This document shows positions 1-32,000 of a stretch of 32,000 nucleotides of DNA, piece by piece. A program made the position numbers and the translations under genes. The DNA is from Wolbachia endosymbiont of Cimex lectularius (GTDB taxonomy: Bacteria; Pseudomonadota; Alphaproteobacteria; Rickettsiales; Anaplasmataceae). The stretch lies in NCBI RefSeq assembly GCF_000829315.1, contig NZ_AP013028.1, positions 780,001-812,000 of the forward strand, in the 5' to 3' direction. Every line of letters starts with the position of its first letter. Within the stretch, counting starts at the first letter, position 1. The notes beneath the pieces were generated by a model, which saw only the letters and a list, made by a program, of their open reading frames with translations, did not search any database and was not told the DNA's origin.

Positions 1-130
1 TTAGAAGCCTTGTCAATAGCGGTACCAATGTTCTTGCTAGAATAGCTGCTAGTGATGATGATGCCTTAATAGTGCTTGCATCGGAAGAATATTACAACTT
101 TAGTCACAGCCCGGATGATTATCTTCCTCT

Positions 131-934
131 GTGTTTTGCTGTTTTACGTGTAGTTCGGAAATTGTTGAAACCTTATTAGATGCAGGTTCCCAGGTTAATT
201 TTGCGAATAAAAATAGTGATACTCCGCTACACTTAGCTGCTCTTGTTGAAAATCCAGAAATGGTGAAAATTTTGCTTAGATGGGGCGCAGATCCCAATGC
301 TATCAACATATGTTTTGAAAGACCTTTACACTTTACTGCTTTTCATATTAATGCAGATATTGTTAAAATTCTAAAAGAAGCAGGAGCAAAACTTGATAGT
401 CAAAATCAAGATGAAGAGACACCTTTACACTTAGCTATACTTCATAATAACAATAAAGTAGCTAAAACTCTAATTGAACTAGGGGCGAATGTTAATATTC
501 AAGGTCGTAGAGACGGTAATACGCCACTACATTTAGCTGTCCAGCATAGAAAAGACCCGTCTATTATTTTAGATCTAGTAACAGCAAGAGGCGCTGATGT
601 TAATATTCGGAATAGCCAAGGCAATACACCATTACACCTAATTGCTCGTCAAGCTGAATATGGAGATATCAAAAATGCTGTTAGCTTCATAAATGCAAGA
701 GAAATAGGTCAATCTTGTCGAAGGGAAAGCAGTATCATAGATATTGTCAGAATTTTGATGATAAATGGCGCTGATCCTAGTATTAAAAATAAGCGTGGAA
801 AGGTGCTGGAACACGACAGTGTAACTGAATTTCTAGAGGAAAGGTCAAGGTCAGGTTTAATACAAACACCAGGTTCTAGATTGAGTAATGTGAGTGATGA
901 ACCAATTGCAGGACCTTCCTGGCAACGAAACTAA
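131..934 (+). CDS. ankyrin-repeat protein (3' portion; upstream repeats continue in a different frame to the window edge)
   Basis: Serial ANK consensus blocks (TPLHLAALVENPEMVKILLRWGADPN, RPLHFTA, TPLHLAILHNNNKVAKTLIELGANVN, TPLHLAVQ, TPLHLIA). The ORF opens at GTG just after an in-frame TGA at 116-118. ANK-like sequence continues upstream in frame 3 (3..176). Confidence 0.8.
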   Translation: MFCCFTCSSEIVETLLDAGSQVNFANKNSDTPLHLAALVENPEMVKILLRWGADPNAINICFERPLHFTAFHINADIVKILKEAGAKLDSQNQDEETPLHLAILHNNNKVAKTLIELGANVNIQGRRDGNTPLHLAVQHRKDPSIILDLVTARGADVNIRNSQGNTPLHLIARQAEYGDIKNAVSFINAREIGQSCRRESSIIDIVRILMINGADPSIKNKRGKVLEHDSVTEFLEERSRSGLIQTPGSRLSNVSDEPIAGPSWQRN

Positions 935-1531
935 CTAAGCTTCACCTCCCACTAGTGGAATGTTGCTCCAACTGCTGCTACCGTAGTTATCAATAGAAGC
1001 GCTCAGGTAATCTGTATCAAAGCGAACGGGCACATCAAATTCAAAACTTGCAGTGATTATTGCATCCTTCATTGGTGGTTTGGTAAACATAATTTCTCCA
1101 GTTGAATAATTCACTGAATATCTTCCTGTCTCTATACCATCTAGGTAAATTTTTATTGTATCATGTACTGGCTTTTTAATCGTTCGTATATGCTTGTCTT
1201 TTCCGCTAACATAGGTTTTGATCAGTTGAAAAGTCGTTTTTTTGTTGTCTCCTATTCCAATTTCTTGGTTGGTGGCTGTGAAATCTGACCAATCCTTAAA
1301 ACGAAACCCTATTGCTCTACCTTTTCGTGCGTTAAAAAATGTTATGAGTTCTGTTAGCTGCTCATTTGATCTGACTCCATAAGCTATGTTGTACCTAGCA
1401 CGCGCATGAGACCAGTTGATATTGCGCTGTTCACAACCATTGTGGGTTGTTACGACATCAGTGGAAAATTCCGGTCCTCCAGTTGAACCGTAAGATATAT
1501 TTTCTGGAAATCTCATTTCTGTAAATGACAT
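935..1531 (-). CDS. DUF2460/TIGR02217-type phage protein (gene-transfer-agent g12-like)
   Basis: MSFTEMRFPENISYGSTGGPEFSTDVV..EQRNINWSHARARYNIAYGVRS..FFNARKGRAIGFRFKDWSD matches the conserved N-terminus of this family as I recall it. ATG 1531 is preceded by AGGAGGA. The track start at 1600 is a TTG with no RBS. Confidence 0.8.
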   Translation of the reverse strand: MSFTEMRFPENISYGSTGGPEFSTDVVTTHNGCEQRNINWSHARARYNIAYGVRSNEQLTELITFFNARKGRAIGFRFKDWSDFTATNQEIGIGDNKKTTFQLIKTYVSGKDKHIRTIKKPVHDTIKIYLDGIETGRYSVNYSTGEIMFTKPPMKDAIITASFEFDVPVRFDTDYLSASIDNYGSSSWSNIPLVGGEA

Positions 1532-1742
1532 ATGTCCTCCTGAAAAATAAAGTTGAAATAATGTGGCTGAAGAAGGTTTTGGAGGCGTTTCACACAGCAA
1601 ACGATATCATGAAAGTGGCTGAAACTTTATACCACTAAGATAACGTTTTAAACTGCTGCTATATTTATCACACCTACAGTTACTATACTTAAGTTTACTT
1701 GTACTGTCAAGCAAAAAAATAAAATTTTATAGCAAACTGAAA

Positions 1743-2501
1743 CTAGCCTTGTTTATGGCTTAATTCATCTACTTTTTCGCGTAACACATCCAAATCAGTT
1801 GCTCCTACAAACAGACTATCCCCAATTATTAAAAAAGGTGTACCGCCTACTCCTAGGTTCCTTACTAAAAGTCTGCTGTTGTTTATCATCTGTTCAATTT
1901 TGTCCGCATTGTTTTTCATAGAGTCATTGAAGTCGTTTTCATTGATTCCTATGCTTTTCACTATACCCAATATATTTTCGTCTGAACATTCTCCTTTGTG
2001 ATCTAAAGCAGCATAGTGAAAATCAAAATATTTTCCTTTATCAATAAAATAGACAGCTAAAGCACTTTTTGCCGCCTTTAAAGAATCGTTACCAAGTATT
2101 GGAGTGTCCCTAAAAATGTACTTAACTTTGCCGTCATTGATTAACTGTTTTACATCGTCCTTTATGGCTTTGCAATAGCCACAAGAATAGTCAAAAAACC
2201 CTACAGCTATAACATTGCTATTTTCATTTCCTAAGTAAGGATAAATGGAGTCAAATATTTCATTTTTATGCTGTAAGATTTTACCTTTAGCCGCGTTATC
2301 CCGAGCAGCATAACTACTTTTAATTGATTCTTCCCGGAGCGTTTTTATAATCTTATCGAAATTTCTACTTATATAGTTATCTAATCTCTCACCTATATAC
2401 TCATCGTTTAGCACTTGGCTGCGATTTGAGAGCCAATTATTTATTACTGGCAAACTTGCTATTACTATTATTAAAATCAATAGAAACGATATTCTAGACA
2501 T
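1743..2501 (-). CDS. DsbA-family thiol:disulfide oxidoreductase
   Basis: CxxC active-site motif in FFDYSCGYCK, hydrophobic N-terminal anchor MSRISFLLILIIVIASLPV, and GTPFLIIG near the C-terminus. Confidence 0.85.
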   Translation of the reverse strand: MSRISFLLILIIVIASLPVINNWLSNRSQVLNDEYIGERLDNYISRNFDKIIKTLREESIKSSYAARDNAAKGKILQHKNEIFDSIYPYLGNENSNVIAVGFFDYSCGYCKAIKDDVKQLINDGKVKYIFRDTPILGNDSLKAAKSALAVYFIDKGKYFDFHYAALDHKGECSDENILGIVKSIGINENDFNDSMKNNADKIEQMINNSRLLVRNLGVGGTPFLIIGDSLFVGATDLDVLREKVDELSHKQG

Positions 2502-2777
2502 ACATTTGTTAAAGGACCTGCAGTATAAAATTTTTAGTACCTGTATATTGAAAAAAGCATCTAATATTAATATATAAAAACATTTATATCAAGTGTATTT
2601 TATAACCAGTTTTGCCGCAAGTGCAAACTTTACGCACAATGAAAACTAAGCACGTTGCCACAAAACTCATCAGAAGATTTGATAATGCAAGTGGCCAAAG
2701 CACGCCAGGATAGCCAACTATAAAATACCCTATCCTTTACGCCACGTATAGCAACCGTAAACGCGGCGGTAAAAAAG

Positions 2778-2806
2778 TTGACTATTTTATAACCGCGGCA
2801 TATAAT
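2778..2806 (+). promoter_or_regulatory. sigma70-type promoter TTGACT-N17-TATAAT upstream of the ATPase gene
   Basis: TTGACT at 2778-2783, a 17-nt spacer, TATAAT at 2801-2806. The -10 box overlaps the track start ATG at 2805, which favours ATG 2832 as the real start. Confidence 0.5.
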
Positions 2807-2831
2807 GCTAGCAAACGCCGCGGTAAATTAT

Positions 2832-4301
2832 ATGAATGAACCAATAATTGGTAGGGAAAAAGAAGCAGCCATTCTAGAAAATAAGCTTCATTCCCAATCA
2901 GCTGAATTTATTGCTGTTTATGGTCGGCGTTGTGTGGGTAAAACATACCTAATAAAACAATTTTTCAGTAAACATGCCGATATTTTATTTGAACAGACTG
3001 GTCTTAACAATGGTACTTTGCAGGAGCAGCTTGCAATTTTTACACAGGCGTTATCGAATACTTTTTACAAAGGTGCAAGAATGGCTTTGCCTAAAAATTG
3101 GATGGATGCTTTGCAACAACTCGCACTTGCTATTGATAATAACACACATGAGAATGAACAAGTTGTTTTATGTTTTGATGAATTGCCGTGGCTAGCTACA
3201 AAAAAATCTGGGTTTCTAAAAGCATTAGAATATTTTTGGAACACACGTTGGACATACCGAAAGGGACTTATCTTGGTTGTGTGTGGCTCAGCGGCTTCTT
3301 GGATGTTGGAAAATATAATTTATACCAAAGGGGGATTACATAATCGTATTACTGCAAGAATACCTTTGCAGCCTTTTAACTTACGTGAAACTAAAGAATA
3401 TCTAAGATATTTAGGAGTCAACCTTAATCACCAGCAAATATTGCAGCTCTATATGGCCATGGGAGGAATACCGCATTATCTTAAGGAAGTAAGTAAAGGA
3501 TTATCGGCAGCGCAGAATATTAATGTGATCTGCTTCCAGGAGAATGGTTTATTATTTGATGAATTTGATATGCTGTTCCACTCCTTATATGAAGAGCCAG
3601 AAACATATCTAAGTATTATTCGCGCAATTGCAAAAAAAACAAAAGGAATCAGCAGAAAAGAACTTATAGAAGTAACTAAAATCACTGAGGGTGGTTACTT
3701 AACTACTAGATTAAGGAGCTTAGAAGAAGCTGGGTTTATTGGTGGTTTTTTACCACTGAATAAGGCAAAGAGAGGAGTATATTACAGAATAATTGACGAA
3801 TATATATTATTCTATCTAACATGGATTGAACCGTTTAGGGGAGTAACAAAAAGGGCAATAATAAGTGATGCCCACTATTGGGAGTTAGCAATAAAGAAAC
3901 CAGCTTGGCAAATATGGACAGGACAAACATTTGAAGCAGTGTGTTTTAAACATGCCAATAAAATTAGAAGAAAATTAAATATAGAGCATATAGCAGTCAT
4001 ATGTAGAGATTGGCAATATCACCCAGAGAAGAACAGTAAAGAATCTGGTGCTCAGATTGACTTAGTTTTTGATCAAGAAGATGGGTGTGCAATGCTTTGT
4101 GAAATAAAGTATAGTGATAAACCTTACACAGTAACGAAGGAATTTGTTGAACAATTAAAGAGAAAAGAAGCAGTTTATAGAGAAAGAACAAGGTCGAAAA
4201 AACAGATATTCTGGGTATTGGTTGCTGCAAATGGAGCTTCTGAGAATCAATATCTAAAAGATACGATACATCATGTGATTACACTAGAAGACTTGTTTTG
4301 A
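2832..4301 (+). CDS. AAA-type ATP-binding protein (ATPase_2/DUF234-like)
   Basis: Walker A in VYGRRCVGKTYL, Walker B in VVLCFDELPW. Overall layout resembles the archaeal-type ATPase plus DUF234 family. Start moved from 2805 to 2832 because of the promoter position. Confidence 0.8.
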   Translation: MNEPIIGREKEAAILENKLHSQSAEFIAVYGRRCVGKTYLIKQFFSKHADILFEQTGLNNGTLQEQLAIFTQALSNTFYKGARMALPKNWMDALQQLALAIDNNTHENEQVVLCFDELPWLATKKSGFLKALEYFWNTRWTYRKGLILVVCGSAASWMLENIIYTKGGLHNRITARIPLQPFNLRETKEYLRYLGVNLNHQQILQLYMAMGGIPHYLKEVSKGLSAAQNINVICFQENGLLFDEFDMLFHSLYEEPETYLSIIRAIAKKTKGISRKELIEVTKITEGGYLTTRLRSLEEAGFIGGFLPLNKAKRGVYYRIIDEYILFYLTWIEPFRGVTKRAIISDAHYWELAIKKPAWQIWTGQTFEAVCFKHANKIRRKLNIEHIAVICRDWQYHPEKNSKESGAQIDLVFDQEDGCAMLCEIKYSDKPYTVTKEFVEQLKRKEAVYRERTRSKKQIFWVLVAANGASENQYLKDTIHHVITLEDLF

Positions 4302-4304
4302 GTT

Positions 4305-5780
4305 ATGTACAACAACTTACGCGACTTCATCTCTGCTTTGGAAGAAAAAAAGGATCTAATTAGGGTTAAAAAGGAAGTTTCAACGATCCTTGAAATGACG
4401 GAAATTCACCGTAGAGTTCTGTCAAACAAAGGACCAGCAATCATTTTTGAAAATGTTGTCACAGAAAACGGCAAAAATTCGATTCCAGTTTTGGTGAATT
4501 TATTTGGCACTATTGAGAGAATTGCATTGGGACTGGGTATAAATCCTGGTGAACTGAGGGATCTGGGTAAACTTCTGGCGTTTTTGCAATCTCCTGAACC
4601 ACCAAAAAACCTCAAGGATGCTATGAAGATGTTTCCTCTGCTAAAAGTTGTGTTGTCGATGCGCAGTAAAGTCGTGAGCAAAGCCCCATGTCAAGAAGTG
4701 GTGCTAACTGGGGATGAAGTAGACCTCAGTTTACTACCTATTCAAACGTGTTGGCCAAATGAACCTGCACCGCTTATCACCTGGCCGATTGTGGTAACAA
4801 AAGGGCCAACAGAAAATAAACAAGATAATTTCAATCTTGGAATATATCGTATGCAAGTCGTGGATAAAAAAACGACTCTGATGCGCTGGCTTGCACATCG
4901 TGGGGGAGCGGGTCACTATAAACGGTGGAAGGAGAAGGGGCAAAGCATGAAGTTTCCTGCTGCTGCTGTGATCGGTAGCGATCCCGCAACGCTTATCGCT
5001 GCAGTAACTCCAGTGCCAGAAACATTGTCAGAATACCAATTTGCTGGACTGCTGCGCAAAAAACCTCTCGAACTTGTAAATTGTAAAACTATACCACTTC
5101 AAGTGCCAGCTCATGCGGAGATTGTTCTGGAGGGCTATGTAAGTTTGGATAGATATCAAGATGAAGGGCCATACGGAGACCACACTGGTTACTATAATTC
5201 TGTTGAGCAATTCCCGGAATTCAACATTACTGCAGTCACAATGCGCAAAAATCCAATTTATCTCAGCACTTTTACTGGCAAGCCACCAGATGAACCATCG
5301 ATTCTTGGTGAAGCACTCAATGAAATCTTTGTGCCGATTCTTATCAACCAATTTCCAGAGATAGTGGACTTTTATCTGCCACTAGAGGGTTGTTCCTATA
5401 GAATAGCAGTAGTGTCGATCAAGAAATCTTATCCCGGGCATGCGAAAAGAATTGTTATGGGCATACTTTCTTTCCTCAAGCAGTTTTTATACACCAAGTT
5501 CATGATAGTTGTTGATGATGATATAAATATACGTGATTGGAAAGAGATAATGTGGGCAATATCAACGAGAATGGACCCTGTGCGTGATACAATCATGATA
5601 GAGAATGCACCAATTGATTATTTAGATTTTGCCTCTCCTGAAAGTGGACTTGGAGGTAAAATGGGATTTGATGCGACAAATAAAATTCCGCCTGAAACCA
5701 AACGAGAGTGGAGAAGAAAAATTGAAATGAGCGAAGAAATAGTAAAAAAAGTTACGGAGGAGTGGGAGGAGTATGTCTAA
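4305..5780 (+). CDS. ubiD: UbiD-family decarboxylase (4-hydroxy-3-polyprenylbenzoate decarboxylase)
   Basis: 491 aa, N-terminus [26 protein letters not shown], with internal [18 protein letters not shown] and [10 protein letters not shown] blocks typical of UbiD. Confidence 0.9.
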
Positions 5781-5972
5781 TGAGAGGTTCGATTCAATGC
5801 TATAATCTTTTTTGAAGTATAGAAACTCGTTATGGTGAAATACATAATTCAACAATTTCGCAAGAGAGTAGTTGGGTTGCGATAAAGGAGATTTTAAGCT
5901 CATGTCATTATACTGTACAATTAAAATAGAAAAGCGTATAAATAAAGCAATTGGAAGTGTAAAGAGAATAAA

Positions 5973-6824
5973 ATGACAAAATACGTCTTGTCCATTGATG
6001 GAGGCGGCATTAGAGGGATCATTCCAGCAATTATTCTGGCAGAAATAGAAAGCAAAACAAAAAAGCCTATTTCTCAAATATTTGATCTCATTGCAGGAAC
6101 TTCAACAGGTGGAATTATTGCAGCTGGGTTATGTAAGGAAGATAATCTGGGAAATCCTCAATACTCAGCTAATGATTTCGTTAAACTTTACGAAGAGTAT
6201 GGACCATATATTTTTAAATCTTCATTCTTTAGACGATCAATACTATCTTGGTTTAATTGTACAAAATACCCACGAAAAAACATTGAATTTGTACTGGATA
6301 AGTATTTTGGTAATGACACCTTAAAAAACACTTTGAGTAAACTATTAATTACAAGCTACGATATTTACAATCATTGTCCATTTTTCTTTAAAAATTGGAA
6401 AGAGAATAAAAAGTTTATCAAGCTAAAAGACGCGTTGAGAGCAACAACTGCTGCACCAACTTATTTTATTCCAAAAAAATTGGAGATTAAACAGATGGAA
6501 AAGGTACTAATAGACGGCGGAGTTTTTGCTAAAAATCCAGCTGCTTGTGCATATGCAAGTGGTAAAGTACTTTTTCCTAATGATGACATAATTCTTTTAT
6601 CTATTGGTACCGGTAGGCTATATCGCCCTATTGAGTACATAAACTCAAAAAGATTGGGAATGATAAGTTGGATCAAACCACTAATAGACATACTATTTAC
6701 TTCAGGTCTTGATGAAGTAAATTATCAATTAAACAAGATTATGGGTAATAGATATATACGAATACAATCGAAACTAAAAGTAGCATCAATTGAGATGGAT
6801 AACACTACACCCGAGAACATGTAG
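5973..6824 (+). CDS. patatin-like phospholipase (ends at a premature TAG; homology continues to 6902)
   Basis: Oxyanion motif DGGGIRG, nucleophile elbow GTSTGG, catalytic Asp in IDGGVFAKNP. After TAG 6822-6824 the same frame reads HLKQEAQAMIKHNREAIDKFCDGFC. Confidence 0.85.
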   Translation: MTKYVLSIDGGGIRGIIPAIILAEIESKTKKPISQIFDLIAGTSTGGIIAAGLCKEDNLGNPQYSANDFVKLYEEYGPYIFKSSFFRRSILSWFNCTKYPRKNIEFVLDKYFGNDTLKNTLSKLLITSYDIYNHCPFFFKNWKENKKFIKLKDALRATTAAPTYFIPKKLEIKQMEKVLIDGGVFAKNPAACAYASGKVLFPNDDIILLSIGTGRLYRPIEYINSKRLGMISWIKPLIDILFTSGLDEVNYQLNKIMGNRYIRIQSKLKVASIEMDNTTPENM

Positions 6825-7112
6825 CATCTAAAGCAAGAAGCTCAAGCCATGATTAAACATAATAGAGAAGCAATAGATAAGTTTTGTGATGGCTTTTGCT
6901 AGCAAGTAGGAAGCAAAGAAAGAAAAGCTAAAGGAAAGTGACTGTAAAATGAAGACTTTTAACAGCTTATGTCACAAAAGATGGTAGTGGTAGCAAATTT
7001 CAGAGATAATGGAATAAAGAGAGCCTTTTGCATACAGTTGGCAGGTTTAAGGAAATTTGTAATGTTTGCCTTCCCAATAACAAAAGTTAGTATAACACGT
7101 AGCGGAACGACG

Positions 7113-7589
7113 GTAGCTATAAGCATTAAGAAATTTACTAAGTAGAAAAAAAAGCAAAAGAAGCCCCGTGGTGGCTATTTATTTACTTTTGTGTCGAAAT
7201 GTTGGCGTTTTTTTATCCTAAGCGCTTAATAAGTGCGACTTAGCTGCTTTTTAATGCAACTAACCTTAGCCATAAACATTTAAGAAATTTACTAAGCAGA
7301 AAAACAGGCAAAGAAACCCCGAGTAGCTAGTTATTCACTATCTATCTTATAACATTGGCGTTTTTGATGTCTTAAACGACTTATAAGCACGTTTCAGCTT
7401 GTATAGGTAAAAAAGCAAAAGTTTTAAAAAGACATACAGTGCACATAGTGCGAAAAATTAAACATGAGACGCCAAATGTACTAAGTTTTTTTGTCGTTTA
7501 ATCTGCACAGACTGAAGATAAATAATAGCTTCAGTCTCATTATAAGAGTAACAGCGAAAGTTGTCAAGTAGTTTTTTTGTTTCTATTGG
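7113..7589 (-). repeat. ~470-bp intergenic repeat family, copy A (orientation defined by its internal promoter)
   Basis: Aligns by eye along its length with 18136..18655 (same orientation) and 23924..24382 (inverted). Contains two degenerate ~153-bp tandem units starting at about 7124 and 7277. Confidence 0.85.
7539..7567 (-). promoter_or_regulatory. consensus promoter TTGACA-N17-TATAAT inside repeat copy A
   Basis: On the minus strand, TTGACA is the reverse complement of 7562-7567 and TATAAT of 7539-7544, with a 17-nt spacer and an upstream A-tract (aaaaaaactac). Confidence 0.6.
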
Positions 7590-7732
7590 GTAACGGCTGG
7601 ATCAAATTGCAATGTTCATGCAGTTGTGACTGAAATTGCGCTAGCTTGCTGATCTATGTAAACATAGGCACTATCCTGTTGATAAAGCTCAAACTAACTG
7701 ATAAATTCTTAACACAGTTATTGTTGAAACAA

Positions 7733-8443
7733 ATGTTTTTACTAAAACCTACACATCTCTCTTATTTTTCCAAAAAAGCCCTACCTTGGCTTGGGGTTGC
7801 GTGTTTTGCATGTTTTTTAGTTGGAGTATTTCTAGCTTTATTCTTCTCTCCAGAAGATTATAAACAAGGAGAAATTGTACGAATTATGTATCTTCACGTG
7901 CCTTCTGCATGGCTTTCTCTCGGAATATATGGGTTAATTGCAGCGCTCAGTTTCATCTCCTTAGTGTGGAATAACAGCATTGCTAGCGTTTTGGCCCATG
8001 CAGCCGCTCCTGCAGGAACAGTCTTTTCTGCAATATGCTTAATCACAGGTAGCATTTGGGGGAAAGGAACCTGGGGCACTTGGTGGGTATGGGATGCAAG
8101 ACTCACTTCAATGTTGATCTTATTTTTCCTATACGTTGGATACCTCTCGCTGTGGGGCGCTTTTGATAATGAAGAAAGAGCTAAAAAATCAGCAGCAGTA
8201 TTTGCCATCTTTAGTGCCGTAAATATCCCCATAGTAAAATTTTCCGTGAACTTGTGGGCTACTCTCCACCAGCCAGCAAGTATTCTCAGAAAAGGTGGAA
8301 TAGCGATAGAAAGTTCTCTACTGCTGCCATTAATTGCAATGTTTATATTTTGTGCCACATTTTTTTTAGTAGTATGGATACTCTGTTCACTTCACCTGAT
8401 TAATTTGCATAAGGTAAAGAGAGAAATTAGTGCGCGGTATTAG
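7733..8443 (+). CDS. ccmC: heme exporter protein CcmC (cytochrome c maturation)
   Basis: Polytopic membrane protein with a Trp-rich motif (WGKGTWGTWWVWDARLTS) and conserved His residues. ATG 7733 gives a typical length of about 236 aa. The track start at 7646 adds an implausible leader. Confidence 0.9.
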   Translation: MFLLKPTHLSYFSKKALPWLGVACFACFLVGVFLALFFSPEDYKQGEIVRIMYLHVPSAWLSLGIYGLIAALSFISLVWNNSIASVLAHAAAPAGTVFSAICLITGSIWGKGTWGTWWVWDARLTSMLILFFLYVGYLSLWGAFDNEERAKKSAAVFAIFSAVNIPIVKFSVNLWATLHQPASILRKGGIAIESSLLLPLIAMFIFCATFFLVVWILCSLHLINLHKVKREISARY

Positions 8444-8511
8444 ACCTATTACAACTACTTTTCCTGTGTCATCATCTAACTTAGACGGTTTTATGTAAAT
8501 CACTTTCTTTA

Positions 8512-8540
8512 TTGAAAAATTCAGAAAAATGTTGTATAAT
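8512..8540 (+). promoter_or_regulatory. promoter TTGAAA-N17-TATAAT of the toxin-antitoxin operon
   Basis: TTGAAA at 8512-8517, a 17-nt spacer, TATAAT at 8535-8540, about 30 nt upstream of ATG 8570. Confidence 0.55.
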
Positions 8541-8569
8541 TGTTACGATAGTAGACTTTGGTAAAATAT

Positions 8570-8788
8570 ATGGCAGATTCAAAAGTTAGTATAACTTTCG
8601 ATCCAGAAACTTCGCAGCATCTTACTGAATTAGCTGAAATTACTAAGGAATCCGTTCAGGAGCTGGCAAAAAGGTTAGTCGTAGAGGGAATTGAGTGTGA
8701 AGTGGAAGACATTGCATTGTACAAAACTATTAAGGAATGTGAGGATGTAGACTGGAGCACAGTGCTATCTGAAAGAGCGAGGACATAA
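8570..8788 (+). CDS. ribbon-helix-helix antitoxin (RelB/ParD-like)
   Basis: The N-terminal strand-helix-helix pattern KVSITFDPETSQHLTELAEITKESVQELAKRLVVEGI lies directly upstream of a RelE-type toxin frame. ATG 8570 is preferred over TTG 8558. Confidence 0.7.
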   Translation: MADSKVSITFDPETSQHLTELAEITKESVQELAKRLVVEGIECEVEDIALYKTIKECEDVDWSTVLSERART

Positions 8789-8789
8789 A

Positions 8790-9080
8790 CTGAAATACGA
8801 TATTGTCTACTCAAAAAACTTTACTGAAATAGATTTTCCAAATCTTCCAAAAACAATAAGAGCAAGGATTACAAAGGCGATAAATGAGCGACTTATAACT
8901 GACCCGATTAAATTCGGTAAACCGTTACGTGGCAGGCTAAAAGGGTATAGAAGGATAAGGGTCAATGATTATCGAATCATTTATACTGTAAATATCGTAA
9001 AATATAAAGTGTTTGTTGCTACAGCAGGACATAGAGACACTATTTATGAGAAGGCTAAAAGTACACTTAATAAACTTTAA
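8790..9080 (+). CDS. RelE/ParE-family toxin, CTG at the expected start position (absent from the ORF track)
   Basis: An open 96-codon frame translates to LKYDIVYSKNFTEIDFPNLPKTIRARITKAINERLITDPIKFGKPLRGRLKGYRRIRVNDYRIIYTVNIVKYKVFVATAGHRDTIY, the RelE/StbE signature. It begins 1 nt after the antitoxin TAA and has no in-frame ATG, GTG or TTG near the 5' end. Confidence 0.7.
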   Translation: MKYDIVYSKNFTEIDFPNLPKTIRARITKAINERLITDPIKFGKPLRGRLKGYRRIRVNDYRIIYTVNIVKYKVFVATAGHRDTIYEKAKSTLNKL

Positions 9081-9301
9081 AAGTATTTTTATACAGTCAT
9101 TCTTTCTTTATTGAAAAATTCAGAAAAATATTGCATACTAGCTATAGTAGCAGGCTTCGGATAGCAAATTCAAATACTAATATAGCTTCATAATCATATA
9201 GAAAAATATGCTGGAGAAAATTAAGCAAAATACCTTAGGTCACTTCAAATATTTGCCTGAAGCTGCAGGTTCTAAGATGCCAATGCCATCAAAAAAGACT
9301 G

Positions 9302-9784
9302 TCAAGTACTTTTATTTAGTTTAACTGCATCTTTTGCCTTGTCCAATAGTCCATTAATGAAACCAACTTCGCTTGGTTTATCAAGCAGATCAGATGCAAT
9401 GTTGGTATATTCATTGATAACAACTGGAGCTGGCGTATCACAATTAGCCAACTCACACATTGCAACACGCAAAATTGATAAGCTCAAAAGATTTAGCCGC
9501 GAAAGAGACCAACTTGGATGTAAATAACGCTCTATTATTTTATCGTATTCTTCACTGCTTTCTATAACCTTGCATGACAGCTTCTCTAAGAACTGGTAAT
9601 CAAATTCCTCACATTCAAATATATCTGCTAACTTGTTTACATAGTCCCTAAGCTCACAATTTTCCAGCTCAAAAATGCTTTTGTCGTAACCTATAAAGAT
9701 ATTTGAGTAAGCAACTTGCACAACAAGAAACCTTGCTGTGCTTCTTCTTATACGCCATCCCTTGTCTGTAGGTTCCTCCTCCAT
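9302..9784 (-). CDS. nusB: transcription antitermination factor NusB
   Basis: 160 aa with [14 protein letters not shown] and [11 protein letters not shown] blocks. Classic ribH-nusB linkage with an ATGA start/stop overlap at 9784. Confidence 0.9.
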
Positions 9785-10212
9785 CAGCTTAATTTTTTGT
9801 ATAAATCTATCATGTGCAAAACGGCTGAAGCTGCGTGGCCACCGATGTTCTTTCTGTTCTTATCAGCTCTTACTAAAGCCTTATCTTTGCTGTCAGCAGT
9901 AATTACGCCCATACCAAGAGGTACTGCATAACGCATAACAACTTCATTTAAGCCTTTGATTACTCCTTTACACACGTATTGATAATGATCAGTCTCACCA
10001 CGAATTACGCACCCAAGAGCTAAATAACCATCATAATTAACAGTTCCACTTTTGACCGCAAAAAGAATTGTAGCTGGTATTTCAAATGCACCAGGAACCT
10101 CAATTACATCGTAATCTGCGCCGCTACCTTTTAATTTATCGGTTGCACCTTCAAGCAAAAGGTTTGCTATTTCAGTATAGTAAATTGAATTAACTATTAG
10201 TATTTTCGACAT
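9784..10212 (-). CDS. ribH: 6,7-dimethyl-8-ribityllumazine synthase
   Basis: 142 aa, with [10 protein letters not shown] and [14 protein letters not shown] motifs. Confidence 0.9.
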
Positions 10213-11908
10213 TTATCCCTCCTTTTCTTGTTAAAAATAACTTTATTAATGATTGTTGAATTAGAGTCATGACATTACTGAATATCCAATATATTACCAA
10301 ACCTGAAGGAAAAGAAGAAAAAATGAAGATAGAAATGTAAGGTAAAAATCTCATAACGTTCATCTGAACATCATCTCTATTGATCTGATCTTTTTCACTG
10401 ATCTTCTGTTGAATTATCATGGTGACACCTAAAATTATAGGCAAAATACCTATAGAAATAGGGAAATTGTAACTAAATAATCCAAATAATGTAAAAATGT
10501 TTGTTGGATCAGGAGCTGAAAGGTCCTTAATCCATAAATAGAAAGGAGCGTGTCTCATCTCTATAGTAACAAATAATACTTTATACAAAGCAAAAAACAC
10601 CGGCACTTGTACCACCATAGGAAGAATGCTCGACATTGGGTTTACGTTGTTTTTTTTGTACAATGCGATTATCTCCTTATGCTGTCTTAAACTATCATCT
10701 TTATATAACTCTCTTATACGAACCACTTCAGGCTGCAAATTTTTCATTTTGAACATTGAAACGTACGACCTATTAGATAAAGGCAGCATCAAAAGTTTAA
10801 TTACTAAAGTTAGCAACAATATTGCTAAACCAAAATTTTTCAAAACGAAGTTAAAGTATTCAAGAAGTAAAAACACTGGTTTGGTTATGAAATAAAGAAC
10901 GCCAAAATCTACAGCTTTGTCAAATAAAGGTATACCTAGAGTACTTTTATAAGAATCCAGTAAATTCAACTTTTTTGCTCCAGCAAAAAAATAATTCACA
11001 TTAGAAACACTCGTACCAGGAAGTATGCTCTTGTAAGGCTTAACAAAATCTACTTGAAATTTATCAATGTTATTAACGTTCGTATGTTTAATGCTTACAT
11101 TTATTTTATCAGATTTTTCAGGTATGATAGCTGTAAGCCAATATTTATCAGCGAAACCAAACCAATTCTTTTCACTTGTGCTTGCTTTTATTAAGTGTTT
11201 CTTGGCAACATCTTTATATGTCCATTCCTCCAGTTTGTTATCAAATGCACCTATTACTCCTTCATGTGATATCCAATAAGATTCGTTAATATCACCGCGC
11301 TTACGGTTAATTTTACCATAAGGAACCAAAATTACATTATCCTTCGTATTATTTTCAATAATTTGCTCAACTTTAAACATGTAGTTATTGTCGAGGCTAA
11401 TTTTCATCTTAAATAAAATGCCATTTTCATTATCCCAAAATAAATTGATCGCCTTTTGATTAGTAAGTTCGGTTTTATCTGCCTGCCAGACCATTTTGGA
11501 ATCTGGAACTTTAATTTTATCACTTGGATCCAGCCATCCGAATTCTGCAAAATATACATCTTCTGATTCTGCAGGTGAAAGTAGCATCACTTGCGGAGAA
11601 GAATAATTTGGTTCTAAATGGTAATTAGTTAAAATTAGGTCATCAAACCTGGCACCTTTTAAAGAAATTGACCCTTTAACCATACTATTGGTTAAGCTAA
11701 TCCTTTGTTCTTGAGTAGAATTAATAATTTCGGAACGGTTTTGGTGTATTATAGGAGCAAGATCGTTAAAAGATTCTATGTGTTCAATATTTTCAATTGA
11801 TGGATGATCCTGGTCTGTATTAAGAAAATTATCGTAAATAACACGCCAAGATACCATAATTAACACTGAAAGGACAACTGCCAAAATTAGATTTCTTGCT
11901 TCTGACAT
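10190..11908 (-). CDS. yidC: membrane protein insertase YidC
   Basis: 572 aa: N-terminal TM segment, large periplasmic domain, and a C-terminal 60-kDa insertase core ([41 protein letters not shown]). Confidence 0.9.
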
Positions 11909-12043
11909 AAAATTTAAGCTAAATGCATTTCCTTAAAGTGTATATTAAATATTGTACTAAAACAATAAAATTTACTTATTTTTAATAATAACTTTTAACG
12001 CTAATCTTTAAAATTTATTTTAATAGCTTCAAATTTTAACAAT

Positions 12044-12556
12044 ATGAACGCGGTAAAAAATCTAGTTATTTGGCTACTGATAATAGTTATCACCGCAATG
12101 TTTATCGATTCACAAGGAGACAAACTAAGCAACAGATTTCTCAGCACTTTTTTACCATATAAGGGGAGGATCCAAAATGGTGGAAGTATCGAATTTACGA
12201 AATCATATGATGGACACTTTTATATTCAAGCTCAAGTTAATGGTCGTAACATAACGTTCTTGCTCGACACCGGTGCAACCGATATTGTTCTGTCGCAAAA
12301 AGATGCAGTAAATGCTGGTATTAATCTGCAGAATATTCAAGATTTTAAAATATATGAAACGGCAAAAGGTCAAATAAGAGCTGGAGTGGTTCAAATACCT
12401 CAAGTTAAAATAGGAAATTTTTTGATCAATGATGTACAGGCCAGCGTTAACACTCATTCTATGTCCCATTCATTACTTGGAATGAGTTTCTTGAGATATT
12501 TTCATTTCACTATAAGAGATAATAAGTTGATATTATACCGCGAATCTGCTTATTAA
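12044..12556 (+). CDS. retropepsin-like clan AA aspartic protease (TIGR02281-type, Rickettsia APRc-like)
   Basis: N-terminal TM segment followed by [26 protein letters not shown], containing the DTG active-site motif, and LLGMSFL near the C-terminus. Confidence 0.8.
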
Positions 12557-13414
12557 AGCTCTGCAGGTCAATATAGGAGCAGAGATAAATATTGCAGAAC
12601 AAGTGCCAATTGCAATACCAAAAAAGATAATCAAGCTGAAGTCTCTGACTGCACCTGTACAAATTAATGTCAAAGGAAGAGCAGCGAGCAGGGTCGTACC
12701 CGAGGTTAAGACAGTGCGAAACAATGTAGCGTTAATACTTGCATCTACCATTTCACTTATATGTCTGTCTTTACCACTTTTTTGATATTCTCGAATTCGA
12801 TCATATATAACTACTGAATTATTGATTGAATAACCAATTACAGTGAGGAGAGCTGCAACTGATGAAATATTAAACTCAATGCCAGTCAGGCTAATAAAAC
12901 CGACGGTTAAAATCACGTCATGAACTAGTGCTATTATTCCACCAAACCCGCATTGCCAATTAAACCTGAGCCAAACGTAGAAAAATATTCCAACAATAGC
13001 AATCAACATGGATAATATTCCTTCAAATATCTGTGTTGAGCCTATTTGTGGACCAACATAGTCTATCTTACGATAGCTTATCGAACCACCCAGTTTTTCT
13101 TCTAGTATGCTTTTTATCTTTTTAATTTTATCCTCATCTCCTTCCTCTTTAAAACGCATGACTAAATTGTCACCTGCTTTTGAACTCTGCACCGTAAAGC
13201 CATTTTCTTTCAATACATCAAGAATAGTACGATCTTCGCTCGAAGATTTTATTTCCATCAAGATTCCACCTGTAAAGTCTATGCCTAAATTCACTCCTCG
13301 TAGCACAACAGTGAGTATCGAAAAAATGACCAGAATAATACTAATGAGTGCAGTCAACTTTCTATATTTACTAAATTTGATATCGAGGTTGTCTGGAATA
13401 AGTCTAACTGCCAT
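12533..13414 (-). CDS. secF: protein translocase subunit SecF
   Basis: 293 aa, with the pattern [23 protein letters not shown] and six TM segments. Confidence 0.9.
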
Positions 13415-13436
13415 GTTCTTTGCTTAAACTTAAATT

Positions 13437-13688
13437 TTATATACTTTTCAAAAGATTCACTAGTTTATTCTGTAATTGGATCATTGAGTTACGCAATGTC
13501 ACCAGTGATAAGCCAGTTACTTGGGAAATAACATTGATAGAAATACCTAACTGTGCAAGTCCCAGATTGTGCTGAATGTCTATACTGCCTAAATTTTGAA
13601 GTGAAAATTTTAATAAACAGCAAATAAACAAGTTTATCAAAAGAGAGTTAAATGTTAGGGTTTGCAGCATTCTGGAAATTCTAGACAA
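13437..13688 (-). CDS. hypothetical small protein (doubtful)
   Basis: An 83-codon ORF with a TTG start, no RBS and no recognisable motif. Confidence 0.2.
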   Translation of the reverse strand: MSRISRMLQTLTFNSLLINLFICCLLKFSLQNLGSIDIQHNLGLAQLGISINVISQVTGLSLVTLRNSMIQLQNKLVNLLKSI

Positions 13689-14001
13689 TTTAAAATCAAC
13701 TTGGGATGGAGGAAGTTAGTGGCGGTTTAGACGTCACATACTCCTTCATCACAATGATAAAGAAGCTTACCTTTATCTCTGACGTATTTTAAAGGAATTT
13801 TGGGGTTATTGATGTCTTTACCACCAATATCATGCCATTTCTTTTCCCATGCAACATAATATGGCTCAAGGTCTTGCGGCGTTAATTTATATATTTCTTT
13901 CAGCTCTATTCCTTCATAAATAGCAAATATCCAATCCACTTTTCGGTATTTTGCAATTATTGTAGGATTCATATGATGATGAGTAGAAAAGTCTTTTGTA
14001 A

Positions 14002-14861
14002 GAACCTGTTTAAAATCTTGGAAATGTGAGGTAAAGTAAGCATAGATTAATAATGAGGTGTCTATGCAGAAAAGTTATCCAAGTAATATAAGTCAAGAGC
14101 AGTTTGAAAAAATCAGGCCAATTTTGGAGAGTAGCAAGCAGAAAACAAAACCAAGAAAACTTGATTTGTATGACGTATTTTGTGGGGTGTTGTACGTCTT
14201 AAAAAGTGGTTGTCAGTGGAGGATGTTACCAAAGGGTTTTCCAAGATGGGAAAGCGTATATTACTATTTTCGAGTGTGGAGTAAAAAGAATGGAGAAGAG
14301 CCAAGCTTGTTGGAATTAGTCTTAAAAAAAATTAGTTGGAGAGGTCCGTATCAGCAATGGTCGGAAAGAGAAAACTAGCTTTTGTATAATTGATTCTCAA
14401 AGCGTTAAAAACGCAGATACTGCTGAAAAAAAAAGGCTATGATGCAGGTAAAAAGATTTCAGGGATAAAGCGCCATATTGCAGTTGATACACAAGGTTTG
14501 CCACATGCAATTTATGTAACAACGGCAGAAGCAACTGACCGTAGCAGTGCTGTGAAAATGGTCGAAAATGCTAAAGCAAACCTCTCTGAAGTTAAAAACA
14601 TACTGGTTGATGCTGGCTACACAGGAGAAAATTTTGCAACACAAATAAAAGCTATCATTGGTGCGACTGTTGAAGTAATAAGCGAAGTGAGTTACACACT
14701 TTCGTCGTATTGCCAAAAAGATGGGTTGTTGAACGCTCTTTTGCCTGGTTAGAAAAGTGCAGGCGATTGTGGAAAAATTGCGAGCGGAAGCTCAACACTA
14801 GCTTACAGATGATAGTCCTCTCCTTCATTTCTCTCCTGTTACGAAGATTTTAAACAGGTTC
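14002..14861 (+). mobile_element. IS5-family insertion sequence, copy 1 (860 bp, carries a 1-bp deletion), TSD TAA
   Basis: Termini GAACCTGTTTAAAATCTT...AAGATTTTAAACAGGTTC, flanked by TAA (13999-14001 and 14862-14864). An A is missing near 14680 relative to the other copies. Confidence 0.9.
14058..14853 (+). pseudogene. IS5-family DDE transposase, degraded copy (extra frameshift in the orfB part)
   Basis: orfA spans 14058..14378. The orfB part diverges after ..GATVEVI ([10 protein letters not shown] versus [11 protein letters not shown] in the other copies). Confidence 0.85.
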
Positions 14862-15336
14862 TAAGAAGAGCATTTATTGATTTAAGCTCATATTCATTAC
14901 CATACTCATCAATAGCATCATTTCCTTCGCGTCCTGGAAGAATAGTGAGTCCAGTTAGTAGTAAGACTTGTAGGATTTTTCCACCGTTGTCCTGAAATAT
15001 ATCATTTATACCATGCTTAACAGCAAACTCTTGATGTTTCCGTATATGGGGAAATAGTTCTTCCAGAAGTTTTCTATCTTGATAAGTTCCCTCCGGGTTT
15101 AGAAGTGCAGTAGGTACGACACCGAGCGCATCTGCTATGCGCTCAATATTATCTATAGAGATATTTCGCTCACCACGTTCAACGGAGCCTATATATGTCC
15201 TGTGTAATTTGCATAAATCAGCAAGAGTTTCTTGGGAAAGTCCTTTTATATTTCTTAGCCTTCGTATATTCTGAGAAAGAAGTAACCGTAGAGGTTGCCT
15301 TTTTATTTTCATCATCTCTACAAGGTAATAGTTGAC

Positions 15337-15362
15337 AATTATAAGTCTACAGACTATAAGTA
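15337..15362 (-). promoter_or_regulatory. C-box-like operator (two units separated by TGTA), overlapping divergent promoters
   Basis: The minus strand reads TACTTATAGTC-TGTA-GACTTATAATT, 22-47 nt upstream of ATG 15315. It contains a minus-strand TATAAT (reverse complement of 15338-15343). A plus-strand TTGACA (15332-15337)-N17-TATAAG (15355-15360) runs across it. Confidence 0.55.
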
Positions 15363-15370
15363 TCTTTTGT

Positions 15371-16402
15371 ATGGTAACCGCATTGGAAAAATTTAAATTT
15401 AATAATAAACCCACATATACTACAGATATGGGAGCTGCGTACTGTGGAAACTCTCTTAACTTATTGCCTCAATTACCAGATAATAGCTTGGATCTCGTAA
15501 TAACCAGTCCACCGTTTGCTTTGCAAAGAAAAAAAGAATACGGAAATGAGTCCCAAGCGGAATATGTTGCATGGCTTAGTCAATTTGCAAAGTTAGTACA
15601 TAGCAAACTCAAAGATACTGGCAGTTTTGTACTTGATCTGAGTGGGGCTTATGAAAAAGGCGTGCCATCTAGAAGTTTATATAATTTTAGAGTGCTTGTG
15701 CATTTCTGTGACGATATAGGCTTCTTTCTTGCAGAAGATTTCTATTGGTATAATCCTTCTAAATTGCCAAGTCCAATTGAATGGGTAAATAAGAAAAAAA
15801 TCAGAGCAAAAGATTCTGTTAACACAGTATGGTGGTTCAGCAAAACTAAGTGGCCTAAAGCAGATGTCACAAAGGTGCTAGCGGAATACAGTGACCGCAT
15901 GAAAAAACTTATCGAGAACCCAAAGGCTTATTATACTCCAAAGGAACGGCCATCAGGGCACAATATTGGTAGTAGCTTTGGCAAAGATAATGGAGGAGCT
16001 ATTCCATCGAATCTTTTGCAGATTCCCAACTCAGAATCTAATAGCCAGTATCTTGCTGCATGTAAGAAACTAGGTATAAAACAGCATCCAGCTAGATTCC
16101 CTGCTAAATTACCTCAATTTTTTATCCGGTTTCTAACACAACCAGGAGATGTTGTTTTAGATATTTTTGCTGGTTCTAACACAACAGGTTTTGTGTGTGA
16201 GCAAGAAGACCGTTGCTGGCTAGCATTTGAAGAAAATAGAGAATACCTTGCTGCATCTGCTTTCAGGTTCTTAAAAAAAGAATGCTCAAAGGAAGAGTTA
16301 GAAACTATTTATCAACGCATTGTTCATGGTGAAGAGCAAGTATTAAAGGCTAAGCAGCCTATATTGGATCTTAAATTCACTCAGCAGTCATTAGTAGTTT
16401 AG
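15371..16402 (+). CDS. M.PvuII-like N4-cytosine DNA methyltransferase (beta class)
   Basis: [18 protein letters not shown] (SPPF catalytic motif) lies N-terminal to [13 protein letters not shown] (AdoMet motif). Long collinear blocks include [44 protein letters not shown] and AASAFRF. Confidence 0.9.
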
Positions 16403-16519
16403 AAGCAAACTTGTGCTCTTCGTTCATGGTTTTCCCGTTTTTAGCAATAACTTTTTATATAAGCATTTTTGTTGCTTGTTATCTAAGTGGAGAAAGTCAC
16501 CTCTCCCCACTCAACTTCA

Positions 16520-16553
16520 AAACCGGACTTGTGACTTTCACCACATCCGGCTT
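16520..16553 (-). ncRNA. group II intron catalytic domain V
   Basis: The minus strand reads AAGCCGGAUGUGGU-GAAA-GUCAC-AA-GUCCGGUUU. It has a 9-bp lower helix with the AGC triad and a G.U pair, a 2-nt bulge on the 3' strand, a 5-bp upper helix and a GNRA tetraloop, 34 nt in total. Confidence 0.85.
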
Positions 16554-16785
16554 CTCTCTAATTTGGTGTTTGTCATACATACTTCTCCATGTAATCAACA
16601 TTTCAAAGCTTGGTAAATTTATTTTTGTAGCTTAAATACGGCGTTTTCTATACTACTAGAGAGGTCGTATTCATTCATACCTAACACTTAATGTTGGCTC
16701 ATAACATATTAACCACTACTTACAACTTTACCCTCCAAATTACAGTGTCCACGTCAGCATATCCTAAACATTACTTTAGGCCTTA

Positions 16786-17646
16786 GAACCTGTTTAAAAT
16801 CTTCGTAACAGGAGAGAAATGAAGGAGAGGACTATCATCTGTAAGCTAGTGTTGAGCTTCCGCTCGCAATTTTTCCACAATCGCCTGCACTTTTCTAACC
16901 AGGCAAAAGAGCGTTCAACAACCCATCTTTTTGGCAATACGACGAAAGTGTGTAACTCACTTCGCTTTATTACTTCAACAGTCGCACCAATGATAGCTTT
17001 TATTTGTGTTGCAAAATTTTCTCCTGTGTAGCCAGCATCAACCAGTATGTTTTTAACTTCAGAGAGGTTTGCTTTAGCATTTTCGACCATTTTCACAGCA
17101 CTGCTACGGTCAGTTGCTTCTGCCGTTGTTACATAAATTGCATGTGGCAAACCTTGTGTATCAACTGCAATATGGCGCTTTATCCCTGAAATCTTTTTAC
17201 CTGCATCATAGCCTTTTTTTTTCAGCAGTATCTGCGTTTTTAACGCTTTGAGAATCAATTATACAAAAGCTAGTTTTCTCTTTCCGACCATTGCTGATAC
17301 GGACCTCTCCAACTAATTTTTTTTAAGACTAATTCCAACAAGCTTGGCTCTTCTCCATTCTTTTTACTCCACACTCGAAAATAGTAATATACGCTTTCCC
17401 ATCTTGGAAAACCCTTTGGTAACATCCTCCACTGACAACCACTTTTTAAGACGTACAACACCCCACAAAATACGTCATACAAATCAAGTTTTCTTGGTTT
17501 TGTTTTCTGCTTGCTACTCTCCAAAATTGGCCTGATTTTTTCAAACTGCTCTTGACTTATATTACTTGGATAACTTTTCTGCATAGACACCTCATTATTA
17601 ATCTATGCTTACTTTACCTCACATTTCCAAGATTTTAAACAGGTTC
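16786..17646 (-). mobile_element. IS5-family insertion sequence, copy 2 (861 bp), TSD TTA
   Basis: Same termini as the other copies, flanked by TTA (16783-16785 and 17647-17649). Confidence 0.9.
16794..17590 (-). CDS. IS5-family DDE transposase (orfA 17590..17270, orfB 17258..16794; full length needs two frame changes)
   Basis: orfA has an HTH-like N-terminus ending ..CQWRMLPKGFPRWESVYYYF. The DDE core IIDSQSVK is in the third frame. LVDAGY and VVERSFAWL are in orfB. Confidence 0.85.
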
Positions 17647-18135
17647 TTAGCTTTTTAGACAATCCCTCCAACATAAATGCTTGCGGCTGGCTACCTACTT
17701 ATTCCATAGGAATAAGAGCATATATGAGGTTACTCCGTTCCATGGTTTCGTTTCGCGTTAGACTTAGGTTTTTACTATTTGCCGGAAGCTGAGAACATCT
17801 ATAATCAAGAATAAATAATCTTGATTCCTCTTTTGCTTCATACCATTTTGGTCTATGCGTATCAACCTTGTTTCCATATTGGTACTAACGACAATTCAAA
17901 CATAAATTTCTCTCGTAACCATATCTAGCTCTGCTTGCAGGAATTTACGATAAGGTTTAGTATTACCTGCTTTTGTCTCATGCTTGCACCCCAGAGGTTG
18001 CCATTCTCTGAAATGTGAAACATACATTATCTCCGATGTCTAGAGAAGATGGAATTTAACCATCACAAAACCACGACTATTCGGATCACACATATATCTT
18101 TACCTCAACACTCTCCACATTAGCGTTAGTCACTG

Positions 18136-18655
18136 TCTATTTTCAATATTGGCGTTTTTCATAACGCTGCGCGCTCTTAAATTACCTAGCCACAAATATT
18201 TAAGAAATTTACCAAGTGAAAAAAAAGCAAAGGAAGCCCCGTGGTGGCTAATTATTTACTTTTGTGTCGAAATATCGGCGTTTTTTTTATTCTAAACGCT
18301 TGATGAATGCGACTTAGCTGTTTTTTAATGCAACTAACCTTAGCTGCAAACATTTAAAAAATTTACTAAACAGAAAAAACAGCAAAAGAAATCCCGGTAG
18401 CTAGTTATTTACTATCTATCCTATAATATTGGCGTTTTTTTATGTTTTAAACGACTTATAAGCGCGTTTGAGCTTGTATAGGTAAAAAACCAGAAGTTTT
18501 AAAAAGACATACGGTGCACATAGTGCAAAAAATTAAACATGAGACGCCAGATATACTAAGTTTTTTTGTCATTTAATCTGCACAGACTGAAGATAAATAA
18601 TAGCTTCAACTTTATGATAATGGGTTTGGAGGAACTTGTCAAGTAGTTTTTTTGT
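18136..18655 (-). repeat. ~470-bp intergenic repeat family, copy B (with an extra partial unit)
   Basis: Collinear with 7113..7589. Tandem units start at about 18197 and 18351, with a partial third unit at 18136-18190. Confidence 0.85.
18614..18642 (-). promoter_or_regulatory. promoter TTGACA-N17-TATCAT inside repeat copy B
   Basis: TTGACA is the reverse complement of 18637-18642 and TATCAT of 18614-18619, with a 17-nt spacer. It lies 34 nt downstream of the ccmF stop, on the same strand. Confidence 0.55.
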
Positions 18656-18675
18656 GATGGTATAAAGGAGTCCTA

Positions 18676-20640
18676 TTAAAATCTTTTCAATAAAGGCAAA
18701 GCAGCAAGGAGCGAACCAAAAGCGATGAGGAAGGATCCAAGCCAGATTACAGGCATTCCAGGTTTATAGTGCACTTTAGTGGCGATCTTGCTCTTACTCT
18801 TATCAATCTCGCCAATTACAACATAAATATCAGAGAATAAATTGTGATAAGTACTGCTCTCAACATTCTTTTGACCCTCCACAAGATAAAATCTATATTC
18901 AGGAGTTACTTCGCCTAATATCTTGTTGTTCAATAGATTTCTAATATCCATTGTACCTCTCACTGCATGGAAATTTTTCTCTTTTATAGATTCAATATTT
19001 CGCAAAGTAACTTTGAATTTATTGACCGTTATGCTATCCCCTATTTTTAGGTAATTCTCCTTTTTTTCCTGCCAACCAACGGAATAGGCTATACCAAGCA
19101 CCAAAATTGCCACTCCAGCATGAGCGAGCATCATTGCATAGTAGGACTTGGAAACTCTTTTTGCTAGTAAAATTGATTCACTAAATGCTGCCTTAAATAA
19201 GCGAATTCTTTTACTGTATGCTTCCAAAACAAAGACTAATAGTGCTATGGAGATGGCAATTGATAGCACAATCATCAGCTCCATGTGAAGGACAAACGGC
19301 AAAATAGCTGCAGCGCTACAAAATGAGAATCTATATTCACGGAATATTGGCAACAGGCTATTCCCTTGCCAACGGCAGTATTGCCCAATTATCGTAAGGA
19401 CTAGAATAGCCAGTGCAATGGGGTTGAACAAGGAATTATAATACGGGGCTCCAACTGAAATAAGTTCGCCGGTTAAATATTCAAGCATCATAGGGTATAA
19501 AGTGCCAACGAATACGGCGAAAAAAGCAGTGATGAACAATAAATTGTTTATCAACATCATCGTGAAACGTGAGAAGAATTTTCTCTCCCTTGTCATCTGA
19601 GTGGTTTGCTTGCTTGCTTCTTTTTTTCTGGATTCCAGTGTCAAGCACTGGAATGACACTAGAGATGGACGATTTTTTCTTGTAAATACTACAAATATTA
19701 CTAAGCTACTGGCTGTAATTATACCAAGTAGGGCTAATATATACAGTCCATACTTTGGATCGTCAGCGAATGTGTGCACTGAAGCGAGTATTCCAGAGCG
19801 GACTAAAAATGTTCCAGTTACACTCAGTATAAAAGTTGTAAGCGTGAGCAAAATGGCAAAGTTTCTTAAAACATTGAAATTTCGTACCACAAGTAGCAGA
19901 TGTGTCAGCGCCACTGCAACTAACCATGGCATCAAAGAAACGTTTTCCACTGGATCCCAAAACCAAAATCCACCCCAACCAAGTTCACGGTATGCCCACC
20001 AACTGCCAAGGCTAATGCCCAAAGTAAGTAACGACCAAGAAACAAGCGCCCAAGGCCTGACAATTCTAGCCCAAACATTTCCCTCAGCGTTTGCAATGAG
20101 TCCAGCTATAGAGAGCGAAAAAGGAACGCTAAATCCAAGGTACCCCAAATACAATATCGGCGGATGAATAGCAAGACCGATATCTTGCAATATTGGGTTA
20201 AAACCGAGACCATCTGTTTCAATGCTTGGCATTTTAGTAAAAGGATTAGACTCAAATAAAGTGAACAACAAAAAACAAAAGCAAATCAAGCCTTGAGTGA
20301 TCAAGGATACCTTCTTCAATTTACTGTTATTATCAATAAAAATGCTCATCAGAAACAAGTAAAAGGCAAGCACTAAGGTCCAGAGCAACATAGACCCTTC
20401 TTTATTTCCCCAAACACCACAGATTTTATAGATCAAAGGCTTTGTCGTATGAGAGTAGTAATATACGTTTTCGAGTGAGAAATCGTCTGTAATGTGACAG
20501 TAAACCAAAACAGCCATTGATACCGATACACAGAAAAATATAGCAGTGGTAACGAACCGATAGGAACTGAGTGGTAGAAATAAATATGTTAGAGACAGTA
20601 AGCAGGCTACCAATAACAATATATTCCCAAGTTCAGGCAT
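18676..20640 (-). CDS. ccmF: cytochrome c-type biogenesis heme lyase subunit CcmF
   Basis: 654-aa polytopic protein with the WWD-type motif WGGFWFWDPVEN, and VGTLYPMM and GAPYYN blocks. Confidence 0.9.
   Translation of the reverse strand: MPELGNILLLVACLLSLTYLFLPLSSYRFVTTAIFFCVSVSMAVLVYCHITDDFSLENVYYYSHTTKPLIYKICGVWGNKEGSMLLWTLVLAFYLFLMSIFIDNNSKLKKVSLITQGLICFCFLLFTLFESNPFTKMPSIETDGLGFNPILQDIGLAIHPPILYLGYLGFSVPFSLSIAGLIANAEGNVWARIVRPWALVSWSLLTLGISLGSWWAYRELGWGGFWFWDPVENVSLMPWLVAVALTHLLLVVRNFNVLRNFAILLTLTTFILSVTGTFLVRSGILASVHTFADDPKYGLYILALLGIITASSLVIFVVFTRKNRPSLVSFQCLTLESRKKEASKQTTQMTRERKFFSRFTMMLINNLLFITAFFAVFVGTLYPMMLEYLTGELISVGAPYYNSLFNPIALAILVLTIIGQYCRWQGNSLLPIFREYRFSFCSAAAILPFVLHMELMIVLSIAISIALLVFVLEAYSKRIRLFKAAFSESILLAKRVSKSYYAMMLAHAGVAILVLGIAYSVGWQEKKENYLKIGDSITVNKFKVTLRNIESIKEKNFHAVRGTMDIRNLLNNKILGEVTPEYRFYLVEGQKNVESSTYHNLFSDIYVVIGEIDKSKSKIATKVHYKPGMPVIWLGSFLIAFGSLLAALPLLKRF
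19624..19668. repeat. short palindromic repeat embedded in the ccmF coding sequence
   Basis: TTCTGGATTCCAGTGTCAAGCACTGGAATGACACTAGAG contains an 8-bp stem, TTCCAGTG/CACTGGAA. A related copy (TTCTGGATTCCAGTGTCAGCTACTTGGATGACAGGAAGAG) lies in intergenic DNA at 24390-24434. Confidence 0.7.
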
Positions 20641-21160
20641 AAACTATAGTTATTTATATAATGATATTACTAATAACGAGTGAGGAGTTAAAGTTTTAAT
20701 ATAGGGAAAAACTAGCATGATGCCTCCATATTTTGCTGAGCTAACCACATTAACGGTAAGTAAAAATTAAATATTAAGTTTTATACTTTTACTGTGTAGC
20801 ATTAGTACTGGAGTAGCATTATGGGTGCAATCAAAATTAGTAAATCTCTATTTAGCAGAAGTAATAAAATAACAAAACAGTATGACGAACTAATAGTTGA
20901 AAAAAATCTCTATATTATTTTAGGTTTTAAAGGCAGAGAAGATTTTGAAAATAAGACAAGTAAGCTGTTTAATAATGATGAGAAGCAACTTAAAAAACTA
21001 CAAGATAAGCTATGGTATAGATTCGAAAAGAAAATAAAAGACGATAAAGGAAATAATAAAGCAGCTAAGGACATCAATAATACTATTAAAGAATCTAAGA
21101 CTACTGAAAGTAAACTAGATAGTTTATTGGAATTTAAAAAACAGCTACAAAGCTTTCTAA

Positions 21161-22021
21161 GAACCTGTTTAAAATCTTCGTAACAGGAGAGAAATAAAGG
21201 AGAGGACTATCATCTGTAAGCTAGTGTTGAGCTTCCGCTCGCAATTTTTCCACAATCGCCTGCACTTTTCTAACCAGGCAAAAGAGCGTTCAACAACCCA
21301 TCTTTTTGGCAATACGACGAAAGTGTGTAACTCACTTCGCTTTATTACTTCAACAGTCGCACCAATGATAGCTTTTATTTGTGTTGCAAAATTTTCTCCT
21401 GTGTAGCCAGCATCAACCAGTATGTTTTTAACTTCAGAGAGGTTTGCTTTAGCATTTTCGACCATTTTCACAGCACTGCTACGGTCAGTTGCTTCTGCCG
21501 TTGTTACATAAATTGCATGTGGCAAACCTTGTGTATCAACTGCAATATGGCGCTTTATCCCTGAAATCTTTTTACCTGCATCATAGCCTTTTTTTTTCAG
21601 CAGTATCTGCGTTTTTAACGCTTTGAGAATCAATTATACAAAAGCTAGTTTTCTCTTTCCGACCATTGCTGATACGGACCTCTCCAACTAATTTTTTTTA
21701 AGACTAATTCCAACAAGCTTGGCTCTTCTCCACTCTTTTTACTCCACACTCGAAAATAGTAATATACGCTTTCCCATCTTGGAAAACCCTTTGGTAACAT
21801 CCTCCACTGACAACCACTTTTTAAGACGTACAACACCCCACAAAATACGTCATACAAATCAAGTTTTCTTGGTTTTGTTTTCTGCTTGCTACTCTCCAAA
21901 ATTGGCCTGATTTTTTCAAACTGCTCTTGACTTATATTACTTGGATAACTTTTCTGCATAGACACCTCATTATTAATCTATGCTTACTTTACCTCACATT
22001 TCCAAGATTTTAAACAGGTTC
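21161..22021 (-). mobile_element. IS5-family insertion sequence, copy 3 (861 bp), TSD TAA
   Basis: Same termini as the other copies, flanked by TAA (21158-21160 and 22022-22024). Confidence 0.9.
21169..21965 (-). CDS. IS5-family DDE transposase (orfA 21965..21645, orfB 21633..21169; two frame changes needed)
   Basis: Identical to the other copies except for one substitution in orfA (KKSGEEP versus KKNGEEP). Confidence 0.85.
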
Positions 22022-22640
22022 TAAAAGACCAAAATGACCAAGGTATTGTGTTAAATACAATTAACCCTGCTAGTGCTGCACGTGTAATTGAAGTTAGTGG
22101 TATACATCCAAAAGAGCGTGATATTAAAAAATTGAAGAAAGCTCAACCTCTGACCTCTAACAAGCAGGATTTTGAAGACGCTTTAGGGTACATAGAATCA
22201 CAAGAAAAAGCTATTGGAATTATGTTAGAGGAACTTAGGGAATACAAGAAAAACTCTATTAAGATTTTTCTGTTGGGTTATACTGACCCACTGAAGAAAA
22301 AACACCCCAAATCACACGGCAAAAGAGAAGATGCTATATCAATATTATCAAGTAATGAGCTGAAGAATTTTTATGATAAAAGCATAGAAGAAGGAATGCT
22401 ACAACCAATGGCGTCTTATAAAGAGTACAAAAACCTATATGATAAAATGAACCAGGCGGAAAAAGAATCAAAGAGCATAATTGAAAGGAAAGAATGGGAG
22501 GAGAATTTGAAGAAAACAGATAAGTCGATAGTCAAAACAATCAACGACATAAAAAAATATAGAGAAGCAATCCTTAACTGTAAACACTTTCAAAACTCTT
22601 ACATAAAGGAAAAAGAGGAGCATCCATTTAGGAGTAAATC

Positions 22641-22952
22641 ATGCAGAAAATGATCGATATATATCAAGAAAGAATTGCTGGATATCAGGAGCAAATTCGT
22701 CAAAACTTAACCCAAATAAGAAAAATATTCAAAAGCATGCCACAGGAAACGAAAAGTCTATGTTGTGTGGAAGAATTCGAGGAATCAATGGATAATATGC
22801 ATGAAGCAAAGCAGGTTGATGAAAACTTTGATTTGGTTTTATCGAATATACAAAGCAAGTTAGATATTCAGCTGGAAAGAACGGGAAATCCTTCGATAGA
22901 ACTAGAAGAAGCCTTACACGTCAAGAGTAGAACTGAAGTAACTAGGTCATAA
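22641..22952 (+). CDS. hypothetical protein (coiled-coil-like), translationally coupled to the upstream gene
   Basis: ATG 22641 is preceded by AGGAG at the correct spacing and overlaps the upstream stop. Confidence 0.6.
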   Translation: MQKMIDIYQERIAGYQEQIRQNLTQIRKIFKSMPQETKSLCCVEEFEESMDNMHEAKQVDENFDLVLSNIQSKLDIQLERTGNPSIELEEALHVKSRTEVTRS

Positions 22953-23014
22953 TCTGTTTGACACTGGATATCTGATACAGTTATTCTAAACTAGGGGTTT
23001 TTGCCTCACTATTC

Positions 23015-23037
23015 TTGGCTGAAAGAGCCAAATTTTT
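23015..23037 (+). terminator. candidate rho-independent terminator
   Basis: TTGGCT-gaaag-AGCCAA hairpin (23015-23031) followed by a TTTTT run (23033-23037). Confidence 0.4.
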
Positions 23038-23043
23038 GAGACG

Positions 23044-23895
23044 ATGAAAACTATCAGCACTCTAATTCAAGAGGGATCAGAACTATTATTATCGCATAAA
23101 GTTGAGTCACCATGCCTAGATTGCGAAATCATCATGCAGCACGTTCTTGGCGTAGAAAGACCATTCATAATTATGAACTATGCTGATCAGGTGCCGATAG
23201 AGAAAGAACAACTATTTTGGAAATTAACAAAAAAAAGAGCAGAAAGGTATCCGATATCGCAAATAATAGGTAATCGCGAATTCTGGAGCAAAAATTTCAT
23301 AGTTAATCAGCATGTTTTGGACCCAAGACCAGACAGTGAAACAATAATCTTGGCAGTGTTAAAATATTACCCAAATAGAGGACAGAAACTAAAAATCGCA
23401 GATTTTGGCACAGGCACAGGTTGCTTACTGATATCCGTACTTAGCGAGTATGAGCATGCTGTTGGTATAGGTTTTGAAAAAAGCTTGGAAGCGTATAAGG
23501 TTGCCTGTCAGAACGTAAAAAAACATAATCTACCTAGCAGAGCTAGAATACTTCCAAGTTCGTGGACAGAGTGCAGAGGCTTGTTTGATCTTATAATTAG
23601 CAATCCTCCATATATCAAAAGCAGTAAATTAGAAAACCTGCAAGCAGAAGTGCAAAAAGAACCGAAAATGGCCCTTGATGGCGGTATTGATGGTTTGAGC
23701 TGTTACTTGAGTATTTTTCCAATATTGAAAAAGTGCCTTAAAAAGAATGGGTTTGCAATATTGGAAATAGGCGAAGATCAAAACGATATCGACAAAATCA
23801 TCCCCTCATATGGGTTATCTTTTCAAGAGTATGTATATGACTTGGCGGGAATGAAAAGATGCATTGTTGTGAAACAAGATAAAGAACATAACTAA
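23044..23895 (+). CDS. prmC: release factor glutamine N5-methyltransferase PrmC (HemK)
   Basis: 283 aa, with the AdoMet motif IADFGTGTGCL and the catalytic IISNPPYI (NPPY). Confidence 0.9.
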   Translation: MKTISTLIQEGSELLLSHKVESPCLDCEIIMQHVLGVERPFIIMNYADQVPIEKEQLFWKLTKKRAERYPISQIIGNREFWSKNFIVNQHVLDPRPDSETIILAVLKYYPNRGQKLKIADFGTGTGCLLISVLSEYEHAVGIGFEKSLEAYKVACQNVKKHNLPSRARILPSSWTECRGLFDLIISNPPYIKSSKLENLQAEVQKEPKMALDGGIDGLSCYLSIFPILKKCLKKNGFAILEIGEDQNDIDKIIPSYGLSFQEYVYDLAGMKRCIVVKQDKEHN

Positions 23896-23923
23896 TTTCT
23901 TTCTTTCTGAATTCTAGTATCAT

Positions 23924-24382
23924 CCAATAGAAACAAAAAAACTACTTGACAACCTTCACCGTTACCCTTATAATAATATTGAAGCTATTCATTTAACTTC
24001 GCAATCTGCAGATTAAAACGACAAAGGAAACTTTGTATTTTGTGTCTCATGTTTAAATTTTTGCACTATGTGCACCTCACGTCTTTTTAAAACTTCTGCT
24101 TTTTACCTGTACAAGCTGAAACGCGCTTATAAGTCGTTTAAGACAGTATAGAACGTCAAATAGAACAAGGGAGAATTTGAATACTAGCTGCTCTGGGTTT
24201 CTTTTACCTTTTTTTTCTGCTTAGTAAATTTCTTAGCACTTAAGCTAAGGGTCTGTTGCAGTTTAAAAGCAGCTAAATTGCAGCGTTTAAGGCATAAAAA
24301 CGCCAATACTAAAAATAAATACCGACCAGGGCTTCTTTTGCTTTTTTTCTCATCTGGTAAATTTCTTAAATATTTATTGCTA
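23924..24382 (+). repeat. ~470-bp intergenic repeat family, copy C (inverted relative to A and B; most diverged)
   Basis: Its reverse complement aligns with 7113..7589 and 18185..18655. Confidence 0.8.
23946..23974 (+). promoter_or_regulatory. consensus promoter TTGACA-N17-TATAAT inside repeat copy C
   Basis: TTGACA at 23946-23951, a 17-nt spacer, TATAAT at 23969-23974. It lies 50 nt downstream of the prmC stop, on the same strand. Confidence 0.6.
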
Positions 24383-24880
24383 AAATAGTATTCTGGATTC
24401 CAGTGTCAGCTACTTGGATGACAGGAAGAGGATGCTGGAATGATACCATCATAGAACTTCAGCTATACTCTATGATTTTACATATTAATTTAATTATTTA
24501 TATCTTTTTGCTAAGATGTAAATTATACTGATATGGAAATTTACGCTTTTTTTAGGGAAATCACTTTATGCTTGATATTGAAGGATTAACAAATTAGAGG
24601 TTAAAGTTATGACAATCAATCGACAAGTAAATAAAAATATAACTAAAGAAGAGTATTTCAACAATGGTGGTAAGGGATTTAACTCACCACATATTGTAGA
24701 AATAGAAGAACTAAATATCAAAGTAGAGGTTTATTCTCATAATTTAAGAGCAAGTAAAGTTCCTAAAATTGAAAGTGAGATAAGAGAAACAGCTACTAAT
24801 TTTAAAGGTGCATTTAAATTGGAACCTTGCAGTTCAGAACAAACATTCAAGATTTATATGTTTGACGATAAGGATGATTA

Positions 24881-25741
24881 GAACCTGTTTAAAATCTTGA
24901 AAATGTGAGGTAAAGTAAGCATAGATTAATAATGAGGTGTCTATGCAGAAAAGTTATCCAAGTAATATAAGTCAAGAGCAGTTTGAAAAAATCAGGCCAA
25001 TTTTGGAGAGTAGCAAGCAGAAAACAAAACCAAGAAAACTTGATTTGTATGACGTATTTTGTGGGGTGTTGTACGTCTTAAAAAGTGGTTGTCAGTGGAG
25101 GATGTTACCAAAGGGTTTTCCAAGATGGGAAAGCGTATATTACTATTTTCGAGTGTGGAGTAAAAAGAATGGAGAAGAGCCAAGCTTGTTGGAATTAGTC
25201 TTAAAAAAAATTAGTTGGAGAGGTCCGTATCAGCAATGGTCGGAAAGAGAAAACTAGCTTTTGTATAATTGATTCTCAAAGCGTTAAAAACGCAGATACT
25301 GCTGAAAAAAAAAGGCTATGATGCAGGTAAAAAGATTTCAGGGATAAAGCGCCATATTGCAGTTGATACACAAGGTTTGCCACATGCAATTTATGTAACA
25401 ACGGCAGAAGCAACTGACCGTAGCAGTGCTGTGAAAATGGTCGAAAATGCTAAAGCAAACCTCTCTGAAGTTAAAAACATACTGGTTGATGCTGGCTACA
25501 CAGGAGAAAATTTTGCAACACAAATAAAAGCTATCATTGGTGCGACTGTTGAAGTAATAAAGCGAAGTGAGTTACACACTTTCGTCGTACTGCCAAAAAG
25601 ATGGGTTGTTGAACGCTCTTTTGCCTGGTTAGAAAAGTGCAGGCGATTGTGGAAAAATTGCGAGCGGAAGCTCAACACTAGCTTACAGATGATAGTCCTC
25701 TCCTTCATTTCTCTCCTGTTACGAAGATTTTAAACAGGTTC
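24881..25741 (+). mobile_element. IS5-family insertion sequence, copy 4 (861 bp), TSD TTA
   Basis: Same termini as the other copies, flanked by TTA (24878-24880 and 25742-25744). Confidence 0.9.
24937..25733 (+). CDS. IS5-family DDE transposase (orfA 24937..25257, orfB 25269..25733; two frame changes needed)
   Basis: Frame 1 (orfA) runs to the A8 run at 25203-25210. Frame 2 encodes LVGEVRISNGRKEKTSFCIIDSQSVKNADTAEKK and runs to the A9 run at 25305-25313. Frame 0 encodes [33 protein letters not shown]. Confidence 0.85.
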
Positions 25742-26559
25742 TTACACTCACCTTGGTGGAAGCAATTCTTTTGGATTTAACCTTGGAGATGAAGGGGGTA
25801 TGTGTCGTTCAGGGAGTGGTAATGTTTGTGCTGAAATGTACGTCTATCAGAAAGGTGGTGTTCTTAACCTCCAGCATGAATTTGCACATGGTTTAACTTA
25901 CTTGGCGGGAGGCAAACAAGTATTCAAAAATTCTCCTAAAGCATTAACGGAGGGAATTGCAGATTATTTTGAACACTATTCAGACCACAAGTTCAATGCT
26001 CAAGGATTAAGCATTGACAAAACTGAGGCTGCAAGTTTGGATTTAAGTAAAATCTTAGAATTAAAATACTCAACCGATGATGAAAAGGATAGTCTTGTTT
26101 ATAAAACTGGTCATGCGCTAGTAATGTATTTACAGGAAAAACATCCTAGTTTATTGCGAGACTATCTAGAAGCTTTGCGCAAAGGCGACTTACATAAGTC
26201 AGAAGGCTTTCTCTCTCAAATAAAAGGTCAAGATGATGCTTTCAAGGGCTGGCTTGCTGAAAATAATACAGACACTGCAATGGAGAAAATCAATGCCCTG
26301 CAAGTTACAAAAGGGGATTTTATAGCAACTGGTCAAGAAATAGTGGATAAAGAAATTAAAAATGTATCCTATTATAGAGCCGACATAAAAACAATGGATG
26401 GAGAAGAGGTTGGAAGTTTCTCTCCTGTAGAACATGTTGCGTTTTATGATGTTGCTCGTGCTGTTAACAGGGCAACAAATGATAGTCTCGATATATCAAA
26501 GGAATATCACTTCTTAAAGGTAATAAGAACTGATGGACAGAACAAATTAGTCTATTCCG

Positions 26560-27468
26560 ATGAGAGATGAGAATGGTAATGAGTATCGAAACAGTCAAGA
26601 GTATAAAGATCAGGCTTTCAGAATACTATCGAAATATGATGAAAATTTAAAGGAGGCTTATGATGAAGGATTGAAAATTTTGGATCAGAAAAGCCAAGAG
26701 GCATATCATAAAATAGGTAGAGAACTTGGTGAAAGGAAGATTTCTTATGAAGAATACCTAGAAAAATATCGTTCAATTCCCTCTAAATATGAAGAATTAA
26801 AAAACTCTTTGCTCGATAAAGTGGTAAATACTGGTTTAAAACAAGTAAGGGAAACTAAGAACATCGATGTAGAAAAGATTTTAGAAGAGATGATCAATAT
26901 CAATCCAAGCTTGATCAGAGGTGCTCATATTGATCTGCAGGAAGGTAAGATTTTCTCTATAAAAGCTCTTGGTCAAGGAAATATGGGTGCGCTGTCTATA
27001 TATGATGGACATACAAAACTTGGAGAATTATCGAGTGAATCAGGATTCTTTAAGCAAGTTGAAGGCCAAACTAAAGAAACTTTTTTCTTTGAAGATATAT
27101 TGCACAACTTGAGTACTCGATATGAAGGCGGTGCTTATATGGCGGTTACAAAAGAAAATGGTTATTATAAAGCTTCCCTGGTAGATAGCAGAATAGTTGA
27201 ACGTGATGAATATTTCGATGAAGCACATTTACACGAAAATGAATTGTTGCATCCTAATGTTGGACATATTCAAGGGGATTTAGATCCTTTACTCCTTAAG
27301 GGAGCCAAAATTTTGAGTCATAAGGATTCAAAGCATGCTCAATATTCTAATGAGCAAAGAGAAAATGGAGTAATCGTGGAAGAAGGAGAGTTACTGGATA
27401 ATAAAGGAACCGATAGGACAGACGACGATGTATACGAAGCTGTCGTGAAACAGAAAGGCGAGCACTGA
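26560..27468 (+). CDS. hypothetical protein (possibly a fragment of one larger ancestral gene)
   Basis: A 302-aa ORF that overlaps the upstream ORF by 11 nt in the +1 frame. It has no RBS and no recognisable domain. Confidence 0.55.
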   Translation: MRDENGNEYRNSQEYKDQAFRILSKYDENLKEAYDEGLKILDQKSQEAYHKIGRELGERKISYEEYLEKYRSIPSKYEELKNSLLDKVVNTGLKQVRETKNIDVEKILEEMININPSLIRGAHIDLQEGKIFSIKALGQGNMGALSIYDGHTKLGELSSESGFFKQVEGQTKETFFFEDILHNLSTRYEGGAYMAVTKENGYYKASLVDSRIVERDEYFDEAHLHENELLHPNVGHIQGDLDPLLLKGAKILSHKDSKHAQYSNEQRENGVIVEEGELLDNKGTDRTDDDVYEAVVKQKGEH

Positions 27469-27483
27469 TATGAATTCAAAAAT

Positions 27484-28899
27484 ATGGGTTTCTATATTAG
27501 TGAGAAAGGCGACCTATTTATTCATGACCATGGAGCAAACGTAAGGTTTCAACTACCAAAAAGTATTACTCATCTAAAATTAGTACCGAAGGATGGCGGA
27601 TATAAATTGGTGCCAGCTGATAAGGATGGTGTTGAATTTAGGTATGATGCTCGAGGTGATGCTATACCAGACGAATATAAATATATTGACCAAATATTTG
27701 CACACGAATATGAAAAGAGAGATTCTTCTCATAAACATATCAATATAGGTCTTATAGATTTTAATAAATATCACACTGGTAAGCTTTTTGCTATTAAGTA
27801 CGATCCAAACGATTACCATATACAAAAAAATTCCAAAGGTGAAATACTTAGAATAAACGATCAAACATATTTCACTAAGGTAAAACTATTTGATAATGAT
27901 ACTGGCGAAGAGATTGGAATGTTATCTAATAACTTTCATAATTTCAAAGGAAAAATATTCTTTTCTGCTGACTATAACTACAGTTATAGCGATTTTCTGG
28001 CATCCGTTTCTCCTCAAGTTGAGATTGAGGATATGGGAAATGGAAGTAAAAAAATAACTTTCGACCAAGGTAGTGGTGATCTAGGTGATACTGATAAAGG
28101 CTATACCGATTATCAGAGAATATTTACAAGAGAGAAACAAACCGAAAGTTCAAAAGAACAGGCAAGTGTAAGCAAAACTGAGACAGAAGTCGATGCGCCA
28201 CACATGGGTTATAGTATTACTAATGCTGTTACACGAGCTGCCGAAGAGAAAGCTGCATCAAACGACAATGATGAAATGCAGTCTGATCAGCCACAAAGTT
28301 TAATAAGAACGAAAAGGTCAGCTTCATTAGAAGGAGAGCAAAAGCAGGTAGTGTTGAAAGACACAATCTTGAAAATAGAAAAGAGCTCTGATCAAGTCTC
28401 GGAAGGAAAGCATAAGGCAAACGTGACCATAGATTATTATGACGTGAAAGCCTTGTATGACAAAGCCGAGGAAGCAGAAAAACAATCTGTGTTAGAGTTT
28501 TGGCATAAATTGGCTGAATCGGGATATAAGGTTGGTGCTTTGCCAGAGGACAAGTATTACTTTCAAGGTGGCAAATTCGTAATTCACGATAGCGATACGA
28601 AGAAGTGTATAGCGTTGCCTGAAGATAAGGTGTCCATCAAGATAATGAAAGATGGTGATAGTTATAGTTTAGCTATATCTAATAATAATGGTAAAGTAAT
28701 AAGCAGCATTAGTAAAATAGATAATCCGAATTACGAATTGCTGTCAGACTCAAGTCATTTCAATTTAGAGGAGGATAATATTGCGTTATCAGATCAACAT
28801 CATGAATATAATCTCTATCTAGAGAATGGTTTAGTGAAAATGTTTGATTGCACAGACGATCACGTTTATCACGATCACACCTTGTTCAACATGGGTTAA
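27484..28899 (+). CDS. hypothetical protein (same frame as the upstream ORF, separated only by TGA 27466-27468)
   Basis: A 471-aa ORF with no RBS. Modules of the form Y-x-x-x-G-x-x-x-IHD recur at the N-terminal and C-terminal ends. Confidence 0.55.
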   Translation: MGFYISEKGDLFIHDHGANVRFQLPKSITHLKLVPKDGGYKLVPADKDGVEFRYDARGDAIPDEYKYIDQIFAHEYEKRDSSHKHINIGLIDFNKYHTGKLFAIKYDPNDYHIQKNSKGEILRINDQTYFTKVKLFDNDTGEEIGMLSNNFHNFKGKIFFSADYNYSYSDFLASVSPQVEIEDMGNGSKKITFDQGSGDLGDTDKGYTDYQRIFTREKQTESSKEQASVSKTETEVDAPHMGYSITNAVTRAAEEKAASNDNDEMQSDQPQSLIRTKRSASLEGEQKQVVLKDTILKIEKSSDQVSEGKHKANVTIDYYDVKALYDKAEEAEKQSVLEFWHKLAESGYKVGALPEDKYYFQGGKFVIHDSDTKKCIALPEDKVSIKIMKDGDSYSLAISNNNGKVISSISKIDNPNYELLSDSSHFNLEEDNIALSDQHHEYNLYLENGLVKMFDCTDDHVYHDHTLFNMG

Positions 28900-28909
28900 T
28901 ACACATAAA

Positions 28910-28935
28910 GGGCTGCTGTTTTAATGCAGCAGCCC
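28910..28935. terminator. GC-rich hairpin between convergent genes (candidate bidirectional terminator)
   Basis: GGGCTGCTG (28910-28918), an 8-nt loop, then CAGCAGCCC (28927-28935). The outer ACACAT/ATGTGT arms extend the stem. On the minus strand it is followed by TTTATGTGTATT. Confidence 0.55.
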
Positions 28936-29001
28936 TCATGTGTATGAGGTTATTATACTAAACCAGGTATAAACTTTACAGGATTACACATTTTTTTGAT
29001 A

Positions 29002-29898
29002 TTAGCAAGGAATATAATAATGTAGCACTGCCTTGCGTATTACCAATCCGAATTCTACCTGCTGTAAAATAACACAATCTTCTATATCACTGCTGATCTC
29101 AATCCCTCTGTTTATTGGCCCTGGATGCATAACAATTGCACTTGGTTTTGCGTATGATAACTTTCGTGAATCAAGCCCATATAAATGAAAATATTCTCTC
29201 TCTGAAGGAACAAAACAACTATTATTCATGCGCTCTTTTTGCAACCTCAAAAGCATAATTACATCGGCATCCTTTATGCCTTCAATTAGCGAATAATGGA
29301 CTGAATCTACCTCAGGAAAATGTCTACAAATCAAAGTTGGTGGTGCAACCAAGCATATTTTTGCTCCAAACATTTTTAGTAATCTTATATTCGATCTTGC
29401 AACTCTGCTGTGCAAAATATCTCCGCATATCACAATTTTGAGATCTTTTATTTGCTTCTTATAACTACTGATTACAAAGTAATCCGCAAGTGCTTGAGTT
29501 GGATGTTCACTGCTTCCATCACCGGCATTGATTAGTGAGCAGCTAACATGCTCGGCCAGCATATTCGAAATACCGCTGTTTTTTTGCCTGATTACTATAT
29601 AGTCAGGATTCATTGCATTTAACGTTTTTACCATGTCTTTCAAATTTTCTCCTTTATTAATAGAAGAAGATTTTATCGGCAGAGTTATAACATTTGCTCC
29701 AAGACTTTTTGCCGCTATTTCAAAAGAGGCAAGGGTACGCGTTGAATCTTCAAAAAACAGATTTATTACTGTCTTGTTTTCTAAGATATGCCCATTTGCA
29801 GCTTCATTTTTTAGGTATTGACCAGCTAACTTAATTATATTTTCTACATCATTGATTGTTAGATTCTGTATGCTTAGCAGATTCTTTCTATTGCTCAT
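29002..29898 (-). CDS. pyrB: aspartate carbamoyltransferase catalytic subunit
   Basis: 298 aa, with the motifs FFEDSTRTLASFE, HPTQALAD and HPGPINRG. Confidence 0.9.
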   Translation of the reverse strand: MSNRKNLLSIQNLTINDVENIIKLAGQYLKNEAANGHILENKTVINLFFEDSTRTLASFEIAAKSLGANVITLPIKSSSINKGENLKDMVKTLNAMNPDYIVIRQKNSGISNMLAEHVSCSLINAGDGSSEHPTQALADYFVISSYKKQIKDLKIVICGDILHSRVARSNIRLLKMFGAKICLVAPPTLICRHFPEVDSVHYSLIEGIKDADVIMLLRLQKERMNNSCFVPSEREYFHLYGLDSRKLSYAKPSAIVMHPGPINRGIEISSDIEDCVILQQVEFGLVIRKAVLHYYIPC

Positions 29899-30264
29899 AA
29901 TTTCTTTTTATTGTATAATTGCCATTTACCTCATTCTACCTCTTTATTACCTTTTTTCAATAAGTCCCCTCCACGACAATTATTTTAGCTAGGCCTAAAT
30001 AGGCATTGCATTAAAACAAAAACTGGTATTAACTGATAATTAGTACTCTGGTTTTATTATGGTGAGTATGTTAATAGTAAGTGGGGTTGGAAATGGTTGC
30101 GAAAGCTGAAAAGAAAGATGAGAAAACTAGCCTGGGAAGCAAAATACTAGATTACGTGCCGTGGAGAACGGCACTCACAGTTGCTGCTTTGCTATTCCAG
30201 TTGTTGGTCCTGTTGCTGGTACAGTTGTTGGAACTTTAGCATATGGTAATTATAGGAAGAATAA

Positions 30265-31125
30265 GAACCTGTTTAAAATCTTCGTAACAGGAGAGAAATG
30301 AAGGAGAGGACTATCATCTGTAAGCTAGTGTTGAGCTTCCGCTCGCAATTTTTCCACAATCGCCTGCACTTTTCTAACCAGGCAAAAGAGCGTTCAACAA
30401 CCCATCTTTTTGGCAATACGACGAAAGTGTGTAACTCACTTCGCTTTATTACTTCAACAGTCGCACCAATGATAGCTTTTATTTGTGTTGCAAAATTTTC
30501 TCCTGTGTAGCCAGCATCAACCAGTATGTTTTTAACTTCAGAGAGGTTTGCTTTAGCATTTTCGACCATTTTCACAGTACTGCTACGGTCAGTTGCTTCT
30601 GCCGTTGTTACATAAATTGCATGTGGCAAACCTTGTGTATCAACTGCAATATGGCGCTTTATCCCTGAAATCTTTTTACCTGCATCATAGCCTTTTTTTT
30701 TCAGCAGTATCTGCGTTTTTAACGCTTTGAGAATCAATTATACAAAAGCTAGTTTTCTCTTTCCGACCATTGCTGATACGGACCTCTCCAACTAATTTTT
30801 TTTAAGACTAATTCCAACAAGCTTGGCTCTTCTCCATTCTTTTTACTCCACACTCGAAAATAGTAATATACGCTTTCCCATCTTGGAAAACCCTTTGGTA
30901 ACATCCTCCACTGACAACCACTTTTTAAGACGTACAACACCCCACAAAATACGTCATACAAATCAAGTTTTCTTGGTTTTGTTTTCTGCTTGCTACTCTC
31001 CAAAATTGGCCTGATTTTTTCAAACTGCTCTTGACTTATATTACTTGGATAACTTTTCTGCATAGACACCTCATTATTAATCTATGCTTACTTTACCTCA
31101 CATTTCCAAGATTTTAAACAGGTTC
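30265..31125 (-). mobile_element. IS5-family insertion sequence, copy 5 (861 bp), flanks TAA and TTA do not match
   Basis: Same termini as the other copies. TAA lies at 30262-30264, but TTA lies at 31126-31128. Confidence 0.9.
30273..31069 (-). CDS. IS5-family DDE transposase (orfA 31069..30749, orfB 30737..30273; two frame changes needed)
   Basis: Identical to the other copies except for one substitution in orfB (RSSTVKM versus RSSAVKM). Confidence 0.85.
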
Positions 31126-31148
31126 TTACGAAGATTTTAAACAGGTTC
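31126..31148 (+). mobile_element. solo 23-bp IS right-end remnant abutting copy 5
   Basis: TTACGAAGATTTTAAACAGGTTC equals the last 23 nt of the orfB-side IS terminus. It is followed by TAA (31149-31151), which matches the TAA at 30262-30264. Confidence 0.8.
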
Positions 31149-32000
31149 TAAGAAAAATGGGCTTGAAAAAGCTTGGGATGAACATTGCAAAAACGAGAAA
31201 GCTCCTGATGATAAAAAAACTGACCAGTACAAAAAGAAATTTGAAGAATTTTACAATCTAGGTACAAATTATACTAACCTATTACCAAAGGAAGAAGCCG
31301 GAAATTATCGACCATTTGCAAAACAGGTCTTTAAGGAGATGTTTAAACACGCTGGAGCTCAAGTTCCAAGCGACCCTATCTTGGAAGAACTAGTTACCCA
31401 TTGCAACCAAGCAGGATATGAAGGTGCTTTATTTACACAAATTAGCCTTAGTAAGTATGGTCTAATGCTACAAAATCCTGTAAAAGTGATAAATATTGAC
31501 TGTACTGATATAAATCACATAACAGTGAAATCTGATATGATAATACCTATAGTGAAATCTGATGATCCAGAAGAAGAAGCTTGCCGGATAAATAGCTCAC
31601 TAGAATTCACACTTGAATCTCAAGATGGAAAAGATGGTGTAACATATAAAGATGGTAAATTATTACTCACTATTTCTGAGAAGCTAAAAGACTACCCAGT
31701 TGTTGATGAAATGCAACAAAGTAAAAGTTTATTTGATGTCATTAAAGAAATTTTTCTCCAATTGATTGAGAAAGTTTTTGGCCATACTAATGATATAAAA
31801 ATAATAGAAGAGAACGATGTGATTACAATGGCAGGCAGCTTTGGTAAGTCATTGAAAGTAAAGAGTACACTAAAGGAAGTCAAGCCAATAATGAGTGACA
31901 TTGCTCGGAACAAATAGTAGTAAAAAACTGCATCTAGTCAAAAGAGAGTGAAAATTCTTCTACACAATCAATCACTTCAGAACTTGAAAATTGATTTTTA

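Follow-up and report, generated by a model that had tools for sequence, protein, structure and literature searches.

A probable PvuII-family restriction–modification cassette with an insertion-split controller–endonuclease gene in the Wolbachia endosymbiont of Cimex lectularius

In the genome of the Wolbachia endosymbiont of Cimex lectularius (wCle), two minus-strand reading frames lie on either side of an insertion sequence (IS), next to a divergent gene for a predicted DNA methyltransferase. Which gene was interrupted there, to what kind of system did it belong, and what is left of that system? We analyzed a 32,000-nucleotide stretch around the locus (hereafter the window; NZ_AP013028.1, 780,001 to 812,000), in whose numbering all positions are given (Table 1). 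The locus is very probably a Type IIP restriction–modification (R-M) cassette of the PvuII family, in which a controller–endonuclease gene (CR) is split by the IS and the methyltransferase gene (M) is open.

Table 1. Features of the wCle cassette and of the IS copies that bracket part of it (window coordinates).
Feature	Position	Strand	Remarks
R-M cassette	13590..16480	.	~2.03 kb without the IS; extent from homology to cassettes at other chromosomal sites in group A and B Wolbachia
CR 3′ part	13727..14001	-	bases 2-3 of codon 151, codons 152-241, stop
TAA target-site duplication, left copy	13999..14001	.	single TAA in L089 empty site
IS5-family element in CR	14002..14861	+	860 bp; PF13340, PF01609, NF033580
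IS orfA	14058..14378		DUF4096
IS orfB	14390..14752		truncated; 1-nt deletion near 14682, private to this copy
TAA target-site duplication, right copy	14862..14864	.	single TAA in L089 empty site
CR 5′ part	14865..15315	-	codons 1-150 and base 1 of codon 151
CR/M intergenic region	15316..15370		55 bp; contains the C-box operator
C-box operator	15337..15362	-	TACT-TAT-AGTC-TGTA-GACT-TAT-AATT
M	15371..16402	+	343 aa; M.PvuII-like beta-class N4-cytosine DNA methyltransferase (predicted)
Second IS copy	16786..17646	-	861 bp; orfB intact; TAA duplication

The split gene and its control region

A preliminary description of this DNA had taken the minus-strand frames 14839..15414 and 13727..13972 for two halves of one gene. 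Both are present as described, and the proposed repair could be reproduced exactly: deleting 14002..14864, i.e., the 860-bp IS and one TAA, gives a single frame of 241 codons and a stop (726 nt), with ...ELKSINALL running into TKDFSTHHH... at the restored junction. The IS also proved to be the sole lesion of the nuclease gene, as had been claimed, since neither half carries a further stop, frameshift or other lesion and 65 of the 66 family-conserved columns are kept; the single deviating column deviates in all Wolbachia alleles.

The joined product matches Pfam PF09225 over profile positions 2-155 of 155 (E 2.5e-67) and, at E ~1e-70, the structures of R.PvuII, among them 1PVI and 1EYU. The catalytic residues D58, E68 and K70 (R.PvuII numbering) are identical in the restored product, as are the contact residues D34, S81, T82, H83-H85, N140, N141 and K143; these roles are those established for the R.PvuII structures. 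The earlier view that the product is collinear with R.PvuII is right for this endonuclease domain; it overlooked the controller (C) domain fused to the N-terminus. R.PvuII itself has 157 residues; the N-terminal ~75 of the 241 are a C-protein helix–turn–helix (HTH) domain of the Xre type, fused in frame, which contains LHRTY and matches C.AhdI (1.5e-13), C.BclI (2.2e-13), C.Esp1396I (2.6e-06) and HTH_3 (4.2e-14); PF09225 and HTH_3 both match one ORF. The 5′ part encodes the HTH (aa ~13-72, with HRTY as its recognition helix) and, after a short linker, R.PvuII residues 1-76, carrying D34, E55, D58, E68 and K70, and the 3′ part encodes R.PvuII residues ~77-157 and a 9-aa tail, including the recognition residues S81, T82, H83-H85, N140, N141 and K143. 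The in-frame start codons of CR are codons 1, 2, 161 and 172 only; separate translation of R was considered and rejected, there being none between codons 2 and 161. By its sequence, the 241-aa product is a C-REase fusion of the class of CR.NsoJS138I. Today the 5′ ORF continues into IS sequence as far as 14839, so that its product has 158 aa, and in public annotation this part of CR appears as an HTH protein (158 or 191 aa).

The predicted target of the cassette is CAGCTG, since the R domain is ~67% identical to R.PvuII of the Proteus system with all contact residues kept, and since the fusion CR.NsoJS138I was found experimentally to have PvuII specificity together with C activity (PMC3850674). 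Five CAGCTG sites occur in the window (2899, 6121, 6538, 22869 and 27614), where 6.3 +/- 2.4 are expected (3.4-7.9 under other models), which is neither enrichment nor depletion. Four of these had been listed correctly within 2 nt, and 22869 had been overlooked. The lack of depletion speaks neither for nor against past restriction pressure.

Between the two genes, the operator agrees with the C-box consensus at 13 of 16 half-box positions and exactly in its TGTA spacer; it is the sole match in the window to GACT-N3-AGTC-TGTA-GACT-N3-AGTC with at most three mismatches, where none is expected by chance. Both the consensus and the rule that HRTY proteins pair with a TGTA spacer are known (PMC2175313). 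As in the Proteus PvuII system, the HRTY helix goes with a TGTA spacer and half-box 1A is TACT, and 9 nt separate the operator from the start codon of M. Half-box 2B reads AATT, not AGTC, in all Wolbachia alleles, including those that are apparently functional. Six Wolbachia alleles show no difference within the operator, against variable DNA on either side of it. Scanning 13500-16800 by consensus for sigma-70 promoters of CR or M returned fewer matches than shuffled sequence, none of them convincing. By eye, TTGACA-17-TATAAG can be read on the M strand, overlapping the C-boxes, with the last T of the −10 rule not satisfied.

When intact, the cassette would have its two divergent genes, CR and M, sharing the 55-bp control region in which the PvuII-type C-box operator lies. 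M would then place a methyl group on N4 of cytosine in CAGCTG, and CR would bind the C-boxes, controlling its own gene, and cut unmethylated CAGCTG.

The insertion, the uninterrupted allele and other Wolbachia copies

The element within CR has 18-bp perfect terminal inverted repeats (GAACCTGTTTAAAATCTT). It encodes a predicted DDE transposase of the IS5 type: on the 258-position model NF033580, its orfA covers positions 1-85 and its orfB 112-257, and orfB follows an A8 run and is shifted to the −1 frame with respect to orfA. It is one of five near-identical copies in the window, four of which have 3-bp TAA or TTA duplications. The copy at 16786..17646 is inverted relative to that in CR, and the pair brackets M together with the 5′ part of CR.

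A natural uninterrupted CR allele with the predicted junction (TTTTGTAAGAAGAGC) exists in another Wolbachia (L089/P0159), within the same gene neighborhood (ccmF-M-CR-secF-yidC). This allele differs from our reconstruction at 4 of 241 residues. L089, which is 98.6-98.9% identical to wCle, keeps CR intact (241 aa) beside an M of 343 aa and lacks four of the five IS copies of the window, that at 16786..17646 among them. The insertion into wCle CR is recent. In the wCle lineage, the 860-bp element entered a TAA within codon 151 of CR (R.PvuII residue 76), parting the catalytic D58, E68 and K70 from the DNA-recognition residues H83-H85, N140 and N141. With the two sets of residues separated, restriction activity would have been lost. 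What remains comprises the operator, an open M and a C-R′ stub of 158 aa whose C domain is complete, and this stub may still bind the C-boxes.

The limits of the cassette can be drawn from two loci with other flanking genes (L086 and L088), with which homology starts near 13590 and stops near 16475-16484. Its GC content is 36.2%, and that of the window 35.8%. No phage genes were found in the window, and the cassette is chromosomal, adjoining secF. A phage origin was considered on account of the terminase gene that adjoins the cassette in wApol, and was set aside; that gene leaves no remnant in the window.

An m4C R-M module had been thought unusual for an obligate intracellular bacterium, which does not hold for Wolbachia, where dozens of strains carry the cassette. 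Copies of it, some intact and some decayed, sit at differing chromosomal sites; many supergroup A and B strains have one, as do further Wolbachia outside these groups that are ungrouped, and fused CR products of 237-243 aa occur in other Wolbachia as well. Comparison of the Wolbachia alleles gives dN/dS values of 0.13-0.24 in M and ~0.25 in CR. The changes private to wCle (in CR, 2 synonymous against 3 non-synonymous; in M, 14 against 8) are too few to judge whether selection was relaxed after the loss of R. In wApol and wPsylliodes, M is broken, and each also has a missense substitution next to the active site of R (E55K and G56E, respectively, in columns that are 94% and 100% conserved). This pattern suggests that loss of one partner tends to accompany loss of the other.

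The methyltransferase and the state of the remnant

The product of M matches M.PvuII (1BOO) at E 8.5e-153 and PF01555 at 3.1e-43, and its SPPF motif (aa 46-49) lies N-terminal to the motif I block (FAGS, of the FxGxG type; aa 264-273). The motif order is that of M.PvuII in the Proteus system, and together with the 1BOO match it bears out the proposed collinearity with M.PvuII in a beta-class m4C layout. Where the preliminary description could be held against the sequence, both of its expectations were thus found, the joined product being a PvuII-family endonuclease and the divergent gene M.PvuII-like.

Its statement that the methyltransferase was left intact needs more caution. The ORF is full length and keeps SPPF and FAGS; however, it carries a wCle-private G91S at an invariant glycine. 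M of wCle deviates at 5 of 158 family-conserved columns. Two of the deviations (E249Q and A276C) are common to all Wolbachia alleles compared, and two more (D27N and R142K) also occur in L089, whose CR is intact. G91S is found in wCle only; its column is invariably glycine (100%) among 77 homologues from outside Wolbachia and among the remaining Wolbachia alleles, the nearest relative L089 included. We infer that M may still be active as an orphan m4C methyltransferase, although G91S, at this invariant glycine, may have impaired it.

The whole cassette could then be a dead relic, in which M too is non-functional, through G91S or lost expression, and which provides neither restriction nor CAGCTG methylation; the M frame would then be open just because the decay is so young. 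Since wCle and L089 parted, G91S is the sole amino-acid replacement to have arisen on the wCle side, the open M frame says little on selection because the insertion is recent, and other Wolbachia lineages have broken M. Nevertheless, the full-length ORF with SPPF and motif I intact, the 14 synonymous against 8 non-synonymous private changes on the wCle branch of M (no excess of replacements) and the small size of a G-to-S change all argue for a functional M, and we consider a dead relic unlikely, although it has to be taken seriously.

It is improbable, in our view, that M failed first, i.e., that G91S weakened M, the nuclease began to harm its own host and the knock-out of CR by the IS was selected rather than being neutral decay. 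Such an order would fit the distribution of alleles, as G91 goes with the intact CR of the nearest relative and S91 with the broken CR of wCle, and also the pairing of a broken M with E55K in wApol and with G56E in wPsylliodes. However, two genomes cannot resolve the order of events, and the pattern hangs on one substitution. IS insertions are, moreover, frequent in the wCle genome (of the five copies within 32 kb, L089 lacks four), so that a chance insertion is sufficient.

Another possibility is that the insertion converted the system rather than merely breaking it: an active orphan CAGCTG m4C methyltransferase and a stub controller on the C-boxes would form a regulatory or epigenetic module, mobile as a composite transposon (14002..17646). 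Two inverted copies of an active IS flank the module, which makes such mobility conceivable; taken as a whole, this scenario seems to us very improbable.

That the split is an artefact of assembly, with an IS copy misplaced within an intact gene, is scarcely credible: a genome rich in identical IS copies invites such errors, but the matching 3-bp TAA duplication and the 1-nt deletion absent from the other four copies, separate draft assemblies in which a 2.1-kb contig with M and 5′ CR ends in IS sequence on both sides, and the truncated 158-aa product recorded on nine contigs lead us to reject it.

Relation to known systems and significance

C-REase fusions of the PvuII family have been described before (CR.NsoJS138I of Niabella soli, CR.Mru1279I, Oni7112I, Asp90I and Gsp7428I; Liang & Blumenthal 2013, PMC3850674). 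Like these, the wCle CR unites an N-terminal C-protein HTH and a C-terminal PvuII domain in one predicted polypeptide, M is divergent and the C-boxes lie upstream of the fused gene; the short linker is shared with the Nso and Mru fusions. Unlike them, it belongs to an obligate intracellular alphaproteobacterium, is split by an IS, has AATT as half-box 2B and is predicted to extend 9 aa beyond the end of R.PvuII as a C-terminal tail. In the Proteus PvuII system, in contrast, C and R are separate overlapping genes, whereas wCle has one frame with no internal start. The fused architecture is present in more than 100 of the best 120 database matches to the fused query. Of 71 species-representative loci selected for their similarity to M, however, a C gene stands separately upstream in 63 and the fusion is present in 7, so the fusion is a minority class in that sample.

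In the general model, orphan DNA methyltransferases arise when an R-M system loses its endonuclease. The wCle locus fits this model in that the R gene is inactivated and the adjoining M ORF is kept; it departs from it in that the loss is very recent and the controller domain and operator are retained with the predicted M. Wolbachia genomes also harbor Met1 and Met2 of prophage WO, phage-borne adenine methyltransferases without a cognate nuclease (PMC3089641). M of wCle resembles these in being a DNA methyltransferase gene in a Wolbachia genome, but it is part of a chromosomal N4-cytosine R-M cassette next to secF. Within the literature open to our search, we found no paper on a PvuII-type or m4C system in Wolbachia.

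The wCle locus is the kind of gene decay that is expected in an IS-rich endosymbiont, a clear but ordinary case of defence-system decay. The public labels, “helix-turn-helix domain-containing protein” and “PDDEXK family nuclease”, give no sign of this history. To our knowledge, no one has yet achieved genetic transformation of Wolbachia, and little has been written on its defence systems. Many strains of groups A and B carry an apparently intact CAGCTG C-REase/M cassette, and wCle and others have lost one partner; these cassette states bear on attempts at Wolbachia transformation and on the reading of methylomes. L089 and wCle, at 98-99% identity, offer a clean natural before-and-after pair that shows how a complete Type II system begins to turn into an orphan methyltransferase.

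A recently split controller–endonuclease fusion

Excision in silico of the insertion sequence (IS) and of one of the TAA trinucleotides on its flanks (13999-14001 and 14862-14864) joins the two minus-strand ORFs into one frame of 241 codons plus stop (726 nt); the coordinates, junction and frame length given for a split nuclease gene in the preliminary description were all right. The joined product, here called CR, had been read as R.PvuII. This holds for residues 80-232 (E ~1e-70 against R.PvuII structures; Pfam PF09225, 2.5e-67, whole profile covered) but not for the rest, as R.PvuII has only 157 residues and the N-terminal part of CR is a controller (C) domain: residues ~13-72 form an Xre-type helix-turn-helix that matches the solved controllers C.AhdI (1.5e-13), C.BclI and C.Esp1396I. 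No in-frame ATG, GTG or TTG was found between CR codons 2 and 161, and therefore the nuclease domain can be produced only fused to the C domain. Ungapped, 106/157 residues are identical to R.PvuII, and every catalytic residue (D58, E68, K70 and E55, PvuII numbering) and every DNA-contact residue (D34, S81, T82, H83-H85, N140, N141 and K143) is kept, these roles being known from R.PvuII structures. The architecture is already on record: Liang & Blumenthal 2013 (PMC3850674) described natural C-REase fusions among PvuII orthologues, and CR.NsoJS138I, a single polypeptide, has PvuII cleavage specificity and activates its own promoter (PMC3850674). The CR linker in Wolbachia of Cimex lectularius (wCle) is short, as in the Nso and Mru fusions.

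Features of the cassette and of the repeats around it (window coordinates)
Feature	Position	Strand	Remark
CR ORF, 5′ side	14839..15414	-
CR ORF, 3′ side	13727..13972	-
IS between the two CR ORFs	14002..14861		860 bp
Methyltransferase gene M	15371..16402	+	343 aa, full-length ORF
Predicted C-box operator, TACT-TAT-AGTC-TGTA-GACT-TAT-AATT	15362..15337	- (CR strand)	inside CR/M gap
~480-bp non-coding repeat, copy 1	7100..7600	-
~480-bp non-coding repeat, copy 2	18180..18670	-
~480-bp non-coding repeat, copy 3	23915..24400	+

The IS ends in perfect 18-bp inverted repeats, GAACCTGTTTAAAATCTT. Its two ORFs match DUF4096/PF13340 and DDE_Tnp_1/PF01609 and jointly cover NCBIfam NF033580 (IS5 family), and orfB, preceded by an A8 run, is read in the -1 frame. 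Five copies, 99.7-100% identical, start at 14002, 16786, 21161, 24881 and 30265 in the window, and the 3-bp TAA or TTA duplications match at four of them. The copy at 30265..31125 (minus strand) is the exception: TAA borders one end and TTA the other, as expected of a rearrangement in which two IS copies have recombined. In the copy in CR, a private 1-nt deletion near 14682 (A-run AATAAAG to AATAAG) leaves orfB with 120 aa in place of 154; the copy is thus probably non-autonomous, though intact copies elsewhere could still act on it. A second copy, intact and inverted relative to the first, lies 380 bp downstream of M; the stretch between the two contains M, the operator and the 5′ CR segment.

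The decisive comparison for the split gene is a Wolbachia metagenome-assembled genome (GCA_051710305.1, locus L089), 98.6-98.9% identical to wCle and with the same gene order, ccmF-M-CR-secF-protease-yidC-ribH-nusB. Its CR (P0159) is unbroken, 241 aa long with four differences from the reconstruction, its M has 343 aa, and its insertion point reads TTTTGTAAGAAGAGC; the uninterrupted allele, for which PCR in relatives had been proposed, is already present there. The insertion is therefore later than ~1-1.4% divergence, in line with the lack of any added stop or frameshift in either wCle fragment. All four IS copies in the stretch that L089 covers (14002, 16786, 21161 and 24881) are absent from this 98-99% identical genome, the flanks being joined seamlessly; the IS thus seems to have undergone a recent burst in the wCle lineage.

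Methyltransferase and control region

M matches M.PvuII (1BOO) over residues 9-323 (E 8.5e-153) and PF01555 (3.1e-43), and its motif order is beta-class, SPPF (aa 46) preceding the motif I block (aa 264). Among 77 non-Wolbachia homologues, 158 columns are at least 90% conserved, and wCle M deviates at five: E249Q and A276C are common to all Wolbachia alleles compared, D27N and R142K occur also in L089, whose nuclease gene is intact, and G91S is found in wCle only, every other sequence examined having glycine. The methyltransferase had been called intact; given these departures, the word applies to its reading frame and not to a proven activity. The same substitution is the ground for supposing that the cassette is wholly dead, a possibility that we take seriously while judging it the less probable reading. 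That loss of the nuclease was selected, M having been weakened beforehand, is improbable. Misassembly is excluded for practical purposes: M and the 5′ CR segment are also found in two other assemblies, as a 2.1-kb contig with IS sequence at both ends, and annotated records of this Wolbachia carry the 5′ CR fragment as 191-aa and 158-aa translations.

CR starts with the ATG at 15315 and M, in the divergent direction, with the ATG at 15371; the 55 bp between them are identical in L089 and wCle. The C-box pattern, allowing up to three mismatches, has one match in the window, where shuffles expect none. The operator and its close surroundings are identical in Wolbachia of Atemnus politus (wApol), wChalcis, wLimnophora and Wolbachia of Psylliodes chrysocephala (wPsylliodes), while flanking coding DNA differs by 6-9%. 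Half-box 2B, linked to repression in PvuII, is AATT in all Wolbachia alleles compared. The PvuII-group consensus is GACT-N3-AGTC-N4-GACT-N3-AGTC, with an HRTY recognition helix corresponding to a TGTA spacer, and half-box 1A is TACT in native PvuII too (PMC2175313); likewise, the wCle C domain has LHRTY and its operator TGTA. A consensus scan of 13500-16800 gave no assignable promoter for CR or M.

The cassette across Wolbachia

The cassette is common in the genus. Fused CR proteins of 237-243 aa are found in Wolbachia of Atemnus, Chalcis, Limnophora, Sphaerophoria, Psylliodes, Listronotus, Andrena, Pipizella, Cheilosia, Volucella, Clivina, Ctenocephalides, Tetragnatha, Alcedoecus and others, and shortened versions in several Nomada strains and others. 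wChalcis (group A) and wLimnophora (group B) have both genes intact but amid different neighbouring genes, and the DNA common with wCle spans ~13590-16480; this ~2-kb segment has therefore moved within the genus. Its GC equals that of the window, and its nearest non-Wolbachia relatives, among the matches listed, are only ~65-73% identical and are spread over many phyla. The dN/dS among Wolbachia alleles (~0.25 for CR, 0.13-0.24 for M) indicates long-term purifying selection on both genes.

Decay in the reverse direction, with the CR frame kept and M broken, was seen in two strains. In wApol (L083:8926-10720), CR is full length and M has two frameshifts; in wPsylliodes (L003:5235-7876), CR is also full length and a different IS5-family insertion lies in M motif I (FAGS|NTTG). 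Next to the catalytic centre, each CR has a missense change of its own (E55K in wApol, G56E in wPsylliodes, PvuII numbering), at columns with 94% and 100% conservation, which suggests that point mutation disabled the nuclease before the loss of M. A 201-aa "type-2 restriction enzyme PvuII" in a genome record of the spider Trichonephila clavata (P0008), 87% identical to wCle CR, stems either from contaminating Wolbachia DNA or from transfer to the host assembly.

Compared with the group A/B alleles and wApol, wCle has 8 extra bp at each cassette end (13727-13737 and 16403-16410), at the CR stop and directly after the M stop. The former changes the tail ...VCDRH to ...VCDV, as in the 241-aa alleles P0159 (L089), P0131 and P0141. 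Exactly where homology with other Wolbachia ends, ~80 bp beyond the M stop, Rfam RF00029 (group II intron domain V/VI) matches at 16481..16555 on the minus strand, with 47.4 bits against a gathering score of 40 and E 1.7e-06. The cassette edge thus seems to carry what is left of an intron; no reverse-transcriptase ORF follows it, and the second IS copy lies 230 bp beyond. The ~480-bp repeat, found in wApol too, has a mean column identity of 85% and no Rfam match. Each copy starts with a near-consensus TTGACA-N17-TATAAT-like pair and has two internal sub-repeats, both of which end in a GC-rich stem and then a T-run.

From an intact system to its decay

We infer that the intact cassette would operate as in PvuII with a fused controller: M would be expressed first, CR would build up and act on the C-boxes, and CR would restrict unmethylated CAGCTG. 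In wCle the IS lies between the catalytic and the recognition halves of the nuclease domain, and restriction would therefore be lost. M, which may still be active, and the operator are left, together with a 158-aa stub that holds the whole C domain and the first 76 R-domain residues and may still bind the operator. The wCle cassette is a real, cleanly resolved PvuII-family C-REase fusion system at the first step of IS-driven decay. Its main value lies in the description of a Wolbachia restriction–modification cassette for which the literature searched gave no earlier discussion, and in a natural before-and-after pair.

Follow-up and report, generated by a model that had tools for sequence, protein, structure and literature searches.

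An IS5-interrupted fusion of controller and PvuII-like endonuclease beside an intact methyltransferase gene in Wolbachia of Cimex lectularius

The window analysed here, a 32,000-nucleotide stretch of DNA from the Wolbachia endosymbiont of Cimex lectularius (wCle), consists for the most part of ordinary Wolbachia chromosome genes, among them those for SecF, YidC, NusB, RibH, CcmF, UbiD and an ankyrin protein. Near its middle lie two divergent genes whose products resemble the components of the PvuII restriction-modification (R-M) system (Table 1). The first encodes an N4-cytosine DNA methyltransferase (M) that matches the Pfam family N6_N4_Mtase with an E value of 3e-43 and aligns with its relatives over the full length and without disruptions, at 95% identity to the M of another Wolbachia (L004), 79% to that of a metagenomic relative (L005) and 67% to M.PvuII. 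The second, termed CR here, joins a controller (C) domain to a restriction endonuclease (R) domain. It lies in the minus-strand open reading frame (ORF) at 14839-15414 and starts at ATG 15315, with another ATG at 15312. A 55-bp gap separates the M and CR start codons, and it is in this gap that the putative operators, or C-boxes, are found.

Table 1. Coordinates of the features of the M and CR locus of wCle, as positions in the window.
Feature	Position	Strand	Remarks
3' fragment of CR gene, remainder of codon 151 through aa 241 and stop	13727..14001	-	carries His158-160
TAA target-site duplication, left copy	13999..14001	.	right copy 14862-14864
IS5-family insertion sequence (IS), 860 bp, inside CR gene	14002..14861	+	splits codon 151/152; repeat analysis, Pfam
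5' fragment of fused CR gene	14865..15315	-	codons 1-150 and first base of codon 151
R.PvuII-like domain, N-terminal part, aa 77-150/151	14865..15087	-	long N-terminal helix and D133, E143, K145
Linker N-P-E-G, aa 73-76, last C helix to first R helix	15088..15099	-	AF2 model, alignment
GGAGGG, putative relic Shine-Dalgarno of a once separate R gene	15089..15094	-	alignment to unfused relatives
C domain, five-helix XRE-type HTH, aa 9-72	15100..15291	-	Pfam, PDB matches, AF2
Putative C-boxes (operators OL and OR)	15337..15362	-	TACT-TAT-AGTC-TGTA-GACT-TAT-AATT
M.PvuII-like N4-cytosine DNA methyltransferase gene, divergent	15371..16402	+	intact, 343 aa from ATG 15371
Second copy of the 860-bp IS, inverted	16786..17646	-	own TTA duplication 16783-16785 and 17647-17649

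As it stands in wCle, the CR frame runs into an insertion sequence, departs from its homology to PvuII and ends after 7 more codons at a stop at 14839-14841, giving the annotated product of 158 aa; a database protein from the Wolbachia endosymbiont of Cimex lectularius (P0053, 158 aa) is 100% identical to this truncated ORF. When the IS and one TAA are removed, 14865-15315 joins 13727-14001 in a 241-aa ORF that stops at 13727-13729 and aligns with R.PvuII through the last residue of the latter. The inserted element displays all the hallmarks of the IS5 family, namely terminal inverted repeats (starting GAACCTGTTTAAAATCTT), a 3-bp TNA duplication and a DDE transposase spread over two ORFs, in which Pfam recognises DUF4096 and DDE_Tnp_1 (IS4/IS5 type). 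It may belong to one of the subgroups of that family, for instance IS1031 or IS427. The 860-bp element is present at least five times in the 32 kb, at 14002-14861, 16786-17646, ~21169-21965, ~24937-25733 and ~30273-31069. The copy in CR differs from that at 16786-17646 by one base, an A absent near 14679 that shifts the frame of transposase ORF2 (120 aa as against 154 aa), and the insertion into CR is thus very recent relative to the divergence of the strains. A composite transposon, in which the two inverted copies would have carried M and the 5' part of CR between them, was considered and discarded because the 3 bp that flank each copy match each other and are particular to it; the element at 16786-17646 is an independent insertion. 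With codon 151/152 split, the wCle gene is not intact in the manner of the C-REase fusions discussed below. It is a pseudogene, which, being divided by the IS, cannot give a full-length fusion protein or an active enzyme.

The restored frame reveals the architecture of the gene before its interruption. The sequence-only reading had placed C and R in one frame from ATG 15315 with only CTG 15066-15064 available between them, and both a codon-by-codon check and the Pfam domains agree: zero stops lie between the C and R domains of the frame, and this CTG, codon 84, is the only in-frame ATG, GTG, TTG or CTG between codons 2 and 161. Pfam assigns aa 17-68 to HTH_3 (E 4e-14, with HTH_31 matched too) and aa 80-232 of the restored protein to Endonuc-PvuII (E 2.5e-67). 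A sequence search of the PDB matched C.AhdI and C.BclI at E ~1e-13 and R.PvuII at E ~1e-70, with residue 5 of R.PvuII paired with residue 80 of the wCle protein. The C domain shares 63% identity with C.PvuII and 67% with the stand-alone C protein of L005, and the recognition-helix motif HRTY at aa 38-41 assigns it to the C.PvuII group. In the R domain, the catalytic D58, E68 and K70 of PvuII correspond to D133, E143 and K145, and the recognition triplet His83-85 to H158-160; the catalytic and His-triplet columns are invariant in the protein alignment. An AF2 model built with 30 fused homologues as input (mean pLDDT 87.4) predicts two folded domains, with C-domain helices at 9-23, 28-35, 39-46, 54-64 and 68-72 and, after a 4-residue linker, the long N-terminal helix of the nuclease at aa 77-100; the pLDDT falls to 71 in the block of aa 71-80. 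It had been remarked that 241 aa equals the 84 aa of C.PvuII plus the 157 aa of R.PvuII. The restored length stands, and the equality is a coincidence, the C part being shorter and the R part carrying a 9-aa tail.

The tail itself varies. The C-termini differ among Wolbachia strains (CDV, CM, CDRH and YCF), and just past the CR stop, in 13700-13729, another frame reads KPPLTS, which matches the tail …PEPPLTS of the unfused relatives described below; the Wolbachia proteins therefore seem to have lost that tail through a small frame change.

The closest classical parallel is the PvuII system of Proteus vulgaris plasmid pPvu1, in which M is likewise divergent from C, followed by R. The HRTY helix is common to both, the R proteins share 66-70% identity and every catalytic and recognition residue, the M proteins share 67% identity, and the C-box sequences are nearly identical (ACTCATAGTCTGTAGATTCAAAGTC vs ACTTATAGTCTGTAGACTTATAATT). 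In PvuII, however, C.PvuII (84 aa) and R.PvuII (157 aa) are separate proteins, encoded in different frames by genes with a 23-bp overlap, whereas wCle has a single frame and a junction with neither stop nor start. The wCle C-boxes match 13/16 positions of the consensus GACT-N3-AGTC-N4-GACT-N3-AGTC and align with conserved boxes in Wolbachia L002 and L004, in the unfused L005 and in pPvu1. The C-box consensus has been published, and C proteins with an HRTY helix typically go with a TGTA spacer (PMC2175313); wCle has both the spacer and the motif. Half-box 2B is degenerate in wCle (AATT vs AGTC), so that repression at these operators may be weak. A scan of 13600-16600 for sigma-70 promoters and terminators returned 8 sites against 8.8 expected.

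A single polypeptide combining the two proteins is not without precedent. The sequence-only reading knew of no characterised C::R fusion, but Liang & Blumenthal (2013; BMC Evol Biol 13:218, PMC3850674) described five C-REase fusions among R.PvuII orthologues: three from cyanobacteria with a linker of ~25 aa, Mru1279I from Meiothermus and NsoJS138I from Niabella. CR.NsoJS138I was tested biochemically; it is produced in no form other than the full-length protein, cleaves with PvuII specificity and activates its own C-box promoter, and it is the only one for which CAGCTG cleavage and C-box-dependent activation by one polypeptide have been demonstrated (PMC3850674). The result is cited in a 2025 review. 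Like wCle, CR.NsoJS138I (Niabella soli) and CR.Mru1279I (Meiothermus ruber) carry an N-terminal C.PvuII-like HTH and a C-terminal R.PvuII-like domain in one ORF, with a very short linker, a divergent M, upstream C-boxes and no internal start, and a Meiothermus fusion (P0118) aligns with the wCle protein from end to end at 59-60% identity. They differ in that the Wolbachia clade lies outside the five systems of 2013 and the wCle copy is IS-disrupted. The cyanobacterial Asp90I, Gsp7428I and Oni7112I combine the two domains in this order too (PMC3850674), but with a Glu/Thr/Pro-rich linker of ~25 aa and an extra, distant C-box, as against the 4-residue linker and standard box spacing of wCle. Judged by the linker of the model, wCle CR belongs to the short-linker class, like Nso and Mru. 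As each chain carries two dimerising modules, simultaneous, competitive or concatemeric interactions have been discussed, and it was deemed unlikely that, in the short-linker class, a single pair of chains dimerises through both modules at once (PMC3850674). The notion that the fusion couples operator binding to the nuclease is moot in wCle itself because the gene is split by the IS.

With its single frame, HRTY motif and C-boxes, PvuII residues and adjacent divergent M, wCle CR is an IS-inactivated member of this known class of C-REase fusions in a decaying PvuII-type R-M module, and this type of fusion is not new: it was characterised in 2013 and is widespread. For the region as a whole we regard it as very probable that it represents a PvuII-type Type IIP R-M module with a divergent M, C-box operators and a naturally fused CR of the CR.NsoJS138I kind, the last of which was later inactivated by an IS.

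Two ways in which the fusion might be spurious can be judged from other Wolbachia. One is that a sequencing or assembly error hides a stop and a start between separate C and R genes, a possibility that the sequence-only reading had itself raised. The in-frame junction recurs, however, in the separate Wolbachia assemblies L002, L003, L004 and L011, the truncated wCle ORF is present on 9 contigs, and more than 100 protein clusters and ~60 species genomes have fused ORFs of comparable length; an artefact is practically out of the question. The other is that the fusion arose as a by-product of pseudogene decay in wCle, the IS having killed R and a deletion having joined the frames thereafter. That the wCle gene is a pseudogene in a strain rich in IS elements would fit such a history, but the Wolbachia of Atemnus politus (wApol) has the identical junction within an undisrupted ORF of 239 aa, and the SecF/aspartic-protease/YidC site of this ORF is that of the wCle gene. 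Intact orthologues with HTH and PvuII domains (237-239 aa, 88-95% identity) are found in Wolbachia supergroups A, B and F (F-like), and the IS, one base from its twin, is very recent compared with the divergence of the strains. Moreover, pairwise comparison of three Wolbachia genes gave dN/dS values of 0.24-0.26 overall and 0.15-0.54 across both domains; being low overall and in each domain, they show that the fused ORF has been under purifying selection in both halves. An origin by decay is hardly credible, and both a sequencing error and decay after inactivation are excluded as the source of the fusion. In one supergroup B strain CR is located at another site, with M intact. A literature search on a PvuII-like R-M system in Wolbachia returned nothing relevant.

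In wApol, whose CR (L002 4001-4720) is the closest of the intact relatives of the wCle gene, the adjacent M (L002 2993-3933) was called as two ORFs of 186 and 134 aa. This is the reverse of the state of wCle and would be odd for an active system; it could mean that the R part is inactive or that M is broken in this R-M module, or else reflect a frameshift or errors in a draft assembly.

The junction bears a trace of how the fusion may have come about. The sequence-only reading had located a GGAGGG within the linker codons P-E-G (15094-15089, minus strand), a position that we confirm, and had suggested that it is the relic ribosome-binding site (RBS) of a once separate R gene. The hexamer is rare, occurring 8 times in the window against 4.0 expected. 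The most informative comparison can be made with the closest unfused relatives (L005, L008, L009 and L010), in which C has 76-77 aa and R 175-176 aa with a longer C-terminal tail (…APEPPLTS). They share with wCle the same C-boxes, a 79%-identical M, the closest R (80-84%) and a junction that is homologous base for base. In the columns of the wCle GGAGGG these relatives have GAGGAGGAG, GGGGGAG or GAGGGGGG, followed by ATGA or TAATG. Their C gene ends …GAG GAG GAG TAA or …GAG GGG GGC AAA TGA, and the start of R overlaps the stop of C in a TAATG or an ATGA; the Shine-Dalgarno of R is thus provided by the G-rich codons with which C ends. In the DNA alignment, CCGGAGGGA of wCle and CCTGAGAGA of wApol align to that Shine-Dalgarno. 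Where the unfused relatives keep the ATGA or TAATG overlap, wCle is 8 nt shorter, and in wCle and wApol alike the 8-nt gap falls right after the G-rich stretch, exactly over the overlap of stop and start; 8 nt is the length that puts R into the frame of C. A protein alignment had at first placed GGAGGG on the old start-codon position, which would have spoken against a relic RBS; the gap right after GGAGGG in the DNA alignment disposed of this placement. Because GGAGGG is the positional counterpart of the Shine-Dalgarno that precedes R in the closest unfused relatives, the relic-RBS reading is reasonable and supported. Wolbachia of supergroups A and B are without 17 nt at the junction, and there the G-rich stretch is gone entirely. 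Since GGAGGG is not conserved in other Wolbachia and lies 22 nt from the only CTG, we argue from these alignments that it has no present function.

This bears on a further alternative, already foreseen in the sequence-only reading, that the endonuclease is translated alone from CTG 15066 by way of GGAGGG and that the fusion protein is minor or irrelevant. A strong Shine-Dalgarno-like hexamer is indeed present within the linker, and wApol and wLim retain the CTG codon. Shine-Dalgarno sequences usually lie 5-9 nt from the start codon, a range that the 22 nt found here far exceed. The Shine-Dalgarno-like sequence is also degenerate in wApol (CCTGAGAGA) and deleted in the supergroup A/B strains, and in only 15/112 fused clusters does a Met occur anywhere from the HTH to the FQDNGG motif. 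The western blots of CR.NsoJS138I show full-length protein only, which is active in both roles (PMC3850674), and in wCle the matter is moot, the R part being split by the IS. Internal initiation therefore appears very unlikely. Programmed frameshifting that would release free C was likewise set aside, there being no slippery motif and the analogous test of NsoJS138I having been negative (PMC3850674); at the wCle junction a +1-frame TAA occurs at CTTCTAAAC and a -1-frame TAG 10 codons further on.

The sequence-only reading had proposed a search for HTH-PvuII fusions and their phyletic spread, and they proved to occur in more than 100 protein clusters and roughly ten phyla. A search against 5.8 billion proteins gave 4,834 matches, in which the Wolbachia proteins are followed by more than 100 clusters whose members are 220-262 aa long, show both Pfam domains and come from Pyrinomonadaceae, Planctomycetaceae, Chryseobacterium, Meiothermus and many metagenomes. 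Of the 120 best protein clusters, more than 110 are fused. The spacing of the motifs marks at least 112 of 121 sequences as fused, with a tightly bounded distance between HTH and nuclease; a Met between the HTH and FQDNGG is found in only 15 of the 112 fused clusters. Fused genes also occur on Acinetobacter plasmids, where they are annotated 'helix-turn-helix domain-containing protein'. A scan of one genome per species returned 487 loci encoding relatives, and in the best 80 of these, for which the state of fusion was read, 57 pass a strict single-frame test and ~5 more fail only the motif regular expression (~60 in total). The fused loci come from Acidobacteriota, Bacteroidota, Verrucomicrobiota, Planctomycetota, Gemmatimonadota, Chlorobiota, Chloroflexota, Spirochaetota, Pseudomonadota and others. 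When the R domain alone served as query, in an unbiased search of 50%-identity representatives that gave 373 matches, an N-terminal HTH was present in ~8 of ~53 full-length clusters.

The remainder of the best 80 of the 487 loci are unfused, and in some of them C and R share a frame. Seven such loci (L017, L018, L021, L024, L032, L037 and L056) have one stop followed by an ATG within 0-3 codons; the junction of L017, for instance, reads …LLEE*MGSS…. As only a stop codon and a nearby ATG separate the two genes in same-frame loci of this kind, one point mutation could suffice to turn the unfused form into the fused one or back.

The Wolbachia R domain is 80-84% identical to the four unfused metagenomic proteins and at most 77% to any other fused protein. 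That it is closer to the unfused than to the other fused proteins suggests that the Wolbachia fusion was a separate event. A neighbour-joining (NJ) tree, a rough guide given its very short internal branches and lack of bootstrap, groups Wolbachia with the unfused relatives and interleaves fused and unfused proteins. We infer that the 8-nt event was a deletion that made the fusion rather than an insertion that made a fission. The wCle junction may be the fossil of an independent fusion of C and R, made by an 8-bp deletion across ATGA that turned a Shine-Dalgarno into linker codons. More broadly, fused CR may be a dominant architecture of the PvuII family, interconverting repeatedly with the unfused one through tiny indels or single stop-codon changes in some ten phyla, even in obligate endosymbionts; we consider this picture, the fossil junction included, about evenly balanced between right and wrong. 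If it is true, recurrent interconversion would imply recurrent selection for coupling the regulator and the nuclease physically.

We propose the following history for the wCle locus. The ancestor most likely resembled the closest unfused relatives, and an 8-bp deletion took out the overlapping C stop and R start (ATGA), which would have left the R-gene Shine-Dalgarno behind as the codons P-E-G. In the intact relatives one polypeptide of ~27 kDa would be expected to fill two roles, with no separate R protein needed: by homology to PvuII and NsoJS138I, the N-terminal HTH would bind the C-boxes and autoregulate its own promoter, and the C-terminal PvuII domain would cut CAGCTG. Avoidance of CAGCTG was not seen in the window (5 sites vs 6.3 expected), which speaks neither for nor against restriction pressure in the past. 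Later, and recently, an IS5-family insertion at codon 151/152 inactivated the wCle gene, leaving an intact and now orphan methyltransferase gene, the operators and the truncated 158-aa ORF, C-R'.

It could be asked whether C-R' has been kept as a transcription factor at the C-boxes, for example in tuning the orphan methyltransferase. Its start codon and entire HTH domain are undamaged, as are the C-boxes and the M gene, and NCBI annotates the 158-aa ORF as a protein, which retains the HTH, the N-terminal dimerisation helix and the catalytic motif of R and is without the DNA-recognition half. The IS is recent, however, so that intactness may mean only that there has been too little time for decay, and the C protein of PvuII acts chiefly on the CR promoter, not on M (PMC2175313). 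We consider a retained regulatory role unlikely, and prefer the history proposed above, in which C-R' is what the IS left of an inactivated fusion.

Since C-REase fusions of the PvuII family have already been described, biochemically validated and taken up in reviews, the wCle case as such carries little weight for the field. Beyond the 2013 paper, the fused architecture is far commoner and wider than the five reported cases, and the comparison of junctions offers a concrete one-step mutational route between unfused and fused states and also explains the Shine-Dalgarno-like sequence in the linker. Wolbachia strains carry a PvuII-type module, of which the wCle copy has decayed to an orphan methyltransferase gene and an IS-split CR pseudogene; this state matters for the annotation of the genome and for any m4C methylome of wCle.

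Some further arrangements of PvuII-like nucleases emerged from the searches. P0007 (L091 1813-2961; 382 aa) consists of two R.PvuII-like domains in tandem, with 58% identity between them, and is thus a naturally occurring 'single-chain' PvuII, similar to the engineered scPvuII (PDB 3KSK). On its 4.2-kb contig no methyltransferase or C gene adjoins it, the neighbours being ThiC and adenosine deaminase. Other N-terminal partners of the nuclease are a TIR domain (P0171) and a PQ-loop membrane segment (P0125), and four proteins of 300-365 aa (P0215, P0217, P0240 and P0259) have a region of ~90 aa N-terminal to the PvuII-like domain. The closest unfused C/R/M module (L005-L007) is embedded in a cluster resembling gene-transfer agents and phage tails (DUF2460, Phage_BR0599, tape-measure and GTA_TIM), and in the wCle window a DUF2460 gene lies at 935-1600 on the minus strand, ~12 kb from the R-M remnant.

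Follow-up and report, generated by a model that had tools for sequence, protein, structure and literature searches.

The Wolbachia strain wCle, an endosymbiont of the bedbug Cimex lectularius, has been reported, on the basis of protein annotation, to possess neither a group II intron gene nor a corresponding pseudogene (Sinha et al. 2023, PMC10195089). The spacer between its ccmF gene and a PvuII-type methyltransferase gene nevertheless contains a hairpin with the features of a group II domain V (DV), which raises the question of whether an intron resides at this locus, from where it originated and whether it still works. An earlier note on this DNA had proposed an ORF-less mini-intron, interrupted by an insertion sequence (IS) and dependent on a maturase supplied in trans. 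The window, i.e., the whole stretch of 32,000 nucleotides that was analyzed, was assigned to wCle by means of a protein look-up, in which the encoded CcmF and methyltransferase were found to be exact matches to BAP00105.1 and BAP00101.1, respectively. The coordinates of all features are collected in Table 1.

Identification and boundaries of the intron

A scan of both strands of the complete 32-kb window against Rfam at gathering threshold returned a sole match, to model RF00029 (DV plus domain VI, DVI), at positions 16481-16555 of the minus strand, with a score of 47.4 bits (gathering score 40) and E = 1.7e-06. In a permissive scan the plastid DV-only model RF04356 scored 50.5 bits on the same DV, which is under its own gathering score. 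A scan of metagenome contigs with the exact DV sequence identified an uninterrupted copy of the element at a different locus (L127), which is 97.7% identical to the wCle sequence from which the IS had been deleted. Furthermore, four Wolbachia MAGs (L130, L129, L138 and L139) were shown to possess the same ccmF-intron-methyltransferase gene order without the IS, their identity to the IS-deleted wCle sequence being 97% for L130 and 89% for L129 (both across intron plus flanks), and 95-96% for L138 and L139 (over the intron).

The boundaries of the intron follow from several agreeing sources, i.e., the termini of its full-length relatives, the uninterrupted paralogue L127, an empty spacer in the related strain wCfeF and empty repeat units in the window itself, which together place it at 18091→16478. 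All full-length relatives start with GUGCGAYCCGAA and end with CACUUAGAUAAC. The syntenic methyltransferase-ccmF spacer of wCfeF, 646 bp in length, lacks exactly the intron, as its alignment to the wCle spacer runs to …GAUAGAU (…UUGAGGUAAAGAUAGAU) and picks up again at GCAACAAAAAUGC. Similarly, the ligated exons of L127 (…GUAAAU/AAUUAGCCACC…, where the slash marks the insertion point) can be aligned gap-free to repeat units of the window that are unoccupied. Two independent empty sites thus concur on a 3' end at 16478, and position 16481, which the earlier note had taken as the last intron nucleotide, was rejected on account of these sites and of the termini of the full-length relatives; the length of about 747 nt given there becomes 750 nt, while its 5' GUGUG at 18091 was correct.

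Table 1. Features of the intron, of the insertion sequence within it and of the adjacent exon and repeat sequences (window coordinates; nt, intron nucleotide numbering)
Feature	Position	Strand	Remarks
Intergenic repeat between ccmF and intron	18187..18655	-	~130-150-bp sub-units
5' exon target segment UUGAGGUAAAGAUAUAU	18092..18108	-	homology with L127 reaches exactly 17 nt upstream
IBS2 GGUAA	18104-18100	-	5' exon
IBS1 AUAUAU	18097-18092	-	5' exon
Whole ORF-less group II intron	16478..18091	-	750 nt intron + 864 bp (IS plus target duplication)
5' terminus GUGUG	18091-18087	-	read directly
Domain I	17740..18076	-	nt 16-352; RNAalifold consensus and covariation, helices 1-16
EBS2 GUACC	17881..17885	-	nt 207-211
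EBS1 hairpin loop UUAUUUAU	17811..17818	-	nt 274-281; hexamer AUUUAU pairs with IBS1
Domain II	17672..17726	-	nt 366-420; helices 18-21
Domain III, 5' part	17650..17661	-	nt 431-442, up to the IS; helices 22-24
Target-site duplication TAA, intron 5' side	17647..17649	.	
IS5-family insertion sequence	16786..17646	-	861 bp; internal loop of domain III
IS orfA	17270-17590	-	DUF4096 (Pfam)
IS orfB	16794-17258	-	DDE_Tnp_1 (Pfam)
Target-site duplication TAA	16783..16785	.	nt 443-445
Domain III, 3' part	16746..16785	-	nt 443-482
Domain IV	16556..16745	-	nt 483-672, ~190 nt; carries the deleted IEP gene
IEP N-terminus remnant	16597..16682	-	~28 codons; …FKLQK*IYQA versus FKLQKRIYRA; stop codons and frameshift
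IEP last 29 codons, remnant	16500..16586	-	tblastn with wCfeF IEP: residues 548-576, 89.7%, E = 3e-10
Domain V	16519..16554	-	34-nt core 16553-16520: AGC triad, AA bulge, GAAA loop
Domain VI	16481..16515	-	12-bp and 3-bp helices, helix 34; then AAC 16480-16478
3' terminus …GAUAAC (UUAGAUAAC; CUUAGAUAAC)	ends 16478	-	full-length relatives, empty sites

Domain structure and covariation

The element is a group II intron in which all six domains are present. An alignment of eight sequences, comprising four ORF-less copies and four full-length introns from which the ORF had been deleted, yielded an RNAalifold consensus fold that covers domains I through VI (DI-DVI) with about 214-216 pairs in 34 helices. 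Covariation was found to be strong across all domains: 94.6% of the alignment cells form a standard pair, as compared to 39-43% when the pairing partners are slid by 1-3 columns and 88.4% in shuffled alignments, and 74 pairs are changed on both sides, as compared to 6-15 in the slid and 27.7 in the shuffled alignments, with none of 500 shuffles reaching 74. Compensatory changes affect five pairs of DV (helix 33), the triad, bulge and tetraloop of which had been located correctly, at 16553..16520, in the earlier note. The claim of a group II intron is confirmed by both the RF00029 score and the covariation in the eight-sequence alignment, and that of a missing ORF is likewise supported. The branch A, in contrast, had been misplaced by a few nucleotides in the earlier note: it is the bulged A at 16484, 7 nt away from the true 3' terminus (16478), whereas the A at 16488 was rejected for this role.

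The Rfam check proposed in the earlier note gave a divided outcome, since DV and DVI score above threshold while the models for domains I to IV (RF01998 and related models) returned no match in the window at E ≤ 10, in the uninterrupted L127 copy at E ≤ 1, or in L129 and L130 at E ≤ 0.01. These models do match another intron in L131, an accession described below, and their silence even on uninterrupted copies therefore indicates that they do not cover the subclass to which the present intron belongs.

Origin by internal deletion of a full-length Wolbachia intron

The full-length Wolbachia introns, to which the earlier note had proposed a comparison, were indeed found to represent the family of this element. 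Nucleotides 1-631 of the intron correspond to positions 2581-3213 of L133 (wCfeF, CP116767.1) with 84% identity, and nucleotides 628-751 correspond to positions 4754-4876 with 90% identity, so that ~1,540 nt are missing between the two blocks. Identity across the same two blocks amounts to 83% and 85% for L135-137, and to 76% and 84% for L134. An intact RT/maturase ORF is absent from domain IV, and a tblastn search of the window with the wCfeF IEP returned just the 29-codon C-terminal remnant, which forms part of a mechanical 34-aa ORF (16497-16601) and runs through DV into DVI, as it likewise does in the intact gene. As two blocks are colinear with full-length introns and the IEP gene is retained at either end, the element derives from an ordinary ~2.3-kb Wolbachia group II intron by internal deletion and is not a naturally small one; its domain IV is not the 5-bp hairpin previously proposed but a region of about 190 nt that harbors remnants of the IEP gene. 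The deletion junction is identical in wCle, L127, L130, L129, L138 and L139.

The insertion sequence in domain III

The element that interrupts the intron belongs to the IS5 family, having a two-frame transposase, terminal inverted repeats of 16 bp (GAACCTGTTTAAAATC/GATTTTAAACAGGTTC) and a short TNA duplication. Five copies of the same IS, 99.7-99.9% identical, are present in the window, four of which are flanked by matching TAA or TTA duplications. Excision of the 864 bp formed by the IS and its target duplication restores colinearity with the uninterrupted copies found elsewhere, in agreement with the interruption that the earlier note had described. None of the orthologous and paralogous intron copies contains the IS, which is confined to wCle and near-identical draft assemblies, the contigs of which break at the IS. 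As the intron of the related MAG loci is devoid of the IS, its insertion is specific to the wCle lineage.

Exon-binding sequences, paralogous copies and probable past mobility

The exon-binding sequences (EBS) of the ORF-less form were compared with the exons on which they would act. In L127, EBS1 pairs at six of six positions with AUAAAU (-6..-1) and EBS2 at five of five with GGUAC (-13..-9), the corresponding candidate target sequence being UUGAGGUACAUAUAAAU/AAUUAGCC. At the wCle locus nine of these eleven EBS-IBS pairs are left, EBS1 retaining five of six with AUAUAU. The same alignment columns read EBS1 GUUUAC with exon GUAAAU and EBS2 AUAUU with exon AAUAU in L133, and EBS1 AGAUGU with exon ACAUYU and EBS2 UAUUG with exon UAAUA in L135-137; the EBS-IBS partners consequently covary across the intron subfamilies. 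The EBS of the ORF-less lineage are unlike those of every sampled full-length copy and fit their own sites.

The L127 contig encodes a neighboring DnaJ-ankyrin protein that shares 86% identity with one from wCfeF and whose named homologues are all from Wolbachia, with the exception of two that are labelled Rickettsiales bacterium; judged by this protein, L127 is a Wolbachia contig. Two further contigs of the same sample, L125 and L126 of metagenome Ga0209755, contain just the 3'-terminal ~100 nt of the intron, and beyond ~56 nt the 3' flanking sequences of these two contigs and of L127 are mutually divergent, which identifies them as three distinct loci. L127 is the one full-length paralogous copy known, and L125 and L126, given the portion that is present, could be full-length parents. 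The units of the repeat located between ccmF and the intron in wCle represent unoccupied versions of the site occupied in L125-L127.

One and the same deletion form thus occupies two sites that are unrelated and precisely bounded, and for both of which an empty counterpart is known. Together with the fit of its EBS to these sites, this suggests that the ORF-less RNA was most likely mobilized in trans in the past. In all probability, the element represents an ORF-less derivative of a Wolbachia intron that spread in trans, then drifted, was split by an IS in wCle and is now dead. An internal deletion of ~1.5 kb removed nearly all of the RT/maturase gene in domain IV, and the deletion form (EBS1 AUUUAU, EBS2 GUACC) would then have been copied into GGUAN-NN-AUANAU/A sites through reverse splicing and reverse transcription, by means of a protein that presumably came from a full-length relative; a full-length, IEP-bearing copy is present in the related strain wCfeF. 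One such target site would have been situated downstream of ccmF in the ancestor that wCle shares with several related strains, and others within the intergenic repeat of wCfeF-like Wolbachia. The copy at the ccmF locus thereafter drifted neutrally, and an IS5-type element, confined to the wCle lineage, later entered the internal loop of domain III, where it duplicated TAA.

An unlikely alternative, though the strongest of those considered, holds that the ORF-less form was never mobile, i.e., that full-length introns were inserted and the deletion was then spread among them by recombination or gene conversion, or that the repeat was duplicated as DNA together with the intron that it contained. 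The intron copies are 96-98% identical, which makes conversion mechanically possible, the L125-L127 insertions reside in a repeat that is itself able to duplicate, and L125 and L126 are visible for their terminal portion only. The ccmF-locus site, however, resembles the repeat unit only within -17/+2 and is empty in wCfeF; it is therefore not a copy of the repeat, and the insertion represents a precise, intron-sized event. This alternative is also at odds with the parting of the three 3' flanks described above and with the EBS of the ORF-less form, which differ from those of all sampled full-length copies and match the form's own sites.

There is about an even chance that the element founds or joins a distinct, non-autonomous mini-intron lineage of supergroup-F-like Wolbachia, which would target GGUAC-NN-AUAAAU/A and would have invaded a dispersed intergenic repeat with an RT borrowed from full-length introns, the wCle fossil then being a trace of past group II activity in a genome that is currently described as lacking such introns. 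Viral contigs gave zero matches in four scans, for which the exact DV, the junction at the IS site, that at the deletion and the EBS1 hairpin served as probes; a BLAST search against phages gave no DNA match, and a tblastn search with a cyanobacterial IEP retrieved no Wolbachia phage.

Present state of the ccmF-locus copy

A comparison of wCle with L129 revealed an identity of 89.7% for the intron, as compared to 88.8% and 89.3% for the spacers and 92.5% for the third codon positions of ccmF, and the comparison of wCle with L130 exhibited the same pattern of divergence. The intron at the ccmF locus thus diverges at the neutral rate, as fast as its flanking spacer. Of the 214 pairs of the consensus fold, one is broken in L127, four in wCle, six in L130 and 37 in L129. 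Mutations affect the DV of L129 and L139, where the GAAA loop has changed to CAAA or AAAA and the stem has acquired mismatches, while the DV of L138 falls outside the DV pattern.

It is on these grounds, i.e., neutral divergence, an IS in domain III, broken DVs in the orthologues and the lack of a reported IEP in wCle, that we infer the wCle copy to be a dead fossil. Since DV is still canonical in wCle and L130 and few of their pairs are broken, these copies may have been active until recently, before the arrival of the IS. It is far less probable that the element is a working mini-intron, transcribed for example together with ccmF and spliced with the aid of a maturase provided in trans, either in wCle or in its IS-free relatives. 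Such a function would be in keeping with the DV, DVI, 5' GUGYG and overall fold, which are intact in wCle (upon removal of the IS), L130 and L127, where no more than one to six of the 214 pairs are broken, and with the frequent occurrence of related IEP genes in Wolbachia. It is, however, contradicted by the splitting of domain III in wCle, a strain reportedly devoid of any IEP gene or pseudogene (PMC10195089), by a divergence equal to that of neutral spacer and by the state of DV in the orthologues. Furthermore, splicing would restore no reading frame at the wCle locus, as the intron is intergenic between two convergent genes. The dependence on a trans-acting maturase that the earlier note had envisaged is thus plausible as history, in view of the two precisely bounded sites, but is not borne out for present-day wCle. 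Finally, the notion that a DV-like hairpin has arisen by chance in an AT-rich intergenic sequence, in favor of which nothing but the short length of DV can be advanced, is already refuted by an Rfam score above the gathering threshold, the end-to-end colinearity of 750 nt with full-length introns, the strong covariation and the empty sites of both insertions.

The annotation of the locus includes a 37-aa hypothetical protein, BAP00104.1, which represents a spurious call within domain I. Nine small ORFs that overlap with the intron and with the repeat next to it were subjected to an exact look-up; BAP00104.1 was the only one present in the protein collection searched, and its look-up led to further orthologous copies of the intron, and to no paralogues.

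Relationship to other group II introns

The full-length Wolbachia group II intron family was reportedly surveyed by Leclercq, Giraud and Cordaux in 2011. Its members (L133, L135-L137 and L134) resemble the wCle intron in their termini, six-domain fold, covariation and EBS columns, and the full-length introns at the three Wolbachia IEP loci examined are colinear with the 750-nt element. The wCle intron differs from these in the loss of ~1,540 nt from the IEP ORF, in its EBS and targets, and in being interrupted by an IS. ORF-less bacterial group II introns are said, by Simon et al. in 2008, to occur in genomes that also harbor related IEP-encoding introns. Such introns, which include OYPI2 and FD92 of phytoplasmas (PMC4299374), are known but rare and are usually found alongside related IEP-encoding copies (PMC4424553). 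They share with the wCle intron a complete ribozyme without an IEP, full-length kin and a protein presumed to act in trans. The intron C.te.I1 resides in a host without an IEP, as wCle is reported to be; in contrast to C.te.I1, the wCle copy has been physically severed by an IS, and signs of constraint are absent from it.

The wCle element thus joins the known ORF-less bacterial group II introns, and is notable mainly because it was missed by protein-based surveys. Surveys of Wolbachia group II introns rest on the protein gene, and searches at the RNA level recover fossils which these miss. The locus corrects the record of wCle as a strain without a group II intron gene or pseudogene and adds a documented ORF-less bacterial intron with evidence, in the form of precise insertions, empty sites and EBS/IBS pairing, of probable past mobilization in trans; the understanding of group II introns as such is unchanged by this finding.

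Outside Wolbachia, a distant BLAST search against plasmids identified introns on plasmids of Candidatus Megaera polyxenophila, i.e., L132 (CP113872.1) and L131 (AP017965.1). These exhibit 67% nucleotide identity to the wCle intron across DI-DIII and 80% across DV-DVI, with the same 3' end UUAGAUAAC, and differ from it in belonging to another genus of the Rickettsiales, in encoding an intact ORF of 566 aa and in carrying an extra insert of ~33 nt near the 5' end. When used as a query, the Megaera RT/maturase, which comprises RVT_N, RVT_1 and GIIM domains, retrieved many Wolbachia IEPs at ~57% identity, and a cyanobacterial IEP was among the best matches. A degenerate DV pattern (AGCCGGATGNNNNGAAANNNNCANGTCCGGTT), searched against genome contigs, returned unrelated bacteria, with no Wolbachia among the matches listed, and these matches reveal that DIII and DV resemble those of cyanobacterial introns.

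Cyanobacterial chloroplast-like (IIB) introns (for example L128, L079, L053 and L005) possess a near-identical DV and are 70-77% identical in the segment from J2/3 through DIII to the base of DIV (restored 500-640, i.e., intron nt ~391-531), outside of which no sequence upstream of DV gave cyanobacterial BLAST matches, their domain I being too divergent from that of the wCle intron for sequence alignment. From these likenesses, the wCle intron might be placed in class CL/IIB, and the best Rfam DV-only models for it are those of plastid ndhA and ndhB.

Possible recent expansion of the IS5-family element

The 861-bp IS5-family element that splits the intron occurs five times within 32 kb, and the 99.7-99.9% mutual identity of these copies suggests a recent burst. 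None was found in the orthologous 22-kb loci of the related strains L129 and L130. The copy at 30264-31128 is flanked by differing triplets (TAA versus TTA) and adjoins a 27-bp solo IS end, which suggests either insertion of one IS into a second copy or recombination between the two.

A further copy, at 13999-14865, marks the point at which the PvuII-type restriction endonuclease gene terminates. The profile match of this gene covers only positions 2-75 of 155; in relatives, the enzyme has 241-243 residues. Given that its partner methyltransferase gene is intact, wCle appears to retain an orphan methylase.

Dispersed repeat and annotation of the intron

A dispersed intergenic repeat, composed of sub-units of ~130-150 bp, supplied the intron insertion site in L125-L127, i.e., the contig carrying an uninterrupted ORF-less paralogue (L127) and two contigs ending in the last ~100 nt of the intron. 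Every sub-unit includes AAAAACGCCRATATT … GTAAAT|AAYTAGCYACC …, followed by a GC-rich run and then a T-run, and identity between wCle and wCfeF-like Wolbachia amounts to 76-92%, depending on the copy. The ORF annotated as BAP00104.1 falls within intron domain I, where it spans the EBS1 hairpin, and almost certainly does not represent a genuine gene.

Related introns

The intron copy of L129 is heavily decayed apart from its domain VI helix (13060-13130), which lacks one G on the 5' strand and one C on the 3' strand relative to other copies; this two-strand loss leaves the helix one pair shorter, with the remainder in register. The ORF of the full-length intron-encoded RT/maturase (IEP) of wCfeF (L133) crosses domain V and has its stop codon within domain VI, and therefore the catalytic hairpin itself encodes the protein C-terminus (…REKPDVVKVTSPVLKSSGER). 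The C-terminal region of this IEP carries an HNH-like CxxC…HH…HxxxH motif, which is absent from the precomputed Pfam list. On the Megaera plasmid (L131), the RT/maturase gene of a related intron lies in fragments and harbours another group II intron, which carries a separate RT gene; the arrangement is nested and twintron-like.

Coordinates of features in the window and in related loci
Feature	Sequence	Position	Strand	Remark
IS5-family element, 861 bp	window	13999-14865, 16786-17646, 21157-22022, 24880-25742, 30264-31128		5 copies
Solo IS end	window	31126-31152		27 bp
PvuII-type restriction endonuclease gene	window	14839-15414	minus	HTH + Endonuc-PvuII
Partner N4/N6 methyltransferase gene	window	15332-16402		intact
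BAP00104.1 (GenBank)	window	17764-17877	minus	hypothetical protein, 37 aa; exact match to ORF
Dispersed intergenic repeat	window	7126-7595, 18187-18655, 23920-24432		~430-510 bp
Dispersed intergenic repeat	L127	3392-3825, 10848-11226		
Full-length IEP ORF, wCfeF intron	L133	3127-4857		
RT/maturase gene of related intron	L131 (AP017965.1)	4047-7563		broken into fragments
Second group II intron	L131	4965-5081		Rfam D1D4-2 match
Second group II intron	L131	6703-6778		Rfam DV/DVI match
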